Source: Dictyostelium discoideum | Taxonomy: Eukaryota | Direction: 5' to 3' | Assembly: GCA_000004695.1 (NCBI GenBank) | Contig: CH709173.1 | Span: 1 to 4,495 of the forward strand | DNA length: 4,495 bases | Shown here: positions 1 to 4,495 of the stretch, piece after piece | Position numbering within the stretch: the first letter of the stretch is position 1 | Layout of the letters: every line of letters begins with the position of its first letter | Made by a program: the position numbers and the translations under genes | The notes under the pieces: model-generated | The model's input: the letters and a program-made list of their open reading frames with translations, nothing else | What the model was told of the DNA's origin: nothing | Database searches by the model: none

Positions 1-50
1 GATTTTTTTTTTTTTTTTAATTTTTTTTTTTTTTAAAAAAAAATTTTATT
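1..50. repeat. Homopolymer low-complexity tract (T18, T14, A9)
   Basis: Direct reading: gat(t)18aa(t)14(a)9ttttatt. It lies immediately upstream of where similarity of the pseudogene copy to the downstream gene begins. Confidence 0.9.
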
Positions 51-87
51 AACTTACCAGCTATTATTTAATTGGGTATCATTTTAT

Positions 88-767
88 TTTAAAAGAACTG
101 GTGATTGGTTTTGAAAGCATTGATATTATTGATGAAGTTGAAGAAATCTAAAATAATACTTTTTTTGGTTTTTTTTTAGATTAAATTTGCTTTTAAGGGG
201 GGTTTTTCTTCGCTGTGTATGGATTCTATATTTTTAGCAAATTTACCTATCGATGGGCACTTTTTGAGTTACAAATGAAGAGTCAATTTTTTATTTTGAA
301 ATTTATTCAGGTGTTAAATTATTAATTGAAAAAAAAAATTTTTTAGAATATTTAGATTTCTCAAAAGACTATGAGCAGGGGATTTATAAAAATTATAAAT
401 CTGGAGAACAATTTAAAAAAATAAAAAATTCAATTTTATATAAATTTATTTTATTAAGAATATTTATTGACGGAATGAGTCATCAAGGTAGATCAGATTA
501 TACTATAATGGGGGATTTTGAAAATTATGTTGGCCCATTTTTTAAAATATGCCATGCCAACTTAAAAAATGGACTGGAAATAAAATTGTTTTATTTATTG
601 TTCCAAAAGAATGGTTTTACAATATACATCAAACAATTAAAAAATTATTTTCAGCGCAATTTAATAATAAATTAATAATTAAAGATAATAATGGATATGA
701 TTATGAAATTATAACATATGGATTAACAATCACAGCGGCGAAAATCAACACTTTAAAGCACCTTTAA
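88..767 (+). pseudogene. Degenerate partial paralog (pseudogene fragment) of the C-terminal conserved domain of the gene at 2962..>4495
   Basis: Hand translation matches the downstream protein in four segments. (1) 95-150: ELVIGFESIDIIDEVEEI* vs EFLMLGIENSISLKLLEKF. (2) 219-267: MDSIFLANLPIDGHFL vs MDKLFMEDFQIKGETF. (3) 280-534 in one frame: ESIFYFEIYSGVKLLIEKKNFLEYLDFSKDYEQGIYKNYKSGEQFKKIKNSILYKFILLRIFIDGMSHQGRSDYTIMGDFENYVG vs HSIFYFEIKKVLETLLNKKQFFERIDFDTDFETGIYTNYKSGQQFKDLKNKNKNKIVLLRIFTDSMQCQNKKDYTIMLDIENYIG (about 56% identical by eye). (4) 549-767 in a different frame: KIVLFIVPKEWFYNIHQTIKKLFSAQFNNKLIIKDNNGYDYEIITYGLT vs KLLLFVVPNDWLLNFHQTIRALFSSF/GNGFNLIIENEQIDVIPFGLT. The colinear segments are separated by in-frame stops (taa 148-150, tag 235-237, tga 265-267) and a 29-nt net insertion relative to the downstream copy near 530-600. 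Similarity ends at 767, equivalent to about 4160 in the downstream gene. No zinc-finger or N/E-rich region is present upstream. Confidence 0.6.
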
Positions 768-780
768 ATCCAAGTACTCT

Positions 781-960
781 TTTTAATATATATTAATAAG
801 TATACTTAATAAGTAATACTTATTAAGTATACTTAATAAGTATACTTATTAAGTACACTTTATTAAGTATTACTTAATAAGTATACTTATTAAGTATACT
901 TTATAAGTATACTTTATAAGTACTACTTAATAAGTACACTTATTAATATATATTAATAAT
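781..960. repeat. Array of about 11 palindromic decamers AAGT(A/C)(T/A)ACTT with 12-14 bp period, flanked by inverted termini TTAATATATATTAATAAGT(A/G)TACTT
   Basis: AAGTATACTT is its own reverse complement and contains GTATAC. Copies or variants start at about 799, 813, 827, 840, 852, 866, 881, 893, 905, 917 and 932. 783-807 is the reverse complement of 932-956 with one mismatch, so the whole block is roughly self-complementary. Confidence 0.85.
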
Positions 961-1087
961 TAGTTATTATTCTTTTAAATGTTTTATATGGGAATCGAAC
1001 CCGCGACCTCCCTTTTCAGAAGTTCCGCGGATGGAATATTTTAGATGGGAATCGAACCTGTGACCTCCCTTTCCGGAAGTTCCGTTT

Positions 1088-1093
1088 AAAAAA
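1088..1093 (-). terminator. T6 run on the minus strand, 5 nt downstream of the tRNA-like unit: pol III terminator-like
   Basis: Minus strand reads ...TTCGATTCCCATATGCAACA TTTTTT AAACGG. T-runs of 4 or more terminate pol III. The 3' layout (T-loop, 5 nt, 7 nt, 1 nt, T6) mimics a tRNA gene 3' end. Confidence 0.35.
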
Positions 1094-1101
1094 TGTTGCA
1101 T

Positions 1102-1158
1102 ATGGGAATCGAACCCGTGACCTCTTACATACTAAGCTACCATATGAGCTAAATAAGC
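1102..1158 (-). pseudogene. tRNA-like pseudogene or tRNA-derived pol III unit (A-box-like plus B-box; anticodon arm too short)
   Basis: Minus-strand read: GCTTATTTAGCTCATATGGTAGCTTAGTATGTAAGAGGTCACGGGTTCGATTCCCATATG. TAGCTCATATGG resembles the A-box/D-arm (TRGCNNAGNGG), and the B-box follows about 30 nt later. The T-stem has one mismatch (ACGGG/CCCAT). Only about 16 nt lie between the D-arm and T-stem, where about 22 are needed. No 5' acceptor strand is complementary to the 3' side ATGCAAC. Hence not an intact tRNA. Confidence 0.4.
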
Positions 1159-1227
1159 TTTGATTATTTTTCAATATAAATAGCTGAAATATTAATGTAA
1201 AAAAATTAAAAAAAATAATAAAAAAAA

Positions 1228-1357
1228 TGAAACTATAAAACACAAATAAAATGATATGTTTTATTTTTTAATTTAATGTTGTATAAATCTTTGTAAATAC
1301 ACTGAGAAATAATATTCAGAATATTTCTGAAACTATAAAACATAAATAAAATGATAT
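1228..1357 (+). repeat. 30-bp direct repeat pair TGAAACTATAAAACA(C/T)AAATAAAATGATAT at 1228-1257 and 1328-1357 (exactly 100 bp apart, 1 mismatch)
   Basis: Direct comparison of the two copies. A weaker similarity of the following 20-30 nt (tctttgtaaa...gagaaataat vs tctttctgaaaaataat) suggests a diverged 100-bp tandem duplication. Confidence 0.8.
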
Positions 1358-1560
1358 TATATAAAAAATAACATAATCTTTCTGAAAAATAATTTTTTTT
1401 TTTTTTTTATTTTTTTTATTTTTATTTTTTTAGTAATTGTTGACTAAAACCTATAAATATTTTCATTTATGTAACTACTGTATTCTAAACTTTACTACAA
1501 TTATATATTTGATATGTGTTTATTATTAAATTACCATTATAAATTGTAAAAAATTACTTT

Positions 1561-1670
1561 TTTAATTTTTTTTTTTTTTTTTACCTTTTTTTTTTATCTT
1601 TAATTTTTTTTTTTCTTTTTTTTTACCTTTTTTTTTATCTTTTTTTTTTACTTTTTTTTTTTTTCCAAAA
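1561..1670. repeat. T-rich simple repeat, (T)9-14 interrupted periodically by ACC / ATC / AA
   Basis: ...t14 acc t10 atc ttt aa t12 c t9 acc t9 atc t10 ac t14 cc: about 20-bp periodic interruption of poly(T). Confidence 0.85.
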
Positions 1671-1741
1671 TATTATTGATACATTTGTTGTTAAAATACA
1701 TTGATATTATTAAAAAAATTTAAATATTTTTATGTGTGATG

Positions 1742-1775
1742 AAAAAAAATCAAAAAAAAAAAAAAAAAAAAAAAA
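1742..1775. repeat. poly(A) tract (A8 T C A24)
   Basis: Direct reading; A24 uninterrupted at 1752-1775. Confidence 0.9.
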
Positions 1776-1980
1776 TTTAGGAATTTTTTTTTAACACAAA
1801 AAAAAAATAAAAAATTTTGTAATTTTTTTTTTTTTTAACGAAAAAAATAATATAATAAAATAACAATATAAATAATAATTTAGATAAATAATTGAAATAA
1901 AATAAATAATATGAACACAAGAATAAAAATTTAAATAAAAACAAATATGCTTTATTCACAGCAAAGAAAAATGCACCTTT

Positions 1981-2040
1981 AAAGCCAATTTAAAGCAAAT
2001 ACAATTTAAATTGGCTTTAAATTGGCTTTAAATTTGCTTT
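1981..2040. repeat. Inverted repeat built from mirrored 11-bp units: AAAGCCAATTT-AAAGCAAAT | ACAATTT | AAATTGGCTTT-AAATTGGCTTT-AAATTTGCTTT
   Basis: AAATTGGCTTT (2008-2018, 2019-2029) is the reverse complement of AAAGCCAATTT (1981-1991). AAATTTGCTTT (2030-2040) is the reverse complement of AAAGCAAATTT, matching 1992-2000 with a small insertion. A hairpin or cruciform with tandemly repeated arms can form. Confidence 0.8.
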
Positions 2041-2100
2041 TTAAAAAGGTAATTTTAAAGATATTTTTAAGGTCATTTAAAATTACATTAAAAATGACCT

Positions 2101-2161
2101 TTTAAATTTATTATAAAGCGGTTTTTAAATAATGTTTTAATCACTTTATAATAAATTTAAA
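2101..2161. repeat. Perfect 18-bp inverted repeat TTTAAATTTATTATAAAG ... CTTTATAATAAATTTAAA with a 25-bp spacer
   Basis: 2101-2118 is the exact reverse complement of 2144-2161. Adjacent smaller inverted repeats: AAGGTCATTT 2069-2078 / AAATGACCTT 2092-2101; GTAATTTT 2049-2056 / AAAATTAC 2079-2086; near-palindrome GTAATTTAAAATTAC 2177-2191. Confidence 0.9.
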
Positions 2162-2237
2162 AAAGTTATTTTTAATGTAATTTAAAATTACTTATTAATC
2201 CTTTTTTAAGCTTTTATTAATTATATTTTTTAAAATA

Positions 2238-2270
2238 CATTTTAAATGCATTTTAAATACATTTCAAATC
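2238..2270 (+). repeat. 3 x 11-bp tandem repeat CATTTTAAAT(G/A) / CATTTCAAATC
   Basis: cattttaaatg cattttaaata catttcaaatc read directly. Confidence 0.7.
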
Positions 2271-2302
2271 AATTTTTACACTATTTATTTCAAATTTATT
2301 AT

Positions 2303-2375
2303 AAAAAAAAAAAAAAATAAGAAAATAAAAAAAAAAAAAAAAAAATTAAGAAAATTAAAAAAAAAAAAAAACTAA
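2303..2375. repeat. A-rich low complexity with periodic TAAGAAAAT / TTAAGAAAATT insertions
   Basis: a15 taagaaaat a20 ttaagaaaatt a14 ct a5. Confidence 0.85.
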
Positions 2376-2753
2376 AAAGATAACCAAATTAATTTTAATT
2401 CTTTATTTATTTGTTCCAGTGGCAATTGAATTCTATTATTATTATTTTTATTAATTAATAATAAATAAGTGTTTCAGTTGCCTTGGGTTTTATTTTATGT
2501 TATTTTAAATTTTACTTCTCATTTCAAAAAGCGAAAAATATCAAAAAAAAAAAAAAAAAAAAAATTTAATTATTTGTTTTGCATATTTATATTATAAGTA
2601 TAAACATACATATAAAAAAAGATTTTTTATTTTTTATTTTTTATAATTAATAAACAATTAACGAGTGCACAGGTATATTATTGCATTAGTGTAGTTTTAC
2701 AATAAATTGGGCAGATTTTATAGTTTTTTTTTTTTTTATTTTAAAAAGAAAAA

Positions 2754-2830
2754 GGTATAGACAGGGTCATAGGTTCCCCGTCATTTTTTGAAAATGGGGT
2801 ATATCCCTCTAAATATAAAATTTTAAGTAC
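2754..2830 (+). promoter_or_regulatory. GC-containing island with imperfect palindrome CCCCGTCATTTTTTGAAAATGGGG (2776-2799) and TATA-like ATATAAAA (2813-2820); candidate promoter/enhancer of the gene at 2962
   Basis: It is the only G/C-bearing segment in about 500 bp of >90% AT sequence. It lies about 130-210 bp upstream of an ATG in AAAATG context, and TATA-like elements at 2813-2820 and 2851-2857 follow it. No TSS data are available, so this is positional inference. Confidence 0.3.
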
Positions 2831-2961
2831 TAAATCATATATCTACTTGCTATAATGCTAAAATTTGAATAAAATGAAAAAAAAAAAAAAAAAAAAAACG
2901 TAAAAACTCGAGGAAAAAAAAAAAAAAAAATATTATTTTTAATTTCCAGCCAGCAAACAAA

Positions 2962-4095
2962 ATGAATTTAAATAACATATCATGCATTAATTGCAGAGAA
3001 AAATTAAAGAATTTTAAAAATATTATTATTCATTATATTATGCATAAAAATATATGTCCATTTTGTCTTGCATATTACCGTTCTTATAAACAATTTTATG
3101 ATGTAAATGGACATTTCAACACCAAAAAATGTAAAAATGAACAAAATAAAATTATTACAAATAATCAAAAAAGAGATATCTTTTATAAAAAATTAATGGA
3201 TATTACTGGTGAAAAAATAAAATATCCAACAAATGATCCAGATGACCCATGTAAACATTTATGTAACCAAAACCAAGATGAAATTTTTTATCAAGAAAAT
3301 AATGAAAATAATGAAAATAATCAAACAATTGATAATGTAGAAAATCATGATATAATTGGGTTGGTACATAGTGAAGATGAAAACAATGAAATTAGAATAG
3401 ATGAAAATGAAGCAAACATTAATAATGAAAATAATGAAAATAATGAAAATGAAAATGCTCAAAACGAACCAATAAATAATAATCTAAATAATAATTTAGA
3501 TAATGAAAAATCAAAAAAAAAATTAAATGAGACTGAAATTGAATTTTTAATGTTGGGAATTGAAAACTCAATAAGTTTAAAGCTACTTGAAAAATTTAAA
3601 AGTTTTATTGACAAAAATAAAACCAATTTAAATCAAATAAGATACACACCTCAATATATGGATAAATTATTTATGGAAGATTTTCAAATAAAAGGAGAAA
3701 CATTTATAAATAAAAATTATGATCACTCAATTTTTTATTTTGAAATTAAAAAAGTATTAGAAACTTTATTAAATAAAAAGCAATTTTTTGAAAGAATAGA
3801 TTTTGATACAGATTTTGAAACTGGAATTTATACAAATTATAAAAGTGGTCAACAATTTAAAGATTTAAAAAATAAAAATAAAAATAAAATTGTATTACTT
3901 AGAATATTCACTGATAGTATGCAGTGTCAAAACAAGAAAGATTATACTATAATGCTGGATATAGAAAATTATATTGGAAATGAATTTAAAAATAATAAAT
4001 TATTATTATTTGTAGTACCAAATGATTGGTTACTTAATTTTCATCAAACAATTAGGGCATTGTTTTCATCTTTTTTGGTAATGGCTTTAATTTAA
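2962..4095 (+). CDS. Protein with two N-terminal C2H2-type zinc fingers, an N/E-rich low-complexity linker and a conserved C-terminal domain of unknown function (possible transposase-like or domesticated element protein); segment upstream of a -1 frame break
   Basis: 377-codon ORF from the track. ATG at 2962 in AAAATGAAT context, preceded by an in-frame TAA. Residues 8-28: C-x2-C-x12-H-x3-H with a hydrophobic C-x3-L-x5-I-x2-H pattern (classic C2H2). Residues 32-57: C-x2-C-x15-H-x5-C. Residues about 112-186 are an N/E repeat (NNENNENNE...). Residues about 190-377 are conserved with the upstream pseudogene copy. AT3-biased codon usage is consistent with the surrounding genome. Confidence 0.75.
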   Translation: MNLNNISCINCREKLKNFKNIIIHYIMHKNICPFCLAYYRSYKQFYDVNGHFNTKKCKNEQNKIITNNQKRDIFYKKLMDITGEKIKYPTNDPDDPCKHLCNQNQDEIFYQENNENNENNQTIDNVENHDIIGLVHSEDENNEIRIDENEANINNENNENNENENAQNEPINNNLNNNLDNEKSKKKLNETEIEFLMLGIENSISLKLLEKFKSFIDKNKTNLNQIRYTPQYMDKLFMEDFQIKGETFINKNYDHSIFYFEIKKVLETLLNKKQFFERIDFDTDFETGIYTNYKSGQQFKDLKNKNKNKIVLLRIFTDSMQCQNKKDYTIMLDIENYIGNEFKNNKLLLFVVPNDWLLNFHQTIRALFSSFLVMALI

Positions 4096-4495
4096 TTATT
4101 GAAAATGAACAAATAGATGTTATACCGTTTGGACTGACAATGGATATTCCAGAATTTAGAGCATCGTGTAAACTTAATGGACATAATTCAAATGAATATG
4201 CATGTCACACATGTGACAAACCAAGAGATGGTTTATTTATTTGCCATTCAGGTACATTAACAAAACAAGAAGATATTACAAATTTTCACTCCACCAAACC
4301 AAATTATGCTGAATTAAATGCTGATATAGAATTAAAAAAAATATGGGAAAAAAAAGCAAAAGATATTGGTATCAAAGGTGTGGGCAGAGGGTGGGTCGAA
4401 CCTTTGTCCATTAATTATTTAAAAACACAACCAGACATATTACATAATATTTTATTAGGTGTCGCACAAAGATGTTTATATTACAATTTTGATAA
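4056..4495 (+). CDS. Continuation of the same gene in the -1 frame (3' partial, open to the window end)
   Basis: The frame with codons starting at multiples of 3 is open from 4056 to 4495. Its hand translation begins GIVFIFFGNGFNLIIENEQIDVIPFGLTMDIPEFRASCKLNGHNSNEYACHTCDKPRDGLFICHSG... and continues VGRGWVEPLSINYLKTQPDILHNILLGVAQRCLYYNFD. Its start (FGNGFNLII...IPFGLT) is colinear with the upstream paralog (FNNKLII...ITYGLT). One extra T in the run 4071-4076 would fuse it to the 2962 ORF. Confidence 0.55.

Follow-up and report, generated by a model that had tools for sequence, protein, structure and literature searches.

Nested DDT transposon debris in a Dictyostelium discoideum contig and the probable DDT-B origin of an isolated transposase fragment

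DDT elements and the composition of the window

The proteins encoded by Tdd elements are integrase-like, and the thug elements constitute a small family of their own. The DDT-A, DDT-B and DDT-S elements, DDT standing for Dictyostelium DNA transposon, reportedly go back to Glockner et al. 2001. For DDT-B a consensus of 5471 bp with an A/B-box motif within nt 1-428 has been described, together with a 'rearranged' copy consisting of nt 428-1 followed by nt 3291-1646 (Barth et al. 2022, PMC9012585). DDT elements were found to make up about 20% of the centromeres, where later insertions have broken them into many pieces and where they lie clustered with other DDT elements (Glockner & Heidel 2009, PMC2665215). 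According to a 2017 review, no transposase of a D. discoideum DNA transposon resembles the known ones (PMC5633606).

In our study, a stretch of 4,495 nucleotides of D. discoideum contig CH709173.1 (the window) was analysed, which has a GC content of about 20% and long A/T runs. The window is very probably a mosaic of nested DDT pieces, with positions 218-730 as a relic of a DDT-B-type transposase gene (Table 1). Two related element types, A and B, and a short type were recognised at seven comparison loci, which are cited below by their handles (L001, L007 and so on). The B-type elements share the host with the published DDT-B, a complete copy of 5410 bp at L007 is close in length to the published consensus, B-type copies contain a tRNA-like A/B-box motif within their initial 400-500 nt or so, and the copies occur in fragmented, self-nested clusters. 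Moreover, the published rearranged copy and the region 218-1229 have the same topology, an internal fragment followed by nt 1. The two junctions differ in position, and identity of the 730/731 junction with the published one (nt 3291/1) was rejected, the former mapping to about nt 2344/1 in the coordinates of the 5410-bp L007 copy. B-type copies also vary among themselves, the one in the window having three 57-nt repeats and some others two. The B type would therefore be the published DDT-B, a name given on length, A/B boxes and genomic context. The A type (one long ORF between TIRs) and the ORF-less elements of 756-774 bp match the B type in termini and target site duplications (TSDs), and probably represent DDT-A and DDT-S; these two names were assigned by elimination, since Tdd elements and the thug family have the different characters given above. 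The fragment and its neighbours are thus ordinary nested DDT debris of the sort already known for the D. discoideum genome.

Table 1. Features of the window and elements with both termini at the comparison loci
Feature	Location	Strand	Length	Details
DDT-type terminus, outward-facing, left boundary of the fragment	181-217	-	37 nt	5'-CACAGCGAAGAAAAACCCCCCTTAAAAGC...; exact CACAGCNNNGAAAA at 217<-204
Internal DDT-B-type transposase ORF fragment, dead	218-730	+	513 bp	ORF nt 618-1109, aa 207-370 of an about 818-aa protein
5' end of second DDT-B, truncated at about 1229	731-1229	+		element nt 1 to about 500; TIR start CACAGCGGCGAAAATC...
Extremely AT-rich filler, from truncated DDT-B 5' end to DDT-A terminus	1230-1956			10-13% GC; partly repeated elsewhere
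5' half of DDT-A-type element	1957-4495	+		TIR start CACAGCAAAGAAAAATGCACC... at 1957
Complete A-type element	L004 9218-14251		5034 bp	inverted CACAG termini
Complete B-type element	L007 4615-10024		5410 bp	inverted CACAG termini
Complete B-type element	L003 6434-14226		7793 bp	inverted CACAG termini
ORF-less non-autonomous elements	L001 and L002 (four fully resolved), more in L004 and L007		756-774 bp	inverted CACAG termini

Three sites in the window, and no others, carry the sequence CACAGCNNNGAAAA, namely 217<-204 (-), 731 (+) and 1957 (+), and the first two flank the fragment to the base. The similarity of the fragment to other family members ends abruptly because these transposon termini bound it at 217 and 731. 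The left-hand terminus is 84-92% identical to complete DDT-like termini (L001, L002 and L006) and to the DDT-A terminus at 1957-1993. Only its 37 nt resemble known termini, 47-187 being a different repeat. It may have been left behind as a solo TIR, or it may terminate an element situated on its left.

On the right side, 731-1229 showed 86-87% identity to L002 6699-7098 and L001 17848-17504 and maps to the L007 B element from nt 1-214 onward; homology to DDT-B 5' ends ceases at about 1229. It contains a palindromic array at 789-959 (TRF, period 13 nt, 12.9 copies), which is part of the DDT-B terminal repeats and recurs at both ends of complete copies, and a 57-nt repeat with 2.6 copies at 977-1124 (TRF), the third copy extending to 1148. 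Each 57-nt repeat carries one perfect B box, GGTTCGATTCC, on the minus strand (991-1001, 1048-1058 and 1105-1115), and an A-box-like TAGCTCATATGG lies at 1151-1140 in the third copy. Together these motifs occupy nt 261-421 of the element end beginning at 731; in the complete 5410-bp L007 copy the B boxes are located at nt 391, 447 and 520. Among all loci checked the B boxes were restricted to B-type 5' ends, and in the window they occur only within 731-1229. No tRNA was detected over the window by ARAGORN or by Rfam, the latter giving only sub-threshold miRNA/sRNA matches on the palindromes; tRNA genes were rejected, and the tRNA-like pieces are the A/B-box repeats. The A/B boxes carried by the DDT-B 5' end are Pol III boxes, which attract TRE5-A.

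The fragment at 218-730 and how it was shaped

The fragment corresponds to nt 1860-2344 of the complete 5410-bp B copy at L007, which served as reference element, and is 94-97% identical at the nucleotide level to B-type ORFs (L002 10618-11109 and L001 16810-16323). When translated, it shows 86-92% identity with proteins of the B type, in comparison to 46-51% with those of the A type. In a codon-aware comparison with an intact B ORF the identity was found to be 96.1% with 19 substitutions, which fall on the three codon positions as 5/7/7 and comprise 12 nonsynonymous and 7 synonymous changes, numbers too small to be interpreted. None of the substitutions is a nonsense change. The three in-frame stops reported in the initial annotation come only from reading through the frameshifts, of which there are two. 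A net 29-nt insertion (21+8) at about 548-583 had already been recognised correctly, and a 5-nt deletion after position 274 had been missed. The fragment spans the first catalytic-Asp motif (LLRIFxDG) and halts just before the second, the break falling between GLT and MDIPEF. Lacking both a start and an end, and with two frameshifting indels, it has no function of its own.

The following course of events is proposed for this arrangement. DDT elements would move by cut-and-paste with 5'-CACAG TIRs and 2-bp TSDs, landing preferentially in other DDT copies, and the DDE transposase responsible would be a remote relative of the Tnp2/CACTA-Mirage-Chapaev lineage. A resident DDT-B would have been interrupted at ORF nt 617/618 by the element whose terminus ends at 217, and the same copy at ORF nt 1109/1110 by a second DDT-B with its nt 1 at 731; the piece left in between would further have gained the 5-nt deletion and the 29-nt filler insertion. 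A DDT-A-type copy begins at 1957, and its transposase gene is the gene lying downstream of the fragment.

Both junctions probably arose by insertion and not by recombination or deletion. In both cases the break coincides precisely with the first base of a terminus that looks intact, which is predicted by insertion and not by random breakage, and in comparison with the intact B sequence the flanks TA at 218-219 and AT at 729-730 are compatible with 2-bp TSDs. These two observations make it unlikely that the fragment owes its shape instead to recombination, abortive gap repair or aberrant transposition among DDT copies, an explanation which nevertheless draws on several features of the locus. 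The other halves of the interrupted DDT-B are absent from the window, neither junction's TSD is visible there, and the second DDT-B is itself truncated. A joining of internal sequence to nt 1 is known from the published rearranged DDT-B, and the 29-nt filler in the fragment resembles a repair scar. Further, an independent B copy at L001 has lost internal sequence, and the right-hand edge of this deletion is placed 1 nt from the 217/218 junction of the window, an agreement which is not predicted by simple random insertion.

With insertion as the preferred reading, the same observations may point to self-homing of DDT-B, since breaks no more than 1 nt from ORF nt 617/618 are seen in two independent copies and since two cases are at hand in which internal sequence is joined to nt 1. 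A search for ORF nt 617 as a recurrent insertion site showed no break in three further B copies, the ORFs of which are contiguous. If DDT-B does target its own kind, this DNA transposon would be following a 'safe-haven' strategy in a haploid genome that is dense with genes.

The transposon family and the affinity of its transposase

The conceptual product of the downstream ORF, with one frameshift repaired, was used as query for the family search. The significant relatives numbered 35. They come exclusively from D. discoideum or D. cf. discoideum and are named only 'hypothetical protein' or, in one case, 'C2H2-type domain-containing protein'. The relatives form two identity classes, A with 79-95% and B with about 44% identity to the downstream gene, and 24 A-type and 14 B-type protein clusters were counted. 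Full-length proteins are about 814-865 aa long in A and up to about 818 aa in B, and the transposases of the two classes are about 44-50% identical over their full length.

All termini examined start with CACAG, apart from one short copy with CACAT, and the A, B and short elements have common termini of the form CACAGC..GAAAA..CTTTAAAGC. The dinucleotides on the two sides of the element were found to match in 8/8 complete elements (TA, TT, TT, TT, TG, TA, GG and CA), with an estimated chance of a match of about 0.1 per element in this composition, and they are therefore taken as 2-bp TSDs; the third flanking base differs in the one pair checked (L001 13036-13809). The conserved ends and TSDs around full-length copies, which the initial annotation had suggested looking for, are thus present, and its view of a repeated family with a transposable-element protein as the first candidate was right, as shown by the number of relatives, the anatomy of the complete copies and the remote relationship to Tnp2/CACTA-type transposases. 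Each of the seven comparison loci contains several family copies or fragments, in most of them among RVT/Phage_integrase/Integrase genes; most of these loci are rich in DIRS-1- and Skipper-type genes, and the family copies are mostly frameshifted.

A second candidate named at that time was a rapidly duplicating gene family, which would here be a host family of zinc-finger proteins, outside any transposon, with one live and one dead member in the window. The names carried by the database members are compatible with it, as is the failure of direct Pfam scans to give a transposase match. It is however highly improbable, because the ORFs are contained in units that end in inverted CACAG termini and are flanked by 2-bp TSDs, because ORF-less derivatives of about 760 bp have the same ends as the ORF-bearing units, because the copies, most of which carry frameshifts, are found within DIRS-1/Skipper clusters, and because profile-profile comparison shows homology to Tnp2-domain proteins. 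For annotation this is of practical importance, as newer D. discoideum assemblies list dozens of family ORFs as 'hypothetical protein', often with invented introns bridging the frameshifts.

The lineage of the transposase was approached through profiles. Direct Pfam hmmscan of the window proteins and eight family members gave no transposase domain and nothing meaningful, a profile search against PDB sequences gave 0 matches, and an AlphaFold2 model from a 16-sequence alignment was unusable (mean pLDDT 38). A remote search with a profile of 13 family members against 1.8 billion representatives recovered weak relatives at E 1e-8 to 1e-3. The Pfam domains present among 50 remote relatives were Transposase_21/Tnp2 (7), DUF1258 (5), DUF4218 (2) and one weak DUF5817, with no others. 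Alignment of the family with this remote set by hhalign gave a probability of 99.8% and E 1.5e-28 over 524 columns including the Tnp2 region, values which are to be read with the set having been recruited by the family's own profile. In this alignment the invariant D328, D405 and E619 (P0005 numbering) correspond to the invariant D320, D409 and E671 of the Tnp2-containing set, and C425/C428 and a His of the family fall on its invariant CxxC and H.

Taken together, the aligned profiles point to a remote membership of the transposase in the CACTA/Mirage/Chapaev (Tnp2) lineage. The resemblance to the CMC superfamily (CACTA/En-Spm, Mirage and Chapaev; Pfam PF02992 Transposase_21, DUF4218 and DUF1258) extends over termini beginning 5'-CAC, short TSDs and subterminal arrays, and the conserved D...D...CxxC...H...E residues of the DDT-type proteins align with those of Tnp2-domain proteins. 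Mirage elements have TSDs of 2 bp. From the CAC-initial TIRs, the 2-bp TSDs, the subterminal arrays and the profile homology, a DDE cut-and-paste mechanism of CACTA/Mirage/Chapaev type can be predicted. On the other hand, no DDT-type family member reaches the Pfam threshold directly, the third motif reads D-I-L-H-N-I-L-L-G in comparison to the plant DxMHxExN, the family protein has an N-terminal zinc finger and an Asn/Glu-rich linker, and its significant close relatives, where named, are confined to D. discoideum and D. cf. discoideum. No paper linking DDT to EnSpm/CMC or classifying DDT was found in a literature search. The CACAG TIRs, the 2-bp TSDs and the remote Tnp2/CMC homology would give DDT a mechanistic home, if confirmed against curated repeat libraries, and CMC affinity together with the TIR/TSD anatomy is a modest side result of this study. 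That DDT is a divergent Dictyostelium branch of CMC (Tnp2) and that DDT-B in addition homes into sister ORFs at preferred positions is, as a joint proposal, tentative and rather doubtful.

The downstream gene and its likeness to the fragment

In the initial annotation the region 88-767 had been described as a decayed, truncated second copy of the C-terminal domain of the downstream gene. A truncated and non-functional relative colinear with that gene does lie upstream of it, but its span is 218-730. Within the window, blastn aligned 218-730 with 3657-4141 at 65% nucleotide identity (E 1e-48). Comparison by tblastn gave matches in two frames, one of 90 aa with 55.6% amino-acid identity and one of 57 aa with 42%, in good agreement with the roughly 50% given earlier, and the zinc-finger and N/E-rich regions are missing from the fragment as had been noted. 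The homology claimed for the flanks is at chance level, with z=0.2 for 88-217 against 3535-3700 and z=1.8 for 731-767. The T18/T14/A9 tract, after which the copy was said to start directly, occupies 1-45 and is separated from the true start by about 170 nt, and the homology stops at 730 and not at 767, where a decamer array had been placed; the array is that of 13-nt period described above. The fragment also derives from the middle of the protein and not from a C-terminal domain, since the end of the window cuts this gene short at aa 511 of about 815.

Local or segmental duplication, in which a piece of the downstream gene would have been copied 2.2 kb upstream and have decayed there to about 50% amino-acid identity, is scarcely credible. 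The colinear arrangement of the two regions on the same strand within 4.5 kb is what gave rise to this idea, but the fragment is 96% identical at the nucleotide level to B-type ORFs at unrelated loci in comparison to 65% to its neighbour, and is therefore no decayed copy of the latter. The identities within the family are bimodal and the fragment falls in the B mode; transposon termini coincide exactly with both of its ends; and decay to 50% amino-acid identity should have left many stops, as against the 0 nonsense substitutions that were found. Neither the 'second copy of the same gene' nor the segmental duplication considered at first is consistent with closest relatives at other loci. The roughly 50% amino-acid identity to the downstream gene, as judged from the sequences compared, is an old divergence of the A and B subfamilies and not local decay; between A and B a dN of 0.43 and a dS of about 0.98, near saturation, were obtained. 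The window is repeat DNA, and the adjacent 'gene plus dead paralogue' is no evidence for a new gene family or a recent duplication. Chance likeness between AT-rich, low-complexity, coding-like sequences can be dismissed outright in spite of a genome of about 20% GC and of the 88-217 extension being indeed at chance level, as the local-alignment score of 218-730 (124) was far above that of shuffled sequences (23.4 +/- 3.5; z=29) in the very test which had been named beforehand as a possible refutation, and the independent B copies agree with it.

The downstream gene is part of the DDT-A-type element, which has 97.8% identity to L001 9007-11431. Its 5' terminus at 1957 is the same as in the complete 5034-bp L004 element, where the inverted 3' terminus matches at 73%; a subterminal hairpin-rich region extends to about 2190 and the transposase ORF starts at 2962. 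This copy had been regarded as intact. However, in comparison to two other A copies (L001 and L004) its ORF is without one A at 4075 (TTTTATTGG -> TTTTTTGG), and this 1-nt deletion causes a frameshift. The ORF runs into a stop at 4095, and coding sequence can be followed in frame 3 from 4077 as far as the end of the window. The window is 98%, and not 100%, identical to AX4 DDB_G0294224 and to P0001. Within the filler that precedes the element, 1405-1783 matches L007 2083-1687 and 4342-4071 at 80-83%.

Fragment 218-730 and the DDT-B 5' end

The left junction of the dead DDT-B fragment, at 217|218 of the window, has a close counterpart in L001, one of the other D. discoideum loci carrying DDT-like elements (L001-L007). 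An independent DDT-B copy in that locus has lost ~880 bp internally, from the 5' untranslated region up to ORF nt 617, and the right breakpoint of this deletion (16809-16811) was found only 1 nt off the window junction. The sequence on the far side of this breakpoint is unrelated, and the region of ORF nt 617 is unbroken in three other B copies. Further, the fragment carries a net 29-nt insertion at 548-583 (…AAAATATGCCATGCCAACTTAAAAAATGGACTGGAAAT…), which has no equivalent among the A or B copies examined and resembles filler DNA left by repair or the footprint of an excision.

The 13-nt-period array is self-complementary (arms 780-860 and 879-959, 89%) and was found in both DDT-B terminal inverted repeats (L003 13669-14226 and the element ends in L007), the 3' arrays being the longer. 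It may be a store of putative subterminal repeats for transposase binding. The Rfam matches to miRNA at this array were weak and are attributed to chance.

A perfect tRNA B box (GGTTCGATTCC) is present in every copy of the 57-nt repeat, joined in the third copy by an A-box-like motif; no tRNA was found at 977-1160 by ARAGORN or Rfam. These repeats agree with the published A/B-box motif in DDT-B nt 1-428, which attracts TRE5-A (PMC9012585). The number of repeats differs among the copies, with two in L001 and three each in L002 and the window.

Coordinates of repeats, short elements and second called genes
Feature	Sequence	Positions
57-nt repeat, 2.6 copies	Window	977-1124, third copy to 1148; within 977-1160 (minus strand)
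13-nt-period array (TATACTTAATAAG), 12.9 copies	Window	780-959
Short ORF-less elements	L001	13036-13809, 15366-16121
	L002	8043-8801, 8841-9599
	L004	about 21345-22097
	L007	313-1066
Sites of flank repeats	L007	1077-1212, 3521-3615, 1687-2083, 4071-4342
Second called gene	L003	12610-13532
	L004	12676-13630
	L005	8603-9522
	L006	8600-9526
	L007	8460-9384

Short elements and flanking repeats

Elements of about 750-775 bp without an ORF share the CACAG termini and 2-bp TSDs of the DDT elements and are probably the published DDT-S. They are inserted in DDT-A copies, in DDT-B copies and in the neighbourhood of one another. The flanks of the DDT pieces in the window (47-187 and 1405-1783) are also repeated, at 78-83% identity, close to DDT termini in L007. 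Positions 88-147 can be read as the end of a short acidic ORF (KELVIGFESIDIIDEVEEI*), which is probably the source of the mistaken alignment made there in the initial annotation.

Transposase genes and the DDT-A terminus

The downstream A-type gene had been taken as intact; this does not hold, as one A is missing at 4075 in comparison to L001 and L004 (TTTTATTGG to TTTTTTGG, 4071-4095) and the ORF ends at a stop at 4095, after which frame 3 carries the coding onward. Either the gene is a genuine pseudogene or the missing base is an error of sequencing.

DDT transposase genes are annotated as 'hypothetical proteins' in recent D. discoideum assemblies (family proteins P0005 and P0028-P0033), in gene models where frameshifts are bridged by invented introns. 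P0005 (L004 9917-12549) spans the overlapping ORFs 9917-11443 and 11413-12549, and its model leaves out the DILHNILLG motif. Directly 3' of the transposase ORF, within both A- and B-type elements, a second gene was called, with a product of about 190-275 aa and no recorded Pfam match; by analogy with CACTA elements it may encode a second element protein.

In the DDT-A terminal region (1957-2200), nested hairpins were observed at 1967-2043 and about 2068-2194, along with repeated (C/A)TTTAAAG(C) motifs common to all DDT-type termini; both are candidate transposase-binding sites.

Follow-up and report, generated by a model that had tools for sequence, protein, structure and literature searches.

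A palindromic repeat array of Dictyostelium discoideum is very probably the 5′ subterminal repeat region of the DNA transposon DDT-B

The array of short palindromes at positions 781-960 of a 4,495-nucleotide stretch of Dictyostelium discoideum DNA (hereafter the window, meaning the whole stretch analysed) is, as judged from comparison with related loci, very probably the subterminal repeat region at the 5′ end of a D. discoideum DNA transposon, DDT-B. The role we consider most likely for it, with our confidence about evenly divided, is that of multiple binding sites for a protein encoded by the element, and the explanation as a whole, DDT-B identity together with protein-binding subterminal repeats, we regard as likely. 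The array is thus an ordinary component of a transposon that has already been catalogued. The DDT and thug elements of D. discoideum were reportedly first described and catalogued by Glockner et al. in 2001.

The window is very AT-rich (20% G+C) and, read from its sequence, is a nest of insertions of the sort usual for these loci. Two classes of transposon ends, here called A-type and B-type, were found when every CACAG...GAAAA motif was listed with its neighbourhood in the window and in eight related loci (L001-L008), and both classes are represented in the window: positions 731-1956 hold the 5′ part of a second B-type element and positions 1957-4495 an A-type element, with the following features.

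181-217, minus strand: A-type terminal fragment (reverse complement CACAGCGAAGAAAAACCCCCCTTAAAAGCAAATTTAA), to the left of and abutting the pseudogene fragment
218-730, plus strand: piece from within a B-type (DDT-B-like) transposase gene, a frameshifted pseudogene that was target DNA for later insertions, which cut it on both sides
731-797, plus strand: B-type 5′ terminus, CACAGCGGCGAAAATCAACACTTTAAAGCACCTTTAAATCCAAGTACTCTTTTTAATATATATTAAT, with a tip that opens CACAGCGGCGAAAA...
783-959, no strand assigned: whole palindromic block, with inverted caps TTAATATATATTAAT... and ...ATTAATATATATTAA
798-942, no strand assigned: eleven-unit array of AAGTATACTT and its variants, in which units 2, 6, and 10 are the 11-bp ones and the spacers are 3-4 nt of A/T
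978-1148, minus strand: three tandem 57-bp tRNA-derived fragments, each with the B-box GGTTCGATTCC
1149-1956, plus strand: AT-rich 5′ interior of the B-type element to which the array belongs, cut at 1956 by the next insertion
1957-2290, plus strand: A-type 5′ terminus and TTTAAA-type subterminal repeats, CACAGCAAAGAAAAATGCACCTTTAAAGCC...
2962-4495, plus strand: A-type transposase gene, with a frameshift near 4070-4076, running off the window

The original prediction described eleven units at a period of about 13 bp framed by inverted terminal 25-mers, and both elements of that description hold. Eight exact copies of AAGTNNACTT start at 798, 825, 838, 851, 879, 892, 905, and 932 (the mean in the shuffled window is 0.18, and eight copies were reached in 0 of 200 shuffles), and three units with an 11-bp core stand at 811 (AAGTAATACTT), 865 (AAGTATTACTT), and 918 (AAGTACTACTT), giving eleven units of the form AAGT(N2-3)ACTT across 798-942 with a spacing of 13-14 bp; TRF returns a period of 13 with 12.9 copies over 789-959. 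Of the 25 positions in 783-807, 24 match 932-956 read as its reverse complement, and complementarity between the two 81-nt arms, 780-860 and 879-959, is 89%. Modelling of hairpin stability, which had been proposed as a check, places the single-stranded DNA fold of the block at -53.5 kcal/mol (z = -11.9 vs. shuffles), i.e., strongly hairpin-prone. The eleven-unit layout of the window is common to L001 and L003, where units 2, 6, and 10 are again the 11-bp ones and one unit takes the form of the variant AAATATACTT, and the block caps TTAATATATATTAAT/ATTAATATATATTAA are conserved in L001, L003, and L006. Across the 166 units of all loci the conserved core is a 12-bp palindrome, TAAGTATACTTA, with a single A/T position after it that varies.

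Palindromy had been noted at both the 10-bp and the 175-bp scale and is indeed present at both; the larger palindrome, however, mostly arises automatically from the stringing together of self-complementary units. When the eleven units and ten spacers were rearranged at random between fixed caps, the permuted arrays folded equally well (94 of 200 at least as stable as the real order; permuted mean -53.2 kcal/mol), and we mostly rejected the 175-bp palindrome as a selected structure on the ground that permuted unit orders make hairpins as stable. Ungapped self-complementarity does stand above the permuted orders (0.84 vs. 0.64 +/- 0.10, the real value being reached in 38 of 1000), because the three 11-bp units are placed symmetrically at positions 2, 6, and 10.

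What the array belongs to is apparent from the element ends. B-type tips are CACAGGGGCGAAAA-type termini, CACAG(G/C)GGCGAAAA, and occur in a 5′ form, CACAG(C/G)GGCGAAAATCA..ACTTTAAAGCACCTTTAAATCCAAGTACTCTT..., and a 3′ form, CACAGGGGCGAAAAAAA..ACTTAAAAGCATCTTTAAAGTAGGAA..., each followed by a AAGTATACTT array; A-type ends read CACAGC(A/G)A(A/T)GAAAA..CACCTTTAAAGC.. and then run into TTTAAA-containing repeats. In the window the first unit lies 67 bp inside the B-type tip at 731, which makes the array the subterminal repeat block of a transposon end and bears out the suggestion, one of several made for it, that it is a terminal structure of a mobile element. The same 5′-type terminus is found at L001 (17848, minus strand) and L003 (2699), and its variants, CACAGGGGCGAAAATCAGTAC... 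and, in L006, CACAGGGGCCAAAATCGATAC..., at L005 (4148 on the minus strand, 5978, and 18606), L006 (4434), L007 (5326), and L008 (12383, minus strand). The module formed by terminus, array, and tRNA-like fragments recurs between differing flanks in L001, L003, L005, L007, and L008. It is full, with inverted caps and two or three tRNA-like fragments, in L001 (17848 to 17390, minus strand) and L003 (2699-3120), and takes variant forms in L005, L006, L007, and L008; the tRNA-like pieces behind the terminus and array of L006 are more diverged.

We scanned 155.7 kb of related sequence for clusters of at least two strict units, and all 23 clusters found lie in B-type subterminal regions, with both ends of the element represented. 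In 18 of them the outer unit is 54-67 bp from a recognised tip; the others comprise three inner parts of long 3′ arrays, one array behind a mutated tip (AACAG), and one truncated cluster, a 5′ array cut by a nested B-type insertion. Only three isolated single units occur elsewhere in the 155.7 kb, and strict units are found at 0 of 36 A-type ends, where instead TTTAAA reaches 11.6 per 300 bp against a background of 1.9. The strict pattern was used throughout, as a loosened one (A[CT]TT for the 3′ half) gave false units in the A-type TTTAAAGT...ATTT repeats. In the 155.7 kb scanned, the motif is thus not the ubiquitous microsatellite-like repeat that would have spoken against the original prediction; the arrays there are confined to this one family of transposons, whose 5′ module also takes in the tRNA-like fragments. 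Arrays stand at both ends in all five complete or deleted B-type copies, which are bounded as follows.

L008 6615-12024: complete copy, 5410 bp, with matching 2-bp target-site duplication (TSD)
L005 5978-12222: complete copy, 6245 bp, with matching 2-bp TSD
L006 4434-12226: complete copy, 7793 bp, with matching 2-bp TSD
L005 1656-4148: deleted derivative, 2493 bp, both arrays kept, with matching 2-bp TSD
L001 14807-17848: copy with flanks of AT repeats, its TSD therefore ambiguous

Each of the five keeps at least two units at each end, TSDs match in four, and the number of units per array ranges from 2 to more than 20.

The termini, the target-site duplications, the subterminal repeats, and the transposase together point to membership of the CACTA/Mirage/Chapaev (CMC) superfamily, a placement read from sequence. 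Elements of this group have terminal inverted repeats beginning CAC(T/A)(A/G) and TSDs of 2 bp in the Mirage type and 3 bp in the CACTA type. Here CACAG termini are present at more than 40 ends in both subfamilies and are inverted at the two ends of bounded copies, and 14 of 18 innermost plus/minus end pairs show a 2-bp TSD (chance 0.17, P = 3e-8), with a 3-bp match in 1 of 18. Reiterated subterminal motifs occupy both ends, AAGTATACTT in B-type and TTTAAA repeats in A-type elements, for the latter of which a complete copy measures 5034 bp.

The transposase required a longer route. The window ORF at 2962-4495 is 95% identical to hypothetical proteins of D. discoideum (P0001), members of a multi-copy family whose full-length representatives have about 715-865 aa and whose contigs place these genes among DIRS-1 and Skipper-like retroelements. 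No transposase family and nothing significant was returned when the Dictyostelium proteins were scanned directly against Pfam, a set that took in the protein of the window, seven members of its family, the zinc-finger region at the N terminus, the beta-rich domain at the C terminus, and ORF2; the superfamily assignment for that reason rests on profile-profile links. A search of 1.84 billion representatives with a profile built from 16 members of the family recovered 56 distant proteins at E <= 1e-3, and among the 44 of these that were scanned, Transposase_21 was matched by seven, DUF1258, which we take to be a Caenorhabditis family, by five, and DUF4218 by three; two distant proteins passed the gathering score of Transposase_21 (PF02992). 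Comparison of the family with 14 longer distant proteins in hhalign (A1 vs. A3) gave 99.8% probability and E = 1e-28 over 474 columns, in which the invariant D328, D405, the E of RKGRENR, CxxC, and HxxxH fall opposite residues that are likewise invariant in the distant proteins (D, D, E, C..C, and H...H). These links are strong but indirect evidence for a DDE transposase of the Transposase_21 (Tnp2/TnpD) type. An AlphaFold2 model built from the 16-sequence alignment was too poor for use (pLDDT 35).

We propose that the element would move by cut-and-paste, with a DDE transposase related to Pfam Transposase_21 and with a second, spliced ORF. According to a 2017 review, the transposases of Dictyostelium DNA transposons are without similarity to known transposases, and none of these transposons has been studied in detail (PMC5633606); the profile methods used here make the DDT transposases placeable in the CACTA/Mirage/Chapaev group. 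The second spliced gene encodes about 257-287 aa and lies 3′ of the transposase gene in both subfamilies, with blocks conserved between A and B; the ORF2 protein has no Pfam match. Its positions are as follows.

L006 10610-11532: ORF2
L002 12676-13630: ORF2
L004 10596-11561: ORF2
L008 10460-11384: ORF2

The case for the array as a set of binding sites is built by analogy. CACTA subterminal repeats are TNPA-bound cis-determinants of transposition, asymmetric, unequal at the two ends, and palindrome-forming, and their divergence between subfamilies goes along with that of the proteins the elements encode (PMC2613891). The Dictyostelium arrays have this anatomy in common, in that they are present at both ends at a fixed offset of 54-67 bp, in unequal and variable numbers and with a subfamily-specific motif, and they are retained in every bounded copy, the deleted derivative included. 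Binding of a dimeric protein to the palindromic units is plausible from their sequence, and candidate binders would be the zinc-finger (Cys/His-rich) N terminus of the transposase or the spliced ORF2 product. Binding to the TAAGTATACTTA units would then mark and pair both ends for transposition, as TNPA does on En/Spm.

The alternative that survives best, which we consider possible and against which we give the binding sites roughly even odds, is that the array is a functionless minisatellite, a 13-bp unit that arose in AT-rich subterminal DNA, multiplied by slippage or unequal exchange, and has been passively carried along. The variation in unit number between copies, from two to above twenty, speaks for it, as does local homogenisation: the spacer is TAT throughout the 3′ array of L006, and a non-palindromic variant, AAGTATATTT, is spreading in L002, L005, and L008 and has become dominant in L002 and in the long array at L005 1656. 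That the 175-bp hairpin is no better than its permuted unit orders fits passive carriage as well. On the other hand, the core motif is common to both ends although the DNA between tip and array differs between 5′ and 3′, and it is kept in every sampled B-type sublineage, including that of D. cf. discoideum. It has been retained while the internal 5′ region beyond the array diverged to 67-77% identity (77% for window 772-1644 vs. L005 3975-3095, 67% for window 874-1779 vs. L005 6012-6767). Passive carriage would also have to accommodate the at least two units at each end of all five bounded copies and the presence of a different palindromic motif at the same place in the sister subfamily.

Binding sites are also preferred over a source of hairpin RNA, a reading we hold to be unlikely, in which the near-perfect palindrome of about 175 nt, if transcribed, would form double-stranded RNA and be cut by Dicer into small RNAs with a silencing effect on the element. 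The hairpin is predicted to be very stable, as given above, and small or miRNA-like RNAs have been reported from thug-S, another D. discoideum DNA transposon (PMC4894637, PMC6161686). Yet the Rfam matches in the array are of a generic AT-hairpin type and all far below their gathering scores (mir-5014 at 28 bits vs. 101, SpF43 at 27 vs. 70, mir-iab-4 at 24 vs. 73), and the 3′ arrays and short arrays of two or three units occupy the same position without comparable structure; an RNA role would, moreover, be compatible with binding sites and would not exclude them. The thug-S/miRNA lead was dropped, as nothing links thug-S to the B-type element. A separate hairpin of TTTAAAG-type repeats lies in the A-type end at 1967-2043, where Rfam reports mir-1781 on both strands at 29 bits against a gathering score of 68, taken as a chance match to an AT-rich palindrome.

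Directly after the array follow the three tandem tRNA-derived fragments at 978-1148, which form a conserved internal piece of the B-type 5′ region. The original prediction spoke of a tRNA-like cluster adjoining the array, and its adjacency and tRNA-derived character stand, but it is not a tRNA gene cluster in its own right: ARAGORN finds no tRNA genes in the window or in L001-L006, and Rfam has no tRNA match at E <= 1 in the window. Two or three homologous tandem fragments of about 57 bp, each with a B-box, also follow the array at L001 17480-17590, L003 2960-3100, L005 3650-3760, L007 5450-5560, and L008 12040-12170; in the window, L001, and L003 they fall at element nucleotides ~250-420. DDT-B carries an A/B-box (tRNA-promoter-like) motif in its fragment of nucleotides 428-1, which is an integration target of TRE5-A, and the authors explicitly left open any link of this motif to DDT-B replication (PMC9012585). 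One might imagine that the 5′ module of eleven-unit array and tandem Pol III B-box fragments acts as one unit beyond end recognition, for example through joint recruitment of TFIIIC and an element-encoded palindrome-binding dimer, an idea we rate as a long shot; if true, such a joint module could be a chromatin boundary, a landing pad for tRNA-targeting retrotransposons, or a site for extrachromosomal replication of the element.

The upstream gene copy had been said to lose its similarity at 767, coincident with the edge of the array, which was in consequence put forward as a candidate breakpoint. The fragment at 218-730 is 84-90% identical to the interior of intact B genes (compared at L003 6618-7109, L004 8612-9103, L005 8612-9103, and L006 8615-9109), and its translation follows P0018 as far as ...YGLT with no match beyond. 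Similarity to the intact relatives is lost at 730/731, the first base of the transposon terminus (CACAG...), 67 bp before the first unit, and 767 only marks where an ORF that continues into that terminus meets its stop codon. What ends the pseudogene at 730/731 is a transposon insertion, and the junction is the element tip and not the array; since, in addition, unrelated flanks elsewhere carry the identical module, a cruciform or recombination origin of the truncation is unnecessary. That the palindromic array itself truncated the upstream copy as a recombination or cruciform breakpoint is accordingly very improbable, for all that it lies near the pseudogene end and could in principle extrude a cruciform, given that the match stops exactly at base 1 of the terminus, that the terminus and array stand together in many unrelated flanks, usually with 2-bp target duplications, and that ordinary insertion accounts for the junction.

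The order of events suggested by these junctions is that the window's B-type copy, starting at 731, landed in the transposase gene of an older element of its own type (218-730) and that an A-type relative later cut the former at 1957. Window 181-218 matches A-type ends in L001 (BLAST), and window 1957-4405 is 97.8% identical in DNA to L001 9007-11434; the pseudogene (B) and the downstream gene (A) belong to different subfamilies, with proteins 44% identical. For annotation, what looked like a pseudogene truncation, a palindromic array, and a tRNA-like cluster is one nested transposon insertion and not three oddities.

Three further observations concern the nest itself. The AT-rich 5′ interior of the B-type element has a direct repeat, GAAACTATAAAACA(C/T)AAATAAAATGATAT, whose copies at 1228-1256 and 1330-1358 are ~100 bp apart. 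The frameshift in the T-run at ~4070-4076 splits the A-type transposase frame (..LFSSF / GNGFNLIIEN..) relative to intact P0005, and this copy is either a pseudogene or the product of a homopolymer sequencing error. At L008 4503-4600 a B-type element has landed within the AAGTATACTT array of a second one, and the abutting of several other B-type and A-type ends suggests that the elements often land in their own kind.

Among known elements, DDT-B is the closest counterpart. It is a putative DNA transposon with a consensus of 5471 bp, described in a 2022 note from the Winckler laboratory (PMC9012585), and we take the B-type element to be DDT-B because its length (5410 vs. 5471 bp) and the position of its B-boxes match. 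The two have in common the organism, a multi-copy nature, the length as found in one copy, a tRNA-like A/B-box within the first ~430 nt, and copies nested with other repeats; no difference was found in this comparison, which is one by length and A/B-box feature. Literature searches on DDT-A, DDT-B, DDT-S, and thug yielded brief mentions only. By the same token the A-type element is probably DDT-A and its derivatives of about 750 bp probably DDT-S. Such non-autonomous A-type elements are numerous, measure about 750-760 bp, and mostly have 2-bp target duplications, the exception in the following list being L004 7141-7899.

L003 4043-4801: non-autonomous A-type element
L003 4841-5599: non-autonomous A-type element
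L004 4033-4781: non-autonomous A-type element
L004 7141-7899: non-autonomous A-type element
L005 13954-14704: non-autonomous A-type element
L008 2313-3066: non-autonomous A-type element

Plant CACTA elements (En/Spm, Tam1, Tgm) share with the B-type element a short motif present in repeated copies directly internal to short terminal inverted repeats that open with CAC..., unequal unit numbers at the two ends, the potential to form palindromes or stem-loops, and divergence of the motif between subfamilies along with the transposase (PMC2613891). They differ in that their repeats are direct and inverted copies of an asymmetric motif of 12-17 bp, whereas here each unit is itself palindromic and set in a regular 13-bp tandem; in a TSD of 3 bp as opposed to 2 bp; and in possessing TNPA, of which no homologue is recognisable here, given the lack of a Pfam match for ORF2. 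Mirage-type and animal elements of the CACTA superfamily, such as SmTRC1, have the 2-bp TSD in common with the Dictyostelium element and probably also the Transposase_21-related DDE transposase, whose sequence similarity is detectable by profile methods only, while the termini of the animal TRC elements start with CCC and those of the Dictyostelium element with CACAG (PMC1636069).

The A-type sister shares with the B-type element the terminal CACAGC..GAAAA..CTTTAAAG, the 2-bp TSD, and homologous transposase and ORF2 genes, but in place of AAGTATACTT units, absent from its 36 ends, it has TTTAAAG/TTTAAAT subterminal repeats at ~11-bp spacing. Palindrome-containing A-type subterminal repeats are seen at window 1957-2290 and at ends in L001-L005, L007, and L008, and similar A-type subterminal stretches at L003 2220-2350 and L002 21780-21840 contain tRNA-like pieces. 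Two sister subfamilies with different palindromic subterminal motifs thus offer, in a genetically tractable organism, a testable pair for the divergence of end recognition.

Follow-up and report, generated by a model that had tools for sequence, protein, structure and literature searches.

A tRNA-derived array of B boxes in the subterminal left end of a Dictyostelium discoideum DNA transposon, very probably DDT-B

Three tandem 57-bp units lie on the minus strand of a 4,495-nucleotide stretch of Dictyostelium discoideum DNA (the whole of which is called the window below), and in our judgment they very probably constitute the tRNA-derived "A/B-box" module of a TIR DNA transposon of this organism, namely DDT-B. 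The DNA transposon families of D. discoideum are Tdd, DDT and thug (PMC5633606). The name DDT-B is taken from the published description of the position and layout of such a motif, not from sequence identity with the consensus, and we infer it with good support. The presence in DDT-B of a pol III-like A/B-box motif that is a target of retrotransposons is a published finding, to which the present analysis adds the multi-B-box anatomy of the module, its tRNA origin, its retention across transposon lineages and further insertion events at it.

The three units share a 23-nt core, GAGGTCRCRGGTTCGATTCCCAT, found on the minus strand at 1124–1102, 1067–1045 and 1010–988 (pattern GAGGTC[AG]C[AG]GGTTCGATTCCCAT) at a spacing of exactly 57 bp, as the first-pass annotation of this DNA had described. 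Tandem Repeats Finder delimited the array as 977–1124, with a period of 57, 2.6 copies, 80% matches, 0 indels and a score of 198. The three B boxes that had been called perfect were recovered with the consensus GGTTCGANNCC, which matches the window three times (minus strand, 991–1001, 1048–1058 and 1105–1115) and gave 0 matches in 200 dinucleotide-preserving shuffles of the window, the G+C content of which is 19.8%. The units are as follows.

1102–1158, minus strand: unit A, a tRNA gene in degenerate form; its +1 G is at 1158, the A-box-like TAGCTCATATGG at 1151–1140 and the B box at 1115–1105.
1045–1101, minus strand: unit B, the second B-box unit, with the B box at 1058–1048 and a T6 run in its 5' part.
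988–1044, minus strand: unit C, the third B-box unit, with the B box GGTTCGATTCC at 1001–991.

The criteria used for a pol III-type locus were those of Spaller et al. (2017, PMC5391098), namely a B box of the form GTTCRANNC, an A box at +8, a +1 G, a suitable spacing and an oligo-T terminator. By these criteria the window contains three perfect GGTTCGATTCC B boxes, an A-box-like sequence that begins 7 nt after the +1 G of unit A, and a T6 run at 1093–1088 downstream of unit A as a terminator; the A-box-like sequence and the T6 that had earlier been ascribed to the first-transcribed unit are both present. The A-box-like TAGCTCATATG fits the stringent D. discoideum motif TRRYNNARYNG at 9 of 11 positions and the permissive motif TNNNNNANNNG at every position. 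In unit A, about 8 nt are absent between the D loop and the anticodon loop (between GGTAG and CTTAG), and because of this deletion the A-to-B gap is only about 26 nt and falls outside the working range of 30–60 bp; in D. discoideum tRNA genes the gap is 32–57 nt (PMC5391098). Upstream of the core, units B and C carry CGGAACTTCCGGAAAGGGAGG and CGGAACTTCTGAAAAGGGAGG, 21 nt in length and identical at 19 of the 21 positions, with the common string CGGAACTTC[C/T]G[G/A]AAAGGGAGG. Two of the units therefore do share sequence on the anticodon side, although the form in which it was first written, CGGAACTTC.GAAAGGGAGG, has no literal match, one base having been dropped from it.

None of the array units is a functional nuclear tRNA gene, as had been supposed from the outset. 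ARAGORN, run with default and relaxed thresholds and in intron mode, recognized no tRNA in the window or in any of the related copies, and a search of Rfam gave no tRNA match at E ≤ 10 in the whole window, in 930–1240 or in the related locus L007. The sole Rfam match in the window search was a 13-nt T-loop match to tmRNA, and a 167-nt "intron" model produced by ARAGORN in the window was dismissed as absurd. In unit A, only three of the seven acceptor-stem pairs can form (GCTTATT against ATGCAAC), and the T stem consists of GGG/CCC pairs only, so that there is no 5-bp T stem. The RNA folds of unit A and of the whole array were no better than those of shuffles (z = +0.70 and -0.17, respectively).

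The module is, as far as its sequence can tell, tRNA-derived. Unit A keeps an anticodon-arm remnant, GCTTAGTATGTAAGAGGTC, and the search for a parent isotype proposed in the first-pass annotation was carried out with the reverse complements of published D. discoideum tRNA-family primers, which cover anticodon arms in 19–30 nt. The segment GCTTAGTATGTAAGAGGTCACGGG of unit A agrees with the primer-derived sequence of tRNA-Ala(AGC) at 19 of 24 positions in an ungapped alignment and with that of tRNA-Thr(AGU) at 14 of 16, and when the part lying 5' to the B box was shuffled as a control, only 9 of 2000 trials scored equally well. For the first unit of the type found in locus L001, the best fit was Thr(AGU). 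Ala(AGC) and Thr(AGU) are the best-matching candidates for the parent, and because the assignment rests on primer sequences of 19–30 nt the two cannot be separated. In units B and C, the clear likeness to a tRNA appears to be limited to the variable loop and the T arm; the earlier term "tRNA-3'-half-like" is thus apt in that the units are probably tRNA-derived, but these two are not convincing as 3' halves. Reading them as the 3' halves of tRNA-Gln(CUG) or tRNA-Arg(UCU) was dropped because no anticodon stem can form, and there is a weak case for taking them as the two strands of a loop-less Thr(AGU)-like anticodon stem (CTTCC-GGAAG-AGGTC).

The surroundings of the array consist of transposon parts. 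The ORF at 2962–4095 and its out-of-frame continuation to 4495 are 94–99% identical to hypothetical proteins of D. discoideum, which identifies the source organism by protein as well, and the window as a whole is a stack of nested DDT-type insertions, in which the following features accompany the three units.

1–218, minus strand: end of another DDT-A/S-type element, the terminus CACAGCGAAGAAAAACC of which ends at 218; positions 181–218 match many DDT-type termini at 85–92%.
219–730, plus strand: DDT-B-type transposase fragment, a frameshifted pseudogene, truncated after ...YGLT where the terminus of the element that follows sets in.
731–790, plus strand: TIR that forms the left terminus of a DNA transposon of the DDT-B type, CACAGCGGCGAAAATCAACACTTTAAAGCACCTTTAAATCC..., with the boundary motif CACAGCGGCG at 731.
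772–959, strand not assigned: subterminal 13-bp satellite (TATACTTAATAAG)n, for which Tandem Repeats Finder gave a period of 13 and 12.9 copies.
1159–1750, plus strand: interior of the DDT-B-type copy upstream of unit A, with homology clear to about 1240 and weak and T-rich to about 1720.
1957–4495, plus strand: element of a second DDT subfamily (DDT-A-like), with the terminus CACAGCAAAGAAAAATGCACC, 11–12-bp subterminal repeats at 1957–2280 and a transposase pseudogene (ORF at 2962–4095, in another frame to 4495).

For comparison, eight loci surrounding members of both gene types were taken from D. discoideum or D. cf. discoideum, and the regions resembling positions 680–1300 of the window were aligned. 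The DDT-A/S-type end at 1–218 is an insertion into the DDT-B gene fragment; the latter, at 219–730, has 87–89% DNA identity to L001 16810–16323, L004 9658–10138 and L005 9914–10227, and its translation matches the proteins P0017 and P0020. From 1957 onward, the window is 97.8% identical to L001 9007–11434, and L001, L002 and L003 share its left boundary; the terminus CACAGCAAAGAAAAATGCACC at this boundary resembles that at 731, and the loci examined contain many further occurrences of it in either orientation. What had been taken for two copies of a repeated gene are therefore transposase pseudogenes of nested transposons, one of the DDT-B type (219–730) and the other of a second DDT subfamily (from 1957). 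Nor is a pol III cluster sandwiched between gene copies, as had been stated: the array is subterminal in a transposon whose common boundary, CACAGCGGCG, is at 731.

That the array is, by all indications of the alignment, a subterminal part of a repeated TIR DNA transposon, at its left end, follows from a common terminus with unrelated flanks, from the same order of parts and from an inverted partner terminus. The boundary at CACAGCGGCG is common to the window, L001, L004, L005 and L006, in which the flanks outside it are unrelated and the sequences inward of it are collinear; in L007 (D. cf. discoideum) and L008 the terminus is present in diverged form. At the other end, L001 and L007 contain its inverted partner, CACAGGGGCGAAAA..., an imperfect copy. 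The 13-bp satellite follows the terminus in every copy, varies in length among copies, and exists also at the right end, where L001 and L007 have the 12–13-bp satellite only and no B box. From the end inward, the order in L001, L004, L006, L007 and L008 is terminus, 13-bp satellite and B-box units, the last of these on the opposite strand; beyond them come a T-rich region and, directed inward, a transposase-like gene. The array itself is located 260–430 bp inside the left terminus and points outward, divergent from the transposase gene; in intact copies the region upstream of unit A leads to the start of the divergently oriented transposase, and the DDT-B-type transposase genes P0017, P0023, P0026 and P0028 are situated 0.6–3 kb inward of the array in L004, L006, L007 and L008. 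The DDT-B-type copy of the window is truncated at or before 1956, and its interior was recognized by BLAST between L004 8901–9060 and window 1558–1718 (73%).

The first-pass annotation had considered a degenerate tRNA gene with two partial duplicates carrying extra B boxes, and the units are so read here as well, except that they do not form an independent locus but lie inside the TIR transposon. A free-standing chromosomal tRNA gene of this kind, with two external B boxes and with transposons accumulating beside it, would suit a window full of transposon fragments and an organism in which external B boxes are common at tRNA genes and tRNA genes attract mobile elements (PMC5911963). However, at no fewer than six other places the array is accompanied by the satellite and the terminus, while the sequences outside are unrelated; the array is therefore inside the mobile unit and is not its target. 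Since the inverted partner terminus also speaks against a segmental-duplication edge at CACAGCGGCG, a free-standing gene seems extremely improbable. It had further been anticipated that the units might turn out to be part of a widespread repeat, the tail of a SINE, and this is essentially what was found, except that the repeat is a DNA transposon. On the minus strand, the order of a tRNA-like head, B-box units and a 13-bp simple repeat bears a superficial likeness to the head, body and simple-repeat tail of a tRNA-derived SINE, but the homology between copies runs past the "head" into the interior of the transposon up to the transposase gene, and what terminates the "tail" is no poly(A) but a TIR that has an inverted partner. 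A SINE fragment can thus be given next to no probability, and the array is treated below as a part of the TIR transposon.

The relationship of this transposon to other elements was sought through its transposase. Pfam gave nothing significant for the DDT proteins themselves, and a DDT profile search against PDB sequences found nothing. A profile search with the DDT proteins reached distant relatives; 3 of the 12 that were aligned pass the Pfam threshold for Transposase_21 (tnp2, CACTA type), and others match DUF1258 or DUF4218. A profile-profile comparison gave a probability of 99.1% over 393 columns, with the DG..., D..., C..C, H....G and FE motifs aligned. The profile-profile comparison and the Transposase_21 matches place the DDT transposases in the CACTA/Mirage/Chapaev group; in a review of 2017 the DDT transposases were regarded as unlike any known transposase (PMC5633606). 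The AlphaFold model had a mean pLDDT of 39.6, too low for a fold search. A literature search for other descriptions of DDT ends found none. Complete DDT-S-like elements of about 760 bp showed 2-bp target duplications in 7 of 8 cases, beside CACAG termini, and in these short elements, too, a B-box-like sequence, GAGGTCCTGAGTTCGAAGCC, is conserved, with a hairpin and a run of T after it.

The identification with DDT-B is based on the description by Barth et al. (2022, PMC9012585), who reported an "A/B-box motif" with a natural TRE5-A.2 46 bp upstream of it; the motif belongs to a rearranged fragment of DDT-B made up of nt 428–1 and 3291–1646 of the 5471-bp consensus. A tagged TRE5-A also integrated de novo upstream of the same DDT-B motif, and the relation of the motif to DDT-B replication was left to be determined by these authors (PMC9012585). 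In the copies compared here, the distance from the +1 G to the terminus is 320–441 bp (387 in L001, which puts its -46 position at 433), and the motif of the array is read toward nt 1 within the first ~430 nt, in agreement with the published DDT-B (PMC9012585). Like the window copy, the published one is rearranged, its 5' end abutting an internal DDT-B segment in the same relative orientation (in the window, the junction of 731 with 730), and the published motif, from the same organism, resembles the array in that its A and B boxes do not belong to a real tRNA. There are also differences: one A/B-box motif is described in the DDT-B paper, whereas here unit 1 is followed by one or two extra B-box units at 53–57 bp, their number varying, and the published copy has TRE5-A at -46, whereas the window copy does not; a tRNA parent is proposed here. 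At -46 to -54 in the window no TRE5-A was found, the homology to other copies being unbroken to at least -80, and the TRE5-A ORF1 primer sites are absent from the window.

Two of the copies, L004 and L006, share a 381-bp LTR-like insertion (TGTAAT...ATTACA, with the TSD ATTT) at 11–15 bp upstream of the +1 G, which is the range used by DGLT-A (13–33 bp upstream, with a mean of 15). The primer-binding site of DGLT-A is absent from all loci examined, and the length of 381 bp is an exact fit to neither the DGLT-A LTR (265 bp) nor that of Skipper-1 (390 bp). In locus L008, a complete Skipper-like LTR element lies immediately beyond the tRNA-like 3' end, 12–17 bp downstream of the unit 1 B box, and Skipper-2 elements insert in a similar region downstream of tRNA genes. 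The LTRs of the L008 element measure 379 bp and are 96% identical to each other; the element has a polypurine tract, a polypyrimidine stretch that follows its left LTR, an integrase with a chromo domain, and the TSD ATAAT. Between this LTR and the 381-bp one, similarity is limited to 31 bp. Such LTR insertions at tRNA-typical positions are suggestive, but not proof, that the module behaves as a tRNA gene, and they represent two independent events only (L004 and L006 share one) in loci that are all transposon-rich. Together with the published DDT-B data (PMC9012585), the two LTR insertions fit the earlier suggestion that the cluster acts as a landing pad for tRNA-targeting retroelements.

The TRE5-A data also bear on the nature of the 57-bp units. 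TIR transposons of this type have subterminal repeats, and a subterminal, repeated array might accordingly be a set of transposase-binding sites in which the likeness to B boxes is incidental. The likeness to a tRNA exceeds the B box, however, and includes an A box, the +1 G, a remnant of the anticodon arm and a terminator; moreover, the array is missing from the right end of the element, where only the 12–13-bp satellite exists, and the motif is targeted by TRE5-A in vivo (PMC9012585). We regard transposase-binding repeats as very unlikely, and retain the derivation of the units from a tRNA gene.

The number and spacing of the B-box units differ among the copies.

Window: three B boxes, with spacings of 57 and 57 bp.
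L004: three B boxes, with spacings of 55 and 53 bp.
L006: three B boxes, with spacings of 56 and 53 bp.
L001: two B boxes, with a spacing of 56 bp.
L007 (D. cf. discoideum): two B boxes, with a spacing of 50 bp.
L008: two B boxes, with a spacing of 55 bp after removal of the 5.9-kb LTR element.
L005: no B box, owing to an internal deletion.

The sequence GTTCRANNC is kept in 15 of the 15 units of seven copies. Every copy with a unit 1 has an oligo-T run behind it, which is T6–T8 in L001, L004 and L006, and the A-to-B gap of unit 1 is a canonical 34 nt in these three and about 53 nt in L008. Because L005 exists without the array, the latter is dispensable at least for the persistence of a dead copy.

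As to its origin, an Ala(AGC)- or Thr(AGU)-like tRNA gene would have been captured by the transposon and would have decayed to a pseudo-tRNA, in which the parts of the pol III promoter, namely the +1 G, the A box, the B box and the oligo-T, were retained. The B box and its spacer would then have been duplicated in tandem; slippage or unequal exchange is likely, because the copy number is 0, 1, 2 or 3 among the copies. In such a module, TFIIIC would bind the B boxes, the extra ones working like the external B boxes of Dictyostelium tRNA genes, and the A box would place TFIIIB upstream of the +1 G. Pol III could then yield a transcript of about 66–71 nt that ends at the T6 run, and retroelements that read TFIIIC/TFIIIB would take the module for a tRNA gene and insert adjacent to it. 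Recruitment of TFIIIC and TFIIIB is the most likely mechanism, given established pol III biology and the published targeting of DDT-B by TRE5-A, an element that reads TFIIIB/TFIIIC. The copy in the window may bind TFIIIC via its three B boxes and yet be a poor transcription unit, because the 8-nt deletion puts its A–B spacing below the natural range.

Whether the transposon benefits from the array is a separate matter. A captured tRNA fragment may have no role for the element at all, the B boxes having survived only through the youth and relatedness of the copies and the tandem units having arisen by slippage; we consider this neutral explanation to have a chance only a little short of even. 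It is favored by the decay of the cloverleaf in every copy, where no tRNA was called, by RNA folds no better than those of shuffles, by the 8-nt deletion in the window copy, and by the variable number of units together with the lack of an array in L005. It is also favored by the capture of host gene fragments by CACTA-type transposons, to whose Transposase_21 the DDT transposase is a distant relative. Less easily reconciled with it are the B-box core in all 15 units, including those of L007 and L008, which preserve the core even though the sequence around the B box can hardly be aligned with that of the window, and the same position of the array across DDT-B lineages whose proteins are 77–92% identical. 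This explanation concerns the benefit to the transposon and does not contradict TFIIIC binding or retroelement targeting.

The preservation of the B-box cores in every unit of diverged lineages would support the other view, that the array is a selected working part of a CACTA/Mirage-type DDT-B, with a variable number of B boxes, that recruits TFIIIC; at present we hold this to be a tentative and rather unlikely proposal. If the array is selected, it might serve to keep the heterochromatin of transposon clusters away from the divergent transposase promoter, or to bring the element to pol III loci. The cost would be that the tRNA-targeting TRE5-A, DGLT-A-like and Skipper-like retroelements are drawn in, and a three-way conflict of transposon classes would be fought via the pol III machinery of the host.

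The module, which comprises one to three B boxes and occupies the same position in a sister lineage as it does in diverged DDT-B lineages, has been hit by retroelements of at least three kinds, at distances typical of tRNA genes, and may be viewed as a case of one transposon class carrying bait for others. It is also a compact natural test object for the number of B boxes and the A–B spacing that are needed by retrotransposons reading TFIIIC/TFIIIB. For annotation, the lesson is that clusters of B boxes in repeat regions of Dictyostelium should be checked against DDT elements before they are called pol III loci.

Several known systems resemble the array in part. The A/B-box loci of the D. discoideum rDNA palindrome (Spaller et al. 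2017, PMC5391098) share with it the +1 G, the A box or A-box-like sequence at +8, the B box and the oligo-T, and were likewise multiplied by local duplication (PMC5391098). However, these loci have no likeness to tRNA beyond the boxes and exist on extrachromosomal rDNA, whereas the array is recognizably tRNA-derived and resides on a DNA transposon. An external B box (ex B) is present at about 80% of D. discoideum tRNA genes (PMC5911963). As in the array, an internal B box is there followed by further B box(es) downstream; but in those genes an unrelated motif follows an intact gene, whereas in the array copies of its own T arm and spacer follow a dead gene at +57 and +114 bp. tRNA-derived SINEs also consist of decayed tRNA-derived A and B boxes multiplied in the genome, but they retropose from their own pol III transcript, while the array spreads inside a cut-and-paste TIR element and its head is not at the element boundary. 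In yeasts and mammals, ETC/COC sites and tDNA/SINE boundary elements resemble the array as DNA with clustered B boxes that may bind TFIIIC without a useful RNA. The array differs from ETC/COC sites in having an A box and a terminator, and may assemble a full pol III complex. CACTA-type transposons, lastly, capture host gene fragments, and the carrier of the array shares with them CACAG termini, subterminal repeats, 2-bp target duplications and a transposase distantly related to Transposase_21 proteins; here, in contrast, the captured piece would be a pol III gene, the promoter of which may remain active.

The window is made up of at least four pieces of DDT, a DNA transposon family of D. discoideum, nested in one another, and its DDT-B-type gene fragment (219-730) is interrupted by the following piece:

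Window 1-218, minus strand: end of a further DDT-A/S-type element, with its terminus at 218.

Frame changes are found in both transposase copies of the window, at differing sites (about 540-560 and 4074-4095), and because of them both copies look like pseudogenes, but these changes may instead be sequencing errors in homopolymer runs.

According to a 2017 review (PMC5633606), the DDT transposases have no resemblance to any known transposase. In a comparison that drew on the DDT-A-like pseudogene (window 2962-4495), proteins P0017-P0040 and alignments A2 and A3, however, DDT transposases were aligned with CACTA-type proteins (Pfam Transposase_21 / DUF4218 / DUF1258) over 393 columns (hhalign probability 99.1%, E = 3.7e-19), and on this alignment the two groups are distant kin. 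DDT elements end in CACAG, and 2-bp target duplications were recognized at seven of the eight complete short DDT copies.

A second kind of DDT element with a B-box core exists in the related Dictyostelium loci L001, L002, L004, L005 and L006, where at least ten further elements of about 760 bp resemble this one:

L001 13036-13809: DDT-S-like non-autonomous element, about 760 bp.

All of the short DDT-S-like non-autonomous elements carry GAGGTCCTGAGTTCGAAGCC, which contains the B-box core GTTCGAAGC and is followed by a CCGTT/AACGG hairpin and then a T run; thus, a T-arm-like motif is present in a second DDT family member too.

In the window's array of 57-bp-spaced B-box units, units B and C contain GGAACTTCCGGAA (1068-1081, minus strand); in the lineage of the related locus L008, the corresponding site (L008 9190-9210) is occupied by the reverse complement of this string, TTCCGGAAGTTCC. 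Together, the two suggest an ancestral 18-bp palindrome, GGAACTTCCGGAAGTTCC, adjoining the B box. Upstream of the array, the AT-rich stretch holds two direct copies of a 29-bp sequence, GAAACTATAAAACA[C/T]AAATAAAATGATAT, at 1229-1257 and 1330-1358, about 100 bp apart, with no counterpart among the related loci compared. The DDT-A-like subterminal region at 1967-2043 consists of TTTAAAGC/TTTAAATTGGC repeats that form a long imperfect palindrome, and shows weak, sub-threshold Rfam matches to microRNA precursors on both strands; miRNA loci are described within thug-S repeats in the literature.

Two kinds of LTR insertion lie close to the tRNA-like unit (unit 1) in related loci:

L008 3213-9134: complete Skipper-like LTR retrotransposon within a DDT-B copy.
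L004 7756-8136 and L006 about 7151-7653: LTR-like insertion of 381 bp, TGTAAT...ATTACA, with target duplication ATTT.

The Skipper-like element, with a chromo-domain integrase, LTRs of 379 bp each (96% identity) and an ATAAT target duplication, is located between unit 1 and the following B-box unit, 12-17 bp past the B box. The 381-bp insertion, counted as one event because it is common to L004 and L006, is found upstream of the +1 G, the first base of the tRNA-like unit, at a distance of 11-15 bp, and thereby occupies a position of the DGLT-A type.

Follow-up and report, generated by a model that had tools for sequence, protein, structure and literature searches.

The stretch of Dictyostelium discoideum DNA analyzed here (contig CH709173.1 of assembly GCA_000004695.1, positions 1 to 4,495, all 4,495 bp of which we refer to as the window) contains one long reading frame, the remains of a related one, and between the two a dense cluster of inverted repeats. 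The long frame, ORF1, lies at 2962..4495 on the forward strand and runs off the window; loss of 1 bp near 4080 splits it into a frame open over 2962-4095 and a continuation, in a different frame, as far as the end of the window. The product of 2962-4495 shares 95% identity with D. discoideum hypothetical proteins, and the ORF1 family has 35 members in several strains, falling into two subfamilies that are ~44% identical to each other. The second transposase subfamily is represented in the window by a degenerate pseudogene fragment at 218-767, into which another small element of the same transposon family is inserted, with its terminus (...TTCTTCGCTGTG) at 195..217 on the reverse strand. A+T content in the window is 78-92%, and long homopolymer runs are present. 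The repeat cluster belongs to a region of 334 bp at 1957..2290 on the forward strand, which we describe below as the left subterminal repeat region of a transposon and which consists of a degenerate array of ~11-12-bp units.

The maximal perfect inverted repeats listed for 1900-2300 have arms of 19, 19, 16, 11 and 10 bp. The first 19-bp pair (1978-1996 / 2014-2032, loop of 17) makes up a palindrome that we call P1 (1978..2032, no strand assigned), in which a register-shifted alternative stem of 17 bp is also possible because of the 11-bp tandem units of which it is built. The second 19-bp pair (2100-2118 / 2144-2162, loop of 25 nt) is enclosed by the perfect 16-bp pair at 2080-2095 / 2168-2183, and to these are added a perfect 11-bp pair at 2049-2059 / 2076-2086 and a perfect 10-bp pair at 2069-2078 / 2092-2101. 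The DNA minimum-free-energy fold resolves the region into two large palindromes, namely P1 (here extending over ~1973-2037) and P2 (2049..2191, 143 nt, no strand assigned), the latter with outer arms of 11 bp at 2049-2059 / 2181-2191, the 16-bp pair as middle arms and the second 19-bp pair with its 25-nt loop as inner arms. The original prediction of a dense cluster with at least five stems within 1978-2200 is confirmed and, if anything, understated, as every repeat it named is present. Its perfect 18-bp stem with a 25-bp loop is indeed perfect and has that loop, with arms that are actually 19 bp long. Its description of one pair as nested around another depends on the copy considered, since GTAATTTT is found at 2049 and its partner AAAATTAC at both 2079 and 2184: paired with the copy at 2079, GTAATTTT interleaves with the 10-bp pair AAGGTCATTT/AAATGACCTT, whereas pairing with the copy at 2184 is nested and is the form used in the minimum-free-energy fold.

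It is clear that this hairpin-forming repeat cluster is real and far beyond chance. Shuffling of 1978-2200 with its dinucleotides preserved was repeated 2000 times. Perfect stems of 19 bp or more, of which the region itself has two, arise in 2 of the 2000 shuffles, at least 7 stems of at least 10 bp arise in 15 of the 2000, and the observed total of stem bases is reached by 7 of the 2000. The minimum free energy of 1978-2200 is −68.8, compared to −28.5 ± 3.7 for shuffled sequence (z = −10.8). The DNA fold of 1957-2200 similarly gives −54.1 kcal/mol against −25.0 ± 3.1 kcal/mol (z = −9.5), with none of 200 shuffles as good, while four other AT-rich non-coding pieces of the window, each of 250 bp, give control z values of −0.5, +0.3, +0.6 and −2.7. 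The expectation that perfect repeats of this length are unlikely by chance is borne out, and the region is neither matched in repeat density by its shuffles nor, as described below, single-copy. Among representative ends of the elements discussed below, drawn from all four of their subtypes, 9 of 11 have a fold z between −5 and −10, the two with a weak excess being C2 and one D end (z of −1.3 and −2.6), so that the strong fold excess is a trait of the family.

The units of the array have the form of a G/C-containing 4-5-mer followed by T3-5A3-5 and recur with a period of ~11.5 bp, which is seen as peaks in the autocorrelation of G/C positions at lags of 11-12, 22-23 and 35 (peaks that are absent in two control regions) and as period-11/12 arrays reported by TRF in 1957-2290. 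The hexamer TTTAAA occurs 15 times in 1957-2290, compared to 36 times in the entire window. Two units of 10-11 bp, TTTAAAGCNAA and AAGGTNATTT, build the palindromes, each arranged as a forward pair of copies and then a reverse pair. All four exact window matches of TTTAAAGCNAA lie in P1, in the order + + − − (forward at 1978 and 1989, reverse at 2011 and 2022). The main unit, AAGGTNATTT, has its array at 2046..2101 (no strand assigned; forward at 2046 and 2069, reverse at 2080 and 2092), and within 2046-2183 lie 3 of its 3 exact matches and 6 of its 10 one-mismatch matches in the window, in the order + + − − + +. The 11-bp and 10-bp inverted repeats arise from these forward and reverse copies of AAGGTNATTT, and more generally the palindromes follow from the forward-forward-reverse-reverse blocks of the two units, to which the self-complementary TTTAAA core adds. 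The 19-bp arm TTTTAAATTTATTATAAAG is no obvious copy of either unit and the two motifs therefore do not account for every palindrome. Further inward, at 2229..2276 on the forward strand, the array continues as ~4 copies of an 11-bp tandem repeat, TTTTAAATACA.

The cluster starts 21 bp inside a sharp boundary at 1957, which marks the terminus of a multi-copy element. In a BLASTN comparison of the window to the loci that we fetched, 1957-4405 corresponds to 9007-11434 of L001 at 97.8% identity, the segments 1951-2365 and 2535-4495 match L002 at 87-90%, and many more matches at 70-77%, on both strands, all begin at window position ~1957. When 25 copies are aligned with 60 bp of flank each, all begin with CACAGC(A/G)A(A/T)GAAAA..CACCTTTAAA and the upstream flanks are unrelated. 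The conserved terminus and terminal-repeat core, CACAGCAAAGAAAAATGCACCTTTAAAGC, lies at 1957..1985 on the forward strand of the window (25 aligned copies, 41 scanned ends), and within it sits CACCTTTAAA, the outermost copy, in reverse orientation, of the AAGGTG-type unit AAGGTNATTT. A pattern scan of the window and five fetched loci returned 41 ends of the form CACAGC...GCTGTG, all with unrelated flanks, which fall into four subtypes with the terminal ~30 bp common to all: A is the left end of the window's element, D is the right end of the autonomous element (inverted), and B and C bound a non-autonomous element of ~760 bp, one copy of which occupies 6851-7609 of L003. One complete autonomous copy occupies 9218-14251 of L002 (5034 bp), flanked by a target-site duplication (TSD) of TG, and holds an ORF1 of 814 aa, an ORF2 of ~275 aa and an inverted D-type right end that has the terminal 30 bp and the unit arrays in common with the left end. 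Two arms in L001 had suggested an element with 1.1-kb terminal inverted repeats; we discarded this reading, as the arms are 5' fragments of two copies, split by insertion of another subtype at the window-equivalent position 4405.

Insertion by this element duplicates 2 bp of target. All 10 of 10 adjacent plus/minus end pairs less than 1.2 kb apart have identical 2-bp flanks (AT, TT, TA, AG), where chance predicts ~0.096 per pair, and the full-length pairs are flanked by TG in L002, AA in L004 and TC in L005. The copy of the window's element in L003 carries three nested insertions of 759-760 bp, for all of which the window is the empty site. One 759-bp relative duplicated the AT at 2087..2088 and a second the TT at 2188..2189 (neither site with a strand assigned), and the third insertion duplicated the AT at 2589-2590; once the three insertions and one copy of each duplication are removed, L003 is 98.2% identical to window 1957-2988. 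A duplication of 3 bp (TAT) considered for an L003 insertion was replaced by one of 2 bp, with which 10 of 10 pairs agree. The possibility that P2 is itself an inserted mini-MITE was also rejected, since it has no CACAG ends and no duplication.

The repeat cluster is, then, the left end of a cut-and-paste DNA transposon that is present in D. discoideum in many copies. Of the three readings in the original prediction, that of terminal hairpins of a nonautonomous, MITE-like element comes closest, in that the region is the end of a DNA element; this element is multi-copy and makes target-site duplications. The copy in the window is not a MITE or a non-autonomous element, since it is a ~5-kb element with a downstream transposase ORF, albeit frameshifted, and the ~760-bp derivatives are separate from it; nor are the repeats a terminal inverted repeat, being instead subterminal arrays of short units in both orientations. 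A recombination hotspot, which had also been proposed, holds in the limited sense that two ~760-bp relatives inserted within this region in the L003 copy.

The arrays recur in other forms at the other ends. The AAGGTNATTT unit, as the 12-mer AAAGGT[G/A/C]ATTTT, is tandemly repeated in B and D ends, and in C ends it is present in 3 direct and 3 inverted copies that form a perfect palindrome of 36 bp at a similar distance from the end. Among enriched 8-mers (32 unique ends), TTTTAAGG/TTTAAGGT is the most abundant. In public gene models, the 12-bp subterminal repeats appear in translation as peptide repeats of KGHFKGNF and transposon ORFs are fused, so that counts of "hypothetical proteins" are inflated.

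The element, ~5 kb in length, very likely belongs to the catalogued DDT family, a name we assign from its context, and within that family it is probably DDT-A. The loci that encode ORF1 relatives are transposon clusters whose neighboring genes have reverse transcriptase, integrase and tyrosine-recombinase domains, which is a DIRS/skipper-type, centromere-type context. The autonomous size in these loci is ~5.0-5.6 kb, the elements nest in their own kind, a ~760-bp derivative is present, and tRNA-like B-box sequences occur 190-270 bp inside C-type ends as well as in 57-bp repeats at window 977-1124. It is from the centromere-type clusters, the size, the own-kind nesting, the ~760-bp derivative and the tRNA-like A/B-box motifs that the name DDT follows. 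The repeat catalogue of D. discoideum has three families of DNA transposons, Tdd, DDT and thug, which make up 0.5, 0.9 and 0.1% of the genome, respectively (PMC5633606), and DDT comprises ~20% of the centromeres and nests in its own kind (PMC2665215). Its members DDT-A, -B and -S go back to Glockner et al. (2001), as cited in later accounts (PMC5633606, PMC2665215, PMC9012585), and TRE5-A is attracted to a tRNA-like A/B-box motif in DDT-B, whose consensus is 5471 bp long (PMC9012585). The element described here resembles DDT in its host, its multi-copy nature, its centromere-type clusters with DIRS-1 and skipper and its nesting in its own kind (PMC2665215), and also in its size (~5.0-5.6 kb vs. 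the published 5471 bp for DDT-B), its ~760-bp derivative and its related ends with a tRNA-like A/B-box (PMC9012585). We also considered thug-S, which seems unlikely given that thug accounts for 0.1% of the genome vs. 0.9% for DDT and that DDT is the centromere-enriched family (PMC5633606, PMC2665215).

A review of these elements states that DDT transposases resemble no known transposase (PMC5633606), whereas the comparisons presented here point to a remote relationship with enzymes of the CACTA/TNP2 type. By direct inspection the N-terminus of ORF1 reads C-x2-C-x12-H-x4-H and then C-x2-C-x14-H-x6-C, which correspond to two zinc fingers (C2H2 and C2HC). Pfam searches with the window ORF, eight full-length relatives, ORF2 and the zinc-finger region gave nothing above threshold. 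A HMMER (phmmer) search of 1.8 billion representatives with the 831-aa product of an intact copy from L004 (P0006), a locus in which 9941-12496 holds a transposase that is not frameshifted, returned 46 hits, ~28 of them distant, with E-values of 1e-7 to 1e-3 and matches to residues ~450-720. Ten of the distant hits were scanned in turn, and two of these (P0062 and P0066) carry Pfam Transposase_21 (tnp2, PF02992) at or above its cut-off, while P0060 carries DUF4218 at 22.9 bits, below the cut-off of 27; in each case the Transposase_21 or DUF4218 match adjoins the stretch matched by P0006.

Profile alignment with hhalign of the DDT family (A1) to nine distant hits (A2) gave a probability of 99.5% over 462 columns with an E-value of 3e-22, which is optimistic because A2 was picked from the query's own hits, and the alignment reaches upstream into the tnp2 region. 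Ten of the 12 invariant A2 columns (two D, C-x2-C, H, G, H-x3-H, E and one L) hold identical residues in P0006, and both D are invariant, and both C almost invariant, throughout the DDT family. Specifically, D310, D387, C407-x2-C410, LH, H-LLL-H (~611-615) and E636 of P0006 align with residues D280, D366, C385, C388, H474, H607, H611 and E631, which are invariant in the remote set. ORF1 therefore encodes a DDE transposase that is remotely homologous to the CACTA/TNP2-type (CMC/CMCT) enzymes. An AlphaFold2 model from the 14-sequence family alignment was too poor for use (mean pLDDT of 39).

The subterminal arrays invite a comparison to the CACTA transposons on grounds other than the transposase. 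The ends of CACTA elements carry reiterated direct and inverted subterminal motifs that are capable of forming stem-loops and have a GC-rich half and an AT-rich half; TNPA-like proteins bind these motifs, and transposition needs them in cis, the TNP2-type transposase acting at the termini (PMC2613891). The element in the window resembles En/Spm, Tam1 and Tgm in having CAC termini, direct and inverted motifs of 10-20 bp over the first few hundred bp, motifs composed of a GC-containing and an AT-rich half, asymmetric ends, a TNP2-like transposase, a second ORF and non-autonomous derivatives that keep the ends (PMC2613891). It differs from them in that the terminus is CACAG rather than the CACTA pentamer and the duplication 2 bp rather than 3 bp, so that the strict definition of CACTA/En-Spm does not apply to it even though subterminal motifs in direct and inverted orientation are present at both ends. 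It also differs in that the unit sequence is unrelated, Transposase_21 is not hit directly in Pfam, and ORF2 is unlike TNPA and TNP1, to neither of which we found a similarity. The wider CMCT clade is described by 5'-CA..TG-3' termini, duplications of 2-5 bp and C(2)C and H(3-4)H motifs (PMC12730594), and the residue pattern that defines CMC/CMCT has been set out previously (PMC12730594, PMC4079192). Here we find homology of the TNP2/Transposase_21 type, the catalytic residue pattern, CA(C)...(G)TG termini and a 2-bp duplication. Mirage, Chapaev and ESTA are the members of the clade with short duplications that come closest, and Mirage likewise makes 2-bp duplications.

To describe how the cluster varies among copies, we aligned left ends of the A type, eight in all and 80-99% identical, of which D. 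discoideum contributed five and D. cf. discoideum three. Across the eight copies, 94.4% of the cells in the three long stems are able to pair, and 13 pairs depart from pairing by mismatch only. None of the 54 pairs in these stems has a double change, and compensatory change does not exceed the shuffle control. The two short stems give a weak signal, with 2 of 18 pairs doubly changed, including a change from CG to UA in two D. cf. discoideum copies. Variable columns are less frequent in the arms (18 of 108) than in loops, spacers and other columns (71 of 192), with a Fisher p = 2e-4, a value inflated by the relatedness of the copies. In the D. discoideum copies both long perfect stems are perfectly kept, and the D. 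cf. discoideum copies have uncompensated mismatches in the 19-bp arms. The number of units varies as well, with, for example, an 11-bp unit missing in L002, L004 and L005. At the level of sequence, these data show constraint on the arms and cannot show constraint on pairing: conservation of the arms without compensatory change fits a sequence motif, yet it is also compatible with selection for pairing because the copies are only 80-99% identical.

The explanation that we consider probable is that the cluster is the left subterminal repeat region of the cut-and-paste transposon, with its units as candidate protein-binding sites. In maize En/Spm, TNPA and TNPD act at 12-bp subterminal motifs to join the ends for cutting. 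[quoted passage not shown] Binding at both ends would bring these together so that the transposase could cut at the CACAG termini, and the formation of hairpins or cruciforms would be a by-product rather than the working form.

The same palindromes could also reflect no function of the hairpins beyond the terminal ~30 bp, if a quasi-palindromic array of ~11-bp units simply yields palindromes through template switching or slippage. The self-complementary TTTAAA core of the unit, the differences between the palindromes of the subtypes at similar distances from the end, the varying number of units and the lack of covariation all fit such a neutral origin. We nevertheless regard it as improbable, given that the arms are significantly less variable than neighboring columns, that the ~760-bp derivatives keep arrays at both ends, and that subterminal motifs are cis-requirements in the CACTA relatives (PMC2613891). 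Two other readings lack positive evidence. In one of these, which we judge very improbable, DNA structure is itself the signal, such that P1 and P2 are recognized as cruciforms or single-strand hairpins in transposition or replication and pairing is under selection. In its favor are an excess of folding in all four end subtypes, even though their palindromes differ in sequence and position, the conservation of arms over loops and the perfection of two long stems in D. discoideum copies. Against it are the C2 and D ends with a weak fold excess, which belong to the same family, the uncompensated mismatches of the 19-bp arms in D. cf. discoideum, and the right end of the autonomous element, which consists mostly of direct tandem units.

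The other treats the cluster as a source of hairpin RNA, in which read-through transcripts or those of the element itself fold into P1 and P2 hairpins, and the Dicer-like DrnB would process these to small RNAs, either miRNA-like or siRNA, by which the family is silenced. The dimensions would suit a pre-miRNA, with a 19-bp stem and 17-nt loop and a hairpin of ~104 nt with 35 paired bases, and the one double change of CG to UA preserves the short AAGGTCATTT/AAATGACCTT pair. There is also precedent in the same organism, where multi-copy miRNA loci derived from the DNA transposon thug-S have been documented (PMC4894637, PMC6161686) and DNA transposons give rise to small RNAs, albeit infrequently (PMC2175303). 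The likeness to the thug-S loci extends to multi-copy DNA-transposon sequence with hairpin potential (PMC4894637, PMC6161686), while those loci lie in an intron of the element and have small-RNA reads, and the region here lacks covariation and a family match. Its stems are almost pure A-T, and the three long ones, instead of changing in a compensatory manner, accumulate mismatches in diverged copies. Rfam, searched at a permissive E-value, gave at best 29 bits where the gathering score is 68, with miRNA-shaped hits equal on both strands, and a tRNA scan found none. The likely promoter-like T-run of ORF1, of the motif described in PMC6161686, lies downstream at ~2724-2742, and the repeat region is therefore probably outside the ORF1 mRNA. 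An RNA source thus seems quite improbable, and the structured ncRNA put forward in the original prediction is not supported by the Rfam scores on either strand or by the three long stems of the eight copies.

The feature is therefore ordinary, being of a known kind and almost certainly already named. What looked like a striking cluster of hairpins is the end of a transposon, and neither a new RNA nor a new kind of element. For the annotation of Dictyostelium genomes, the ends can now be defined exactly as CACAG...CTGTG with a 2-bp duplication, and the remote yet consistent link of the DDT transposase to CACTA/TNP2-type enzymes may be useful to annotators. This link and the 2-bp duplication may be new to the literature, while Repbase may already record the former. 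A more tentative proposal, which we consider possible and on balance doubtful, is that DDT represents an amoebozoan branch of the CACTA/Mirage/Chapaev type with 2-bp duplications, in which the arrays act both as binding sites and as preferred landing pads, a tethered transposase or accessory protein steering new insertions. In the fetched loci, ~5 of ~18 insertion events fall within the first 300 bp of another end, regions that amount to ~8.5% of the sequence, and two of those ~5 lie inside the repeat-cluster region of another copy. If the proposal is true, such self-homing would account for the accumulation of DDT elements within one another at the centromeres.

The transposase ORF of the window's transposon (2962-4495, plus strand) is shifted in frame because a T-run within 4071-4090 is 1 bp shorter than in the other copies of the element (TTTTATTGG becomes TTTTTTGG), so that the window's copy is either a pseudogene or the product of a homopolymer error in the assembly. 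In public gene models of the family, the coding sequence continues past the transposon ORFs and into the right subterminal array (the C-terminus of the family protein P0003; ~14300-14552 of locus L003), and the KGHFKGNF... peptide repeats that these models contain are translated 12-bp subterminal repeats. Nested insertions have left several “hypothetical proteins” of the family fused or truncated; P0001, for instance, is cut off by an insertion at the equivalent of window position 4405.

The right terminus (...TTCTTCGCTGTG) of a further small element belonging to the same family lies at 195-217, and its insertion site is a pseudogene with a frameshift (218-767) that belongs to the second transposase subfamily and is related to the protein P0018 (44% identity to the main ORF). 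Beyond the pseudogene there is a tandem array of about 13 copies of a 13-bp quasi-palindromic unit, TATACTTAATAAG (772-959; TRF score 213-233), with perfect inverted repeats of 31 bp inside it. The same array (TATACTTAATAAG) also borders a small-element insertion at 20737/21496 of L003.

Positions 977-1124 hold 2.6 copies of a 57-bp unit, each carrying a stretch on the minus strand that resembles the 3' half of a tRNA and includes the B-box GGTTCGATTCCCA, yet ARAGORN found no tRNA gene. Comparable tRNA-like A/B-box sequences are found 190-270 bp inward from the terminus at C-type ends (one end of the ~760-bp non-autonomous element) in loci L001, L003, and L005. These sequences agree with what is reported for DDT-B, an A/B-box motif that attracts the retrotransposon TRE5-A (PMC9012585).

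Locus L004 of D. cf. discoideum has three D-type ends (right ends of the autonomous element), one on the plus strand and two on the minus strand (6776, 14558, and 14650), the flanks of which are mutually reverse-complementary (TTACCTTCTGTT / AACAGAAGGTAA); this arrangement would imply that an inverted duplication surrounds the element. Genes with Tc1/pogo-type DDE_1 or DDE_3 domains adjoin DDT copies in this species (L004, 13919-15885; L007, 3070-4910), and presumably represent a separate DNA transposon family that shares the DDT clusters.

In L003, the copy of the window's element at 6719-10030 contains three nested non-autonomous relatives of 759-760 bp each, two of which sit within the inverted-repeat cluster of the left subterminal array (the equivalent of window 1978-2200). 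In all, about 5 of ~18 observed insertion events fall within 300 bp of another end, which suggests that the family targets its own subterminal arrays.

Follow-up and report, generated by a model that had tools for sequence, protein, structure and literature searches.

The ORF1 gene and the elements in the window

The stretch of Dictyostelium discoideum DNA analysed here, called the window throughout, is 4,495 nucleotides long, has a G+C content of 20% and contains long A and T runs. Its plus strand carries an open reading frame, ORF1, which starts with an ATG at position 2962 and runs to a TAA stop at 4093–4095 (377 residues). In the −1 frame, a TAG stop at 4053–4055 is followed by 146 open codons, from 4056 to the window end at 4495. 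The coordinates given in an earlier note on this DNA are confirmed. The probability of a stop is 0.10 per codon at the local composition, which gives P ~1e-7 for 146 open codons, and neither ORF1 segment has a stop in its own frame, compared to 9–78 in the other frames. The two-frame arrangement is therefore real and beyond chance. The frames change over at a run of six thymines (T6, 4071–4076), which forms the heptamer TTTTTTG with the base that follows (4071–4077). The upstream frame (2962–4074, plus strand) encodes residues 1–371, which comprise zinc fingers, an Asn/Glu-rich linker and the start of a putative catalytic core, and the continuation in the −1 frame (4077–4495, plus strand), which reads GNGFNLIIENEQIDVIPFGLTMDIPEF..., stays open to the window end. 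According to the family alignment, the complete ORF1 product is ~850 residues long, and the window holds the first 511 codons.

A search with the frame-corrected C-terminal 326 residues found 24 proteins that are 36–99% identical to the query and are mostly fragments. All of them are D. discoideum 'hypothetical proteins' from AX4 and several new isolate assemblies, and no Pfam domain is found in any of the 24. Further members came from cluster look-ups. Their alignment falls into three subfamilies, here given our own labels: A is window-like, B is ~80% identical to the window coding region at the DNA level, and C is ~45% identical at the protein level. More than 40 fragmentary protein models belong to the family, whose members are labelled 'C2H2-type domain-containing' in UniProt. 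Translation of the plus strand gives a C2H2 finger (C8-x2-C11-x12-H24-x3-H28, 2983–3045) followed by a C2HC unit (C32, C35, H51 and C57, 3055–3132), both kept in all three subfamilies. These two, together with SCKLNGH..ACHTC..ICH, are the C2H2 pair and the Cys/His cluster that the earlier note had pointed out. What it termed a 'zinc-finger / novel-domain gene' is ORF1 of a DNA transposon.

The gene at 2962–4495 belongs to a multi-copy, cut-and-paste element of ~5 kb, as its termini, target duplications and copy number show. Window positions 1957–4405 are 97.8% identical to positions 5007–7434 of L001, a locus in assembly GCA_054883475.1. The homology starts sharply at window position 1957 with CACAGCAAAGAAAAATGCACC in every copy, and the flanks are unrelated to each other. 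By this homology to L001, the window contains the 5′ part (about half) of a subfamily-A copy, probably DDT-A-like, which occupies 1957–4495 on the plus strand and runs off the window end. Scanning both strands of the window and of L001 and three further loci (L002–L004) yielded 18 element ends that share CACAGCAAAG...; the ~30 nt common to these ends appear in the window as the terminal inverted repeat 5′-CACAGCAAAGAAAAATGCACCTTTAAAGC (1957–1985, plus strand). The paired ends have identical flanking dinucleotides in six of six cases (TA, TT, TA, CT, GG and TA), which indicates a target-site duplication of 2 bp. One pair encloses 5056 bp with ORF1 and a second ORF (L003 6135–11190), one pair in L004 encloses an internally deleted copy, and four pairs enclose derivatives of ~760 bp. 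Since the gene is ORF1 of a transposon, its frameshift is transposon decay and not the loss of a host gene. For annotation, the 377-residue ORF and the ORF downstream of it are two halves of one transposon gene.

The ~760-bp derivatives are non-autonomous, have CACAGCAAAG termini and 2-bp duplications, and lie at L001 9036–9809 and 11366–12121, L002 2810–3568 and L004 12872–13629. They may correspond to the short elements that are known in the literature as DDT-S or thug. The second ORF is conserved 3′ of ORF1 (L003 9680–10665, L004 9622–10596 and L001 9812–10731); it encodes ~270–290 residues that begin MNSSANF..., is without a Pfam domain and probably contains an intron. This two-gene layout recalls En/Spm. 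The copy at L001 5007–8916 is rearranged: its opposite end carries a second, inverted version (96.8% identity) of the initial 1.1 kb of the element, which corresponds to window 1957–3064 and includes the first 34 codons of ORF1. Next to the elements, these loci contain fragments of retroelements (RVT_1, rve and Phage_integrase).

At least four related elements are nested in the window itself. The terminus of one of them (197–217, minus strand, ...CTTCGCTGTG on the plus strand) belongs to an element whose remainder lies to the left, beyond the window. This terminus and another one at 731–751 bracket a fragment of a subfamily-C transposase ORF (218–735, plus strand) that is truncated and has two frameshifts; tblastn of the proteins P0017 and P0020 matches it in pieces that lie in different frames (219–275, 277–546 and 570–735). 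The earlier note had described the −1 frame downstream of T6 as colinear with a paralogous copy in this part of the window. The colinearity holds, both for the homologues and for the paralogue at 570–735, but the paralogue is itself a broken fragment and belongs to a different subfamily.

The terminus at 731 (CACAGCGGCGAAAATCAACAC), probably that of a DDT-B element, opens the left end of a related element (731–1150, plus strand) with a palindromic array of 13-nt units and three B boxes. The B boxes are exact copies of GGTTCGATTCC on the minus strand (991–1115) with a period of 57 nt (0 expected by chance) and sit 260–410 nt inside this terminus. An A-box-like TAGCTTAGTAT at 1129–1139 precedes the third B box on the minus strand. 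No A/B-box motif was seen in the element that starts at 1957, and ARAGORN and Rfam found no tRNA. The array (780–960) is built of ~13-nt units of AAGTATACTTAAT..., its arms (780–860 and 879–959) are 89% complementary, and it recurs at L001 13504–13860. Rfam gave only weak, sub-threshold, miRNA-like matches to the palindromic repeats.

The T6 site in other copies

At the site of the frame change, L001 and L004 read TCTTTTATTGG and encode Phe-Ile-Gly in frame; the window and L002 read TCTTTTTTGG, with the T6 run. The wider stretch is TTTTATTGG in the first two and TTTTTTGG in the other two. Ser-Phe-Ile-Gly-Asn-Gly is encoded by TCTTTTATTGGTAATGG in L001 and L004, and the window has TCTTTTTTGGTAATGG at this place. 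L003, a subfamily-B copy, reads ACATTATTGTG and is one nucleotide longer than the window. In the protein models that span the site, subfamily A has Ile, B has Leu and C has Gln-Phe, always in a single frame, and the homologues, all of them D. discoideum 'hypothetical proteins', read ...LFSSF-I-GNGF... without interruption. The earlier note had proposed to look for a continuous frame in other copies, and such a frame is present at this site in more than 15 protein models as well as in L001, L003 and L004.

The comparison with L001–L004 also bears out the placement of the frame switch at T6 (4071–4076, plus strand), where one nucleotide of the ancestral TTTTATT is deleted. Because the base missing relative to the other copies is an A, the ancestor had TTTTATT (Phe-Ile) and not T7, and the loss of this A fused T4 and T2 into T6. 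The earlier note had taken T7 for the restored state. T7 mends the frame formally, but it encodes Phe where the other copies have Ile.

The same T6 occurs in L002, which is another copy, has an internal deletion and was assembled independently (GCA_054883475.1); the T6 allele thus exists outside the window record. Copies broken at the same place, along with independent reads of T6, were what the earlier note had named as the sign of a pseudogene, and L002 is one such copy. The last 202 residues of the L002 gene model are identical to AX4 DDB_G0267190, which begins at the first Met past the frameshift site. The window, L002 and the AX4 protein model P0028 have the sub-lineage markers DVIPFG, ICHSGTLTKQ, KKIWEKK, GVGRGW and CLYY in common. 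The other copies have lesions of their own, namely an 11-bp deletion (L001), three frameshifts (L003) and large internal deletions (L002 and L004). The T6 deletion is the sole lesion in the 1533 nt of coding sequence in the window, which points to a young copy and makes the case hinge on a single base. Subfamilies A and B differ with a dN/dS ratio of 0.30; within A the ratio is 0.46, 1.0 and 2.0, from a total of only 7 synonymous and 27 non-synonymous changes. Subject to these very few changes within A, the contrast would be what is usually seen when a master lineage is under selection and its inserted copies decay neutrally.

P0028 is the product of AX4 DDB_G0287249 on chromosome 5, a 'partial' model of 511 residues whose last codon coincides exactly with the window end. 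P0028 and the corrected window protein differ at three positions, namely V126E, N509I and residue 372, the frameshift site, where P0028 has an in-frame Ile. Possibly the window represents the DDB_G0287249 locus in another version or from another strain, in which case T6 would be either a strain variant or an error of the record or assembly.

Such an error could stem from base-calling, from the consensus or from mixed paralogue reads in a repeat, with the true locus being TTTTATT and in frame. The partial P0028 model, with its same end codon, three differences and in-frame Ile at the site, speaks for this explanation, as does the location of the site in a nest of near-identical repeats, where L002, with its T6, is a possible source of mis-assigned reads. 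However, V126E and N509I are found in none of the four copies examined at the DNA level, nor in any listed family protein, and two differences private to the window are what is expected of a distinct, real copy or strain. Furthermore, the A6–A10 runs are more error-prone and are all in frame, and the lesion is a lost A rather than a homopolymer miscount. We therefore regard a faulty record as unlikely, if still a serious competitor, and infer that the deletion is present in the genome and not only in the window record.

The T6 run is best explained, with a probability of about 0.7, as a 1-nt deletion without function in a decaying copy of a D. discoideum DNA transposon, most likely a DDT element. 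One A would have been lost from TCTTTTATTGG, and the fusion of T4 and T2 into T6 would have shifted the sequence downstream into the −1 frame. Translation from the ATG would end at 4095, between the two candidate catalytic Asp residues. With ORF1 cut short there, the window copy would be non-autonomous and decaying within a nest of other broken copies. The earlier note had listed a sequencing error, a 1-bp deletion and, as the least likely, slippage. This ranking was broadly right, and the comparison of copies singles out the 1-bp deletion. The frameshift itself is of minor importance, as it adds an ordinary inactivating mutation to a transposon graveyard, in a known kind of element.

Recoding and splicing

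The slippery heptamer proposed in the earlier note is formally present: T TTT TTG at 4071–4077 follows the X XXY YYZ pattern in the upstream frame, and homology to the family proteins carries on in the −1 frame. If −1 ribosomal frameshifting or transcriptional slippage were programmed on U UUU UUG, a full-length protein would result, as in bacterial IS elements. This is very improbable here. The two-frame split is not conserved, as L001, L004, L003 and the more than 15 protein models are single-frame with ATT or TTG at the site. The 93 nt downstream of the heptamer (4078–4170) show no structure beyond that of shuffled sequence (MFE −11.9 kcal/mol, z +0.42; 122 of 200 shuffled sequences are at least as stable). 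TTTTTTG occurs in the window at chance frequency, 10 times compared to 12 expected, and three other T6 runs, two A8 runs and one A10 run in ORF1 are all read in frame. The A runs in the coding sequence (A10 at 3513–3522 and A8 at 4334–4341 and 4348–4355) are more slippage-prone than T6 and are intact.

Bacterial IS1 and IS3 elements keep their split throughout the family, usually with an RNA structure after it. The likeness of the window to them is that its transposase-like ORF is divided between two overlapping frames, with the break at a homopolymeric heptamer. Unlike in IS1 and IS3, the split in the window is confined to one copy sub-lineage, the family ancestor was in frame, and there is no RNA structure. 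The T6 allele, which is found in at least two copies, might permit low-level transcriptional or ribosomal slippage that restores a full-length transposase, with Phe for Ile, from copies that are otherwise dead, but the chance of this is slight. If it were true, it would be a eukaryotic DNA-transposon counterpart of the frameshift control in IS elements.

A short spliceosomal intron that bridges the frame change is about as improbable as any explanation considered here. A GT at 4078–4079 and an AG at 4115–4116 do lie in the region of frame overlap, but they delimit the sole GT..AG interval in this zone, which is 39 nt long. As 39 is a multiple of three, removal of such an intron would leave the frame unrepaired. 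Moreover, positions 4020–4140 align to the coding copies with no gap other than the single nucleotide, and the encoded residues are conserved. The intron reading was rejected on account of this interval and of the colinear coding sequence in the other copies.

Relationships of ORF1 and of the element

The conserved columns of the ORF1 family follow the order D (LLRIFTDS), D (GLTMDIPEF), C(2)C (CHTC), DILH, H(3)H (HLLLH) and E (AETFEAQ). On the plus strand of the window, the candidate for the first catalytic Asp (LLRIFTDSM, codon 3913–3915) is kept in all members that cover it and is located at the end of a predicted strand in a low-confidence AlphaFold2 model. The candidate for the second (GLTMDIPEF, codon 4143–4145), likewise of putative function, is the invariant column D395 of alignment A1. 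Downstream of it are CHTC (4203–4214), in which C415 and C418 are invariant in A1, and DILH (4434–4445), which is kept in subfamilies A, B and C and whose likeness to the D-V-M-H of CACTA TnpD was judged by eye.

Database searches gave little beyond the family itself. The corrected window protein and six family members matched no transposase family in Pfam at E<=1, only sub-threshold noise, and a PDB profile search with ORF1 matched no chain above noise. An exhaustive profile search of 1.84e9 representative proteins returned 21 matches; the nine sequences that were read are all Dictyostelium-type, and no outgroup beyond Dictyostelium was found among them. The AlphaFold2 model, built from a 16-row family alignment, has a mean pLDDT of 35 and a pTM of 0.22. 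The strand-strand-strand-helix-strand order that it predicts around both candidate Asp residues is suggestive only, and with a pLDDT of 35 the model does not establish an RNase H-like fold for ORF1. We infer that ORF1 encodes a putative DDE transposase, an assignment without statistical support from the Pfam, PDB and profile searches.

Several features of the element resemble the signature of the CACTA/Mirage/Chapaev/Transib (CMCT) clade as defined in PMC12730594. The termini are of the 5′-CAC...GTG-3′ type (CACAG...CTGTG), and the target duplication is 2 bp long, compared to 2–5 bp across the clade. CHTC and then HLLLH are found between the D of TMDIPEF and the E of AETFEAQ, as in CMCT transposases, and this order is kept in all subfamilies that cover them. 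In an ungapped comparison, HLLLHYPIYIKNWGAPKYTSAETFEAQL agrees with the plant CACTA sequence VHLxIHLxxEAxLGGPVQYRWMYPIERYL at H, H, G, Y, E and L. The ORF1 family was also compared by hhalign with 15 real plant CACTA transposases (PF02992 and PF13960), and neither the full-length sequences nor the catalytic cores gave a significant match. The best local match, of ACHTC to the plant ACPxC, is non-significant as well (E 0.2, probability 0.3%). PF02992 does not match the ORF1 family at E<=1, and neither Transib nor RAG1 was matched in the PDB search with ORF1. The motifs, the termini and the 2-bp duplications fit the CMCT group by reasoning and without statistical support. As a side result, an element with CACAG termini, 2-bp duplications and the D..D..C(2)C..H(3)H..E order has no detectable relative outside Dictyostelium among 1.84 billion representatives, going by the nine of 21 matches that were read.

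The DNA transposons of Dictyostelium were reportedly described by Glöckner et al. in 2001 as DDT-A, DDT-B and DDT-S. The element in the window is likewise restricted to D. discoideum, is present in many copies and has inverted termini. DDT elements are mentioned in PMC2665215, PMC4559204 and PMC9012585. They are putative D. discoideum DNA transposons that make up ~20% of the centromeric repeat clusters, where they lie among their own kind (PMC2665215). The setting of the window and of the compared loci is the same, where fragmented copies are nested within others of their kind and between DIRS/Skipper-type retroelements, as described in PMC2665215. The DDT-B consensus is 5471 bp long and has an A/B-box motif in nt 1–428 that is used as an integration target by TRE5-A (PMC9012585). 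The L003 copy is close to it in length (5056 bp), and the terminus at window position 731 resembles DDT-B in having B boxes within ~400 nt of the element end. By comparison with the published descriptions of DDT elements, the subfamily-A element is probably a member of the DDT family. By the same likeness, subfamily A probably corresponds to DDT-A, and subfamily C together with the terminus at 731 to DDT-B. If the CMCT link were confirmed, the long-unclassified DDT elements would gain a superfamily assignment, which would be of modest use.
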